Part shown: in pieces, positions 1 to 64,000 of the stretch
How the letters are laid out: every line of letters starts with the position of its first letter
Numbering within the stretch: the first letter of the stretch is position 1
From: Pelomyxa schiedti
Taxonomy: Eukaryota > Protista > Evosea
Direction: 5' to 3'
DNA length: 64,000 nt
Assembly: GCA_020536535.1 (NCBI GenBank)
Contig: JAHLWZ010000068.1
Location: forward strand, 16,196-80,195
The notes under the pieces: generated by a model
The model's input: only the letters and a program-made list of their open reading frames with translations
The model's database searches: none
Told to the model about the DNA's origin: nothing
Program-made: the position numbers and the translations under genes

Positions 1-1222
1 CCTACATCCTGTGTCTCATGGTTTCCCCTGAGTAGAAAAACCTTGAACCGAAAAAGTTTTACATTACAAGAAAAAGTCAGAGAGAAAATACCTACTTCAG
101 TTGGATATAAAACTTTCAGACAAAGCAATAGAGTGATCGTTTCTATTCCGTGAGGACCTTTATCAACTAGAACAGAATGATGAAAATTAGTGCACACAAA
201 GTCCCTCGTAAACCAACCATAATCTCCAAGAAAGAGCAGCTTTGATGTAACGAGTTCCATGTTCAGAACACCGAACGTGTCTATGAAGTGCCGAAGATCC
301 TAGAGATGTTACTCACTGAGAACTGACACAGACAAAGAAATACTTTATAGTTCCCATGAAGGTCACCAAATAAAATGACTGGAGAAGGGATATTTAATAA
401 AGTTGGCTCACTTTGTAGAATAGGAAAGGCAAAATCAATTAACTGTATAATATCATTTGCATTCACTGGAGCCCCAGACCATCTATCACCGAGGTTAGAA
501 AATACTTTACGAACTTCAGTGAAAAACTGCCTGTGAGATGGGGAGCAGGGCTGAAAGACATAGTCAGGGTGAGGGAGAAAGTGGCTGACATGGTAATCCA
601 AAATTTTTTTTGCGAGACATTTGTGAGGCAGCAGCGGCTCGATAGGGAGGTTGCCCACTGATTCTCAACACAAACGTGCAGTGCCGTAAACAATGGTAGG
701 AAACGATGGAACATAATATGTAATTTACAATCACTACTACACACCAAGAGTGTCCTGATTATGTACAGCACTAGTCAGTTGTCTAGTGACTATTCCCTCT
801 CTTGTTGACTGGTTTAATTTAGTACAAACAGGGGAAAAAAAACCCAGAGAGTCACCTCATACACAATTGAGTCCACAACATACTCTATAAAGACCTTACA
901 ACCAAAGGGGAAAAAAGGGAGTAAGCCAACTTGGTGTCGAGGGTAAAAAGTAGTTCATCACCCCAAAACGAAATTGTCGTTACAATTCGCATACTATCAG
1001 TGATGTTGTTGGAAATGGGGCTGTGCCTCTGAATTCTATTGGAAGCCAATAGGGAAGAGCCTGATATACTTAGCTTAGCTCTGGTTGTTCTGGGTGGTGC
1101 CCATCATTGTAATTAGAACTAGAGTCCCGGCTGCCAATTGTTTGTACCTTGGGTTCTTGAGACCCTGGCTTGCCATCGATTGCACTGTTGTTGGGAGGGA
1201 GTTGAGTATCACCCCCGAGCAT
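1..1222 (-). CDS. Ser/Thr protein phosphatase, PPP (calcineurin-like metallophosphoesterase) family; 3' end runs off the window, start approximate
   Basis: Spliced minus-strand exons encode FGDLHG, FLGDY/VDKGPHGIE and VFLLRGNHE, which match the PPP motifs GDxHG, GDxVDRG and RGNHE. Confidence 0.85.
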
Positions 1223-1695
1223 ACAACTCCTACCGGAACTCAAGGCTGGTAAGAAGAGAAAGCTCAATGATGAGTTTCACGAAAAGACCTTTGCCTGTGC
1301 GAACAACGAAATAAATGAAACAGGTCAAGGCGGAGGTACCCCACCACCATTACCAACCAAACGCGTTGTGAATTATGGGTCTGCGTGAGGGGTGTGACTG
1401 TGAAACAGTTTAACGAGATCGGCGTGTACGAGTCGTTTGCCGAGAGATTACGTGTCGTTGATGTTCAACTCACCGCTCTCGTCTCCTCGTTCGTTTTTTG
1501 TTCCCTTTATTGTGTTGTGTTGGCACAACAGATAGTTTATTTTTGGTTTTTTTTTTTTTTTGTTTTTTGGAAGAATGGTAACAGGGGAAAACAAAAAGGT
1601 CGTTGCAGAGAAGAGCAGCCTTGTTGGTTGAGGGTAATGAAGATTTGGACTCTTATCAGACTACACAGACTTGTTTTTCTGGTCAAACGGCAACA

Positions 1696-2330
1696 ATGAG
1701 CACAAAACAAGGATGCAATGGGAGACCCTCCCTCGCAACAAACACGTGCGGCGCTTCCTTGTCAGATTCCATGGGCCCATCTTCTGATGCTGTGCAAAAG
1801 CTGGTGGAGTGGTCAGACTTGGTAACTCACAGCCTCATTCCTACGAAACGAACCTCATGCACATTCTGAAGGTATCCGGCGCGTGTGCCACTGCACATTC
1901 AGTGGATCAGGAGACTGGGGACATCACGCTTAGAGACACTCTGCATCATGACAGATATCACACTACAATGTTCACCAGGCCGAATTTTGCTTCCCAGACC
2001 TTGAGCACGAAATCCAAAATCAGAACTGTACCCAAAGGTACTGGAAAGAGCGTGAAGTTCGCTGCTGGACCTGGCAGTGATCAAGCCGGGAGTGCTGCCA
2101 AGCCAGAACCCACAGCAGCCAGCTCAACAGTTCCCGGTTTGGATTCCACCCCCGCCTACAAACAACCTAACATGAACACAGATGATTCTTCTCCCCATGC
2201 GAGTGTTCCAAAATCCAGCCGAGCGGCCTATGCTCGGTTTTTGAAGGTCTTTATTCTCCTCTTTTTCTTCACTGATTCAAACAAACAACAAGGCGCTGGA
2301 GAGCCGAACCAATCTCAACCTCGATGGCTG
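1696..2330 (+). CDS. hypothetical protein, boundaries uncertain
   Basis: ORF 1809-2474 has a plausible GT..AG intron after ARFLK that gives the C-terminus ALESRTNLNLDG*. No recognisable domain. Confidence 0.35.
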
Positions 2331-2465
2331 AAGTTTGGAATCGGAGCGGTGTTTACGCGGTTTGTGAATGTGTTTACAAGTGTACAAATTGGGGATAAAA
2401 AGCCATTTTGTGTAATTCTTTTGTTAGAGCATAACAAAACAAGTTTCGTATTGCTTTTTCTTTTG

Positions 2466-4425
2466 TTAGAGTAGCAAACAACCTTTTGCTTGCAAAGCAG
2501 GGCCATATGAGGCAAGCTTAAAAGCAGCCTCAAACAGGGAATAAACCCCTTGTCTTGTAAGTGCACTGCACTCCATGTAGAGTAGGTTGCCCATTTGCAT
2601 TGCCGTTTTGATTCCATCTTGGTATGTTAGAATGGGTTTGCCAGGTTGCCTCAGGTCTGTTTTTGCAGCAGCAACAATGCATTGGGCATTGGGGCAATAG
2701 TGCTGAACCTCTGGGTACCATTTTTCTGCTACATTGTAATAGGATGTTTTGTCATCCACGGAAAATATAAGAATAAACACATCAGTATCTATGTAGCTCA
2801 ATGGCCTCTGGTTTACAATTCGTGGTGAGTAGGAAATTTTTGTAACACACAAAATGCAAACCAGGCGATCAAACTTTGTTTGTCCTGAAGTGTCCCATAA
2901 TTGGCACATCACAACCTTCCCGTCAATAATCCTTTTCTCGCTGTAGTTGTCAAAAACCTGTGGGATATTTTTTCTTTTTTTTTCCTGGTTAAGCATATAC
3001 TACTTACAGTTGGGACATATTCGGAAGGGAATGTTTTCGTTGTATAAGAAATTAGCAGACAGGTCTTGCCACATGCATCATCACCAACAACCACAACTTT
3101 GGCAGTGGATTTGAAGGGTCTTTCAGCCGAATTCTTAAGCTTAATCAAATGTGAGGATATAAAAAGCCATGTGCGGATAATATACTGGATGAGTAAGCAA
3201 CCAGAGTGCAATATCCGGATTGCCAGAGGCAGTTTCCATTGCACTTTTGATTTTCAATTCATCATTTTGACCTGCTGCAAAAATGTACGGTGCTTGATCA
3301 GGGAACAGCTCCGTGAGTGCATGTCTGAAGCTCCCTGTTGAGGCTTCATTTACAAGTTGCACTGCTGGTGATGTGATGTTGTTTGCTACAGCATTTATAG
3401 CACGCAGCGCAGATATGAGAGACACGTGAGATTCTGCGGGCCCGGCACTGTGGCTGCGGGGTGGTCTTGGTCCCCTGGAATCTAGGCGTCCTCGTTCTTT
3501 CCTTGTCTCGGACTGCACTGACTCCGGGGGTGGAACTGCAGGGTGTGTCGACGAGGTGGTGGTAGTAACCTCATCACTGATAACGGATACAGAAATTGTG
3601 GGAGTTGGGTTAGTAGCAATGAAACGAGGGCTGTGCTGCAGTGCAGAAGATGCAGTTGTATCAGAGATGTCTGGCGATTGGATAGTTGCAGTACATTCTA
3701 CGCCAGTTGTTGAAAGTGATGGGGCTAATGGATTTGATGGTGCCGGACTTGGAGGTGAAACGGCAGGTGGAAGAATAGGCTCCGGATGTGTGGGAGTTTG
3801 TTCACTTTCTGTTTGGTTAAGGGCACTTATTGCACCCCTCAATTTGACAACAGTTCCTAGTCCAAGGCCCACCGCAAATAGATCCTTATCTCTCAGCCCA
3901 GAAACTACAGCCATAGTGTCAAACAGTTCTCTCTCAAAAACGGTCCAAACTTCTGGCATCCCCAAAGCTGCCAACCACTCATCAACAACCTATTTCTTAT
4001 TGTAAAACAGGGGAGAATGAGAGTAAACGAAACATGTCTACAACCAACAACACAAAATATAAAAAAGAAACCAAGGAAAACTTTTGCATTCCCAAAAAAA
4101 AGCTGGGGGAAAAAAAAAAAAAAAACCAAGAGAAAAAACAAAAACCCCATGACCAACCACACACCATAGTATTGATATCTGCAGCACCAAAAACATATAC
4201 AGGACGAGGAACCCTGGCCCTGAGGTCACCGAGCGCTGTCCTCAGCCTCACCACGTGCCCCCTTTTGACGTCCGGGTACATTGCCAGCCGTTCCAGGTCC
4301 TCGTCACTAATCCCGTGTGCCACGTGCCGCAGGTCGCAGGATCGAAACCCGGCCGACTCAAACGTCGGCCACAGCTCGCCGCACCCAATGTCCGTCAGCC
4401 ATTCCCCAACTGATTCGACCGCCAT
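2466..4425 (-). CDS. Rho/Rac-family GTPase fused to two N-terminal SAM-like domains, a Ser/Pro/Thr linker and a UBA-like segment; C-terminal CAAX (CLLL)
   Basis: GTPase motifs [35 protein letters not shown] and ECSAL. Phase-0 GT-AG introns join DINTM|[10 protein letters not shown] and LLTHP|[10 protein letters not shown] in frame. SAM-like segments are [23 protein letters not shown] and [27 protein letters not shown]. Confidence 0.85.
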
Positions 4426-4662
4426 TCACGGAGCCGACTCGACAACACCCCTCGATCCCCTTCTCCCACAATTGCAAACTGCCTGGCTCAGCGGCACCTT
4501 GTGAAGTGAAAATAACTGACCACTGACAATCCGCACCAAACGCCACACTGTTTTTTTCGCTTTCTTCGGCGGTGTTAGTGGAAAGTGATCATTTGATACT
4601 GGTGTGAGCGTTCATGTGGGGGACTGGAAGGAAGTGCTTGAACTGAAATGGAAATTCTTTAA

Positions 4663-6266
4663 CTAATTTGACTTTTTTGGGGTGGGTTTTTGTTTGTTGG
4701 TGGGTTTGGTCTTGGAGGCAGTGGTATTTGGAACTTTTTCTTGCTTTTTGGGAAGGGGCAGTGTGAAAGTGGCACTTGGCTCAAACCTGGTCACTGAAGC
4801 CCATGAAAGACATGGTTTAGAAGTGGTCCCCCTTTCCATTGTAATCCCCAGGGTAGTGTCTGGTTCGGGGTCATTTTCCATTCCAGGGACTGATGTTACA
4901 TGGGTTCCAGTGAGTTCACTTGGGCTTGCATTTGGTGGGTTCTCGGGTTTTGGTTTCCGCTTAGTAGTTTCCTTTTTGGCAGTCACGGGTTTCTCTGGTG
5001 TGGGGTTCTCTGGCACGGCAACTCCCTTGGTTTTAGATTCTGGGTGTTTGGTGGTGTCTGAAGTTGGCGCCATTTTCTCTTTGGTGGGGGTTGCTTGAGA
5101 AACGGATTTTTTGGGCCCTTTCCCCTCTGTCATAGTTGGTGCTGCTTTGACAGGCTTTGATACACTTTTCTCTTCAGTGGGGTGCACTGGGGCAGTTTTT
5201 GTTGGTGGAGCTTTTGTGAACTCTTTAGCTCCCAACTTGGCCTTATTCTGTCTTGTTTTGGCTCCCATACTAACTTCTGTTAAGTGTTCTTGTTCAGGTT
5301 CGGGTTCCATCTCTTCATCTGGAAAAGATTCAAGCTCCTCTTTGATGGCCTTTTGGTTTCGTGTGGCTGCTGGTTTCGCGCTTAATGTTGTGGATGAACG
5401 GATTTTTTTAGAAGGTTGTGATTGTGGAAGTTCATCAGCACCTTGTTCATCTGGTTCTGGGTTGGTAAAAGATGATTTGAAGGAACGAGAGATTGATGGT
5501 ACTGTGGTGTTCTGTTGCCTAACTGGGTCAGTTTGGTTGGAAGGCTCGGGTATTTCATTTGCAAAAACGATTTTTGTTGGCTTCGTCAGATAGGCCAAAT
5601 CAATAATAGTCTGCGCCACATAAGCCAAGGCGGATGGGAAATGTTTCTCACACTTTATTTGTTGTCTTGATTCTTTCAACTTCCGGCTTCAACCACTCAG
5701 GTACTTTTTCTTCGGGTTCTTGGTTATTCAGTGATACTTCTTCCCGCACATTCCGAAGTTTTAACCTTTGAAGTAATATGACTTTTTTGTCATTTAGTTG
5801 CTAATCACATTGTAACCTCTGTGTATACTGAGGAGTGGCTCTATTCACTAATACCTCACTGCCACAAACTGTTGGTGCACTGGCATTTATACGCTCCAGA
5901 CCTAACAAATTAATTAGAAAAAAATGACAACAGGGAAAGCAAAGAGTACAAGCAACAAAATAATAGATAGCAGATAGATTCCCTACATGTTTCCACGTCC
6001 ACCTCTGGCCCACCGGTGGCCGCCAAATCGAAAAACGCGAAACCACGTGGAACCCCGTCGTCGTCCACGGGCACGTCCAAGTTGGACACCGAGCCCCACT
6101 TGGAAAAGGCTTCCTCAATCCCCCCCTTGAGCGTGGCGACCGTGTCCCACCCGTGTCCCGTTGGGGTCCTCAGTGGCCACATTGGGGGTGGGTTGTTCCT
6201 CCTGACGTGAAGCCGAAACCGAGCAGCAATGCACGACGTCGAAGCCGTCGCCCTTGTCGCCGACAT
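4663..6266 (-). CDS. RRM-containing protein with Lys/Pro/Thr-rich tail, NOL8-like architecture
   Basis: RNP1-like RGFAFFDL, then LVNRATPQYTQRLK after splicing, then a long low-complexity exon (ORF 4663-5679). Confidence 0.6.
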
Positions 6267-6346
6267 TCAATCGGTTTTTAATTTCTTGCATCTAGCATTG
6301 CGTGCAACTGTGGGATAGAACGGAAATAAAAGCTATTGTTGACTTC

Positions 6347-9300
6347 TTAGGGGTTTTGTTTTGGGTGTTTCTTGTTTAGACGGAGGAGGGCTTGCTGCAG
6401 TTGGTGTATTTCTTCTTGTTGCTGTGCTATTGTCTGTTGCATTGATTGGATATCTGGAAGCAGTGGAGGGGAAGGTGAAGGTGCTGATGATGCAGAGGTG
6501 ATGAGTGGTTGTGAGAATGGCTGAGGAACACTGAGTGTAACCACCGTGCCACAGCACGGGCATGTGCAAGAACACCACAGCGATGTTGTTGGTGTTGCCG
6601 CTGGTCCCTGTGATGGTGATTGTGAAGGCGGTGGTGAGGGCGATGAGAATGCCGGGAGTGCCGGGAGTGTGAGGACTGGAGTGGGTGATTTGAGCGGGGG
6701 GCTTGTGCATTTCTGTGCGAGGGATGTGGTGGTGGGAGGAGGGAGCACCGGGATGGATGGAATTGTGGGTGACAGGTCGGTGAGTGAAAGCGACGGCGAG
6801 GACGAGCTGAGGCCTGGGGACTGGGAGAGGGAGAATAGTACCGGCCTTTTGGTTGGTGATACAACCTAATAGATAGATTGTTTGATTGTTTGTAAGAAAA
6901 GATAGTAAGTGATGGAGGCTCACGTTGAGAAAGACTTCTGAAGTAGTTAGAATATCCATTGAAGGTCTGAGGTCCGGATCTTTTGAGAGCGTCCACATCA
7001 CAAGGGTACTCTATTTGAATTGTTTGTTTTGCGTCACCAGATTAAAGGTAATTACCTCTGATGGGAAATTGGACGAAAAAAGAGGAGGTATTCTCCCGGA
7101 TAAAGCATCACTCACCAGATGAGCTCGCTCGGCAAATGTATCGTAGGGGTTATACATCTCGAATAATATCATGCCCAGGCTTCAGCTCTGTAAGTTTCAA
7201 AGCTGCTTATAAGTTTGAATGTGGTGCGTTTTCACACCTAAAAACATCTGTTTTGTTGGTGTAGATTGAGTTCTTTTGCTGCTCTGGTGAACAATAAGGC
7301 CATGTGCCTACACCTTTTGTGTGTCCCACAGCTCCACTCCCAGAACTCCCTGAAGTGAATCAGAGAAGAAAAAAAATAGATGAACCACTACTTATATCCA
7401 ACTCGCAGGTAAATTCTGTTGCAAGACCAAAGTCAACCTTTAAAAAATTAAGGGGAGGGAAGAGATAAGTAAAAACTAACAATTTTGGCATTCCCCCTGT
7501 GTAGAATGATATTGGCTGGCTTCAAGTCTCTATGAATAATTCCTGAAACTTCTTAAATTGCAATTGACCTACAAGGTACTGACCTTGAGAATGTATATGC
7601 TTTAAACCTAGTGATACTTGCTCGAAAACCTTGGCTCATATTAAGGAAACACTTGAAGGCAAGTAAAAACGAGAATTACTTGGGAATTGAATTGAGGATT
7701 AAGCTTTCGGCCAGGAGATGACAAAATTTGGCTGAGAGTATTTCCAATACAAAGTTGCATTTGAATATATAGTACATATATGACACGTTTATTGATAGTT
7801 GCACTACTAGTGCTGGTGTTACTAGTTGCTGATGAATCTCTCGTCTTCCGTTTCTTCCATAGAATCAATTGATTTTGGGAGTGTGCTTCTGTAAATATTA
7901 TACGTCACCTTCTTGAAGTATTGCATTAATCAATAATACCTACTGATTTGGTTTTGTTTCTAGTAGTGTCATTCTCCCATTCATTGAAACTTGTATCATT
8001 AGTATCAATATCTTGGAACACAGCCCTCCGACTTGGGTGAGGGGATCCTTCCTCACTTTCTGGCAAAGTACCCAATTCTGAATCTGGTTGGTATTGATTA
8101 TCTGTCTCCTGTTCCTCCTCTTCCTCTCCCTCTCCCTCGCCCTCGCCCTCGCCCTCGTCCTCGTCTTCATCCTCATCCTCATCCTCATCCTCGCCCGCTT
8201 CTCCTTCATTGGTTGTGTTGTCTACATCCTGGCACCCACTACAAATATCACCTTCGGAAGCAACGGGTACACCATCGTCTGTTGCCTCAGTCAGGTTATT
8301 TTCAGATTCTTCACCAACACCTAGAGGATCGTTATCCAAGTAGATTAAAAAAAAGTACAGACTCTCATTCCCAAGATCAGATTTAACACTTACAGGATCG
8401 CAGGTTGTTGTTTTTGTAGAAGGTAAACCATCTGTGAGTTCTTCAACACACTCGGTGCCACTGTCGACAATCGAGGAGGAGTACCTAATTTTTTCAGTGC
8501 TACTTGCAAGAAATTAGAATTACCTTTTTTTAGCCAAAACATCAGTACACATCACTTCAAACCATGAGGCATAATACCTCACAACGTTTGGGTGATCAAG
8601 CCGAGCGAGAGTTCTAACTTCTCTCAGAATCTAGAGAATCCAGAAAGTAAGAAATAGACTTTTTGTGCTTGTTTGCGCACCTTTGAGAGAATTCGGGGCA
8701 AGTCCCCTCTTGGTAAGAACTTGATTTGTTTGCAAGCATATTCAACACCATCAAGCCTGTGCCTTACCTTGCTTGCATTTGAAAAGGACTAATTTTCATT
8801 TGTTTACCTTGAAAACTAAACTTGGTCAAATTGAAACCACCCAACTCCAAAAACGGAACCTGCACCAAATCCCCCCTGGCCCAGACAGTCTTGTTGCATA
8901 AATTCTCGAGTGTACCTCCCCTGTTCCACCATGTCGTGCCTGAATTGATTACATTTAAGTTCGTTTGGCTTGTTTTTGAAAGCTCATACAATTGAAAATA
9001 TCTTGCATCATCACACAATGACCAAGAGGTGGTCGTCCTCTTCCAATTCTCACAGAAGCTGCCACAATCAGGCTACAATGGTATAAGTAAAACCCTTAAT
9101 TAAGAATAACACAACCAGTGACGTTGTTGGTGTTCCAGGAGTTAAAGTTGGTGAATCAAGTTGTAGCATATTCGAAACACCCTCAATGAAGTCAGTATGA
9201 AGCCTATGCAAGTGCGGTAATATTTGGAACAATTCAGTATTCACCACAATCTAAAAAAAAGTTAATGCACCTAAATTGGGAAACCAGGAATCACAAACTC

Positions 9301-9610
9301 TATTGTGAAATAATTTGTTGTACAATTGCGAGAGCAGAAAGTCCAATCTCTTCTGATCACCCTCCATAAAGATCATTCCCAACAGAACCACAACATCCCC
9401 TGGTACCATATCAATAAATTCAAAAAAAGGGGGATACCAACACACACACAACACAACACTAGTCCGTAAACAAAATAAAAAAAAAAAAAAAGACGGACTT
9501 ATGGGAGCAGCGTCGAAACTGCCATGGACAACCACGGCCGAAGATTCTGTGCTGACCTTTGTCCTCGTAACAGCGAGGCTTGTCGAGTCACCCCCTCGCT
9601 TTGATGACAT
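6347..9610 (-). CDS. eIF2-alpha kinase (HRI/GCN2/PERK-like) with long acidic kinase insert and C-terminal coiled coil
   Basis: Motifs RYTREF..LGQGGFGAVFKVRHRLDGVEYACKQI, ILREVRTLARLDHPNVVRYYASW, LYIQMQLC, IIHRDLKPANI, VDFGLA and GVGTWPYCSPEQ. E/D-rich insert at about 7930-8340. Confidence 0.88.
8115..8196 (-). repeat. coding hexanucleotide repeats (GAGGAT)n/(GAGGGC)n encoding EDEDED-EGEGEG in the kinase insert
   Basis: tcctcatcctca... and ccctcgccctcg... tracts on the + strand. Confidence 0.8.
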
Positions 9611-9954
9611 TACCTTTTTATAAAAAAAAAAAAGCGAAATGAAGCCTTTCGAACTTGTCTAAACGAATCAACGAAAAATGGCCTGTGGTGGGGCCACAGA
9701 GATCTGGAACTGGGAATCTCGCATGGAGAGTGTTATGTTGTGAAGTGGCGATGAGAGTGGGACTGAGATCTTTGGGTTTCCAACAGTCTTTTTCCAAAAA
9801 AAACGAGGAAAAAAAAAGGCCGATAAAACAAAAAAAAAAAAGGCAGGGAATTCCGACAACACACGCTGCCTCGTAACACCCCAAAAAATAAATAACAAAT
9901 AAAAACGCACAGCAGTAATTAAAACAAAAGGGGGGCAACAACAGTAGATCGCAT

Positions 9955-11321
9955 ATGGGTCAACTACTCAACCACTTGAACCACCACCACAACGCCGCCC
10001 AGATCTTCCTCGACTTCGACAGTTTGTTTCTGTTTCTTTTTCCTCTCTTGCATCTCTCTCTACATTCTCTCGTCTTTGTTCCTCACGCAAATTAGACGCC
10101 GTACCGTCACCACAAGAGCAAGACTTATGGAATCAAATCCACCAAGTAAAACGCTGGAATTACCTCTCCGTTAAATTAAACAACGACCAAAGGTGTTGCA
10201 ACAAGGACCAGCACTTTTGGACAAACTGAGGAAGTACACTGGGTCAGACACGTGGATTCGTGCTGTGTGTTTAATTCAGTTTTCTCCCCTGTGTGACTTG
10301 TTCAAAGGCCATAACCAACCCGTCGCCTGAAAACGACGAAATTGCATGGAACAAAGTTCTCCCCGGGGTGGACCAGCTCCAGGAATTCTACGATTTCTCT
10401 TTGCATCTTGGTAAGACATTTGAGAAGCGTCTCAAGTTCCTAACAGCTCCATGCAGAGCAACTATTCCCCAAGCTCATCGTTGCACTGTGCAAAGATGAC
10501 CCGCGGTCGAATTTAGGTAACCAGCAGGCACTAGCAAAACAACTTGGAGATGTGTTTGATTTTGTTTTGCGGTTCGATGACGCCAAGGTGCGTTGTGGAA
10601 AGAACAAGTCCTTCGTTGGATCTTATGCACCATAGATGATAAATCCGGCAATTCAAAACGACTTTTCATATTACAGACGAACACTAAGTAGAATGAAGCT
10701 TGCCAAAAAGGATGCTAACATCAAGGTGACTTTCTTTTTACCCTTCTTTGGGAGGGTATTAACGAAATAAAGGTCAAGGATGAACTTGCCAACAAGATGT
10801 CTCTCTTCTTTGCTTACCCCACTCCTATGATGAAAGTTCTCTCAGAAACGACTGCCAAGTTTCTCACCACCCCTAACTGTGGCGTCACTGCCGAGAGTGT
10901 GACAATCGCGCTTTCATATATGGCAAACATTTGCCTGGACATGGTTGAGAAGCACAGGTTCTTGTCCCTTTTTTTCCCCACCAAGTATCCACAATTACCT
11001 TCAACAAAATAGGTTTACAAGCAACGAAACAAATATGTTCTGTCTTCGTGCAATGACCGGAGCCACAATTCTTTATGATCACATTGCACCCACCGGTGTA
11101 TTCACCAAGCGTTCCCCCGTCAACGTACTTCCCCTTATCCCTTTCTTTCTATTACCTCTTTCACACCCCACTCACCACCCACACAGGTCAGGGGAGTCAT
11201 CCAGGCTCTCAAGACCCACCCGGAAGGTGGCACAGACGGACTCATCAACGCCCTCCGCTTCACAACACTGCACCTCAACGACGCCGATACTCCGACTCAA
11301 CTCAAACAATTGTTGGCCTAA
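9955..11321 (+). CDS. CYRI: CYRI / FAM49 (CYFIP-related Rac1 interactor), 9 exons
   Basis: MGQLL.. N-terminus; motifs IFLDF, LRFDDAK|[46 protein letters not shown] and [14 protein letters not shown]. All eight GT-AG introns restore the frame. Confidence 0.93.
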
Positions 11322-11414
11322 AGTGCTTATTGTTGTGTGTTCCCCTTTGTTGGCAAAGGAAAAAGCTGTGAAGAAATGCAAAGCCCACACTCACCCACAA
11401 CACGTGCAAATCAT

Positions 11415-13411
11415 TCAAAGCCCACGGCCTTCTATGTCCACAAGGAATACACACCTTTTTAAATAGAAATAAGGAATTAATTCTTTGGTGTTTTTTTTTT
11501 TTTTGGTGTTTTGGGAAGTACATACGCGTTTACAACGTAACGGGCTTGCCCCTCACTGACCCACCACTGTGTATCAATGTTAAATATTATTTTGTTCTAT
11601 GTGTGAGGGCTATACATACATTTGGGTAGAGTTTGGTGAACCCGGTATCCACTACAAGCCGGCCTCCTTGTTTTGAATAAGAAAAGTGGGTACAGGGAAC
11701 TTTGTTTTTTTGGGAGGAACCCACCTGTTTCAGAGCGGTCCATGCAGCATATTACTGGCATCCCGTTGGAGGATGTTGCTACTACTTGTAATTTCCCAAC
11801 AGTCTCAGGGGCTCTGTGGGCAGAAGAAGTAGGCCACGCTAGTTTGGTGTTTAGAGAACAAATTGAGTTTGTTGTACTCGTACTGACTAAGCCAGTAGCA
11901 GTGTCCACTGGATAGCAAATCTTAAAGAAAATAAGCAATTGATTGTGTCATTAGACACGCTAATTGCATACCGTGTGCCCCTCATAAAGATAACTTATGC
12001 CAGCAAATAGAGGATGATCGGCACAAAACTCTCCAGGTGTGCAGGAATTCCCATAAGCCATCACGCGCTCACCTTGAGTGTTTCCTTCTAGCCTAGCACC
12101 GCAAAGAGTCGGCAGTAGAATATTAGCTTCGGCAAAATATGGAGCGTTGTCTCCCCAAATCTAAGTACAGAATGTAACAGGAATCGTAACGAACGAAAAT
12201 AAACCATTAAACCCCGTTTTTTCCTGTGGAAGTTAAAGATTGCTTCTGGAAATTCGTTTGATGGGGTGCATAAAGTCGAGTCAGAAATAACCCATGCAAC
12301 GTCAAACTTATCAGATTTAAGAGCTAGATTGATATTACTAAATGCAAGGCAGCACTATAGTACAATCACCTCGAATAAAGCCGGCAACGTCATTTTTGGG
12401 GAAAATTGAAAGGTTGAATCCTTTCTTTCGCAGAGCTGGTCTGTTCTTGATCACTTTTTGATGAGTAGAAGAAAACATACTCGAATGTATTTGAGATAGT
12501 CTGAAGGTCAAAGCTGGAGAAAATAGCAACATGAAAATCTGAGAATGCTCCATCTTTACCCAAATCAAGTCTGTACAAAAAGTAAATAATACTTGAATAA
12601 ATGCATCACATACTGGTCTTGATTGCTGTTCCCATAGCCCTTACAAGCCAGCTCCTATTTGGGACATCACAAATAAACCCAAAAAAAAAAAATGCAAGCT
12701 ATGAAGTGTGTTGTCGTTGGTGATGGCGCTGTGGGCAAAAGTGTGTTCTTTTTTGTTGGTAATGAAATGTGGGTGACGGCAATTTGATAGGTTGCTTGTT
12801 AATCTCGTATACTACAAACGCTTTCCCGGTCTGTCTAGAATCTCCCCTCCCACAATTTCCAATCAACTGACATTGACATTATATCTACTGTAAAGAGCGA
12901 GTATGTGCCAACTGTTTTTGGTAAGTTGTGATTGCACCCAGCGTGCACAGCAGTTCTCATTTTTTTTTTTTCCCCCACGTAGATAATTACTCTGCCAATG
13001 TTATGGTCGATGGAAAGGTTAAAAAAAAAAAAGAACTCATCTTGAGAATTCTCTTCTAACTTTGTCCTAGCCAATAAACTTGGGCCTTTGGGACACTGCT
13101 GGACAGGAGGACTACGATAGATTGGTAGGAATTACTGGGGGATGGGAATAATTATAAAAGGGAAGGGAAACTCACCCACAAAAATCTGCTTCACTAAATA
13201 ATGGCTCCTCAGAGACCTCTGAGTTACCCACAAACGGATATATTCTTAGTCTGCTTTTCTTTAGTCTCCCCACCATCCTTTGAAAATGTGCGGGAAAAAT
13301 GGGNNNNNNNNNNNNNNNNNNNNNNNNNNNNNNNNNNNNNNNNNNNNNNNNNNNNNNNNNNNNNNNNNNNNNNNNNNNNNNNNNNNNNNNNNNNNNNNNN
13401 NNNAAAAAAAA

Positions 13412-13453
<42 letters not shown>

Positions 13454-13834
13454 ACGTACAGCAGAGGTGAATCCACCCAATACGTTGGACGTCGCACCAG
13501 GAGGAGGAGTACTCTGAGTAATTGCATATTGTTGTGGCGGCCGCTGTATCTGCTGCTGTTGCATCTGCATCTGCGACGACGGGGGGGGGGAAGCTGTTGC
13601 GCAGCACACATAGGCGCCGACCCGCATGGGCTGCTGCTGGTACGCCTGTTGCTGCTGCTGGCAGGCCTGGTACGAGGGCGAGGCGGCCTGCGCCATGCGG
13701 GCCGGCCGGTTTTGCGTGTACTCGAACGACTCGGCGTTGTAGTACTTGGGGGACATCGAGACGCTCTGGAGCTGGGGCTGCGGCTGTGGCTGGGGGCTGC
13801 TCCCTGTATTGCTCGGTGGCGGTTGGGCAGACAT
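11415..13834 (-). CDS. hypothetical protein with Gln/Pro-rich N-terminus and a conserved-looking alpha/beta domain ([45 protein letters not shown]); link of exon 1 across the gap is inferred
   Basis: Spliced exons 12654-11415 give an open frame. The exon starting at 12654 has no in-frame ATG and is preceded by TAG, read as an acceptor. Exon 13834-13460 ends at a phase-0 GTACGT donor. Confidence 0.6.
12692..13303 (+). CDS. RAC1: Rac1-like small GTPase, 3' part lost in assembly gap
   Basis: Six exons give [97 protein letters not shown]. Confidence 0.93.
13304..13403. other. assembly gap (run of N) flanked by a long poly-A tract
   Basis: Run of n characters followed by an A-tract to about 13451. 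Confidence 0.99.
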
Positions 13835-14094
13835 TTTTCGGTTTGGGCTTTTTTTTCTTTTTTTTTTTTTCGTTTGTTTGTTTCTCGTTTAGGCTTGTTG
13901 ACAGAGCGGAAGAAGAGCCTGTAGGAACAGAATTATCCCTGGCTATGTTGTGTTTTTAGGTACGAAGGAGGAGGTTCTCCTTGGAATTCTGGAATGCCAT
14001 GACTTGGTGGTTTTTCCCATTCGGGGAAGCATAAATTGCGACAAATCGAATTTGATCGTGTTGGTTGGCAACGAGAGCGAGCCGAAAGCCCATA

Positions 14095-15952
14095 ATGTCG
14101 GCGTTGCACTGCTTCTTTTGTGGGGGTAGTAAGTGCAAGTACGAGGACTACCTTCGCTGGGTGTCGGTTCACGACACCGCCAACGCCATCGAGGGACTTT
14201 TCAGTAATTGGATCACCGACGATATTTTGGCAACCGCCAGGCCCTCTTCCTCCCTTATAAGGCAATATGACATTGTAAATCAGTTCTTGAGGTTTCATTC
14301 ACTAACAACTTCTTTGGTCTAGCTCTTTTTGTGCTTTTCATAGATAGATATAACCTGCATCCTTGCAAAGCTATACTGACGAACCTCTTTTCTTCTTCCA
14401 TTAGGTTTAACATCAGGGCTGTTGTAAACTTGCAGCTCCCAGGCGAACATGCAAGTTGTGGTGACCGGTTGGTTGAAGGTGGGTTCAGCTATGATCCACA
14501 GGAATTTATGAATGCTGGAAGTCAGTGTTTTCTCCCTCTGTTGCTATCATGTTTTCGTTAATATTTGGGCAGTTTACTTCTACAGCTTTGGTTGGCCAGA
14601 TATGTCAACTCCTGACCTCTCTCATGCCCTCGATATTGTACAAGTAATGTGTTTTGAATTATCTAGAAACAGCAAGGTTAGACCAACACCTGAGACTCAA
14701 CATATTTATTCCACCTCTTAAGGTTGCAATTCACTGCCATGCCGGACTTGGTAAGATGTAGTCATGCTTCCTCTTTTCACGTTTCCAAGGTAGAACAGGC
14801 TTGGTCATATCCTGTTTTCTTGTATATTCCAAGAACATTTCTGCGGAGCAAGCAATATCTCAAGTACGATTGCACAGGTGTCAAGCCTTTCCTTCCTGTT
14901 ACACCCGCCATCCTGCCTTTTAAATGCGGATGTACCTCAGGCCCAGGTCTATTCAAACAAAGAAGCAAACATCCTTTGTCAAGCAGTTTGAGTTATATCT
15001 CAATGCACTAAAGAAATATTTCCCTGCGACATCACTTTCAGAGACACTTGCGAATCAAAGGCGATACCTGCATGGAGCAGAAAGCCGGCGTTTGTCAAAA
15101 ATTCCCAAAGTCCACCCAAGCCATTATTTTATTTCCTAATTTTATGCAGTTCATTGACGTAATTTGCGCCAGAGCTTCAACACTACAAGCACATCCACCT
15201 ACCAATATCTTGCTCCCTGATGCCAATTGCACAGGGTCGCTACTTAAGAATCTTTATGACACTCCCTCATCAGTACTTGAACAATTGAAGGTTTTCCTTT
15301 TTCCCATCTTTGGTGCCTCCCAACCCTTGTAAGGACAATGTCAACCAGGGAGATTGGGAATCACTTGCATGTGTTAATGACTTCACTCTTCTATGGCAAC
15401 TCGTTTTGGAATGGCTAAGAGGCCTCCAGCAGCCTTTAATACCGGCTAGAACAACTACAGTAAACTCCTTCCCAAAAACTACAACAGAGTTCCGTGTTTT
15501 GTGTCTCATTCTATACCCTGTTTTCAAATGTTAAATCAATCCTAGATGTTTGACACACCACATCTATCCCTCGATGCTATTGTGCCCACTGAAGCACTTC
15601 CAACTGTAAAACTGCTATGCTCCCTCTTACTCATGGTACATTCCAGTTCGCCAAAACAAACTAATGGAAGAAGTTTGAAGGCGAAGCGAGGAGCCAATCT
15701 GCACAAGCTTTGGCAGAATCACTGATGCCCGCGACTATGGAAAATAACAATCCAAGACACCATTGCACTTCACCACATTCCTCCAGCACCACCCCAAAAC
15801 AATCAGCATTAGCAACCACCACTACAACAACCACAACAACATCAACCTGCTCTGCGACTCATTGCCGCGGAAATTCCTCTCCACAACCCACACCACCGGC
15901 AATTCTGCAGTATCTAGCCGAACTGCTAATTACCACAGCAACCAATGTATAG
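14095..15952 (+). CDS. PTPDC1: protein tyrosine phosphatase domain-containing protein 1
   Basis: CGGSKCKYED..AIEGLFSNWITDDILATARPS, VNLQLPGEHASCG, FYSFGWPD, catalytic VAIHCHAGLGRTG and RPRSIQT all match the PTPDC1 family. Confidence 0.92.
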
Positions 15953-16320
15953 TCAGTGAGGGAAAAATTCCACCGAAAAAACCGGTAATGTAAGTATTCC
16001 AACTAATCATTTCGCACCACTGAGGGTGCTCTGGGACTAAAAAGCCGGGAACACCGGGTTTTTACCCAAATGAACCACTAAGCCAAAATGTTCTCTTCTT
16101 TCTTGGTGAAAAATTGTTGAATTGACCCGTCTATTCCACTGGAATTACACCACGGAGTGTTCACAGAAAACCCACCTCCTTCCGTACAAGGCAACCAAGC
16201 CCTCCTCTCACGAAAAGGAAAGCAAAAAGCAAAATCCCCAAAAAAACCAAAAGCGAAGAGCAGAGAGACAAAGCGAACACGCGACGAACCGTGAAAAGAC
16301 AAATAAAACCAAGATCTTGA

Positions 16321-20160
<3,840 letters not shown>

Positions 20161-20295
20161 ACTTACCAAAAACAATTAATTTCGTTTGTTGTCTTTGAAG
20201 TTTGTCAACCAAAACAATTTGGTTTTGATATTTTTTCCATTATTTACAAATTCTCTGGCAAAGTGCCAGAGAGAAGAGGGTTTGGAGAAATGGTT

Positions 20296-22170
20296 TCACA
20301 TTAATCTTGTCCATACAGCATGCTCCCCAACGTGTAAACTAGATCCCATAACAACAGAGTCCTTCGTACTGAACCAGTGAAGAGCCGAGCTGTTGCTGAG
20401 GTCTTTATCAAGGACCCATCCCTTGAAAGTGATTTTTTTGTCCCGCCCGTACTCAATGCGGCCACCATCAGACCAGTCGGTTCCTTCTTCTATTGTCACC
20501 AAGTTGTTACTCACCTGAGAAGTGTCTTCTTATTGAGGTTTGATTTTAAAAGTGAACTACCTGCAATTTTCGGCAACCACGAGTGCCTGTACTGCTTCGT
20601 AAATACGTTCCGTTTAAGTTGTCTTCCCAGCTGCGGTGTGTCCATGTGACAACTTCATTTGGGTCCCTGCTGTTGCCTTGTGCAATTGCAGTGGGTGTTG
20701 ACCTCCAGAGAAGTTGTTGAAGTGTACTGAGCGAAGTGTCCAGCATCCACCCTTCAAAGTAACATAGCCCATCACAGAAAGATATGTTATCGTTGAACAT
20801 CCAGGAGCCCGGAGTTCCTTCATAGCTGAATACTCTGCCATTAGCTTCTACGAGCAAGTGTTGCTCACCCCTGAAAATAAATATCAAAGGTGTGGTAACT
20901 GGGAAGGGACACAAACCTTACGGTAGTGGCATCTTTGGTGTACAGACCTGCTAGTTCCTTGAAGTTTCCTTTACGGAGCTGAGTGGGAGGAGCAGCACTC
21001 CATGACCCGTCACTGGAACGCCTCACTTGAACTTCATCAACTGTAAGAACAGCCGACTCCAGGAATGAAGGGTAGATGCTTCCTGGAACCCGTAAAAAGC
21101 GGTCACTGGCTCCCCATGAGTTGATGCATTCTATTGTACTGGTGGGTTTTCTAAGCCAGTACGCAGCATGAACCAGATGGCTGCCGTGCTGGCCAGTTGG
21201 TGTTGTTCGCTGCCCAACAACAATGCCTCCCACAATGGGAACTTTGTCCACAACTGGTTCGTATGTGGGATATTGCAGCTGGCGCATCTGATCAGCGGAG
21301 TTTACCAGTGTGTAACGAATTTTAAAGGTCATAAGAACAACTCCTCCCTTATCTTTGCCTGAGAACTTCATAGTTTTACCGATAACATTCATTGGGCCAC
21401 AAAGGAAAGGATTGCCAACCAAACCTGTAATTTTTTTGCTCCCATTCTGGAGTTCAACTCTTCGATAAGGTGCACGAAATCCGTAGCCGCATCAAACCCA
21501 ATCGCGATTACGGTAGAAGTTAGTGTAGCCAATTCACATTGTATGTTGTAGTCCAGACTGAGAAGCTGACACAAAGCACCCATGACACCCCACATGGTGC
21601 ATGTTCCAAATCCACCTTGGTCTCCTCCGACTCCATCTTCCGCTAAGGGAGTGGAGGAAGGGGCTATACAAGAGAGGAAAGTGTTATTTAGGTGATAATG
21701 AAACTTTGTTGCCTTCAACCTGGATCAGTTGTTCTTCCCACTTCTACAATAGACGCAGAGCCTAACACTTTTTCTCGTTCCACCTTGGCATCGTAACCAT
21801 AGAGCTTTAAAAGAAATGAATATATAAAATATATTTATATATTTTAAAAAACGAAATGGTCAAGGGTTTTAAAAAAAAAACCTTGCGCACTGCAGGTGGT
21901 GCTAGGCGGCCAGTTGGTTCTTTTTCCTCTATCACAACAATGCCCCTGGCTTGGCCATTTTTCCGGCTTTTGTGCATGTCGACGACGCAGAGCTTACCCC
22001 TGGCCAACAAACCGGTGTATCTCACGGTGTGACATTCCGAGGACGAGAACTTTGCGGTGATGTCTATCGCACCGTTGCGTCGGTTGTATGTCCCCGAGAG
22101 CGTCTTGGTTGGAGCTGACGGTACGTCGTTGTGGCATGTACCGCAAACGTTGTCATACTCATCAACCTAG
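20296..22170 (-). CDS. hypothetical protein containing a papain-like cysteine peptidase motif set; start uncertain
   Basis: DQGGFGTCTMW (Gln/Cys), GSHLVHAAY (His) and CINSWG (Asn) occur in papain order. ORF pieces are joined by GT-AG introns. Confidence 0.55.
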
Positions 22171-22528
22171 AATGTACTGATGTTACTTTTCATTTTTAGG
22201 TTGGAATTTGATATTGTGTTAGCTAGTTTAAGGTAATGGTGAAGTTCAAGACGCTGGCATTTTGGCGTTTAATTTTTTATTTGACTGCCGGAGTCGAGTG
22301 TGTTTGTTTGCCGTTTGGTGTGGAACATAGTGGAGTTGTAGTGAGGACTACACGGGAAATGGGAACATACAGTAAACGACAGAGCCCATCCTGCGAAGCA
22401 AAAGTCTGACCCCTCCCAACCAGTGCAGGCTCCCTTGTTATCTCTTCCTCCAATCTTGACAGACAACTGCCTCGCTCTTTAAAAAAAAAAAAGGAAAGTT
22501 TAGCCATCAACAATCCACTTAGTATTAC

Positions 22529-23740
22529 TTACAACGGGAGATTTTGTAAAACTACTCGCCAGTAGTCCACACCATCTGAAGCTTCCTTGCAATTCACATC
22601 ACAAGCCATTTCTAATCCATCACCCTCGAGGTCGTAGTTCCAAAGCCACTCTGTTGTCTGGAACCCAAGCCGGAGGAAGAGTGAAATGGCAGGCCTGTTG
22701 GTCCCACGACACTGTAGCATGATCTTGGCCAAATGCCACTGCCTTGTCATGTGGATGGCGAAGGCTATAAGTGCGCTACCAACCCCTGCTCCTCGGCAGG
22801 CTTCGCGCACTGCAACTTTGGTAAGGAGTGTATACTCTTTTTCACGCTGAAGGGCAATATATCCATTGACAACGTTTACTGGTTTGTAAGGAAGTTGAAA
22901 AACGAAATGAAGAGATTGATTGTACATTTTTTCACAGTGTAGATAGCAACATTGTTCCCTCGAAGAGCATTGTGGAAGTAGTTCGCTTCAAAGGGTTCGG
23001 AAAAAGAGTTCACCTCAATTTTAAGGACATCTTCTAGATCCGACTTGTGAAATGGTAATATCTTGAGAGCATCATCCGCTGGGAGATGTTGTAGAGCTCT
23101 ATTTATTATTTTATAACTCCTGAAAGCAGCTTGAGAGATTGCTTTTAAAAAAAAACATACACGTGAGCAAGTCTTGTGTAAGTTTCAAAGCTCTCTTGCA
23201 CGAAAGGAGAGGAAGGTAAACCGATAACAGATTTGGTGAAGATGTGACACGGATTATGCACCAGTTCACAAATACAGCCGGAGCAGAGGTTATAGTTGTC
23301 ACAATTCTTGCAGGCATACCTTTAGGTTATTATTGTGGGTTTTCAGTTTAGAAAACGAACCTTACACCAACCACAGGGAAATGGCAGTTTGAACACAGTA
23401 CACCTCTGTGAACTGAGTGCAATCTGGGAATACATGAGTAACCTTCAATGGGCGTCAGCCGCACGTGTCACACAGTGGCAAGCTTGTACTTCCTCGCATT
23501 CTTTGTTTTGTTGTAAAGCACAAAAAAAAATTTCCTGTCAAGCTCATTGTCCTCGCAACTTGGTCACCAAGCCAGAAGAAGTTGTGGGATGCTGCACAAC
23601 AGAAACCATCACACCCCGCCACGTGCCCCTCAGCACGAATAGGCTGTTTTGCCTGAGGCTATCTCCTTGTTGGCAGCTTCTAACCTGAGAAACTGATTGG
23701 CCAAGTCGGCAGATCTGGAAGCCCCAAAATTGCTGTAAAA
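22529..23740 (-). CDS. GNAT (RimI-like) acetyltransferase with upstream ZZ-type zinc finger; start uncertain
   Basis: GNAT motifs KVAVREACRGAGVGSAL, NRPAISLFLRLGF and KIEVNSFSEPF. ZZ motif VHRGVLCSNCHFPVVGVR|YACKNCDNYNLCSGC..H...H. Confidence 0.7.
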
Positions 23741-23771
23741 ACAAGAAAACTCCAAGCGACTAACCACCGAC

Positions 23772-24793
23772 ATGCAAGGTTCGGTGATGCGTTTTGTGAC
23801 GATATTGGAGGGAATAGTAAATTATCAACAATAATAAACTTGTATTTTGTGTGCGGTGTATTTTACAGTGTTGTTTTGTTGTTAACGTGTAAGATAGAGC
23901 AGTTGTTGAATCTGCGATTCGCTTCGAAACAACTTCAGAGACAGTCGGTCAAGTCTGAACAAAATGAAAAACGTGAGAAACTAAAAGCAAAGAAGGTATG
24001 CAGCTTATTTCCTTTCACAAAGCATATTATTATCTGTTTGATGGGTGGCCTCCTTGATTTTTTTTCCCCCTTTTTATTTTCTGATCCTACAAGGCAATGG
24101 AGAAGGGCAACATGGATGGTGCTCGCATTTATGCAGAAAATGCCATAAGAGAAAAAAGCATGGCTCTCAATTACCTTAAACTATCTTCCCGTATAGATGG
24201 TGTTGCCTCCCGTGTTGAACAAGCAATAAGAATGCGCGTAGTGAGTTACTTTGTTCATTGTGAAGTGTGATTAACAAACTCCTTCCTTTGTGCAGGTCAC
24301 AGGCTCTATGTCGGGTATTGTAAAATCATTGGATAAGGCCATGAAGACTATGGACCTTGCTCAGGTTCGTTCCCAATATTTGACATTCCTGTTCTCACAG
24401 TGCGTGTAGGTGACCCAAGTCATGGATCGCTTTGAAAAGCAGTTTGAGGATTTGGATGTCCAAGGTGCCTATGTTGAAAAAACCATGTCCAAGTCATCGG
24501 CACTTTCCACACCCGCTTCTGAGGTATACAATACCTAATTCTAACTGGAAGTCACCTCACCATTTCCACCTTCTCTCAAAAAGGTCGACCTTCTTCTGGA
24601 ACAAGTAGCTGATGAACACGGATTAGAGCTGGCCGAAGACTTGCATGATGTACCAATAAAACCACCAGTACTAAGAACCCCCGAGCACCAGCAGGACGAG
24701 TTGACAGCCAGGCTTGAGAAGTGTGCAAGCCAACACAAACAACTAAACAGTTATCTTACCTATCAAAACAGGCTCAAAACAGGGGGGAGCTAA
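23772..24793 (+). CDS. CHMP1: ESCRT-III-associated protein CHMP1/Did2/Vps46
   Basis: MQ|[74 protein letters not shown], the last being a MIM1-like tail. Confidence 0.93.
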
Positions 24794-25203
24794 GTCACAC
24801 TGCACCGCGTGTAAATAGGTCTGTCACCCCCAACACCAACAGAAAACCCAATCCCAGAAAGAAAGGAACAATCCCAGAGGTGAAATTCTCCAAAATGATG
24901 GTGATTTTGGAAAAAAATGGATTATCGGATTCGGAGCCTTTAGTGTAGATCTGTCTAAATCTGGTCCGTTTAAGGAAGTATACCGTGTGTCCACTTTTTT
25001 TTCTCGGTTTTTCTGGAGGAATGAATCGACAAAATGTTGAAGCGGTTTCCTTTTAGTCTTTTCTTCATTTCCCATTCTTCGCGCACACTTGCCTTATCCT
25101 CACTATTTGTTCTTCCGTTCTTTGTTGGTGTCGTTGCTGTGTGTGGGTTGGACCTAAACCAAAGTCAACAACAAACCTAAAACCCCAATAGCCATAAACC
25201 AAC

Positions 25204-28200
25204 ATGTCCAAACCACCCTCTTTTGCCTACTCCTGTAAAAACGACGAGGAGGCCAATGGCTCTCCTCCCATAATTCCTCTGCAACCAATCCCTCTATCTT
25301 GCCCTGGGTCGTCGCACCACAGCAGCTCCCACAATTACGCTCCCAACGACGACCAAGAGGAGGCCGACTACGAGCGTGGCCCTCATCCCGTCTCCGTTCC
25401 CATAACCAGGTCGAGCTCCTACAGCACTAGCTACAACTTCCAGAACGGAAACAACGCGAGCAACAGCGACCCCAACAGCAACGAAAACGCCGGCGATGAG
25501 CATTATGGGGCGCTGGCCAGTATCACGAAGAAATGTGGCCGCGGGGGAATCAAAGCAGCACTCGCCAAAGTGTACTATTCACCGCGGGTTCGATTCTCGC
25601 TACTGGTATTGCTACTTGTGGCCATCACGTGTGTGTCTGTCAGTGTCCTATGGTATGAGAGGTCTTTTTCAGCTTTGGGTGAATTGGATGACCAATTGAT
25701 ACAAGTCAAGACAGATGGTAATGAATTCTTTTGATGCCAGCCTCTCTCTCTCTCTCTCTTTGGCCCCAACCTCTTTGATTATAGCTCACTTTTGTTACTA
25801 TAGCAATTTTCAATATTGTCTACGATGTAACTGAGGTATTTTCTTTTGGAGCGGGTGAAAAAGGTCCCAATAATTTGTCACAGAAATTGAATGATGGCAT
25901 CAGTTTTCTAGAGCTGCAAGCCCGCCTGAATCCTGCCCTTCTCCAACCTGAAACTGCAAATGATATTTGGTCAGATATGATATCTTCTGCTTCAGTTGTA
26001 CGTCCACTGCCACATAATAATAAATGGCTTTTTAAAAAAAGCACCGTCTTTTAGAGCAAACTTCACCTCTTGATGCAATTTGTACCAGAGGACCCATATA
26101 CGTTTGATCCATCAAGCTGTGACTACGTTACTCCCGAATACTGCAACATGGTGCACCTTGTTTTTCTTTTTTGTTTTTGGAGTTAAATAGTAAAAGGATA
26201 AAACCACCCAAAGAATCTTACTTTGCATTTACTAGACCCAAACATCTGTTTCGGACTCTGGAGATTATTTCTCCATGTTGATGAGGTCAAAGTTCGCAAA
26301 TGATGGCAAAATGTGCGGTTATTATACAGATGTCGTAACATGCACATTACGACCGGTGTGCCTGCTCCCCAATACTAGCCGCTACTTATAAAGTTAGGCC
26401 TACTGTCTGAGTGGCCTTCCCCTTTACTGGGGATCATGGCTAACACCTGTAGTACCAACTGGGGAGCTATTTAATGACACAAGACTCATGTTTACAGGGT
26501 TTCTACTGATTTTCTATGTTTTTACTCTAATCGTAATTTTAGCACTGCAATGAACTATTTTGTTACCCTGGCTCGTGTATGTAGAGTAGTTGGTTCTTTT
26601 TCCTTACCTAATATGTGATAGGTATTGTTTTCCACAAATAGCACTCCTCTTGCGTGGTTCATAGTTGGAATGTCTATACCTAAAGTCTCCCTACCCCCAA
26701 ACTTTCTTTAGAGTAACAAGTATTTCATGGCAGATTAACGTGGTTTTGAATGAAATTCCTCTGGCCTCCAATGAATTTGCTTACATTCTAGACAGTACGG
26801 GGCATTTGATTGCCGCCATGGGCAACTTCTCAATCCCCGATACCTCATTTGGGTAGGAATAATTATTCCCATTGCTTGAAGTAACCGGAACAGTGCTATT
26901 TATCCCGCAGATTGTGGTGATGAGAGGATCATCGATACATATAATATTTTGCTGCAACAGGTAACTGATATACTGGGAATAGAAGAACCGATAACTAGTG
27001 AATATGGAAGCCGACACATGTTCTCTCTTTAGTAAACAATATTTCTTCCTAATTTTTACACAGTCAAGCAGCACCGTTTACCATGTTTCATGATGTTAGG
27101 TGGATTGTGGTTATTATAACTGAAAACAGGTACTACTAACACGTTTGTCTTAACCTAACTCTGCTGTACACAGTAATGCATACTTGAATTCCGTTTCTCA
27201 AATTTCAACTTTTATCTCTCTGGGTGTCATCGGGGTTCTTCTGGTCATATCGTATTCTTCCTAGCTTTTTTCTTTTGCATTTTAATGTTACTAAAGAGTG
27301 CTTTCTTCAATATCTCTATCAAAATCCCAGAAGGGAATTCGCCCTGCCCAAATCAATTTGGACTCGGGAATGATGAAGGTATTTTCTGTTTTACCAACAA
27401 GTCATTTTACTTTTATCTTTTAGGTCATTGAAAAACTGCGTGCCCTCAACCAGACTCTTATGAGCAATGCAGCTCACAAGACGGTGGATTCTATTATTGA
27501 GATGCTTGAGTGTACTGAGGGACTTTTTAAGCCCGACTTCAAGGAACAGAGCTCTCTTTTAGATAGTGATGTTCAAAAATGGTCTTAAAATCTCTGTGAC
27601 ATGTGTATAGTCTGACTCCAATAGGTTGGATTGCGAAATTATACCGAACGGGATCACTTCCCACTCCGCCCAATTTGTACGCGCATCTCCTGCAATTCCT
27701 GATTCCTTGGCCATGGAACAGTTACAAGAACCAGAACTGTTAGCCAACATTGACTGCTGGGATTACATGGTTTTTCTTTTGTTAATTATTTTTATAATTG
27801 ATAGAGTGATTTCCATGTAGGTCGATCACAAATTCCTATCTAAGGAGTATGTGCTGACTAAAGTAGCCTCTCAAGTTCTCTTAAAGCTGAGCGTATTTGA
27901 CCATGTCAGTGTCAAACTAGGACAAGTAGAATCTCTCTTTCAAGACGTTGAAAGTTTATACAAGGTATCCTGTTTTAAACAGGAACTTGTTTAACAATAA
28001 ACAGGATAATCCCTACCACAATTCCCATCACGCAACGGATGTAGTACAGTGCATTTACTACATCCTAACACATGGTCTAATTCCACTTCTTGGGCCCACA
28101 CCTTATTTAGAAATATTTTCGCTGATCTGTGCTGCTGTAATGCATGATGTGTGCCGCCTATTTTCTCTTTTTGGACTTACTGATTTTTTTTTCAGGTTGG

Positions 28201-29095
28201 ACATCCTGGAGTCAACAATGTACAACGACTGTGTACTTTTTTTTCCTTAAATTCTCTTAAAGGCTTTTTTGACTGCAACCAGTGATCCCATAGCAATACA
28301 GTTCAATGGTTCATCCTTGTTTATTCCATCGCATTCTAAAAGGACTAGATCGGAGCGTTCTCGAGAATTTGCATTCCAGTATCGGTGTAAAGCTTCTTTT
28401 ACAGCATGCCAAACAGTGGAGTCTTGCAGAAGCAGATCTAAAATTCGGTAATTCTCTTTTTTGGGATGAATTGTCCTGAGGAATACTAGTTCGAAGTACT
28501 CTCATTGAAATGATTCTTGGAACCGACATCTCCCACCACTTCGAAATTTTATCCAAGTTTCAGGTTTTGACCTGCCCACCATACGAATCTGTGAGTAATA
28601 TAATTCTACAGACAGTTCTGGAGGGAGGGAAGTTCGATCCCACACAAAACCTTGACCATAGACTTCAAATCATGAGTGTCACCTTAAAACTGGCCGATAT
28701 CTCCAATGTATGTCTTTGAGTACTCTCCTTATCTCATATTTTTAGTGCATGAGACCCCGCAAGAATATGCTTTTTTGGGTGAGCAGACTTGTCGAAGAGT
28801 TTTTCGGCCAAGGAGACCAGGAGGTTTGGTTCTCTTCTCACTGATTTAAGTTTTCTAACCCCTGAAGGCCGCATTGAACCTACCCCTGAGCCCCTTTACA
28901 GACCGGAAGAACGGTCTTTCCAAGCTCCCCAAACTACAAGCCAACTTCATTTCTCTGATTGCACAACCGCTGCTATCAACCTATACCAAAGTTGTGCCAT
29001 GCCCTGAAATTCAGAGTAATTTGCAGGCCAACATGGAATTCTGGGCATCGAATCCGATTTTCCATGACACATGGCTCTCCTCAGGCATACCCTAA
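25204..29095 (+). CDS. class I cyclic nucleotide phosphodiesterase with two TM helices flanking a Cache-like extracellular region
   Basis: PDE motifs NPYHNSHHATDV, AAVMHD|VGHPGVNN|AFL, FN|DRSVLENLH, MILGTDISHH, LKLADISN and EEFFGQGD. TM1 is FSLLVLLLVAITCVSVSVLWY and TM2 lies near 27200-27320. Confidence 0.9.
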
Positions 29096-29259
29096 GTAAC
29101 TTGTGTTACCAGATGGAAAGGAGGCGCACAGTAACTAGGGCGCCTCCAATTATATACACTAACAATGTAATTATTTCGTGTTGGGCTTTTTATTCTATTC
29201 CCACTCCCTTCACACTCAAATTTCCTTCCATATAGGCAGGAACTCACTGTCCTCCTCAC

Positions 29260-31419
29260 TCAACACTCACGACTCAACGAACTCATAGTTCTTCCTTGGA
29301 GCCGGCTTTTCTTCGTCGTCAGTGTCCACATAGTTTGGATCATTCTTATCTATTGCCCCTGGTGCAGTCATTTCCCCCTCAGGGTCAAATTGCTCCCCTC
29401 CTGTTTAGCATTTCATGTGTTATTCACAGGTGTTGAATTGGCACAATTTTCAGTGGATAATTTTAGTGTTTTCCTGTTTTTTTTTACCCTTTCTATCGTG
29501 TGCCCTATATCCCCTCTTCTCTGTTGAGTGCCTGTCCTTGAGAGCAGGTGGAGGAGGCTTGGGCATAGTGTTGGGCTGTCTTTGCTATTTTTTTCTTTTG
29601 CCACTGGCTGTTTCTTTGCAAATACTCTTCCTCGTCGGTAACAAGAGACAGCATGAGCAATTAAAAAGCACCTCCGTGTAACTTTTAAAACGGGAACGGG
29701 TTGGAGTATTTTTACTTTTTTTTTACTTATTTCAAAAAAGCCAGAGTCGTGTGATGTGTTTTAGGGTTTCACTTCTTGGTATCCACCTTTGGACTGCTTG
29801 TCTTGCTTGGTGCAGCAGCAACAAACAGTGATGACAATTATGATCACAACAACAACAGCCACTATAACAGCCAGAATGACTAACTTTTCCCAAGTCTCGA
29901 GTGATGGGCAGTACTTGTCCTTATCATCCCGGGAAACACAGGGACTCTCTGGCTCCTCAATATAGCCACATAGCGTGCAGGAGTAGCTGTGCTGGGTCAG
30001 AAAAGGGGGAGATTATATAGTCATACTAGTCCGTGACTTCATCGCTACACTTGGACTTCTGGCAAGTGTATGAATCTAGTGCTAAGTAGGCTGCAGCACA
30101 CTCTTCGTCAGCGAAGCACTTGTACATTTTGCGCTCCTCCTCCAGACAAACGGTGGTCATATCCACGGCACAATAAGAGGTTCCCGTATAGTATGAGCAT
30201 TCACACTCAGTTCCCGTCTCAGAGCAGTCGTCATCAGTTGTGCACTCCTTTTAGTGTTGCCTTGGTTAGGCTCTTTGTCATAAAGTAGGGAGGAGGAAAC
30301 ACGAAATTACCGTCAACTCGGGTTCGGTAAACGCGGTACAAACTCCCTCAACACATTGGCAGGAAGTTTCGCAAATATAATCTCCCTTTTTGATGTTAGA
30401 CCGAAAGTTATAAGCTGGAACTCACATCACAAGCACTTCCTTCACTGACGCTGAATAGTTCAATACAAACTGAGGTCACAGTGTCACAGATGAGGTTAGT
30501 TCCACAGTATGGGGAGCCAGTTTGGGTGCAGGTCTCTCCTTCCTTAAGAAAGTATTCACATTTGCCGGAAGTGCACAACATTCCAGTGTCACATGTCATC
30601 CCCTCACTCCTCCACATTAATACATTGTCGATAGAGGAAAGCATGTCACAGCTCTCCTGGTACTGATGAGGTTGGCACTTTCCGTCAGAGCAAGTCATAG
30701 TACCCCAGCAGCCGTGGTCATCATCACAATCATCATTAGCATTGCCAAGAGGGAGACAGACACTATCGACGCATTCAATCATATGAGTACCAAGCGCGTC
30801 TGGATAGCATATTGTTGTGGTGTAATTGCACTCAAGCCCCTAAGTTGTCGCCCCAACAGTAGGGGACCAGTAAGTGACGGAAACAAAGGCTAAGGGGGAA
30901 GACCTCAGAGCTTGTTTTGCACTCCTTGTCCAAGCAGTAGTAGTTATTAGGGCAACAATCACTATTTTTATCGATGCAAATTGCATCATAATCGCACTCG
31001 TCATTGGTGTCTAGGCAAGTGTAATTTTCTGTGCAGACCTCCTGAGAGGAAGACAATAACGAGACAGACTCCGAAATCGAAGTGGAGATTGATTGTGATA
31101 ATGAGTTTGATTGTGATGCCGAGGATGAAGTTGAGGTTGAGGTAGAAGTTGACAACGAATCCGATTCGGAGGTGGATATGGATTTTGAGGTACTTGTTGA
31201 AAGGGAAGTGGAGGTACTCAGTGACACTGAGTTTGACGTAGATGAACTATCCTGAGCATCTGCAACACCAAGAAAAGGGGAAAAAAAACTAACTTAGAGA
31301 AAGGAACATCTTGCAAACAAAAAGGGTGGGAGGGGAGGGAAAAAAAAAAAGAACAAAGTACAGTTTGTTGTCACGAACGCCAACAGAGCAACCAACAGTA
31401 CAACAGACAGTCTTGACAT
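29260..31419 (-). CDS. Cys-rich type I membrane protein (signal peptide, Ser/Thr-rich stalk, Cys-rich repeats, TM, short cytosolic tail)
   Basis: Signal MSRLSVVLLVALLAFVTT, an S/T tract at 31050-31250, many C-x(n)-C modules and a hydrophobic segment LVILAVIVAVVVVIIIVITVCCC. Confidence 0.7.
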
Positions 31420-31678
31420 GTGAGATCTTCAATCTGCGACAAACTCACGGGTGTCGTATTGCCGGTGCACCACTTCGCTTCACCTTTTGGTTTTTAAAAA
31501 ACTTCTTGGAAGGCGCACACAGCTCTCGATTTCTTTCGTTTTGTATTGACTGAAATTTTGGGGCAACGAGATAGAGAAATAGCGGAACGGTGGCAATTGC
31601 ATTTCGTCCATTCTTTAAATTTTCGGGTACTTGTTGGATTACTGTGATAAACAACAATCAACCAAAGGGCCATTTGGC

Positions 31679-33442
31679 TTAATCGTTGTGCTCCCACTGT
31701 GGTGTTGGGGTTGGTGGTGTGTAGAATGGCCCTTGTTCGATATACCTCTGTAGCCGTGATGTTTCTGGTTCGTCGGCAATGGTTGCGCCCTGGCGGGCTG
31801 CTTCTGCGGCTGTGGAGGAAAGAGCCTTCACTAGCACAAACTGCCACTCTTTGCCTTGCTTTGTTTTTGTGGTGGAGCGGTCATTTGTAAACTCTACAAA
31901 TCCGGCGTAGCCAAATAGGGATCGCGCCCCCCATATGTGATGGGCTAGGCCACAGAGCATGTGGAACGTTGCATAGACAACATCTTCAGCAATGTTCTTG
32001 GCATACTGCATGTAGCAACCAATGGCGTTAGTGGCAGGTGCTCCAGAGCTTGGTTCCAACGACAACCATTCATCTCTAAGTGTAGTGCTTGCCTTTGGGT
32101 TGGTGACATGTACATTCGCAGAAAGGATGAGCCCCAAAGCATTAAGTGCGCATATGCGAATGGGTACACTCGTTGACGTCGTTTGAGAAAATAGCTGGGG
32201 AAGTAGTGGCGGTGTTAATGATAAAAGAAGTCCCAGCCCAGTTCCAGTTGTCCCAATCTTTTGAGGTCACTTAATTGATTTTTATGTCTAAAAGGAATTA
32301 AAACCTTGCCAAACGCAAGCAACAGCTCAGTACCAAGTTTCTCGTTCTCATGCCAAAGGCGGTACAGTTCATTGATAACCTTTTCCATCAACACTGCTGG
32401 GTTATTTACAACGGCTTCCTTGCGCTCATTGAAAAGGTTTGAAAACGCCCGAACAGCGGAAAGTTGGAGGGAGTTTTCATGTGTGAGCAGTTGAAAAACA
32501 GGTTCTAAAATTCCGTTTGCTGCAACATATGCAAGACCCTCATCGGATTTGGATATCTACACATTTTATTGGTCACTAGGATCCCTCTAAAATTGGTACC
32601 TACCTGTTCTATAACTTCAAGTGCATTCAGGGATTCCATCATATCACTTGAAACTAGACATCTTGGAAGTATGGCGAAAAATCCAGAGTATAAAGGTAGT
32701 GCCTAAGAGATAACAATAAGGAACTGCACAAGAAAAAAAAGAGGTGGCTAGAAGGGTGCTGAAAGCTTACGTTTGGGTTAGCAGCGCAAATCTCAGCTGC
32801 CAGTCCTATTACTCTGTATTGCATAACAAGTTGAACTTTAGGTCCGCACACATATGTTACAAGTTGAGCACGAAGCCCCTCACCAAGGTCGCCAGCATTA
32901 TGTTGGGCAACCTACACTACATTGAGTAAACGGAAGCGAACACGCGCCATCACCAACATCACAGCAGTGGCATTATTCTCACCTGAACCAAAAGTGACGC
33001 AGCAGCGCGAGAAACGCCGAGATGTTTGCAACACAAGGCCCTCGCCGCGTAAGGCATGAGGCCACCACACGCCAAATCGGCGGCACGCCCGCCCTCTGCA
33101 ACGAGCAGCATCACCTGGAGCACCAGCACCACGACCATTGCCTGCGCCTCACTTTGCACGGCCAATTGCTCGCCGCCGCCGCCGCCGCCGCTGCTGTTTG
33201 GGGGGTTCAAAACGCCCATCAGCAAAGACATCAACTCGGCAGACTCCACAACGCGAGGCGCGCCGGCCCTCTGTGCTAGCGTCAAGAATTGTCGGCACGT
33301 GTCCTGCACGACGTACTCATCCGCTAACAGACCAACACAGCGTGATTAATCATACGACATGGCCTACGTTTATTGAGGGGTTCTCTTACATACGATCGTT
33401 CAGTTGCGGCAACAACGGTCCTATCTGCTGCATTAGATCCAT
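31679..33442 (-). CDS. PSMD5: 26S proteasome assembly chaperone PSMD5/S5b (Hsm3-like)
   Basis: The C-terminus AGFVEFTNDRST..KEWQFVLVKAL..LQRYIEQGPFY matches the PSMD5 end. Armadillo-like helical body. The first intron (GTATGT) joins LND|PDEYVV. Confidence 0.8.
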
Positions 33443-33632
33443 CTTCTATCTCCTTTCTTTTTTTTTTCAATTTTCTTTCTTTTTCTGCTTTTATTTTTGT
33501 CTGCCTGACCATCAGAATTGTTTGTGGGCCAATTGAGCCAAGTGGACTTGAGGCAAAATTTGAGTTCAAATTGGGTGGGAGGACCCACCAGAAAGAAAAA
33601 GACACGAAAATTACAACACCTTGTTGGGGTGG

Positions 33633-36600
33633 TTATTTTTTGGGCCTTGTTCCTTTATTAGAAGGAGCCGGCGAACATGGTGGTGACTTTCTCCATGCCC
33701 AGTTTGTAGTCTGGGAACTGTTGGTTTGGTGAGCAACGAGAAATGGGTGCTGGTGAGTAAAGAGAACCTTCTGAATGTCAGCCAGCAGTTTTTTACATTC
33801 GGGGAGTGTCTCAATGACGTGGTACAAATTAGCCAATTCCTGTGTATAAGTGATTTCAGGAGTTTGTGGGAATGAAGAAACTAACGAGATAGGCAGCTCC
33901 CGGTTGGGACTCGGAGAACCGCTTGTAAATCATATGCGGTTTGATGAAAAGATGTCTGTGCTTAAAGAAGGATATGAATTGTTTCACATCCTTTTCAACA
34001 GCTTTCAAATCTTCACGCTTGGTACGGCCTGTTGTAAGGTAGCGCCGTTGCTCTTTAGAAAACATTCCAAATACCTATAGGAAGTTGTTTATGAGGTAGC
34101 GGATTTGCAGTACAATACCTTGGCAATGCAATGAAGAGTGTTGATAATTACCACATTTCCAGGGGAATTTAGACCCAGGATGTCAAAAAACTGGATAAGT
34201 AACTTGTGTTTCTCCAAAATGTCAATTACACCGGAATGGTAAGTGAGGATGTTGTAGAACAGTTTCCAAGATTCTTTACTGACCGCTTTGTGTGGGTCCC
34301 GGCAGAGGGATAAAAGCCTGGCACAAAAGGTTAGTTCAGCAGGAATCGTGCCAGAAATTACTTGAAATAAAATGCGGAATCATTTTTCTGGTACTCGAAG
34401 AGAACTTTAGTTCTGAACAAGTATCGGAGACTGCCGGTAAGAACTGGTTTGAAAAAAGAAATAAGAAAAAAAAAAGGCACCAAGGTATTTACAGGCTCGA
34501 CAATTTGCAGAATGAGAGCCTGGAATACTTGTTAGATGGGTAATGACTTGCAGCAAATCGTCGATATCTGAAAGACTTTGGGATGAGAAACAAAATTAGT
34601 GGGTTGGTTACCTGATTCCGAAACCTGTATCTCTTTCCTCGATTTTGGTCGAGGTGTTGGTGTGTCCTTAGGATGATGCTCTTTACTTTTTGACAATGAC
34701 GACTTGCACAGTGTTAGATGCATAGAGTTCAGACTAGAAGAATCTCTTACAAGATATTTTCCTTTTTTTTCGGTCCTCTGGACAAGTATTTTTAGGAAGT
34801 CACATCTCTCACAGAGCTTTTCAAAGACTCGGCACAAGGAGACCAGTGACTTGGGTGTTTTAGTGTTTGATCAATATTTTTTTTCTGTACGTTTGTTGGT
34901 TTTGGTTTCTTTCGAATTTCTGTAAGCAACTTGCAGAAAAACTCTTCACTCATAAGAAATGGAAGCACATCAGATGTTGTATTATCAACAACAGTATTAA
35001 GTAAATCGATCCACAAGTTACTGAGGGTCTGTCAAACAGTTGGGCTTTTAGTCACACCGTATGTGCAACTACCTGTACTGTGGACGAAGGGAGTTCTTTT
35101 TCTGGATCGTACATATCCTTTAAAACATTGTCTGAATTCATTGTATAGTAAGAAAGGAGAAGTGACTTCCAGTCACTCAGCAGTACGGAGAAAAGACAGC
35201 GCATGGCAAACTATTTAGACGTGTTTAGTGTTGTTGAAGTGCGTCAAATACTACCTGTGAGTGCGAGAACTTCGATCTTAAAAGTTCTCTGACCATCTCA
35301 ATGAAATCGTAGTTTTGAACTTGTGGCTATTCAAGTCTAAGATCATCACTCGAGAACACAAATCGTACCCCAAGAATTGGCGATTTCATGACTTGGACAA
35401 TCGCGAAAAGAATGAAGGAAGCAGCACTGATACTCCTGCTGGAAAGTGCTGGAAACATCGCGGAAATTTCTGTTTCAGCTGGTTGATCAGAGAGATCCAA
35501 ACACTGAGCAAGATCCTAACGAAGGTTTGTAATACAGAAAAAGAAAATGAAGACTACTGGAATTTCATGTCTGGCGCCCTCTCTTGCAATAATATTTACG
35601 TAATACATAGCACATACTGTAGTGATGAAGTCATGGCAACTTGGAGAAAGCTGTGCTGAGCGTTGGCAGTTAATTAGGACAGAAAGACAAGTACCATTTG
35701 ATGCACAAGACCCAAAGTGAGTGAATTGTAGGGGTAGAAGTCTTGAGGGACCTCAGAGAAAGCAAGACAACATTTTGCAAATACACTCAAAGCATACAGG
35801 TCTCTTGCTTCAACAACTTGAGTTAAGGCTTCTGGGTTGGCTCGCACAATCTCATACGCCAGGAGGGCAATCTAGTTTTTTGAATGAATTTCACGTAAAT
35901 GAAATGGAATGTACTTTGCATTCAAGGCATCTTGAACACATGTTTTCCCACACATCGAAGAGCTTGGCAAATTGGTCTGGAGGAAATTTCCTGGCAATTT
36001 CAGAGCCCACTGTTATGACAGAGAGAGCAGCACCAGTTGTCGATGCCATTGGCTGCTCTATGAGCTGCAAGGGGTTAAGGATTGTCCCTCACACATATCA
36101 CTTTTCTAGTTTTAAAAAAGACAAAAACTGTACCTCTGTGAAGGAATCTAGACACATTGGTAACAGAAGAAGCGTTTGTAAGTCTGTGTAGGATAGAGTT
36201 TCTTGGTGCACGATGTTTAAAGCTGTCTATTTGTTTGTTATGCTGAGGGATAAACTAAGACAAGAAACCTTTCCAGTGGATGTTATTGCGCCAGGTTGTG
36301 ATAAATCAGCAGCAGTCTGCAGAGCTAAATTCCGCGTAAAATAGATAGAAGACATCAGATTTGGCACAATTTGGGATAAATACTGTTAGACTATGTTAGT
36401 GCAAACCTAATACAAAAAAAGGGGGTTGATTACACTTGATCGCAATGGGTCTTCATCGGGCTGTGGGAGTTTAGTCAGATCAATTTTTGGTTCTTTGAAA
36501 ACTTTCTTGTAGGCCTCTGATTTGTGATGTGGTACTGGAACGAAATTCTGTATGTCCATTTAACCTCCAAAACCGTTGGATAGAAAATACGCACAGATTT

Positions 36601-38176
36601 CATGCTATTATCCCGCTGCTTTAGGATTTCCACATAAATTTGACTAACTTTCGTTCTTGTTCTTTGTGGTATTTCGACTAAAGATAAACTTAATTCCTGA
36701 TCAGTCTCAGAGACTGATGCAACAAAAGGCTTATAGGTAACTCCAAATCCCTAACCTTAAATTACTATAGGTTATAATGACATGGCGTATTACCATTGCC
36801 ACATTAGGATCAACATAAGCCGGTTTTACTAATTGGATGACTTGTCCATGGTCAACTTTTTCTGCAGAAAAGGTTGGAGTAGCTTGTACTTCTAGCTGTT
36901 GAAGATTTGAGCACAATAGATAAAAACGCGAAAGTACCTCTTTGGAGGGTTTCAGATTGATGACTGTTTCCAGTTGGGATGGGTGAGGTGGAATTCTGGG
37001 AAGCTTTTCTGCACACAGTAGTGCCCATCTCTTCATGGCCAGCTCGTATTCTTAAGTCGAGTCAGGGACATTGGAATAGGTAAAAGAAGGCCAACGTTCA
37101 AAGGTGTCATAGTACTGTGGAATGGGTTCCTTGGGGATAAGAGTAGCTTCCCAAGGATCCACTTTCAGAGGAAGTAGCCAGGCTGCCACATCTTCTTCAG
37201 CTCCTTCTGAGGAAGTTGCTTTCATTCAAATTACTTACAAGAAAAGAAAAGAGTATAGAAGTACTCGATCTCCTCTTCATCTCGTACTCATCAACGAAAG
37301 CTTCCTAATTAGAATAAGGAAAAGAGTTTACTACACGTTGGGTGAGGTACCCCTCTATCTTGGGTGTGCTTTGGACGGCACAGATGCCTCCCCATTACAA
37401 CGGGAAGTTGAAGAGGTCCTAGGGACTCTTCCGTGTTGGTTTTCCACTTCATTACTGCCTCTGCATATCTAACGTGGGGTAAACAGGCTATGGAGAGGTT
37501 TGTACTCTTCATATGTCCCATAAGACTCTGGTTCTGGCATGTCTACAAAAGTGTGATCCTGTGTGGAGAGGGTGAGGGGATGCCAGTTTTTATTTGGTGA
37601 AGAACTTGGTGTGAAACAGGCCGCGGCACAGAAATATATTGTATATCATAATAAGTGCTCCTGTCAGGACCCACAAATGCAGCACCTCCCCACATGGAAG
37701 GTGCAGTAGCAGTAGCAGTAGCAGTAGCAATAGCAGGCGAGGAAGGAGACGTTGAAAAAGAAGCCAGGGACATTAAGGACTGGCACGACTGTGAGGTGTG
37801 TAGTGAAAGTGCTGGCGTCGCTGCAGGGCTAGACGGCGGAGACGAAGAAGGCGAGGACGAAGGTGACGACGACAAAGCCGCCGGTGATGTAGGCGATGTG
37901 CCGGCCAGTGCAATAGAAAGAAGCGAAGATGAACTGGAATACGACGAGGAAGACAGCGGCTTAGCAGTCAAATCCGGGGTCATGTTAGGGCCAGCGTATT
38001 CTGCCCCGACTGCGTTGTTTATGTATGGCAACAAAAGAGGAGGGAGAAAAACAACAACAAAGCACAAGCAAAGCCGGGCAGTTAGTCAAACGCTAAGCAA
38101 GAGAGATTCATTCAGATCTCAAGATCTCCATACGATTTGTTCTGTACACCCGTACACCACCCACAGCCGACGACAT
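33633..38176 (-). CDS. large multi-exon hypothetical protein (Ser-rich N-terminus, probably alpha-helical repeat body)
   Basis: Chain of minus-strand exon-like ORFs separated by short GT-AG introns, including PWEATLIPKEPIPQYYDTFE..AMKRW. No confident family assignment. Confidence 0.55.
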
Positions 38177-38472
38177 CTCGTGTCAAGGGGCGAAAAGAAA
38201 ATTAAAAGTGAAACGGACACTAAAAAGCATCACACAATCCCGGCAACATCAACTTCGCGTAATCTAGACCGCCAGTTTCTTTCACAATGTTTGGTTTAGA
38301 GAGGCTGGGGGGGTTGAAGTCTTCTGGAGTTATTTTGTTTACGTTGGTAAACATTAATTTTTTATTATTACACACAGCCTCAGGGTCTGGTGTCACACAC
38401 CCCTGTATACTGTGTAAGTTAGTTTGGCTGCTGCTGGACTGTTTGTTGCTGTTTGGGGGATTCTGCATTCAC

Positions 38473-39445
38473 TCAGTGTGTTGCTGATTGGTTTGCTCTT
38501 TCAGTGGGAGTGTTTTGGGAAGGAACTGTGATGGATGTTAGTTCTCTTTCCGGTGGTGTGTTCATGTTGTTGGTCTCTTTTTCTAGTGGTGTTGTTGCTG
38601 TGGCTGTGGCTGGGGTTGTTGACTTGATGAGTATGTGTGCTTTGTCCATGGAGGAAAGTGTTGCGAGTTGTTTGTCTGGTGGAAGCATCATTGGAGTGAG
38701 CCGGATTTCCGGCTCTGTTGATGGGATCAGAATGCGATCCTTGATAGAGGGAGGGGTATTGATTGGGGGTGTTGCTACAGGCCCTGAGCTCACAGGCGGT
38801 CTTTCTGGTGGAGGGGTGTTGGCTGGGGGTATCTCGGTGGGGGTGGTTGTATTCATAAGAGTTGCCTCGCTTTGTGGAATGTTGCTTTGTAGTGTGGGAG
38901 GAGTGGTATTCGGGATTTTGTCAAGAGCTGGGGTGCCCGTTATACTGAGTAATGTTCTTTCTGTTGATTGTGTGTTGACAGTGGATTTCACAGTGGTGTT
39001 AGAGGTGCGTGTTAAGTCTGGTATTGATGTGCCATTAACGGTTTGCCGTGTTCTATCGGCAACGCTGCGTAGAGGCTGGTGTCTTTCTGCCACCATCATC
39101 GGTTTAGAGGAATACCCTTGCAATGATTGAGTGGGTGTTTGGTTTGCTTGTAAGGGATTGTACCTCTATCTATAGGCATAAGAGCACACAAGTAGACATC
39201 ATACAAAGGCTTCGATACTAACAAATCGAACTGGATGAGAATTAGGAAAGCTATCTCCAAGTCGTTCATCTCAGTTGCTGTTACACCACCCACACGAGCA
39301 TAATAAGAGTTTGGATAAAATTCATCCTCATAAAATTTGGATGCCACCGTAGCACTAAATAAAAGAAAAAGAAAAATTTGTCAGAAGAAAGTTGGATGTG
39401 TTTTTTGTTCCAAGGTTTCAGAGTTAAGTGTGACTCTATTATTAT

Positions 39446-39479
<34 letters not shown>

Positions 39480-40002
39480 AGATCCAGCTACTTATATTTA
39501 TTTTAACACACCTAGCCAGAAACAGCCTGTGTACGTTTGTGTCTGTCACAACGAAGCCGGGGTTTTTATCCACGGCCCTATCTATCAGCGCCAGCGACGC
39601 CACGAGCGAGCACTTGCTGAACCCGCTGTACTGCACAATCCTCTTGAGGTACCACCCCAGGCACACCGCCGCCGGCGCGTTCCGCGAAGCGCCGTAGAAC
39701 GCCCGCTGCGCCGTCGCCGGCGTCAGGTCCGCCGGCGCGATCCCGTGCGTCGGCGAGCACGACGACGCGGAGGACGGGGAGCCCGAGGCGGAGCTGAGGA
39801 AGTTGATGCGCGAGGCCGAGCTGGACGCCGACGAGGAGGAGGAGGGCCGGATTTGCGACGAAGAAGACGAGAGGACGCGGCGTGGGGTGGTCTGTTTGAT
39901 GCGTGTGCTGAAGAATATCGAGGCGGCGTCGGGGAACCAGTCCAGGGGCTCCTCTTTGTGTGTGGTGGAGGAGGAGGAGGAGGAGGAAGAGGAGGATGCC
40001 AT
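38473..40002 (-). CDS. PHO80/U-type cyclin with Thr/Pro-rich tail
   Basis: YLKRIVQYSGFSKCSLVASLALIDR..NVHRLFL, VASKFYEDEFYPNSYYARVGGV and EMNDLEIAFL. Confidence 0.9.
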
Positions 40003-40933
40003 TATTTTATATAATGTATAAACTTGTTTGTTTGTCTGTCTGTCTGGTCCCGTGTTGTTGTTAGACAACAACAATTGTTGACAACTACGGGGTGTCGTTT
40101 GTTTCGGGGGTTTTTTTCTTTTGTTTGCGTTGTGGTGCTAGTGTGGGACCGTGCACCGGTTCTCCTTCCCTTTTTTTATTCTATTTTTTTCTTTGTTTGT
40201 GGTGGACGATCGTGACGGCTACTGCGGATTTTTTTTGTTTTTCCTTTCAGTAAGGGATTTCGCCTCTTGCCCTTCCTGGGTGAAGACAGTGCACAATTAG
40301 TTACAGAGATGCACGTTCTTTTCTATATATAACTTTCCATCTGACTTTTCAACCCCCCGATCTACCATAAAGGGCAATAACCACCACTCTTCATTTCGCA
40401 GGCGGTAAAATCACCACATCATCGTGTATGTTGTTGAGGATTTTGCAAACAACACCACAACCAACACCAGGAAGCCAGTACTGCTCGTTTACCGTCATTG
40501 GATATTCAGTTTATATGATCCAACCAATCCCTCTCACAAGTCTCAGCTACTCCCACAAAGATGGGCGACATTGGTGTTGTTTTCGTTAATGCCAGATGGC
40601 CCCTTAGGCTTAAGTTATTTTCTCTCCCACACAACGAGCAAAGAGGGAAGCACAACAGTTGAAAGTTTCCTGCCTTTACCTTTTTGCCAAAGGAACAGAA
40701 CCAACCAAAACAAGAAATTTGTAATACCGTCAAACCGAGAATCCATCAAATCGCCGGAAAAAGGGAGAAAAAAACAAAACACCGATTGGCTTCGTAGACT
40801 ACGCCCACAGGCCCACCCCCAAGGCCAGCACACCCACCACGCTTCTCGACGATCTCTCTCGAACCCCCTACCCGCCGACCAACAAACCCGCGCACGCCAC
40901 ACCACACCACACCACAGCGCAGCACATCCAACC

Positions 40934-43900
40934 ATGTCGTCGCCCTCGCCGGCGCCGTCTTCGCCCCTGTCTCTCCTGGCGGTCACCTCCGCCCCGTCGT
41001 CGTACCGCCGCTCCTCGTGCTCGGCGCTGACCGAGACCACACCCTCGTCGTCGTCGTCGTCGTCGTCGTCGTCTGCTGCAACAGCAACCTCTTCGTCCTC
41101 GCAGCACCAGAGCAGTAGCCACGAGTCGTCGTCTGGGCGGCATCGCCACAGACACCGGCACCACCACGACGGCAGCGCCGCCACGTCGGCCTCGGCCTCG
41201 GGCTCCGGCGACCAAGAGGACGAGAAATCTGTGGAAAGCGACAAGGCAAAGGACAAGGACAAAGAAAAAGAAAAAGAAAAGGAAAGGGATAAAGAAAGAG
41301 AAAGAGAAAAGGAAAAAGAAAAAGGGACTGGTGGTGGTGGTGGAGGTGATGGTGATGATGAGGATGGCAAGCAGGGGAGGAAGAAGGCTGCCCTGGCTAA
41401 TGAGAACACTGTTGATTCTGCTGATGTTGGCGCTGGTGACGATAGGGCTGGCGTTGGTGATAGGGCGAAAATGACCAGTTCAACCCCTTCTTTGATGTTG
41501 TCAGTGGCCAACACATCGAATTTGCGTCGTTTGACTACACCACCTTTGTCTGGTAGTGGTGGACGTGACAGGACTATGCCAAACATTTCATCAAGGATTG
41601 ACGACGGTGGGGGTGCCGATGGCGTTCTGATCCATGATTTTGATGATTCTGAGGAAGATCAGGAGAGTGGAGAAGACGATGAAGATAAGCTCAAGCAATC
41701 TGAGGACGATGTCCCTTCAACTGGTAATTTACAGGGGAGGCTTTTCTCAATTTCTTCCCACCCCTTAACGTCACTACCTTCCAAAATTCCCAACAGAGGA
41801 CGATGATGAAGGTACTTCCAGAGAAATGCAATCACTTAGCTTCTTACATTATATGAAGAAGAGGAATCTGAGGACTTAACTTTGGAACAGAAACTGGAGA
41901 AGGAAAAAAGTAAAGTGGCACATTGCAAAGTTACCATCGGGAGTTTGATTGAGCAAATCACCACATATCAACAGTACTTATTATATCAATGTACTCCTTA
42001 GTAACTGCCATAAGAGTGATGGAAGAAGTTCGGGCCAACGAAAGGAAAGCCCAACAAGAACTTGAAGAGGTAGGGTTAAATCTTTGCTCGTTGTTGATAC
42101 ATGGTAGCAATTGGAACAAGAAAAAGTGAAAAGCGAAAACCTCCGACAGCAGACAGTAACTCAACTTCAGTCGTTGCTGAATGAATTGTCCTCCATTGAT
42201 CAGGTAAGCCACTTCATGATTTTAAGACAATCACCTTTTCTAGGCAAATAAAACGTTAAACTTCGAACTGGAAACTGAAAGGAAAGCACACTCAGTCACT
42301 CTGCAACAATTACAGGAACTTAAAGAATCTGCTCAGGATGGCCCCAGCAAAGTGCATTTTCCCTAAATCCCCCTGACCAACACATAATTGCTACATAGGG
42401 TGTTCTTATGGATGCGGAACAACAAATCAAATTAAATATTCAAATTAAAGGAGGCAAAATTAAAGTAGTTGAATTAGTTGAAGAAGCTCAAACAGGCAAT
42501 TTCTTTTAATTAGCTTGTAGCCACTCATCAACTTGTTCAGCTGAAAGAGACCTGAGTGAGGAAAATATGTTTTTGACTCAAAAGTGTTGCACACTCATGC
42601 AAGAGAAGCAACAACTTGAAAATGAATACAAACAGTCTAAAGACCAATGTAGGCACCACTTAATTTCTTAATAATGAATTTAAAAACCTTATTCACGATG
42701 AAAGGTGAGGCAATGCAACAGAAGTTTAAAGTACTGGGTGATAAAGTCCTTGATGCCCAAAATGCAATGAACCAACAATTAGAAGAAGAAAGAAGGCAAA
42801 ATGATCTTATGGATGAGGCTGTAACAGTTTTACGACAAATGCTTGGGGGAAAGGCAGAGGTACTCCACATCATACTAATGACATGACTAACTTAACAGTA
42901 TAGTATGCTATTTCCACCCTTCCAGAAGCATACAGGAAACGGTTGCTTAAACCACTCAAGAACACGACGTTGAAACCAATCACTCCTGCTTTTCTGGTTG
43001 AAGAGGTGTGGACCACCAGAGTTTTGTATTTCCAACTCAAATACTCAATTAGTTTATTCCACCACCTGCCGCACCACCTCCAGTGAGGATTGTAACACAA
43101 ACTCGACCTTTAATTCCTCCTCTTCAACGCACTGTTCCTCCTCCACCTGCCACTACCTCACCTTCCCTTGCTACTGATGAAAAAATGTGGATAGAAATGG
43201 CAAAAAAAATAGGACCCCCAGAACCCCACAAACCCAAATTTGATCCCACATTTTCCCATGAAGAATATAAGCAGTATATGCAGGAAAGAAAAATATATGA
43301 TGAATGGGAAGAAGCCATTGCTGAAATGAGCAAAAACCTGTCTAAAAACGCATCTGTCATTGGTCTACAAAACCAGCAAGGTATCCCACTAGTATCTCCA
43401 AGAGTGCGCCCACCAGCCCAGATACCTCCCCCACCGGTTCCTGCATCTGCAGTTGCTTTGGCCAAACCCAAAATTCCTCCTCCAGCCACTGTAACTCCTC
43501 CCCCAACTGCTACTTCACCTCAACTCACAACGTTAACTGCACAAGTTACCTCACCCCCCACGATCACCACACAACCGCCTATTCCCGCTCTTCAATCTGT
43601 ACCTCCAATGGGTTCTGCCTCTGCAAGTTCTTCTTCCACTTCAACTTCAACTTCTACATCTGTCATTGCTTCTTCACCCCCTGGCTCCCCTCCCCTCTTG
43701 CCCGCAAATCCAGCCGTGGGGGCCACAGTAGGATTTACACCAACCATCCCCCCTCTGTTCCTGAAAGGTATGGCACAGGAGGAGAAATCCCGAGCAGCTC
43801 AGGTTGTCGAGGATCTTCTGCAAAGTGTGCGTGCCAATAAGGAAGAAAAGGTTGCCTGAGCCTCTATGCCTTCCCAACAGCAAATAACAAAACAAAAAAC

Positions 43901-46900
43901 CAGGTGGAGCAGGATTCCGCGTTAGACCTTAAACCTTCTAAACAAGCAATGGCGGGAGGTTCTGTCACAAGTATGATTTTATGCCCCAAGCATGTATGGG
44001 TTGGTTCCAGTGGAAAGCCTGGATATATACAACTCTTTGATAAAGAGGTTTTTTCCCTTCATTTCTTCTCTTCTTTCACATATACCTCAGACAGCAGTCC
44101 TCTCAAAAGAATTGAAAATCCCCTCTGGTGTCCACAAGTTACTTGCCGTTGTAGCACATGTGTGGGTTACAAGTGATGACAATCTAATACGAGTCTTCAA
44201 CATGTTGGTATGCATAACGTAGTTTAAGTTAACCATCTGTACTTATTACACAGTCTCCTTCATTTGGGCGAGATCTCTCTGGACATTCCCGTCCAATTGT
44301 GGATCTTACTAATGTCAATGATAAACAAGTTTGGTCAAGTAGCTCCGATATGACGCTCAAGATGTGGTCAGCCGATGTACACGTCATATTTCCTTATAAA
44401 GCTGTAACATTCCATAGACATTTAATTGTCTAAGAACTATAGAATTCCACACGTTGATACAGAAAACTCTGCTTTACAACTCTAATATATGGATTGGCAC
44501 ACCACAAGGAATATACACCTGTGATATCAATGTAATCTTAAATAATGTGAACAGTTGAGTTAACAAATAAGAGTTAGTCACGGAAAATTACTGAGCAACC
44601 ACGAGAAAAGAACTCCGTAACAGCTATGGTCTTTGTGAGAAGTAGAAATGCCAATTCAGATGAAATCTGGACAGCACACGCAAATAACTCTATTGTTGTA
44701 TGGGATGCTACGGTGTGTTGTTACTCTCTTGAAAGTTGTATTCAACATTCTACAGCAAAAGACGCTTTCAGCTAAATTTAGCGCGGTTCGTGTTCAAGAT
44801 TTGTTGTGCCTTGGCCAACGAGTTTGGAGTTGCTCATTAGACAAGGTCCGTACAGTTCTTCAACTTCTTCGTTAACCCAAAACCCAGACAATTAAAGTGT
44901 GGGATGTTAAGGTGTGTTATCTCTCTCCTCTCTTCTTTCTTAGCCAAATAGACCAGAGCGTGCCTGTCTACCATTACCAGTGGACATACAGGATTCATTA
45001 CTTGTTTGCTATTGGTGCCTGCCCGGCTCAATTCCTCAGTGTGGAGTGGTCCGTCTGATACCTTTCTTTCATGTACTCATATGATTCAGCATCTGATGAT
45101 GGAAAAATATGTGTTTGGGAAACTCATTTCGGAAGCCATGATTTTCAGCACCATACATTGAAAGTAAATGCCCACTGTATTGTGTGCTACAAATCGATTG
45201 GACAAGGAAAAGCAGCATATCAATGTAGAGGTAAGTTATTTGTTAGTTCACAATTCATTTAGATAGTCTAATCCTATGCATAACCTATTTAGTGTGCACT
45301 GAAGTTAATGCACACCCTAAGTGTGTTCCGCTAGTTCCCTCCCACGATTTGTGCATCCCAGTTCACCACCCCATCAAAAAGGCAACAGATGTATTTAAGC
45401 GAAGGACCACACCACCCCACGTTACACGATCAACATCCAGCGATAACTTACACTCTTTTCTGAGACCTCCAAGCTCGGAGGGTAGGCAGACATCCCGCCC
45501 CCTCTCCATTCTCTTCAGTTCTCCGCCACTCCTTCCTCCTAGTGCCCTCGTAATGAATCCTTCTTACAACACACCATCCCCTACGTTGGCATCTGCAGAT
45601 GGCAGTAGTGGTGGCACTACATCAGGCAGCAACAGAGAAGAGAGTACGAGTAGTAGTAACTGCAGCAGCTATGGAGGAATTAATGTTATAACGGACTCAT
45701 TTTTACGTGAGTTTGAGCGAAATCCAGTGGCCTCTGTCCAAAAACTTGTGGCAGACAAATTGATTGCACCAAGTGCCAAGGCCGTAAGTACCACCTTCTC
45801 GTATCATTTTTGTTATGGAAAAATTTACAATAGATTGCTCAACTTTTCTTGGATAACGATTCCTCTTTGAACCGGACTGCTTTATGCGAATATCTTGCTG
45901 AAAGGACCGACGTGCTCCACGAATATGCGCAAATGCAAGACTTCTCCATACTAGATTTTGAGATGGCTCTGAGGCGATGGGTGGGGGTCTTTATATCACT
46001 GAAGGCTCCACCAAAGATGGAAGTAGTGATGACTGAATTTGCACAGCGCGTCTGTGCCACACTTCCTGAGCGTGAGATGTTTTCAACACCGGAAGTCGTT
46101 AAGATTTTGGCTACCGATTGCATTGCACTAAGTAATTCTCTGCATGCGCCACAAGCTGTATTTCGAACGTCATTGCAAAAGTGGACCGACACGCATGCAA
46201 CTATAAACAAGGCAGAGCTGCCAAGGTTGAGTTTTCTATTTGGCTCAATTCCAATCTAATTCAGCAAAGAGATTTTTTGGAGCACCTTTACAATCAAATT
46301 TTGGATTGCCAACTCGACTCCATGAACCTGGCACAAGCCCCAATCATGCAAGGCATGCTCATCAAAAAGGGGAACGTGACAAACAGCCCCAAGTGGTGCG
46401 TTCTCAATCGGACGCAGCTAAACATCTTCAAGACCGCCAAGGCATGTAACCCCCAACAGCACAGCACAACCGCCGGCTTCTCACTTCTTCCAACTCCATA
46501 ATCACTTCGCAAACGCAAACCAAAAGCATTTGGCGTTTTCTCTCCTCTAACAATTCCCGCAGTCGCCAACAGCGGACTACATGCTGCCCACGCACACGCT
46601 AGAAGCCAAGCAAAACACACCCACGACGGTCATCATACAGACGCCGTCGTCGAGCACGGCCCTGTTCCTCCTGTGCAAATCAGCATACACAGCCAAAGCC
46701 TGGATGCGGGCCCTGTCCGCGGCCTCCGCGGCCACGTCGCACGCCGTCCTGGCCCCGCCGTCGCTGCTGCCCTCGCCTTCGACGTCCCCTTCACTGCCTT
46801 CTGCTTCTGCTTCAGCTTCTGCCTCGGCTTCACCACCACCCACAATTCTGCAGCAACTGCAACAGCAACTGCCACCGCCACCACAGTCACAGTCATCACC

Positions 46901-47021
46901 ATCGGGTTCGGAAACAACAAAGGCACCCCCGGCAATTACAATATCATCCTCCTCCACTGGAGCTACACCCACGTACAGGCACTCACATTCCCGGTCGAAA
47001 GAGAAGGACACAAAAGGCTAG
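40934..47021 (+). CDS. multidomain scaffold: low-complexity region, coiled coil, Pro-rich region, WD40 propeller, C1 domain, degenerate Sec7, PH
   Basis: WD40 segments GHSRPI..VWSSSSDMTLKMW and GHTGFITCL..SASDDGKICVW. C1 is HDFQHH..HCIVCYKSI..YQCR|VC...HPKC. Sec7-like DFEMALRRW..EFAQR..LPRDFLEHLYNQI. PH is QGMLIKKG..KWCVL..KAWMRAL. Confidence 0.75.
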
Positions 47022-47323
47022 TGACAGGATGGGGCTCTCTTTTCAAAAGGAAGAAGGCCTTCCACGTTTAAGTGTTTCTTATAGTAAGGGGATTTAAAAC
47101 AAGCCTCTGTTTCCTTTGTGAGCGGCACTGCGAACTTAAATTAAAAAAAGCAAAAAAGCCTAAGATCAAGCATTGCCATCTCTGAAGAGCGGAAATTTCG
47201 CGGAAAGCGGCCTCTTTCGCTTGTTCAATTGAATTTGTCCGCCGGGGTTCTGTGACACTCGCAACGTAGCCGCTAGTGGGCGAACGACGAGGGAAAAGAG
47301 GGAGAGAGCTTAGGGGAGAGAAG

Positions 47324-48571
47324 ATGCCATGTGTGTGCGATCCTGAGATACAAGACGGCCACGAGTACGTGAAGTGGGTTGCGACCGTATTTCAGACTTG
47401 CGTGTACAGCCCCACCGATGTGGCCGCTTTTATGCTCGGACTCGTCAACATCGGATTTTGGTTGTTTGCTCAGGTTGGTTCCGGTCTGTTTCTTTCTTTC
47501 TTTGTTTGTTTGTTTGTTTCTTCATTTTATTTGTGACGTTAGTGGCTTCTTTCTTCCACCCAAAAAAAAAAAAAAAAAGCAAGCGCAGTATATTGTTCCA
47601 TCAATTCTTACCAATTTTAGATACCGCAAGTGGTGGCCACTTGCAAGGTTGGAAGTGCTGAAGCATTGTCATTCTTGTTTGTCTTCACTTGGCTCACTGG
47701 AGATATCACAAACCTACTTGGATGCGTGATGACTTACCAGCTTCCTACTCAAACATACACTGCAGTTTACTTCTGCATCGTGGATGGCGTCATGATGTTT
47801 CAGTGGGTTCTATTCAGCTGCCGTGCCCGGCGGCGAAACAAATACCGCATCGTTAAAGATGTTGAGCTCTCTGTAACTCCAACTATAAACGAAGAAACAC
47901 ATCCTCCTGCACCAGCAACATCGAATACTGCACTATTGTGTATACTACTCTTCATTACACTAATACGCATGTCAACTACCATGCTGGGGGGACTCTCTGG
48001 TGAAAGAACAGAGGTGACAACCGTAAATTCTGTTCCAATCAATCAACATCATCAAAGAGTTCTTCTACAGTATGATGAAGACTTACACATAGCCCTATCA
48101 CCGGCCGCAATAGATAGTATTTTCCAGTATACTAGTTGGACTTCCAGTCAACTGGATTCCATGTCAAGTTCCTCGAGTAGCAATACCACAGAAACACAAA
48201 GGATTTGCCCGAAGCCCCCAGACGAGATGCCGCTTGCAAGAAGAATTGTAGGAGACATCTGTGCGTGGCTCTCTGGCCTACTGTATTTCTTTGGCAGAAT
48301 TCCGCAAGTATATCACAACTACAAGCGGCGATCAGTCAAAGACCTGTCTTGGTTCATGTTTGCTTGTGCATTCATGGGCAATACATGTTACGGTCTCAGC
48401 ATTGTACTGATGAAGCTGGACTGGTCAGACCCAGAGTTCTGGGAGAATGTGTTCCCTTATATTCTTGGCAGCTGGTTCACCATGATTTGGCCACTGTTAG
48501 TCCTTGTCCAGTATTTCTACTATGGGTTCTGGACACAAAGAAAGCGCTACAATGCACTGGCAGACCCCTAA
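47324..48571 (+). CDS. PQ-loop lysosomal/vacuolar amino acid transporter (PQLC2/Ypq-like)
   Basis: Two PQ motifs, WLFAQ|IPQV..LSFLFVFTWLTGDITNLLG and YFFGRIPQVYHNYKRRSVKDLS, with about 7 hydrophobic segments. Confidence 0.88.
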
Positions 48572-48759
48572 AAAAAAATAAAACACCTGAACAAATGATA
48601 GCCACGATACATATATCTGTCTTACGTAACACCCATTGAGTTTAGAAACACCAAAACTATCTCGTTCACAATTCTCCCCAAAACAGTGCCGCGCTGGGGT
48701 ATTATTCAATCTTGAAGTCTGTATCAAGTTGATGTTTTCTCCAAAAAAACGACGATAAG

Positions 48760-51058
48760 ATGGACGTTTGGGGGGCGGCGGTGCTGATGGCATTTCTATT
48801 TGTGAGTCGCTGCGACGCTGGTACCACTAAATTGTTTTGTTTACTGCTTGGACGTCCATCACACCTAATGGATGACTGTCACAAGGGATTGGAGGCATCA
48901 ATTATGAAGAACGAGCTGTGAGAATTGTGGACTCCCGGTCTAATTTCCCTAGGTTGGTGACTTGTTGTTGTTGTGGGTTGGATGCCAACTTATTGGTCAC
49001 AAGATTGGTGTTTTTCACAAATGACTTTTCATTTGACTCCATCACGAGCAATTTCTGTGCCTCTCCCAACGGCTGCGTTGTTAACGGAGAAATAACATTT
49101 GATTCATGCCAGTGGTCATTATATCTCGAGGTAGTGAGGGTTTTTTTGTCCCCATTTATTGTCACTAACACTGCATTTTTCAGTCCATTTTGCTTCTCCC
49201 TCTGCTGTTTGTTTTGATAGGGATACTGGGAATTCTTGCTGGAATTGTATTTTGGTCATTCCGAGCATGCTGCTTTGGTGGATGCAATCCTTCCAAGGGT
49301 GCCAATAGCTCCTTTTTTTAAGTATAATAGTGACACAAATAGGTTGCTGCTGTCCAGGAGAAAAACTAGATATATCAAAAGGAGAAGGCTATACCAAATG
49401 TGTAGCCTGGTCCACGAAAATATCAATTTATACTCTAACGTTTGGTTCGTGGTAAGTTTGCTTTCTTTCTTTTTTTCTTGTAAGACTATTGGAAGTGTTG
49501 CTTTAATTGCTCTCATTCTTGGAAACTCGAATGTCACCAGTACTGTAGATGGTGAGTGGGCATTCAGATGCTCAGTAAGTCTCACATCCATTAAGGGGTG
49601 TCCTACAGTGTGCTTAATGCATCAGGCACTATTTTAGACTCACTTGTGTACATTGATGAACAATTGGTGTACTTGGAATCACTGCAACTTCCGCAATATC
49701 AAGAAAATATCTCAGCCCAACTTGAACCTGTACTCGATACCATGCAGGAAGCTTACGATACCATTGACAGTACTTTTGTGGATGTCTCATATTACAATAC
49801 CTGGAGGTATGATAAATAATTTGTGCCCCACTGAGGCTTCTGTTTTCTGCAGGGCAGGAGTTACTCTTGCCTGCTCCTGTCTCCCCATTGCACTTGCTCT
49901 ACTGGCGAGCGTTGGAGCCATCTTTGGGTTCTCTAAACTTGTTTACCCGTTTGCCATAAGTGGGGTTTTCTTTGTGTTCCTGTCTTGGCTGTTATTTGCC
50001 ATACATTTCTCATTGGGTACTGCTCTAGCTGATGGCATTGTGCTGAGCAGAGAAGCCAATTCTCAAAATCTTCGACTCTCTGACTTGGTATTCGACTGCG
50101 ATAATAATACTGATCTGCAGGAAATGGAACAAGTTAAATTTATACTAATTATACCAATTTTTACATCATTCAGTTGGCCTATGATGGATTGGATGATACA
50201 GTTGCAGTGTGCATTCACTGTATTTTCAATAAAAATAAAAATCAGCAAGGGGATTTGCTCGTTACTTGATGAAATGTGCAACCAGGTTACTATACCTTGC
50301 AACTCAGGTGGTACGGAAAGTGAATGCCATGTCGCACAATGTCCTGCAGATCCATCTCAAAATTGTACTTCTGACAATGTTTTGATGTATCAGTCAATTG
50401 TTGCTCCTCACAATGACTTTCAACTCACTTTTTGTTTTTTGCCTATAGATTGTAGCAGATATTCTCCAGGGCTGTGCTGACCCTACTTATGTTGATCCAC
50501 AACAGTATGTCTCTGTTTTTGCCCACTGACCAGTGAAATTCTCGCCAAAGATGCCCTGGGGAAAACTGCTCCACATTTGTAACTTGTGTTACATTACCTA
50601 TGTACACAATTGAATACTGTCAAGACAACTGTTCCTCTGGCGAGATGCAAAATGCTTCCCTGGTTCTTGCTAATTCGTTTCTGGCTTATGACTTGTACAT
50701 CTTGCATTGACCACTGACCTTTTGTAACTTCTTTACGTCGTTAGATACGTTGACTTACTTTACGAAGAAGTGCTCCCAATTGTCAACTGCAGCATTATTA
50801 ACGGAATGTATGATGATTTGTACAACCTTGTTACAGTATCCGCTATGTACCTCTCATGCCAATTAATGACAAGTGGCTAAAATGTGATTCCGCACTAGGG
50901 TTTCAGTGAATACCATTGCCGTGGCAGAATTCTTTGCTGGCATAGCTTTCTTGGGACTCTGGATAGCGACTATATTTGGAGTTAAGCGTGTATCCAAAGC
51001 AGCAAGGAAAGGCTATAGCCTTCTTTCCACAAAAGAACCTGGAACACAAAACACTTGA
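48760..51058 (+). CDS. multi-pass membrane protein with Cys-rich extracellular loops (tweety/prominin-like layout)
   Basis: Several TM segments (ILLLPLLFVLIGILGILAGIVFW, CLPIALALLASVGAIFGF, FFVFLSWLLFAIHFSLG) and Cys-rich loops, joined by short introns. Confidence 0.5.
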
Positions 51059-51146
51059 TCACTCCCTAAAGAAATACAATTCCTTAGCCCTGTATTTATC
51101 TTAATAAACAATAGGGAGATGGAGACATGTCCCTTTCTGAATCCAG

Positions 51147-51358
51147 AAAAAAAAAAAATAGAAGGACAAAGAGGAGAGGGCAGAATCGAGGCTTGATTTA
51201 CGGATCGAAGCACCGGAACCTGAAACCGGCCCATTAGACCACTCTGGCACATGGCATTCCTGCCATGGAGGGGTTCGAACCCTCGAGCTTGTGGTGCCCG
51301 TATTATGAGAATGGGCCCACATCCTCCAAGCTTGTAACCAACATGTGAGCCTCTCCCC
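51147..51358 (-). ncRNA. predicted ~210-nt structured Pol III-type transcript enclosing the permuted tRNA fold
   Basis: GGGGAGAGG (51358-51350) can pair with CCTCTCCTC (51179-51171). There is a hairpin GGCTCACAT/ATGTGGGCC and a helix TACGGG/TCCGTA next to the variable stem. T12 lies at 51158-51147. Confidence 0.5.
51206..51290 (-). tRNA. circularly permuted tRNA-Leu(CAG) gene or tRNA mimic (3' half upstream of 5' half, junction in the variable arm)
   Basis: The minus strand reads AAGC TC GAGGG-TTCGAAC-CCCTC CATGGCA GGAA TGCCATG TG CCAG-AGTGGTCTA-ATGG G CCGGT-TTCAGGT-TCCGG T GCTT CG. This gives a perfect T-arm, a 7-bp acceptor stem, a Leu-type D-loop, a CAG anticodon (51222-51220) with G37, and a variable stem GCTT/AAGC. 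Confidence 0.8.
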
Positions 51359-51490
51359 AAGAGTTCATAGACATCAACAGCCATTAAAAGCTCGAAAAAA
51401 ACTACCTGACCAGCAGTTATGGGTTTCCGTTCTTCCCGGTTGAAAATTTTCAAAGACACACTTGTTATTTATTTCCTTTTCTTGCAGCAC

Positions 51491-52070
51491 ATGGTAATCA
51501 GCAGTTTCTTCTTGCGGCTGTCAAGGAATGCAGTACTGCCTCTTATTTTGCACGCGCCGATGACCCATAAGTTGAATGACTTGATGCTGCAAGTACGCAT
51601 ACGCCGCGCCGTTTCGGCCTCGACATTTTGTTGGAGTCATTTCACTGTTGCCGTTTCATCCTTTCTTCCTTGGTAGAAACTCATTTCCTGTTTGCACGAT
51701 GTGCTTGTCGGCCATGTGCTGTGGAAAAATGACACTGCCGTCATCGACCCCGGGGGTGTTGATGTGACCCACAGGAAATACGTCGACGCTGGTACGTAGT
51801 CCTCAGTTTCCCCTATATCATAAAACCTTATGACTGGCCAAAAAAATCATGACCATTCCCACATATATATCTCTTCAAAGATGAAACACTTCGCTTCGAG
51901 TATTACTTCCGGCCTGCTGCAAAGTACTGCTGCCTCGTACCTGCTGCAAACGGTGAGTGTTATCTCGCCAGTATTGTACATGGACCTAACGCAAACAAAA
52001 CAGGCCTCTATGATGGACACACTGTGTGTCGCCACACCCTCGTTGTTGAACTTTTGAACCACAAGATATA
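51491..52070 (+). CDS. small hypothetical protein (3 exons)
   Basis: Frame-preserving GTACGC..TAG and GTACGT..AAG introns give ..MTHKLNDLMLQ|KLISCLHDVLVGHVLW..YVDA|DETLRFEYY..LLNHKI*. Confidence 0.4.
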
Positions 52071-52367
52071 GGGTAATTTGTTGTTGTCGTCGTCAAGCAG
52101 CCGAAAGATTTCCATGTCCGTTTTAGTGTACGTTTGACAGCTTGGCGTCAATCCCCGGATCTCGAGTTGCACAAGCGAAAAGATCTTCGATTTCTTGTAT
52201 TTTTTTTTTCTAAAAAACCACCGGCAGTTCTTGAAAAAAACCCAAAAGAAACAAAAAGAAAACAAATCGAGGGAAACACCGACACGCCGAGAGGACCGTA
52301 CGCAGTACAGGCGAAGATCTACAGTCAGAAGGACACAGTACAGCCATAACAACAGATCTTCGCTACT

Positions 52368-54491
52368 ATGGCAACACGTAAGGGATCCACGGCGGGTGTC
52401 ACTGAGCCGGCACCTCCTAGTACTGCTACTAGTACTACTGAGAAGGGCAACACCATACAAAATATGATCCAGTTCTTGAGTATTTTTAAGAACGGTCTCC
52501 TTGAACTTACAGGTGCCCTTTCTCCGACTTTGTTTGCATGGAGTAACACTTTTTTGTGTGTTTCTTGGGTACAGTTCTTGGGGGACAAAATCTGTACACC
52601 AAGTCTGGAAAGAAGCCTAGACCTTTTTGTGCTGTATTTCTTATTGATGCTTCGGTTGGAACTGGAACGGACCCTCAGGCACAAGGCCATCTTATTGATA
52701 AAACCGATGTTGCGGACTCTTCACCCGTGAATCCAACCTGGTATCTTCGAATCCCCACAATTGTTTCTAACTGCTTTGAAGGGGAAAAACCTTTCCAATG
52801 TTTACTACTCCAATTCTAATTCACCCTGCACTAATACCCTGACAGAGAGATTCCACCAGGGACTAAGAAAATTCAAATTCATGTCATTAGTCATCACAGA
52901 TTAGGGAAAAATAGGTTGATAGGTGTATGCGAAATTGATTTAGCTTCAGTAACTCAAAACTACTGGTACACTCCCAGGATTATCTGTAAACTAATCCAAT
53001 CATTCTCTCAACAGGGAGGTTGAGCCAACATTATTTGACCTCGTCCAGGATAAAGCTGCCAAGGAGAAAGGGAAATTACAATTGAAGTGGAGCTGGACAT
53101 CAGCTTTCGCTCGAAATAATGACTTCCGCTTGGCATTCATGCATTACAAAAAAATTACACCCGTACTTACAGATGCAAAATTATTTTGGGTAACTTCAAC
53201 AAGGTCCTCTTTGCAAACGGTTTTCACGTTTCACTTGCCATTTGCAATGCACTATCATCTGAAGATATGGTGGCAGTTGCTCTCATCCGCATATTCAACA
53301 GCCAGAGGTTGGCTGCACCTCTTGTGTTGAGATTGTTACAGGGAGACATAGACACCAACTTAAGAAGTTGAAACTACAACATGAAATTCTATAATTAACA
53401 TTCATCACTAGCAACCACAGCTGGTAATACTCTTTTCCGAAGAGACTCTATGGCCACAAGAATGTGTTCGCACTATTTCAAGCTTATTGGATTCAAATAT
53501 CTCTATGACACACTTTCCACCCGGATAAATACTTTACTTTCTGATACTACACGCTACGAGATCGATCCACATAGAATAAGGTAAATCTGGTCAGTTTGAG
53601 AAGGTTTTAACTGGTTTAGGTCTGGAGAGGACATTCATGTGAACTCTGAGCGGCTTGTCGCTGCAGTAAATGAGATTCTATCTGCCATTTTTGCTTCAAC
53701 AGGAAGAATTCCATTGTATGGTCTCCTCCAATTTTCAGTGCTTATACTTTGAAGGAATATGAGATTACTATTGCTTCAGGTGAAAGCATATTTAGAGGAA
53801 CGTGGGAAACCCACTCTTACACCAGTGGTGATAGTGAACCTCTTCTTTTTGCGTTACTTGTGTCCTGCCATCTTCCTCCCTGAGGGCTGTTATCTCGTTG
53901 AGAGTATAATACCGACTTGCTATTCTTCCCCCTCTCATTATTCATACCAGAGCCAGTTGAGGTCACCCCAGAAGGAAGGAGGGTACTAACCCTGATGACG
54001 AAGATTATCCAGACACTAGCAACGGGTGTTAGACAAGAGTATTTTCGGCTTACAATTACGCGTCATTGATTTGTTTACAGAGATTCCACTCTTGAGCCTT
54101 TCATGCACCCATTACTCCCAATGCTTCAGCCTATGCGAGCCGCAACTGATGCCTTTGTTGCTAACCTTCTTGTAGCTTCTCTTAATACTTAAATTTACTT
54201 TCAACTTATTAATCCCTAGGAGCCAATTACAGTGGGCCCTGCTGATGAGTTCCATTCCAGGTTGGAAGATGATGACTACCCAAAGTTGCTCTCTGTTGTG
54301 GTGTGCCTCTTAAACCTTTTTCCATCGAGGTGGTCTGACTCCTTTGCAAGGTAAACAAGATGCATGGCAAATGGGAGAAAATAGAAAAAGAACTAGCAAT
54401 AGTGCATGAATCCTCTGCAACGCCCCCAGATATTAAGGCTAACATAGATGCGGAGTTTGGTGTTCTCAAAGGACTCCTTAAAACCACTTAA
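52368..54491 (+). CDS. Ras GTPase-activating protein with N-terminal C2 domain
   Basis: C2-like LLELT|VLGGQNL..PFCAV..NPTW..IGVCEIDL. RasGAP motifs NTLFRRDSMAT (arginine finger), FFLRYLCPAIFLPE and LTLMTKIIQTLA. Confidence 0.88.
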
Positions 54492-54659
54492 GCAACAAAC
54501 ACATTATCCCTATCCACAAATGACTATCACTACCCCAAAAATAAAAAAATTTTCCATTGCCATAGTTATAAGCCAGTTTTTCTTTCTTTCTTTCTTTGCC
54601 ACAGAGAAAACCCAAACCCACAGGGTGTGGTGACTAACCACAAACACTTGACACCATAA

Positions 54660-55779
54660 TCACTCGTCCTCATCAGCAAAGGAGAGCCTTGAGGGGTTGT
54701 TTACACCCCTTTCCCGTTCGGCATCCTTCAAAGCACTCACGGCAGCAGCGGCGGCTTCCGCGGCCGTCTTCTTGCCTGAGGACGCTGCCTTGGCTCGTTC
54801 CATGTCCTCCTTTTTCTTGCGTGATGAAGCGGTGGAGTGTGCGGAACCAATGACTGCTGCCGATTTGCTCTTGGAAGCCGATGTGGAAGCAGTAGAAGAT
54901 GATGAGGTTGTTGATGAGGTTGCTGCTGTTGATGATGACGATGACGATGGGGATGAGGGTGGAAGGGTTCCCGGGACAGTTCGTGATCGCTTGGTGAATG
55001 CGTGGTCGCTGGGTACTGTGTCACTGCCTGGGTCGCCATGGGGCCTCTTGACTCTCCTCTGGCCATAGGGGTCAGGTTCGGATTCCGGCTGTGCAGTCTC
55101 GGGTGCTTGGTCCTGTGGTGTAGGTGCGGTGGTTGCAGTTGCGTCTGTGGATGATGGCGCTGCCGTGGTGGAGGAAGAGGGATCCGACGGCGTTTCATCG
55201 GGGTGAGTCGTGGCACCGACCGAGGATGTTATGGGGAGCGCCTTGATTTCACTCAAAACGAACGGGTCATCGTAGTCGTCCTCATCATCGTCACCCGGGT
55301 TGGTGCCGTGTATTTCCTCGTACTGCTCGCGCTCTCGCCTCTTTTCCTCCAACAGCCTGGCAACCACAACTGACTCTGGCTCGTCCTCCTCGTCGTTGTC
55401 GGGCTTCTTGGAACCAAGTCCAGCGTGCTCGCCATCAGTTGTGGGTCCCCATTTGTCAGATAGCTTTGGGTCAGGCCTCACTGAAGACTGTAATCCTTGC
55501 AGAAACTTCGGAGTCTGGTACGAAGACAAGAGAAAAAATAAGACGACAAGGCCCATAATCCACACTATCACTTAATCATGGGACCGTGTGTAACATGCTT
55601 TTGCTTGTGGTTGTTTATATGGATGTACAGCCTCCCGTACGGAAAACGGAGAGGGGAGGGGGAAAAAACGAAAGATGACATACGGGTTTCGTGTAGACCA
55701 TGTTTCCCAACTTGACGTCATGATCCCTGCCCTCTCGCACCTTAACTTTCGGTGGTTTCCTCCCCTGCTTCCCACTCAT
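54660..55779 (-). CDS. DUF4604 / KIAA1143-like protein
   Basis: MVYTKP|TPKFLQGL, DEPESVVV and a C-terminal RLSFADEDE. Confidence 0.6.
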
Positions 55780-55847
55780 CACCCCGGCTCTCACACAAAT
55801 CGATTTGATATCTGCTCCGGCCGCGGCGGAGGGAAAAAAAAAAAGCG

Positions 55848-57183
55848 ATGAGAGACCAACGGCCTTGGCTCATTTTCGCTGTGATGTTCATGCTGCGCTG
55901 CTCCACTGTTGCAGTGTCGGGCGACAGCAGTAGACATGCCGTCAGTTCCGCCACGGCTCCAGACACAGGAGTACTGCAAGCCAAAACAAGTGGGAGACAC
56001 ACTTCTGCTGTTGTTGGAGCTACGGAGGATGCGGAGAGTGTACGCTTCGTATCAAATTCAACGTTGGCATTGTCCACTGATTACCGAACTCAGTCCCCCC
56101 TTAGGACATTCAGGTCACCCTTTATTACACGTTTACCGTCGGGACCGCTGCTCAGTACTCTATTGCTATCTACCCTGTGCCATTGTCTCTTCCAACTGAC
56201 AACGTAATGGGTGCAGTGGCTCTTGTCTCCAATATGACGTCAGCATTTACCACAACAATTACCACGGTTTTTCTTACTATATATCCACGGCATAACTGCT
56301 TTGTTAACGGGACATTTGTGCTTCAATTTTATATTGAGTGCATGATGGATGACGATCCTGTGTGTGATGACAACCTGCCATCCTTCACAGCGAGCCTTGA
56401 TATTTATATTCCTGACTGTTCTCAACTCCAAAACATTGAACCAACTGCCTGGCTGACCATACGGACATATGATGAACAAGGGAACTTTTCTATTGCCTTT
56501 CAAGACGGCCAGAGTATGCTTCCTTTTTTTTTTTTGTGAACCAGGAAAACATAATCAGGTATGATTATTGAGGAAATCTTCACTGTTTCAGGAGTGACCC
56601 CTACAGAAAATTGTGAGTGCACAACCGGAATGAAATTGTTTGATTGGTCTGGCAATTCTCTTGGGAAATACACCTTGGAAGATGATGCTGAACTTTTTCA
56701 CACAACCTCCCTCTTTGTCTCTCCACTTGAGAACAAACTGAGGTACGAATGACTTGTGACTTGGTTTAATTACAACGACAAGGACAGTGTATACCTCAAT
56801 CCCGGAATCTTCAATCAAACTGAAAATCAATCACGCCAGGTTGTTCAAATAAGTGCCAGCTGTACACTCAACTGGGGATTCAAGAAACCCTAACCCTAAA
56901 GAAACTACTTCCAGAGTGTTCATTCGCGATTCAACTCCTTGTGTTGAGGTTGATGGTGATTGCAATCCCTCTGCAATATCAGTGACAGTTGCAATGCCTA
57001 AAAACACTTCTGATGATAATCCACACATGGATCATTCTTGTCTGTTTATCTGTTGGCATGGTTGGAGGTGCCACAGCACTCTTGATTGTGCTCAAGTGCA
57101 AACAAAATCATCCCCCAAAAGAGAGAGAAGGAGATTTGGGAAAGACCCTGTTACAACTGACTCATGTGACAGCGAACCATTGA
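55848..57183 (+). CDS. hypothetical secreted or single-pass membrane protein
   Basis: N-terminal signal-like WLIFAVMFMLRCSTVA and C-terminal TM WIILVCLSVGMVGGATALLIVL, with short introns. Confidence 0.5.
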
Positions 57184-57282
57184 ACAGTTCTCCGAAGATT
57201 AGATTCAATTATTTAACGTTGAACATTTCCTTTTTCCAAAATCGAACAAAATCTGAATTACCAAGACAAACAAACACAAAAA

Positions 57283-59683
57283 ATGCATGTCAACGCTGAG
57301 ATGGGAGGCAGTGGCTCCGGCGGATCTACGTCATCCCCGTTTGTCGTTGTTGGCGTAACTGCAACGTCGTCATCGTTGTCGTTTCCTCCCCCGCCGCCCC
57401 CGCCCCCGCCACCTCCGATGCACTTTTTCTCGTTGGCACCACCTTCGGCTTATGGGTCTGGGGCTTCTGCGTCGTGGTCGTTGGCGGCGGCTACTTTGGC
57501 GTCGAGACCTGGAGACCACAGGGCAAAATTGGCCGCTTTGTTCAAAGAAATTGAGAAGGAATTCGATGCACTCTACGAGGAAAATCAAATCCGTGCGTTT
57601 CCACTTTTTCCTTTGTTGGTTGGTTGTTCTGAAATTGGCGTTCTTTTAAAACAAATGCACTGAACTACTACTTTTTTCCCCCACAAGTTCGGCACAGACT
57701 TGGCCTTTCCGAGAATGTATTAATGCCACCATATCTGCAATCACTTGCACACAGACATAGTATGCACTTCAAATTGACACAGAAACTCAACAAGTATTAG
57801 CTCTTGACAATTTAAAAAAGAAGATCAAACGAGGGCTTCCCACCCAAAAAGTGAGTGCAACTACAAATCCCTTTTTGCTCACTTTTTTCCAAGGTGTCTT
57901 GCACCTGGGGTGTGCTTCACAAATTTCCTTCTCACAGGGATGGGATTTGGGAAATCTCCAATTGCCCATGGGACTCTGGTGTATTTGCAACAGCATCCGT
58001 TGGTAACTGGCACCTTGTAGGGTTTTTAATTATAACCGGAAAGAAAAAAAGACAGGACAGTGAGGATTCGAAATGCAGAAACAGGACAAAGTATGGTATA
58101 CTACGGTCACAAAGGATCTGGTTTGTACCAAAATGTTTCTTAATAATTTTTAAAACCAAAAACAGTAAATTCTATACGTTTCCGACCAGGAGAACGTCTT
58201 GCCTGCACTGGTACATCTCCTTTTTTCTGGATTGTGGGGTGACTGTAAAGGGGAGGTTAGCTTCTGGCGACTGTCTCTGCCATATCATTCGTGTTCCACT
58301 GTCTTTTGAAGGAAAGTCGCATGCTCGGCCCTTTCCAGCAACTTCCTCTCCAACTCCTACACGACGACCAAGACCTGTAGTTATACCACAAGTAAGAGTT
58401 TTTTCCAACGGTAATAACACACTGACTTCTAAAAACCCAGCACGGTAAAAGTTACGACGAAATCCTTTCTCAATCACCATTGCATACAGTAGATTACGTA
58501 ACACCATCCATCAGTATCGCCTCTCCACAACAACAACCAATCGACTTCGACGACACAGAAGTCCTTCCCCCTCTCCAACCCTCATATGATACAATCGATA
58601 TGGTTGTCAGATCACCCCAACAGGAGCTAAAAGGGCACACAAGTAAGCCAACATAAATTCCAACCTGATTATGGCACGAATACAATTAATAGATGCTGTG
58701 ATTGCTTGCGATTTCATTGGTGAAAATAAATTGATATCTGGATCATGGGATAATACTCTCAAACTTTGGTCTATCACGGGTGAATGCCTGCACACAACAT
58801 CCAATTTAGGTGAGACTTGTCTTTTAAACTTATTATTTTCTTGATTTAATATTGATTAGAACCTTTTGTATTTTTTCCCAAAACAAAACAACAACAAAAG
58901 GCCTAGATGATTACACTCACATTACCAATGTCACCTCTCATGTCTCATCACAACTTGTAACCGTCACCTCATCTGACGGTTTCTGCAGACTACTTGACAT
59001 TCGCCTACCTTCAGCCTCTGCATCACAACATCCCTCTCCTTGTACATCAATTATTGAGGCGTTTCAAGCTCATTCAGAGTAAGCGATTCACTGTTTTTGC
59101 GGTTGCCTCACATTTTCAGCACGTGTACTTCTGGTGTGTTGGCTGCTGATGCAGTGTCACTGGTGACCAGTGGCTTTGACAAATCCTTCAAGGTACTTAT
59201 CCGGCGTCACCCGATACAAATTAATTCAAGGAAAGGTCTGGGATTTAAGGAACACAAAAAGCCCAAGGAACACTCTGAGGGGATCAACGGCGGCAAGCAG
59301 GTATGGCGTCCCAACATAAAAAAATCGAACAAATTGAATGACAGGTTCACAATTTCACCCAATGGGCGTATCCTTGTTCCCCGAGACGAGAAGTCCGCCA
59401 CTATTTTCGATGTGAACAGTATTAACAACACTAGACTAGCAAAAGCTTGCACGAATTTTCCTGCCTTCTCTGGACTGGTACAGCAGCACAACCCAATCTA
59501 TTGACTCCTAAACCGCGCACTCAGGTCAACTCCATTGCCTGGGCTGCCGACAGAGAGGAGAGTGTAGTTTACACCGTTAGTGGATTTGACACCACGGTTC
59601 TGGCCTGGGGTCCCGATGCAATGTTTGACCAACCACAAATACCCACCCACACCCACAAGCACCCTTCCGGCGGTAGCCTCTGA
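57283..59683 (+). CDS. WDR37: WD repeat-containing protein 37
   Basis: LFKEIEKEFDALYEEN coiled segment, SHRDGIWEIS, YYGHKGS|VNSIRF, TASGD and ELKGHT..SGSWDNTLKLW. Confidence 0.85.
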
Positions 59684-59776
59684 ATTCAAGAGTGTACAAC
59701 AGCAACAACCTGTAAACAACCCACAAAACAAAACAGAAGAAAAAACCACAAATAATTTTTCCGCTGGCCCGACCAA

Positions 59777-61191
59777 ATGAGTGGCGACGTGAACACTGGA
59801 TTGGAAGTTGTGCACAAGGCGGTGGAGCACGATGCGCAGGGGAGGCCAGGCGAGGCAGCGTATTTGTACGACTTGGCCGTGTCGTTTTTCAACCGCGCAA
59901 TGGGTGGTGTGTTATTGTGTGATTGTTGTGGGTGCGGTGCGTGTCGGCGCAAATGCATTTGGTTTGGGCGTTATGATTTACATCAAGAGCGTGTTGCTTT
60001 GTGTTGAGCTCTCGGTTGTGAGAGGTTTTTGTGAAATATTGATTTTTTTGTTATATGTGCAGTGGAGACCAATGAGGGCACTAGGCAATTATTGAGCAAG
60101 AAAATAAGGGAGTACTCCCTAAGAGCCGTGGAGCTGCGCCGCTTGGACCCTTGCTACACACCATCTTTGCCGGCTTCAACTAGACCGGCACTCTCTGCAG
60201 AGCCAGTGCAGAACCAGAATTCAACAATGCCTCCATATGTCAATACTACAAATGTTTCTTATGCGAACCAGGGGGATCCACGAGGAATTACATCACCATC
60301 CCAATCAAGCTTTACACCTGTAGATTCAACACACAGGTAAAAAAAAACTAATGGCAGTCAGAAATTGATTTTGCCTAATAAAAACAGTGAGACAAATGCT
60401 GGGATGCAGGATGTTGGCCTTGCAACAAAGTACCTTTCTTTTTCCCCTCCACACTCCCCCCACATCAATTTCATGTTTAATAGACAATAATATCTCTCAA
60501 GTGCCGAAGAAGCACAAAACTGGCAGCAGGCACTTGCCCATTGGAAATCTGCTGCTCTTCATTTTGGAAACGCTTTGAAGAGTGCGATTTCTTCCTCTGT
60601 TCCGTATTGAAAAATGAAACAAACCTAGTTGAAAGTAATGAATCCACCAAAGCGAGTTTACGGACTAGAGCTACGCAGTGCCTTGATAGAATAGACCAAA
60701 TCCAAGCTGCACTTACTCCTCCCGCACCTCCTGACCCGTATATCCTCATTCAATTTACATTTTCTTGTTCTTTTCACCTCTCCAAGGAATATTCAAGCAG
60801 GAATCCAAGTTGCACAACAAGCTACAGATGCTGATTCTGCTGGTAAAATTCCCGAAGCAATTGCCCTCTATCAGCAGGCAATTGACTTGCTTAGAAAAGC
60901 TTTCCTAAATCCAGGTATATTTTGCTTGGATGCTTCTCAATCTCCACTCACATGGCACAATCAACAGCAACTCCCAACAGGGACAAAGACCTCCTCAAAG
61001 ATAAAGCTGTGTATTATACCATGAGATGTGAACAGCTCAGAAACCTACAAGCAGGGAATCACAACCCAGTACAACTCTCACTTGCTCCTGGCGAAAAGTA
61101 CGTAAATCCCGTCGCACAGAAAGGTCTCTTTGAGAAGTTCGTGGATAAAATTACCAGTGAGGCCAGAATATCTGACAATTGGAGTTCCTGA
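59777..61191 (+). CDS. protein with three MIT domains
   Basis: Three repeats of the MIT pattern: KAVEHDAQG..AAYLYDLAV..KIREYSLRAVEL; AEEAQNWQQALAHW..RATQCLDRIDQI; QATDADSAGKIPEAIALYQQAI..KAVYYTMRCEQL. Confidence 0.75.
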
Positions 61192-61236
61192 AAAAAAAAG
61201 AAACCATATTGCTACCATTCATATCCTTCAAATTTT

Positions 61237-61320
61237 AAAAAAAATAGAAGAACAAAGAAGAGGAGAGGGCAGAATAGAGGCTGTATTTACGGAAGCCAGC
61301 CCATTAGAGGTATGGAGGGA
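61237..61320 (-). repeat. internally deleted second copy of the 51.2-kb permuted-tRNA element
   Basis: + strand aaaatagaagaacaaagaagaggagagggcagaatagaggctgtatttacgga versus aaaatagaaggacaaagaggagagggcagaatcgaggcttgatttacgga at 51155-51204, plus shared gcccattaga and atggaggg. Confidence 0.85.
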
Positions 61321-61386
61321 CAAGATTCAGGTTTTTCTTTTTATTTTTTTTAAAAAGGAACACCGCAATGAGGCAGTGATTCCAAG

Positions 61387-61470
61387 AAAAAAGTGAGGGG
61401 AGCACATAAGCAACTGACAAGCCCGAGGATCCGGGCAAGCCAGCAACTTGGGTGGACTAGTGCTCACCCT
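61387..61470 (-). ncRNA. candidate small hairpin RNA followed by T6
   Basis: AGGG(T)GAGCAC/GTGCTCCCCT, AAGTTGCTGGC/GTCAGTTGCTT and GCCCG/CGGGC form nested stems, followed by TTTTTT. Confidence 0.4.
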
Positions 61471-61660
61471 GTTGTTTGTTGTTTTTCATTTTTGGTTGAA
61501 GATAATTATCTTTTTACCGACGCGAATAACTACCGCCCACGTGGCTCTGTTATTGTGGGAGAGTTCTTGAACCAAATTTTATCGCTGCTCGAAATCAAAG
61601 AGAAAAAAACCGACCTGGCCCACGGTTATGGGTTAGGTGTGAGCCCGACAACCAACCCTT

Positions 61661-63557
61661 CTATTCACTTGTTCCGTTCTGTGGGCTTGCGGGGGCAAGT
61701 GGATCGCACGGCGGCATGCCAACAGCACACGACGGGTGGCTGTCCCACTGGCACGCGGCGCAGTGGTACGTGAAGCCGTCGCCTTCGCCGCCGCACGCGT
61801 CGCAGTAGTACTCGCCGTACTGGTACACGAACGGCAGAAGCTGCAGCGGGTGCTGCTCGTGCTTGCTGTGCCGGATCCACTTTGGCAGCGCCTCCATCGC
61901 CGCGGCCCGCCCGGCCTTGCACTCGGCCAGCCGTTCCGGCGTCCATGGGAATGCGGATGTTCCGCCGTAGCTGAGGCTGACGGCGTCCTTGCCCTCAAGC
62001 GATAGGGTCTTCCCGGCAGAGTTGAGGAGTACGAGCGTGGGGATTCCTTCGAGTTCGAAGTGCTCCTTTAGGTTCTTGGATGACTTGCGGTCTGAATAGG
62101 GAAGAGCGAGCCACGGCATATCTGCGAAATAGCCGTCAAAGTCACTTTGTGTGTTATCAGCAGATATGAACACCACCTCAAATTTCTTCCCTGCAGCCTT
62201 GAGTTCATTGTACACCTTTACTAGAACTGGTGTGAATGCACAGCAGGGCCCGCACCAATGCGCAGAGAAATACAGCCCTATACGTTCATTTTCCACAAGA
62301 GATGATACCGGGATATTCTGTCGAGCTCCGTTGATAAGATAGTCCCTTGTTGGTGTTCCAAGAAGCGAAGATACGCTCTGATTTTCGCGAGCTAACCTTA
62401 ATCTCTCTGCCTTTGCAGTACGTAGCACATTTATTACCTCGTCTGTGAACGGGTATGCATCGGCACCGAAATCATCAATGTAACTAGCTGCACTTGTTGT
62501 GACCATCTTCCCGCACTCATTGAGGATGACCAATGATGGCACTCTTGATAGAGTGAAAAACTTCCACAATTTACGGGCTAAGATTTTGTCAAACGGCACT
62601 ATAAGCCACTGGGTGTCCTTGCAGGAGTTTTCTTCACTCTCATCCATGGATACGCATACAACCTCAAATGCCTTGTTTTGGGCCTTCAGCCCGTCATAGG
62701 CTTCTTTAAGGACAGAATTGAAAGTTGTGCACCAGGAATTATTCCGGAGGAAGAGAATTCCAAGTGGCCTACCATGGAGTGACGAGATATCAATGTGTGT
62801 GCCTACTGGATCTGAGACCCAAGTCCGGATGGGAGTTCCCAGCAATGTCATCGCGGACATATTAGCCACCAGTTCAGCGTGTTTACGCTCACTGTCGTCC
62901 TTTAATGCTTTTACATTCTCAGGACAAAACGGAAATACTTTTGTGCCGTGTTCCTCAACAAGATCGCGGCCCTCGTCTGTGATCTTGGTGCCGTCCGGTG
63001 CTAAAATGACCAAAGAAGGAATTCCTTCTATCTTTGTCAAGTTAGGTTTCTAGAAATTTGAAGGAATATGAAGTACATTATACAATTTTGAGAGTCTAGT
63101 TTCCGTATCGCGATCTTCAAAGGGTACCGCAAGCCACGGCATCTCGTTGTAGTACTCACTGAACTCGTCCTCATTACTGTATCACAGGTTATTCCCAATA
63201 TATTGTACAATAAATCTTATTTTTTCCAGAGCGCAGGTACACAAACCTGTCTGAGGATACAAAAACAATTTCCAAAGGCTTCCCCTGTGCCACCAACTCC
63301 TTGTACACTTCAGCCAACAAAGGTGTGAAAACTTTGCAAGGTGGGCACCAGTGTGCAGAGAAATAGAGGCCAACAATCTTTCCCTCCAACCCCACAAGAC
63401 CCACCCTATTTCCCTCCTTCCCCAGCAGATAGTTTCGCCCCTCTGTGAATAACACCTGCTGCATCACTTCGGTTTGTTTGTAAGTTTTTATCGGCCGAAG
63501 GAGTTCCTCCCATCTCGATGTGCGTGCCGCAAACTTTTCCAAACCCGGAATGAGCAT
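61661..63557 (-). CDS. nucleoredoxin, plant NRX1-type (three thioredoxin domains plus C-terminal DC1/C1-like Cys/His domain); start approximate
   Basis: GLYFSAHWCPPC, a degenerate middle domain (NSWCTTF), GLYFSAHWCGPC, repeated WLA(V/L)P(F/Y) and GIP(S/T)LV, and HEQHPL..YYCDAC..YHCAACQWDSHPSC. Confidence 0.92.
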
Positions 63558-64000
63558 CTAAGCGGCAAGAACCTCTGGGGTTAGACACACACTTTGTTTG
63601 AGGGGGTCTCAATCAAGACTTGGGGTGTGGCATAACGGTTGTTGTGAGGGAATCTTTAGAGGAACCTTCCAAAGGTGGTTTGAAAACAAGCCAATACTGA
63701 ACACCACACGAACAAGCAGTCCCTACGTGATTCACAGGAGGGGAGAGGCAAATGATGTTATGGCTTTCAGGCTTAGGCATAATAGGTAACACGGCACTGC
63801 ACGTTTTGGCTGGAAACAGAAACAAAAAACAAGTGGAAGCTCTATCAAGTCCCTGTAAAGTTACAGCCAGCCCCAGGCCAAAAAAACCCCTATGTGCGCG
63901 TATGCACTCAAAAACACCCATCACAACGATTTTTAGCAACTATCCATTCGTATTTGATTTGAGCTGCACAAACTTATTTGTGAGTATCAAGATGTTGTAG

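Follow-up and report, generated by a model that had tools for sequence, protein, structure and literature searches.

A tRNA-Leu(CAG) core with its two halves swapped, opened in the variable arm, lies on the minus strand at 51290-51208 of the Pelomyxa schiedti window (the whole 64,000-nucleotide stretch of contig JAHLWZ010000068.1 that was analysed, whose numbering is used throughout). This permuted tRNA-like layout is real and was confirmed in every coordinate. On balance of features, we put at about an even chance the reading that the locus encodes a tRNA-mimic domain borne on a long stem formed by its leader and trailer. Relatives with the same topology occur elsewhere in the genome.

In the direction of transcription the core runs from the variable-stem 3′ strand through the T arm, the acceptor 3′ strand, a GGAA loop, the acceptor 5′ strand, the D arm and the anticodon arm to the variable-stem 5′ strand, with a leader of ~68 nt before the variable stem and a trailer of ~49 nt. 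The elements listed here were placed by reading the sequence, and the two tRNA parts also by ARAGORN on the re-ordered sequence:

51417-51424, minus strand: DUSE-like upstream promoter element ACCCATAA, fitting [AT]CCCA[AT]AA, 58 nt before the 5′ distal strand
51392-51401, minus strand: T-rich box TTTTTTTCGA, ending 33 nt before 51358 and kept in the paralog on contig C644
51388-51382, minus strand: TTTTAAT, downstream of the T-rich box
51350-51358, minus strand: predicted transcript start, from promoter spacing, and distal-helix 5′ strand GGGGAGAGG, paired with 51179-51171 in the minimum-energy fold
51303-51349, minus strand: leader body with block CTCACATGTTGG and palindrome TGGGCCCA, 97% identity over 64 nt with the C644 paralog
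51297-51302, minus strand: leader strand of the proximal helix, TACGGG, pairing with TCCGTA at 51204-51199 (five Watson-Crick pairs and one G.U)
51291-51296, minus strand: leader side of a 3x6 internal loop, CACCAC
51261-51290, minus strand: tRNA 3′ part, comprising AAGC, TC (C48), the T arm and CATGGCA
51290-51287, minus strand: variable-stem 3′ strand AAGC, followed by TC
51284-51268, minus strand: T arm GAGGG-TTCGAAC-CCCTC, stem and loop fitting the tRNA consensus
51267-51261, minus strand: acceptor 3′ strand CATGGCA
51257-51260, minus strand: GGAA loop sealing the 7-bp acceptor stem, its G being position 73; the stem covaries at 7/7 pairs across 11 members
51208-51256, minus strand: tRNA 5′ part, from the acceptor 5′ strand to the variable-stem 5′ strand GCTT
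51256-51250, minus strand: acceptor 5′ strand TGCCATG, followed by U8 and G9
51247-51231, minus strand: D arm CCAG-AGTGGTCTA-ATGG (C10-G25), followed by G26
51229-51213, minus strand: anticodon arm CCGGT-TTCAGGT-TCCGG, with anticodon CAG, G37 and a U31.U39 mismatch
51211-51208, minus strand: variable-stem 5′ strand GCTT, preceded by U44
51199-51207, minus strand: trailer, CGA bulge and TCCGTA (51204-51199) of the proximal helix, the latter kept in the copy at 61 kb
51171-51198, minus strand: trailer body and pyrimidine-rich 3′ strand of the distal helix, CCTCTCCTC (51179-51171), 88% identity with the copy at 61 kb
51147-51158, minus strand: T12 run, a Pol III-type terminator; T runs close every family member

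With the halves swapped in silico, ARAGORN called tRNA-Leu(cag) whichever filler was tried in the variable loop, and over a grid of junctions this was by far the dominant call (382 solutions). The program is permissive when the acceptor, T and D parts are good, such that arbitrary junctions yield many minor calls, and for this reason only the dominant call was used. The re-ordered core also allows the G15-C48 contact. The original prediction, made from the letters, had claimed the permuted half order, the break in the variable arm and the acceptor stem closed by GGAA; each element was found where it had been placed, and the re-ordered ARAGORN call together with the covariation of the closed 7-bp stem bears all three out. 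In genomic order ARAGORN found no tRNA in the whole window, and an Rfam scan of the locus gave no RF00005 tRNA match either at the gathering score or at E values up to 10, with chance-level matches only. A covariance model comprising the T arm, the closed acceptor stem and the D arm scores the locus at E ~1e-12 in the 52-Mb genome, and the full 212 nt are present once in the assembly. A simple tandem pair of tRNAs, already set aside in the earlier reading, is rejected, there being no native-order tRNA by ARAGORN and the stems being unlike those of canonical copies; misassembly of ordinary tRNA-Leu copies was likewise rejected on the differing stems and the single occurrence of the 212 nt.

The genome encodes canonical tRNA-Leu(CAG) at no fewer than five distinct loci (at least five), as well as genes with anticodons TAA, CAA, AAG and TAG, and every recovered canonical Leu tRNA has G1, A73 and a T run within a few bases downstream. 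The normal genes that the earlier reading had suggested looking for are thus present, with A73, and the permuted gene is not needed to read CUG. The D, anticodon and T loops of the permuted element are identical to those of canonical Leu(CAG), including the anticodon loop TTCAGGT, whereas the acceptor, D, anticodon and variable stems differ and are nonetheless paired apart from U31.U39; in the T stem two of the five pairs differ and three are the same. Identical loops on different paired stems make the joining of two ordinary copies impossible as a source, and the pattern points to a long period of divergence in which constraint preserved the tRNA fold. Non-canonical features are U1-A72, C10-G25 and U31.U39, along with G73 in place of the A73 of canonical Leu genes, and a C at the tenth base of the ARAGORN call was absent among the canonical tRNAs examined. 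G73 and the D-stem 12-23 pair are as in the canonical tRNA-Ser(AGA) of the same genome.

Upstream of the core, the promoter elements sit at the distances seen in ten U6 genes examined from this genome, all of which carry ACCCATAA or TCCCATAA 57-59 nt before U6 position 1; in 8/10 there is also a T-rich box, either TTTTTCGA or TTTTCCT, whose end lies 32-36 nt from the start. Among 100 canonical tRNA genes, a DUSE-like motif occurs anywhere within 120 nt upstream in six and at 61-70 nt in two. In Dictyostelium the upstream sequence element [AT]CCCA[AT]AA lies ~60 nt before the starts of genes for snRNAs and Class I RNAs, which are Pol II or Pol III transcripts (PMC3188802, PMC7919456), and this mark of an amoebozoan small RNA gene, the motif ~60 nt upstream, is found at the permuted locus. 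Taken together, the DUSE and T-rich box at U6 distances and the T12 run give a predicted primary RNA of ~205 nt, and we infer that the locus is its own transcription unit, starting within a few bases of 51358 and ending at T12. The larger RNA that had been proposed around the core thereby gains a promoter, and its start is predicted to fall at the 5′ strand of the distal helix. Promoters of the DUSE type are also consistent with an amoebozoan host.

Between the core and its flanks, the 4-bp variable stem continues through an internal loop, in which CGA of the trailer faces CACCAC of the leader, into the 6-bp leader-trailer helix. A bulge-helix-bulge (BHB) or relaxed BHB was searched for at this junction and none was found, there being no register that sets a 4-bp helix between two offset 3-nt bulges; the unpaired strands lie directly opposite one another in a 3x6 loop. 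In the minimum-energy fold CACCAC pairs alternatively with GGTG of the anticodon/variable region, and that folding does not give the cloverleaf (z about -2), although minimum-energy folding is typically uninformative for tRNAs. At the far end of the molecule the purine-rich 5′ end can pair with the pyrimidine-rich 3′ end. When the predicted 5′ ends of six members were paired against their last 32 nt, however, none did better than mononucleotide shuffles (p 0.14-0.78); the energy of the distal helix is mostly explained by purine-rich versus pyrimidine-rich composition. The proposal that the distal ends close the molecule therefore keeps its plausibility, as such ends recur in relatives, but draws nothing from the duplex energy, which is no better than that of shuffles.

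Searching the genome with a refined covariance model (T arm, closed acceptor hairpin and D arm) recovered ten further loci, all on other contigs, which sets the family census at a lower bound of at least 11 loci. The family alignments are model-based and fitted to the covariance model, which favours structure somewhat (a MAFFT alignment of the core was structurally wrong); in them 98.8% of cells across the 11 loci are paired, against ~50% in slid controls, and all seven acceptor pairs change on both sides, with the observed covariation score reached in 0/500 shuffles. The genome-wide search advocated at the outset thus returned both other isotypes and acceptor covariation. Every member has an acceptor stem of exactly 7 bp, closed by loops of 4 to 14 nt, and every member is terminated by a run of 5-12 T. 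Six members (five relatives and the present locus) have a G-rich start preceded at 53-58 nt by a DUSE-like motif, and all six of these fold with paired ends. Seven of the relatives are as follows:

L039: re-ordered, dominant ARAGORN call Ser(gct); opened in the variable arm
L078: re-ordered, dominant ARAGORN call Ser(tga); opened in the variable arm
L035: re-ordered, dominant ARAGORN call with anticodon cta; opened in the variable arm
L077: re-ordered, dominant ARAGORN call Leu(cag)
L079: re-ordered, dominant ARAGORN call Thr(agt)
L081: re-ordered, dominant ARAGORN call Thr(tgt)
L036: class-I member, Ile-TAT-like; opened at about 29/30; ACCCATAA upstream

The Ser-GCT, Ser-TGA and Thr-AGT/TGT anticodon loops of these relatives carry the matching purine 37. 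In L078 and L035 leader and trailer form a 3-bp variable stem with compensatory differences (GAC/GTC vs. GTT/AAC), which is adjoined in both by a conserved ATTGC/GCAAT helix. L035, L078 and L039 share a 5′ block, GGTGCTC.AATATTG, related to the leader body of the present locus, and C/T-rich ends akin to those of its trailer are found in all relatives. Blocks of leader and trailer are conserved in this way among paralogs even though their acceptor stems have diverged. Elsewhere in the family the opening lies in a different place: L076 and L037 are opened in the anticodon arm, and their variable hairpins (ATC-TTCG-GAT and ATC-GAAA-GAT), which resemble the arm of canonical Leu(TAA), are intact. 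L076 and L040 attach near the anticodon stem and lack an anticodon loop entirely, yet their T arm, acceptor hairpin and D arm stay paired. Position 73 departs from the base found in the genome's own canonical isotype in six of the seven comparable members (G for canonical A in the present locus, T for G in L039, C for G in L078, A for T in both L079 and L081, C for A in L036), with only L077 matching (A). Such a mismatch rate is close to chance, and the base accordingly looks like an unconstrained loop nucleotide.

Two decayed paralogs of the permuted locus were also found, one on contig C644 and the other within the window:

61237-61372, minus strand: decayed paralog 10 kb away, keeping CCCTCCAT, TCTAATGGGCTGG and a trailer with T run

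The C644 copy retains the 64 nt of leader at 97% identity, and has lost the DUSE, 28 nt from the T loop to the D arm, the anticodon-loop sequence and the proximal helix. The copy at 61237-61372 has a trailer 88% identical to that of the intact locus and small remnants of the core, with no T loop, acceptor hairpin, anticodon arm or DUSE. Upstream of its predicted start the C644 copy still carries the T-rich box and TTTTAAT, and its homology ends at the borders of the element, which implies that the copies arose as DNA and not as retro-copies; an origin as a SINE or retro-copy is unsupported for the same promoter-proximal sequences.

The closest described systems each share part of this architecture. 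Permuted tRNA genes are known from Cyanidioschyzon merolae, prasinophytes, the Bigelowiella nucleomorph and Thermofilum pendens (Soma 2007; PMC3978253), and the present locus resembles them in having the 3′ half upstream of the 5′ half on one strand, a short acceptor linker, an upstream promoter in place of the A/B-box order, a T-run terminator, leader-trailer pairing and a bias of the family towards class-II isotypes. The combination by which such genes are recognised (upstream promoter, T stretch and an intervening sequence of 1-74 nt) is present, with a linker of 3-4 nt. Published junctions lie at 15/16, 20/21, 37/38, 50/51 and 59/60, each with a BHB or relaxed BHB (PMC3978253), whereas here the junction falls in the variable arm, which is not a described position, and lacks a BHB; the long conserved leader (~68 nt) and trailer (~49 nt), the snRNA-type promoter, a discriminator wrong for leucine, the existence of canonical isoacceptor copies and the amoebozoan host set it further apart. 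The bacterial Y RNA YrlA (bioRxiv 10.1101/312249) shares the L-shaped tRNA core, with D and T arms bearing the tertiary-contact bases and a loop-closed acceptor, and likewise carries this module on a longer stem made of the two ends of the RNA; that of Mycobacterium smegmatis has a 7-bp acceptor stem and is cut by RNase P (bioRxiv 10.1101/312249). In contrast to our locus, which is attached through the variable arm and has a full anticodon arm, YrlA lacks an anticodon loop and has its module joined on by the anticodon stem, its acceptor varies in length where ours is always 7 bp, and it pairs with Ro60/Rsr, for which neither a gene nor a Y RNA match was found here. The snRNAs and Class I RNAs of Dictyostelia (PMC7919456, PMC3188802) have the same [AT]CCCA[AT]AA element ~60 nt upstream, paired ends and a T run, but Class I RNAs, at 42-65 nt, carry an 11-nt motif and lack a tRNA-like core. 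Vault RNAs (RF00006) are comparable in their Pol III-type transcription, paired termini and tRNA-type A and B box sequences, and TEP1 and MVP are encoded in this genome; they have no full cloverleaf, however, and the present locus has its B box ahead of its A box. Two-piece tmRNA has a tRNA-like domain in permuted order and a product that can stay as two base-paired pieces, but differs in being bacterial, in its tag reading frame and in the place of the break (PMC3978253).

As to possible partners and processing enzymes, the single TROVE-domain locus of the genome (contig C807) continues with DUF5920, DUF4062, a NACHT-like P-loop and an APAF1_C helical domain, an architecture of the TEP1 type. 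The search of the genome for Ro60, which the earlier reading had recommended, accordingly found none: the sole TROVE locus is TEP1-like and not Ro60. Vault repeats occur at six loci, with several major-vault-protein genes in the genome, and neither the Rfam Y RNA models nor the vault RNA model (RF00006) matched the locus at E values up to 10. A vault or TEP1 link to the permuted RNA is conceivable, with TEP1-like protein and MVP as candidate partners only. Splicing endonuclease (two loci) and RtcB ligase are also encoded.

If the locus does specify a mimic, the predicted ~205-nt RNA would fold as a tRNA L-shape raised on a long stalk; its readers would be factors recognising the tRNA elbow and anticodon loop, and it would donate no leucine in translation. 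The strict 7-bp acceptor stem makes it a plausible substrate for RNase P and tRNase Z, and the GGAA loop might be opened by these enzymes to leave two pieces held together by the stalk, as in YrlA of M. smegmatis. The earlier lean towards a mimic gains from the multi-copy canonical A73 Leu(CAG) genes, the isotype-inconsistent position 73 and the missing BHB, and members that have no usable anticodon loop keep the elbow module intact. Also on its side are the U6-like promoter of an independent gene, the covarying family, U1-A72, C10-G25 and U31.U39, and the leader and trailer blocks conserved among paralogs. One argument offered for it falls away, in that the short GGAA linker is no evidence for a mimic, published permuted genes having intervening sequences of 1-74 nt (PMC3978253). 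Counting against a mimic are the isotype-true anticodon loops, including purine 37, for which an RNA imitating shape alone has no evident use and which fit real decoding tRNAs, the exact 7-bp acceptor of all members, which would suit enzymes that measure real tRNAs, a distal helix no better than shuffles, the failure to find a Y RNA or vault RNA match or Ro60, the presence of endonuclease and RtcB genes, and the promoter, T run and short linker shared with published permuted tRNAs (PMC3978253). Several of these same features would be expected of a true circularly permuted pre-tRNA, in which leader and trailer would be cut at the internal loop, the ends joined by RtcB into a circle, the circle opened by RNase P and tRNase Z and CCA added, to give a class-II tRNA reading CUG. 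The full cloverleaf obtained on re-ordering, with all tertiary-contact bases and the canonical Leu(CAG) anticodon loop, the several different well-formed anticodon loops among the relatives, the constant 7-bp acceptor, the encoded splicing endonuclease and RtcB, and the match of upstream promoter, T run, 1-74 nt linker and class-II bias to published genes (PMC3978253) all favour this reading. It has to contend, however, with a junction whose unpaired stretches form a 3x6 loop and no BHB or relaxed BHB, with G73 against canonical A73 as well as U1-A72, C10-G25 and U31.U39, with canonical Leu(CAG) in multiple copies, and with a long leader and trailer that are conserved in sequence and two paralogs that have decayed. 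We hold it to be the main rival account of the locus, though a rather unlikely one.

Lower still we place the view that the locus is a recently disabled or neutral relic of the family, tRNA-shaped but unused. Turnover is evident from the two decayed copies (C644; 61237-61372), the anticodon stem is weakened by U31.U39 and the gene is redundant with canonical ones, yet its promoter elements are intact at the exact U6 spacing, its terminator is clean, every helix but for U31.U39 is whole and its three loops are identical to those of a canonical tRNA, which makes a relic improbable. It is more doubtful again that the RNA works in translation as a two-piece tRNA, with the loop opened and CCA added but no ligation, and with leader and trailer forming a giant variable arm. 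The strict 7-bp acceptor, complete anticodon arm and leader-trailer helices able to hold the pieces would allow it, and precedents exist in permuted tmRNA genes (PMC3978253) and in YrlA of M. smegmatis, to which CCA is added after RNase P cleavage (bioRxiv 10.1101/312249). In such a molecule G73 might mean charging with serine, given that G73 and the 12-23 D-stem pair are those of canonical tRNA-Ser(AGA). Changing A73 to G switches human tRNA-Leu to serine acceptance. Against this, position 73 varies freely across the family, and we know of no precedent in a translating tRNA for a stalk of >100 nt on the variable arm. An assembly artefact or chance resemblance might be suspected in a fragmented draft genome of 5337 contigs, but the topology recurs, with compensatory changes, at ten further loci on other contigs, the stems are unlike those of any canonical tRNA and the element is embedded in a contig no shorter than 80 kb, leaving this account a very slim chance.

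We found no published eukaryotic example of such a sealed, back-to-front tRNA-shaped RNA gene. A literature search returned no paper in which permuted tRNA and Pelomyxa are both mentioned, nor any report after 2015 of permuted tRNA outside algae and archaea. To our knowledge, reports of permuted tRNA genes are confined to a few algae and one archaeon, and those of Y RNAs that mimic tRNA and have a sealed acceptor stem to bacteria. Tentatively, the family may be a parallel, multi-isotype set of RNAs with snRNA-type promoters, each a complete permuted tRNA with an isotype-true anticodon loop and a sealed acceptor, and so a new eukaryotic class of tRNA mimics, though we would give this broader proposal rather less than even chances. 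The present locus would be its Leu(CAG) member, attached through the variable arm, and such RNAs could serve as anticodon-specific decoys or regulators of tRNA-binding enzymes, or as RNA partners of TEP1 and vaults. If the loci are instead true permuted tRNAs, this form of tRNA biogenesis would extend to a new supergroup and a new junction, and a junction of this kind with no BHB would imply a different processing route. If they are mimics, they would be a eukaryotic counterpart of YrlA-type RNAs that still carries an anticodon. The finding thus bears on the rearrangement of tRNA genes, on non-translational readers of the tRNA elbow and anticodon loop, and on the RNA partners of TROVE and vault proteins in amoebae.

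Loci elsewhere in the Pelomyxa schiedti assembly (G000; C, contig) share the permuted layout of the tRNA-Leu(CAG)-like gene in the window, and they vary in where the tRNA is opened and in what the anticodon loop reads.

Permuted relatives, decayed copy and an example U6 locus
G000:C817:82978-83032, core of L035, permuted class-II tRNA-like gene
G000:C790:198539-198602, core of L077, another permuted element carrying CAG in its anticodon loop
G000:C1130:8273-8332, L079, permuted Thr-like, inverted pair with L080
G000:C1130:9067-9126, L080, permuted Thr-like, inverted pair with L079
C859:56173-56232, L081, permuted Thr-like
C967:14079-14133, L076, paralog with a TTCG-capped variable hairpin
C1289:7837-7892, L037, paralog with a GAAA-capped variable hairpin
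G000:C1014:6871-6918, core of L036, class-I permuted element
G000:C644:41190-41390 (L002 ~1440-1640), decayed copy of the present element
G000:C496:28744-29029, example among the U6 loci L082-L091

Among the relatives opened in the variable arm, L035 is best read with the anticodon CTA, on a weak stem of 3-4 bp, which from its sequence would match the UAG stop codon; its close paralog L078 reads as Ser-TGA, with C33. The second CAG-bearing element, L077, has an ATCAGGA anticodon loop on a stem composed entirely of A/T, together with G1, G10 and A73; its acceptor loop spans 14 nt and its trailer ~150 nt. It forms one subfamily with L079-L081, which are long and near-identical to one another, each with a permuted Thr-like core, in which the anticodon varies (AGT vs. 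TGT) within a canonical loop, and with TCCCACAA 121-124 nt ahead of the T arm.

L076 and L037 open in the anticodon arm and keep an intact variable hairpin, capped by a stable tetraloop (TTCG in L076, GAAA in L037), and the L037 leader retains TTAAGT, a remnant of the anticodon loop of a tRNA-Leu(TAA). The Ile-TAT-like L036 opens at ~29/30 and has a closed, 9-bp acceptor-region hairpin; its leader is purine-rich, whereas its trailer is pyrimidine-rich, and ACCCATAA lies 112 nt ahead of its T arm. In all ten U6 snRNA genes examined, ACCCATAA or TCCCATAA occurs 57-59 nt ahead of U6 position 1, with a TTTTTCGA or TTTTCCT box ~34 nt ahead in most; this upstream motif is a Dictyostelium-type DUSE promoter.

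The decayed copy on C644 has a leader 97% identical to that of the present element and a T run of its own, the DUSE is gone, a 28-nt deletion has shortened the core, and the anticodon loop now reads TTGCCGG. In the present element itself, the leader CACC (within window 51291-51296) is able to pair with GGUG (window 51212-51215), which comprises the 3' end of the anticodon stem, U44 and G45. The minimum-energy fold takes this pairing in place of the cloverleaf, and the predicted helix could be an alternative conformation or else chance.

Mechanical ORFs crossing the element had no Pfam match. Its closest recognisable protein-coding neighbour is an ORF at window 47630-48571 (+) that contains two repeats of the PQ-loop family of membrane transporters. 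Canonical tRNA-Leu(TAA) and tRNA-Leu(CAA) genes recur as divergent pairs on several contigs (L046, L060, L070 and others), the two genes of a pair having a ~90-nt spacer in common, and small repeated clusters of Ser and Leu tRNA genes occur on C237 and C913.

Only one TROVE-domain gene was found in the genome (L092, G000:C807:24000-32000), with TROVE pieces at ~2547-3888 of the locus and further ORFs downstream, reaching 7045; an actin gene lies immediately upstream (781-1683). After TROVE come DUF5920, DUF4062, a NACHT-like P-loop and an APAF1_C helical domain, which together disfavour Ro60, and the predicted protein looks like TEP1 (vault/telomerase protein). Since six loci carry major-vault-protein repeats (contigs C810, C516, C352, C518, C850 and C93), the host probably makes vault particles.
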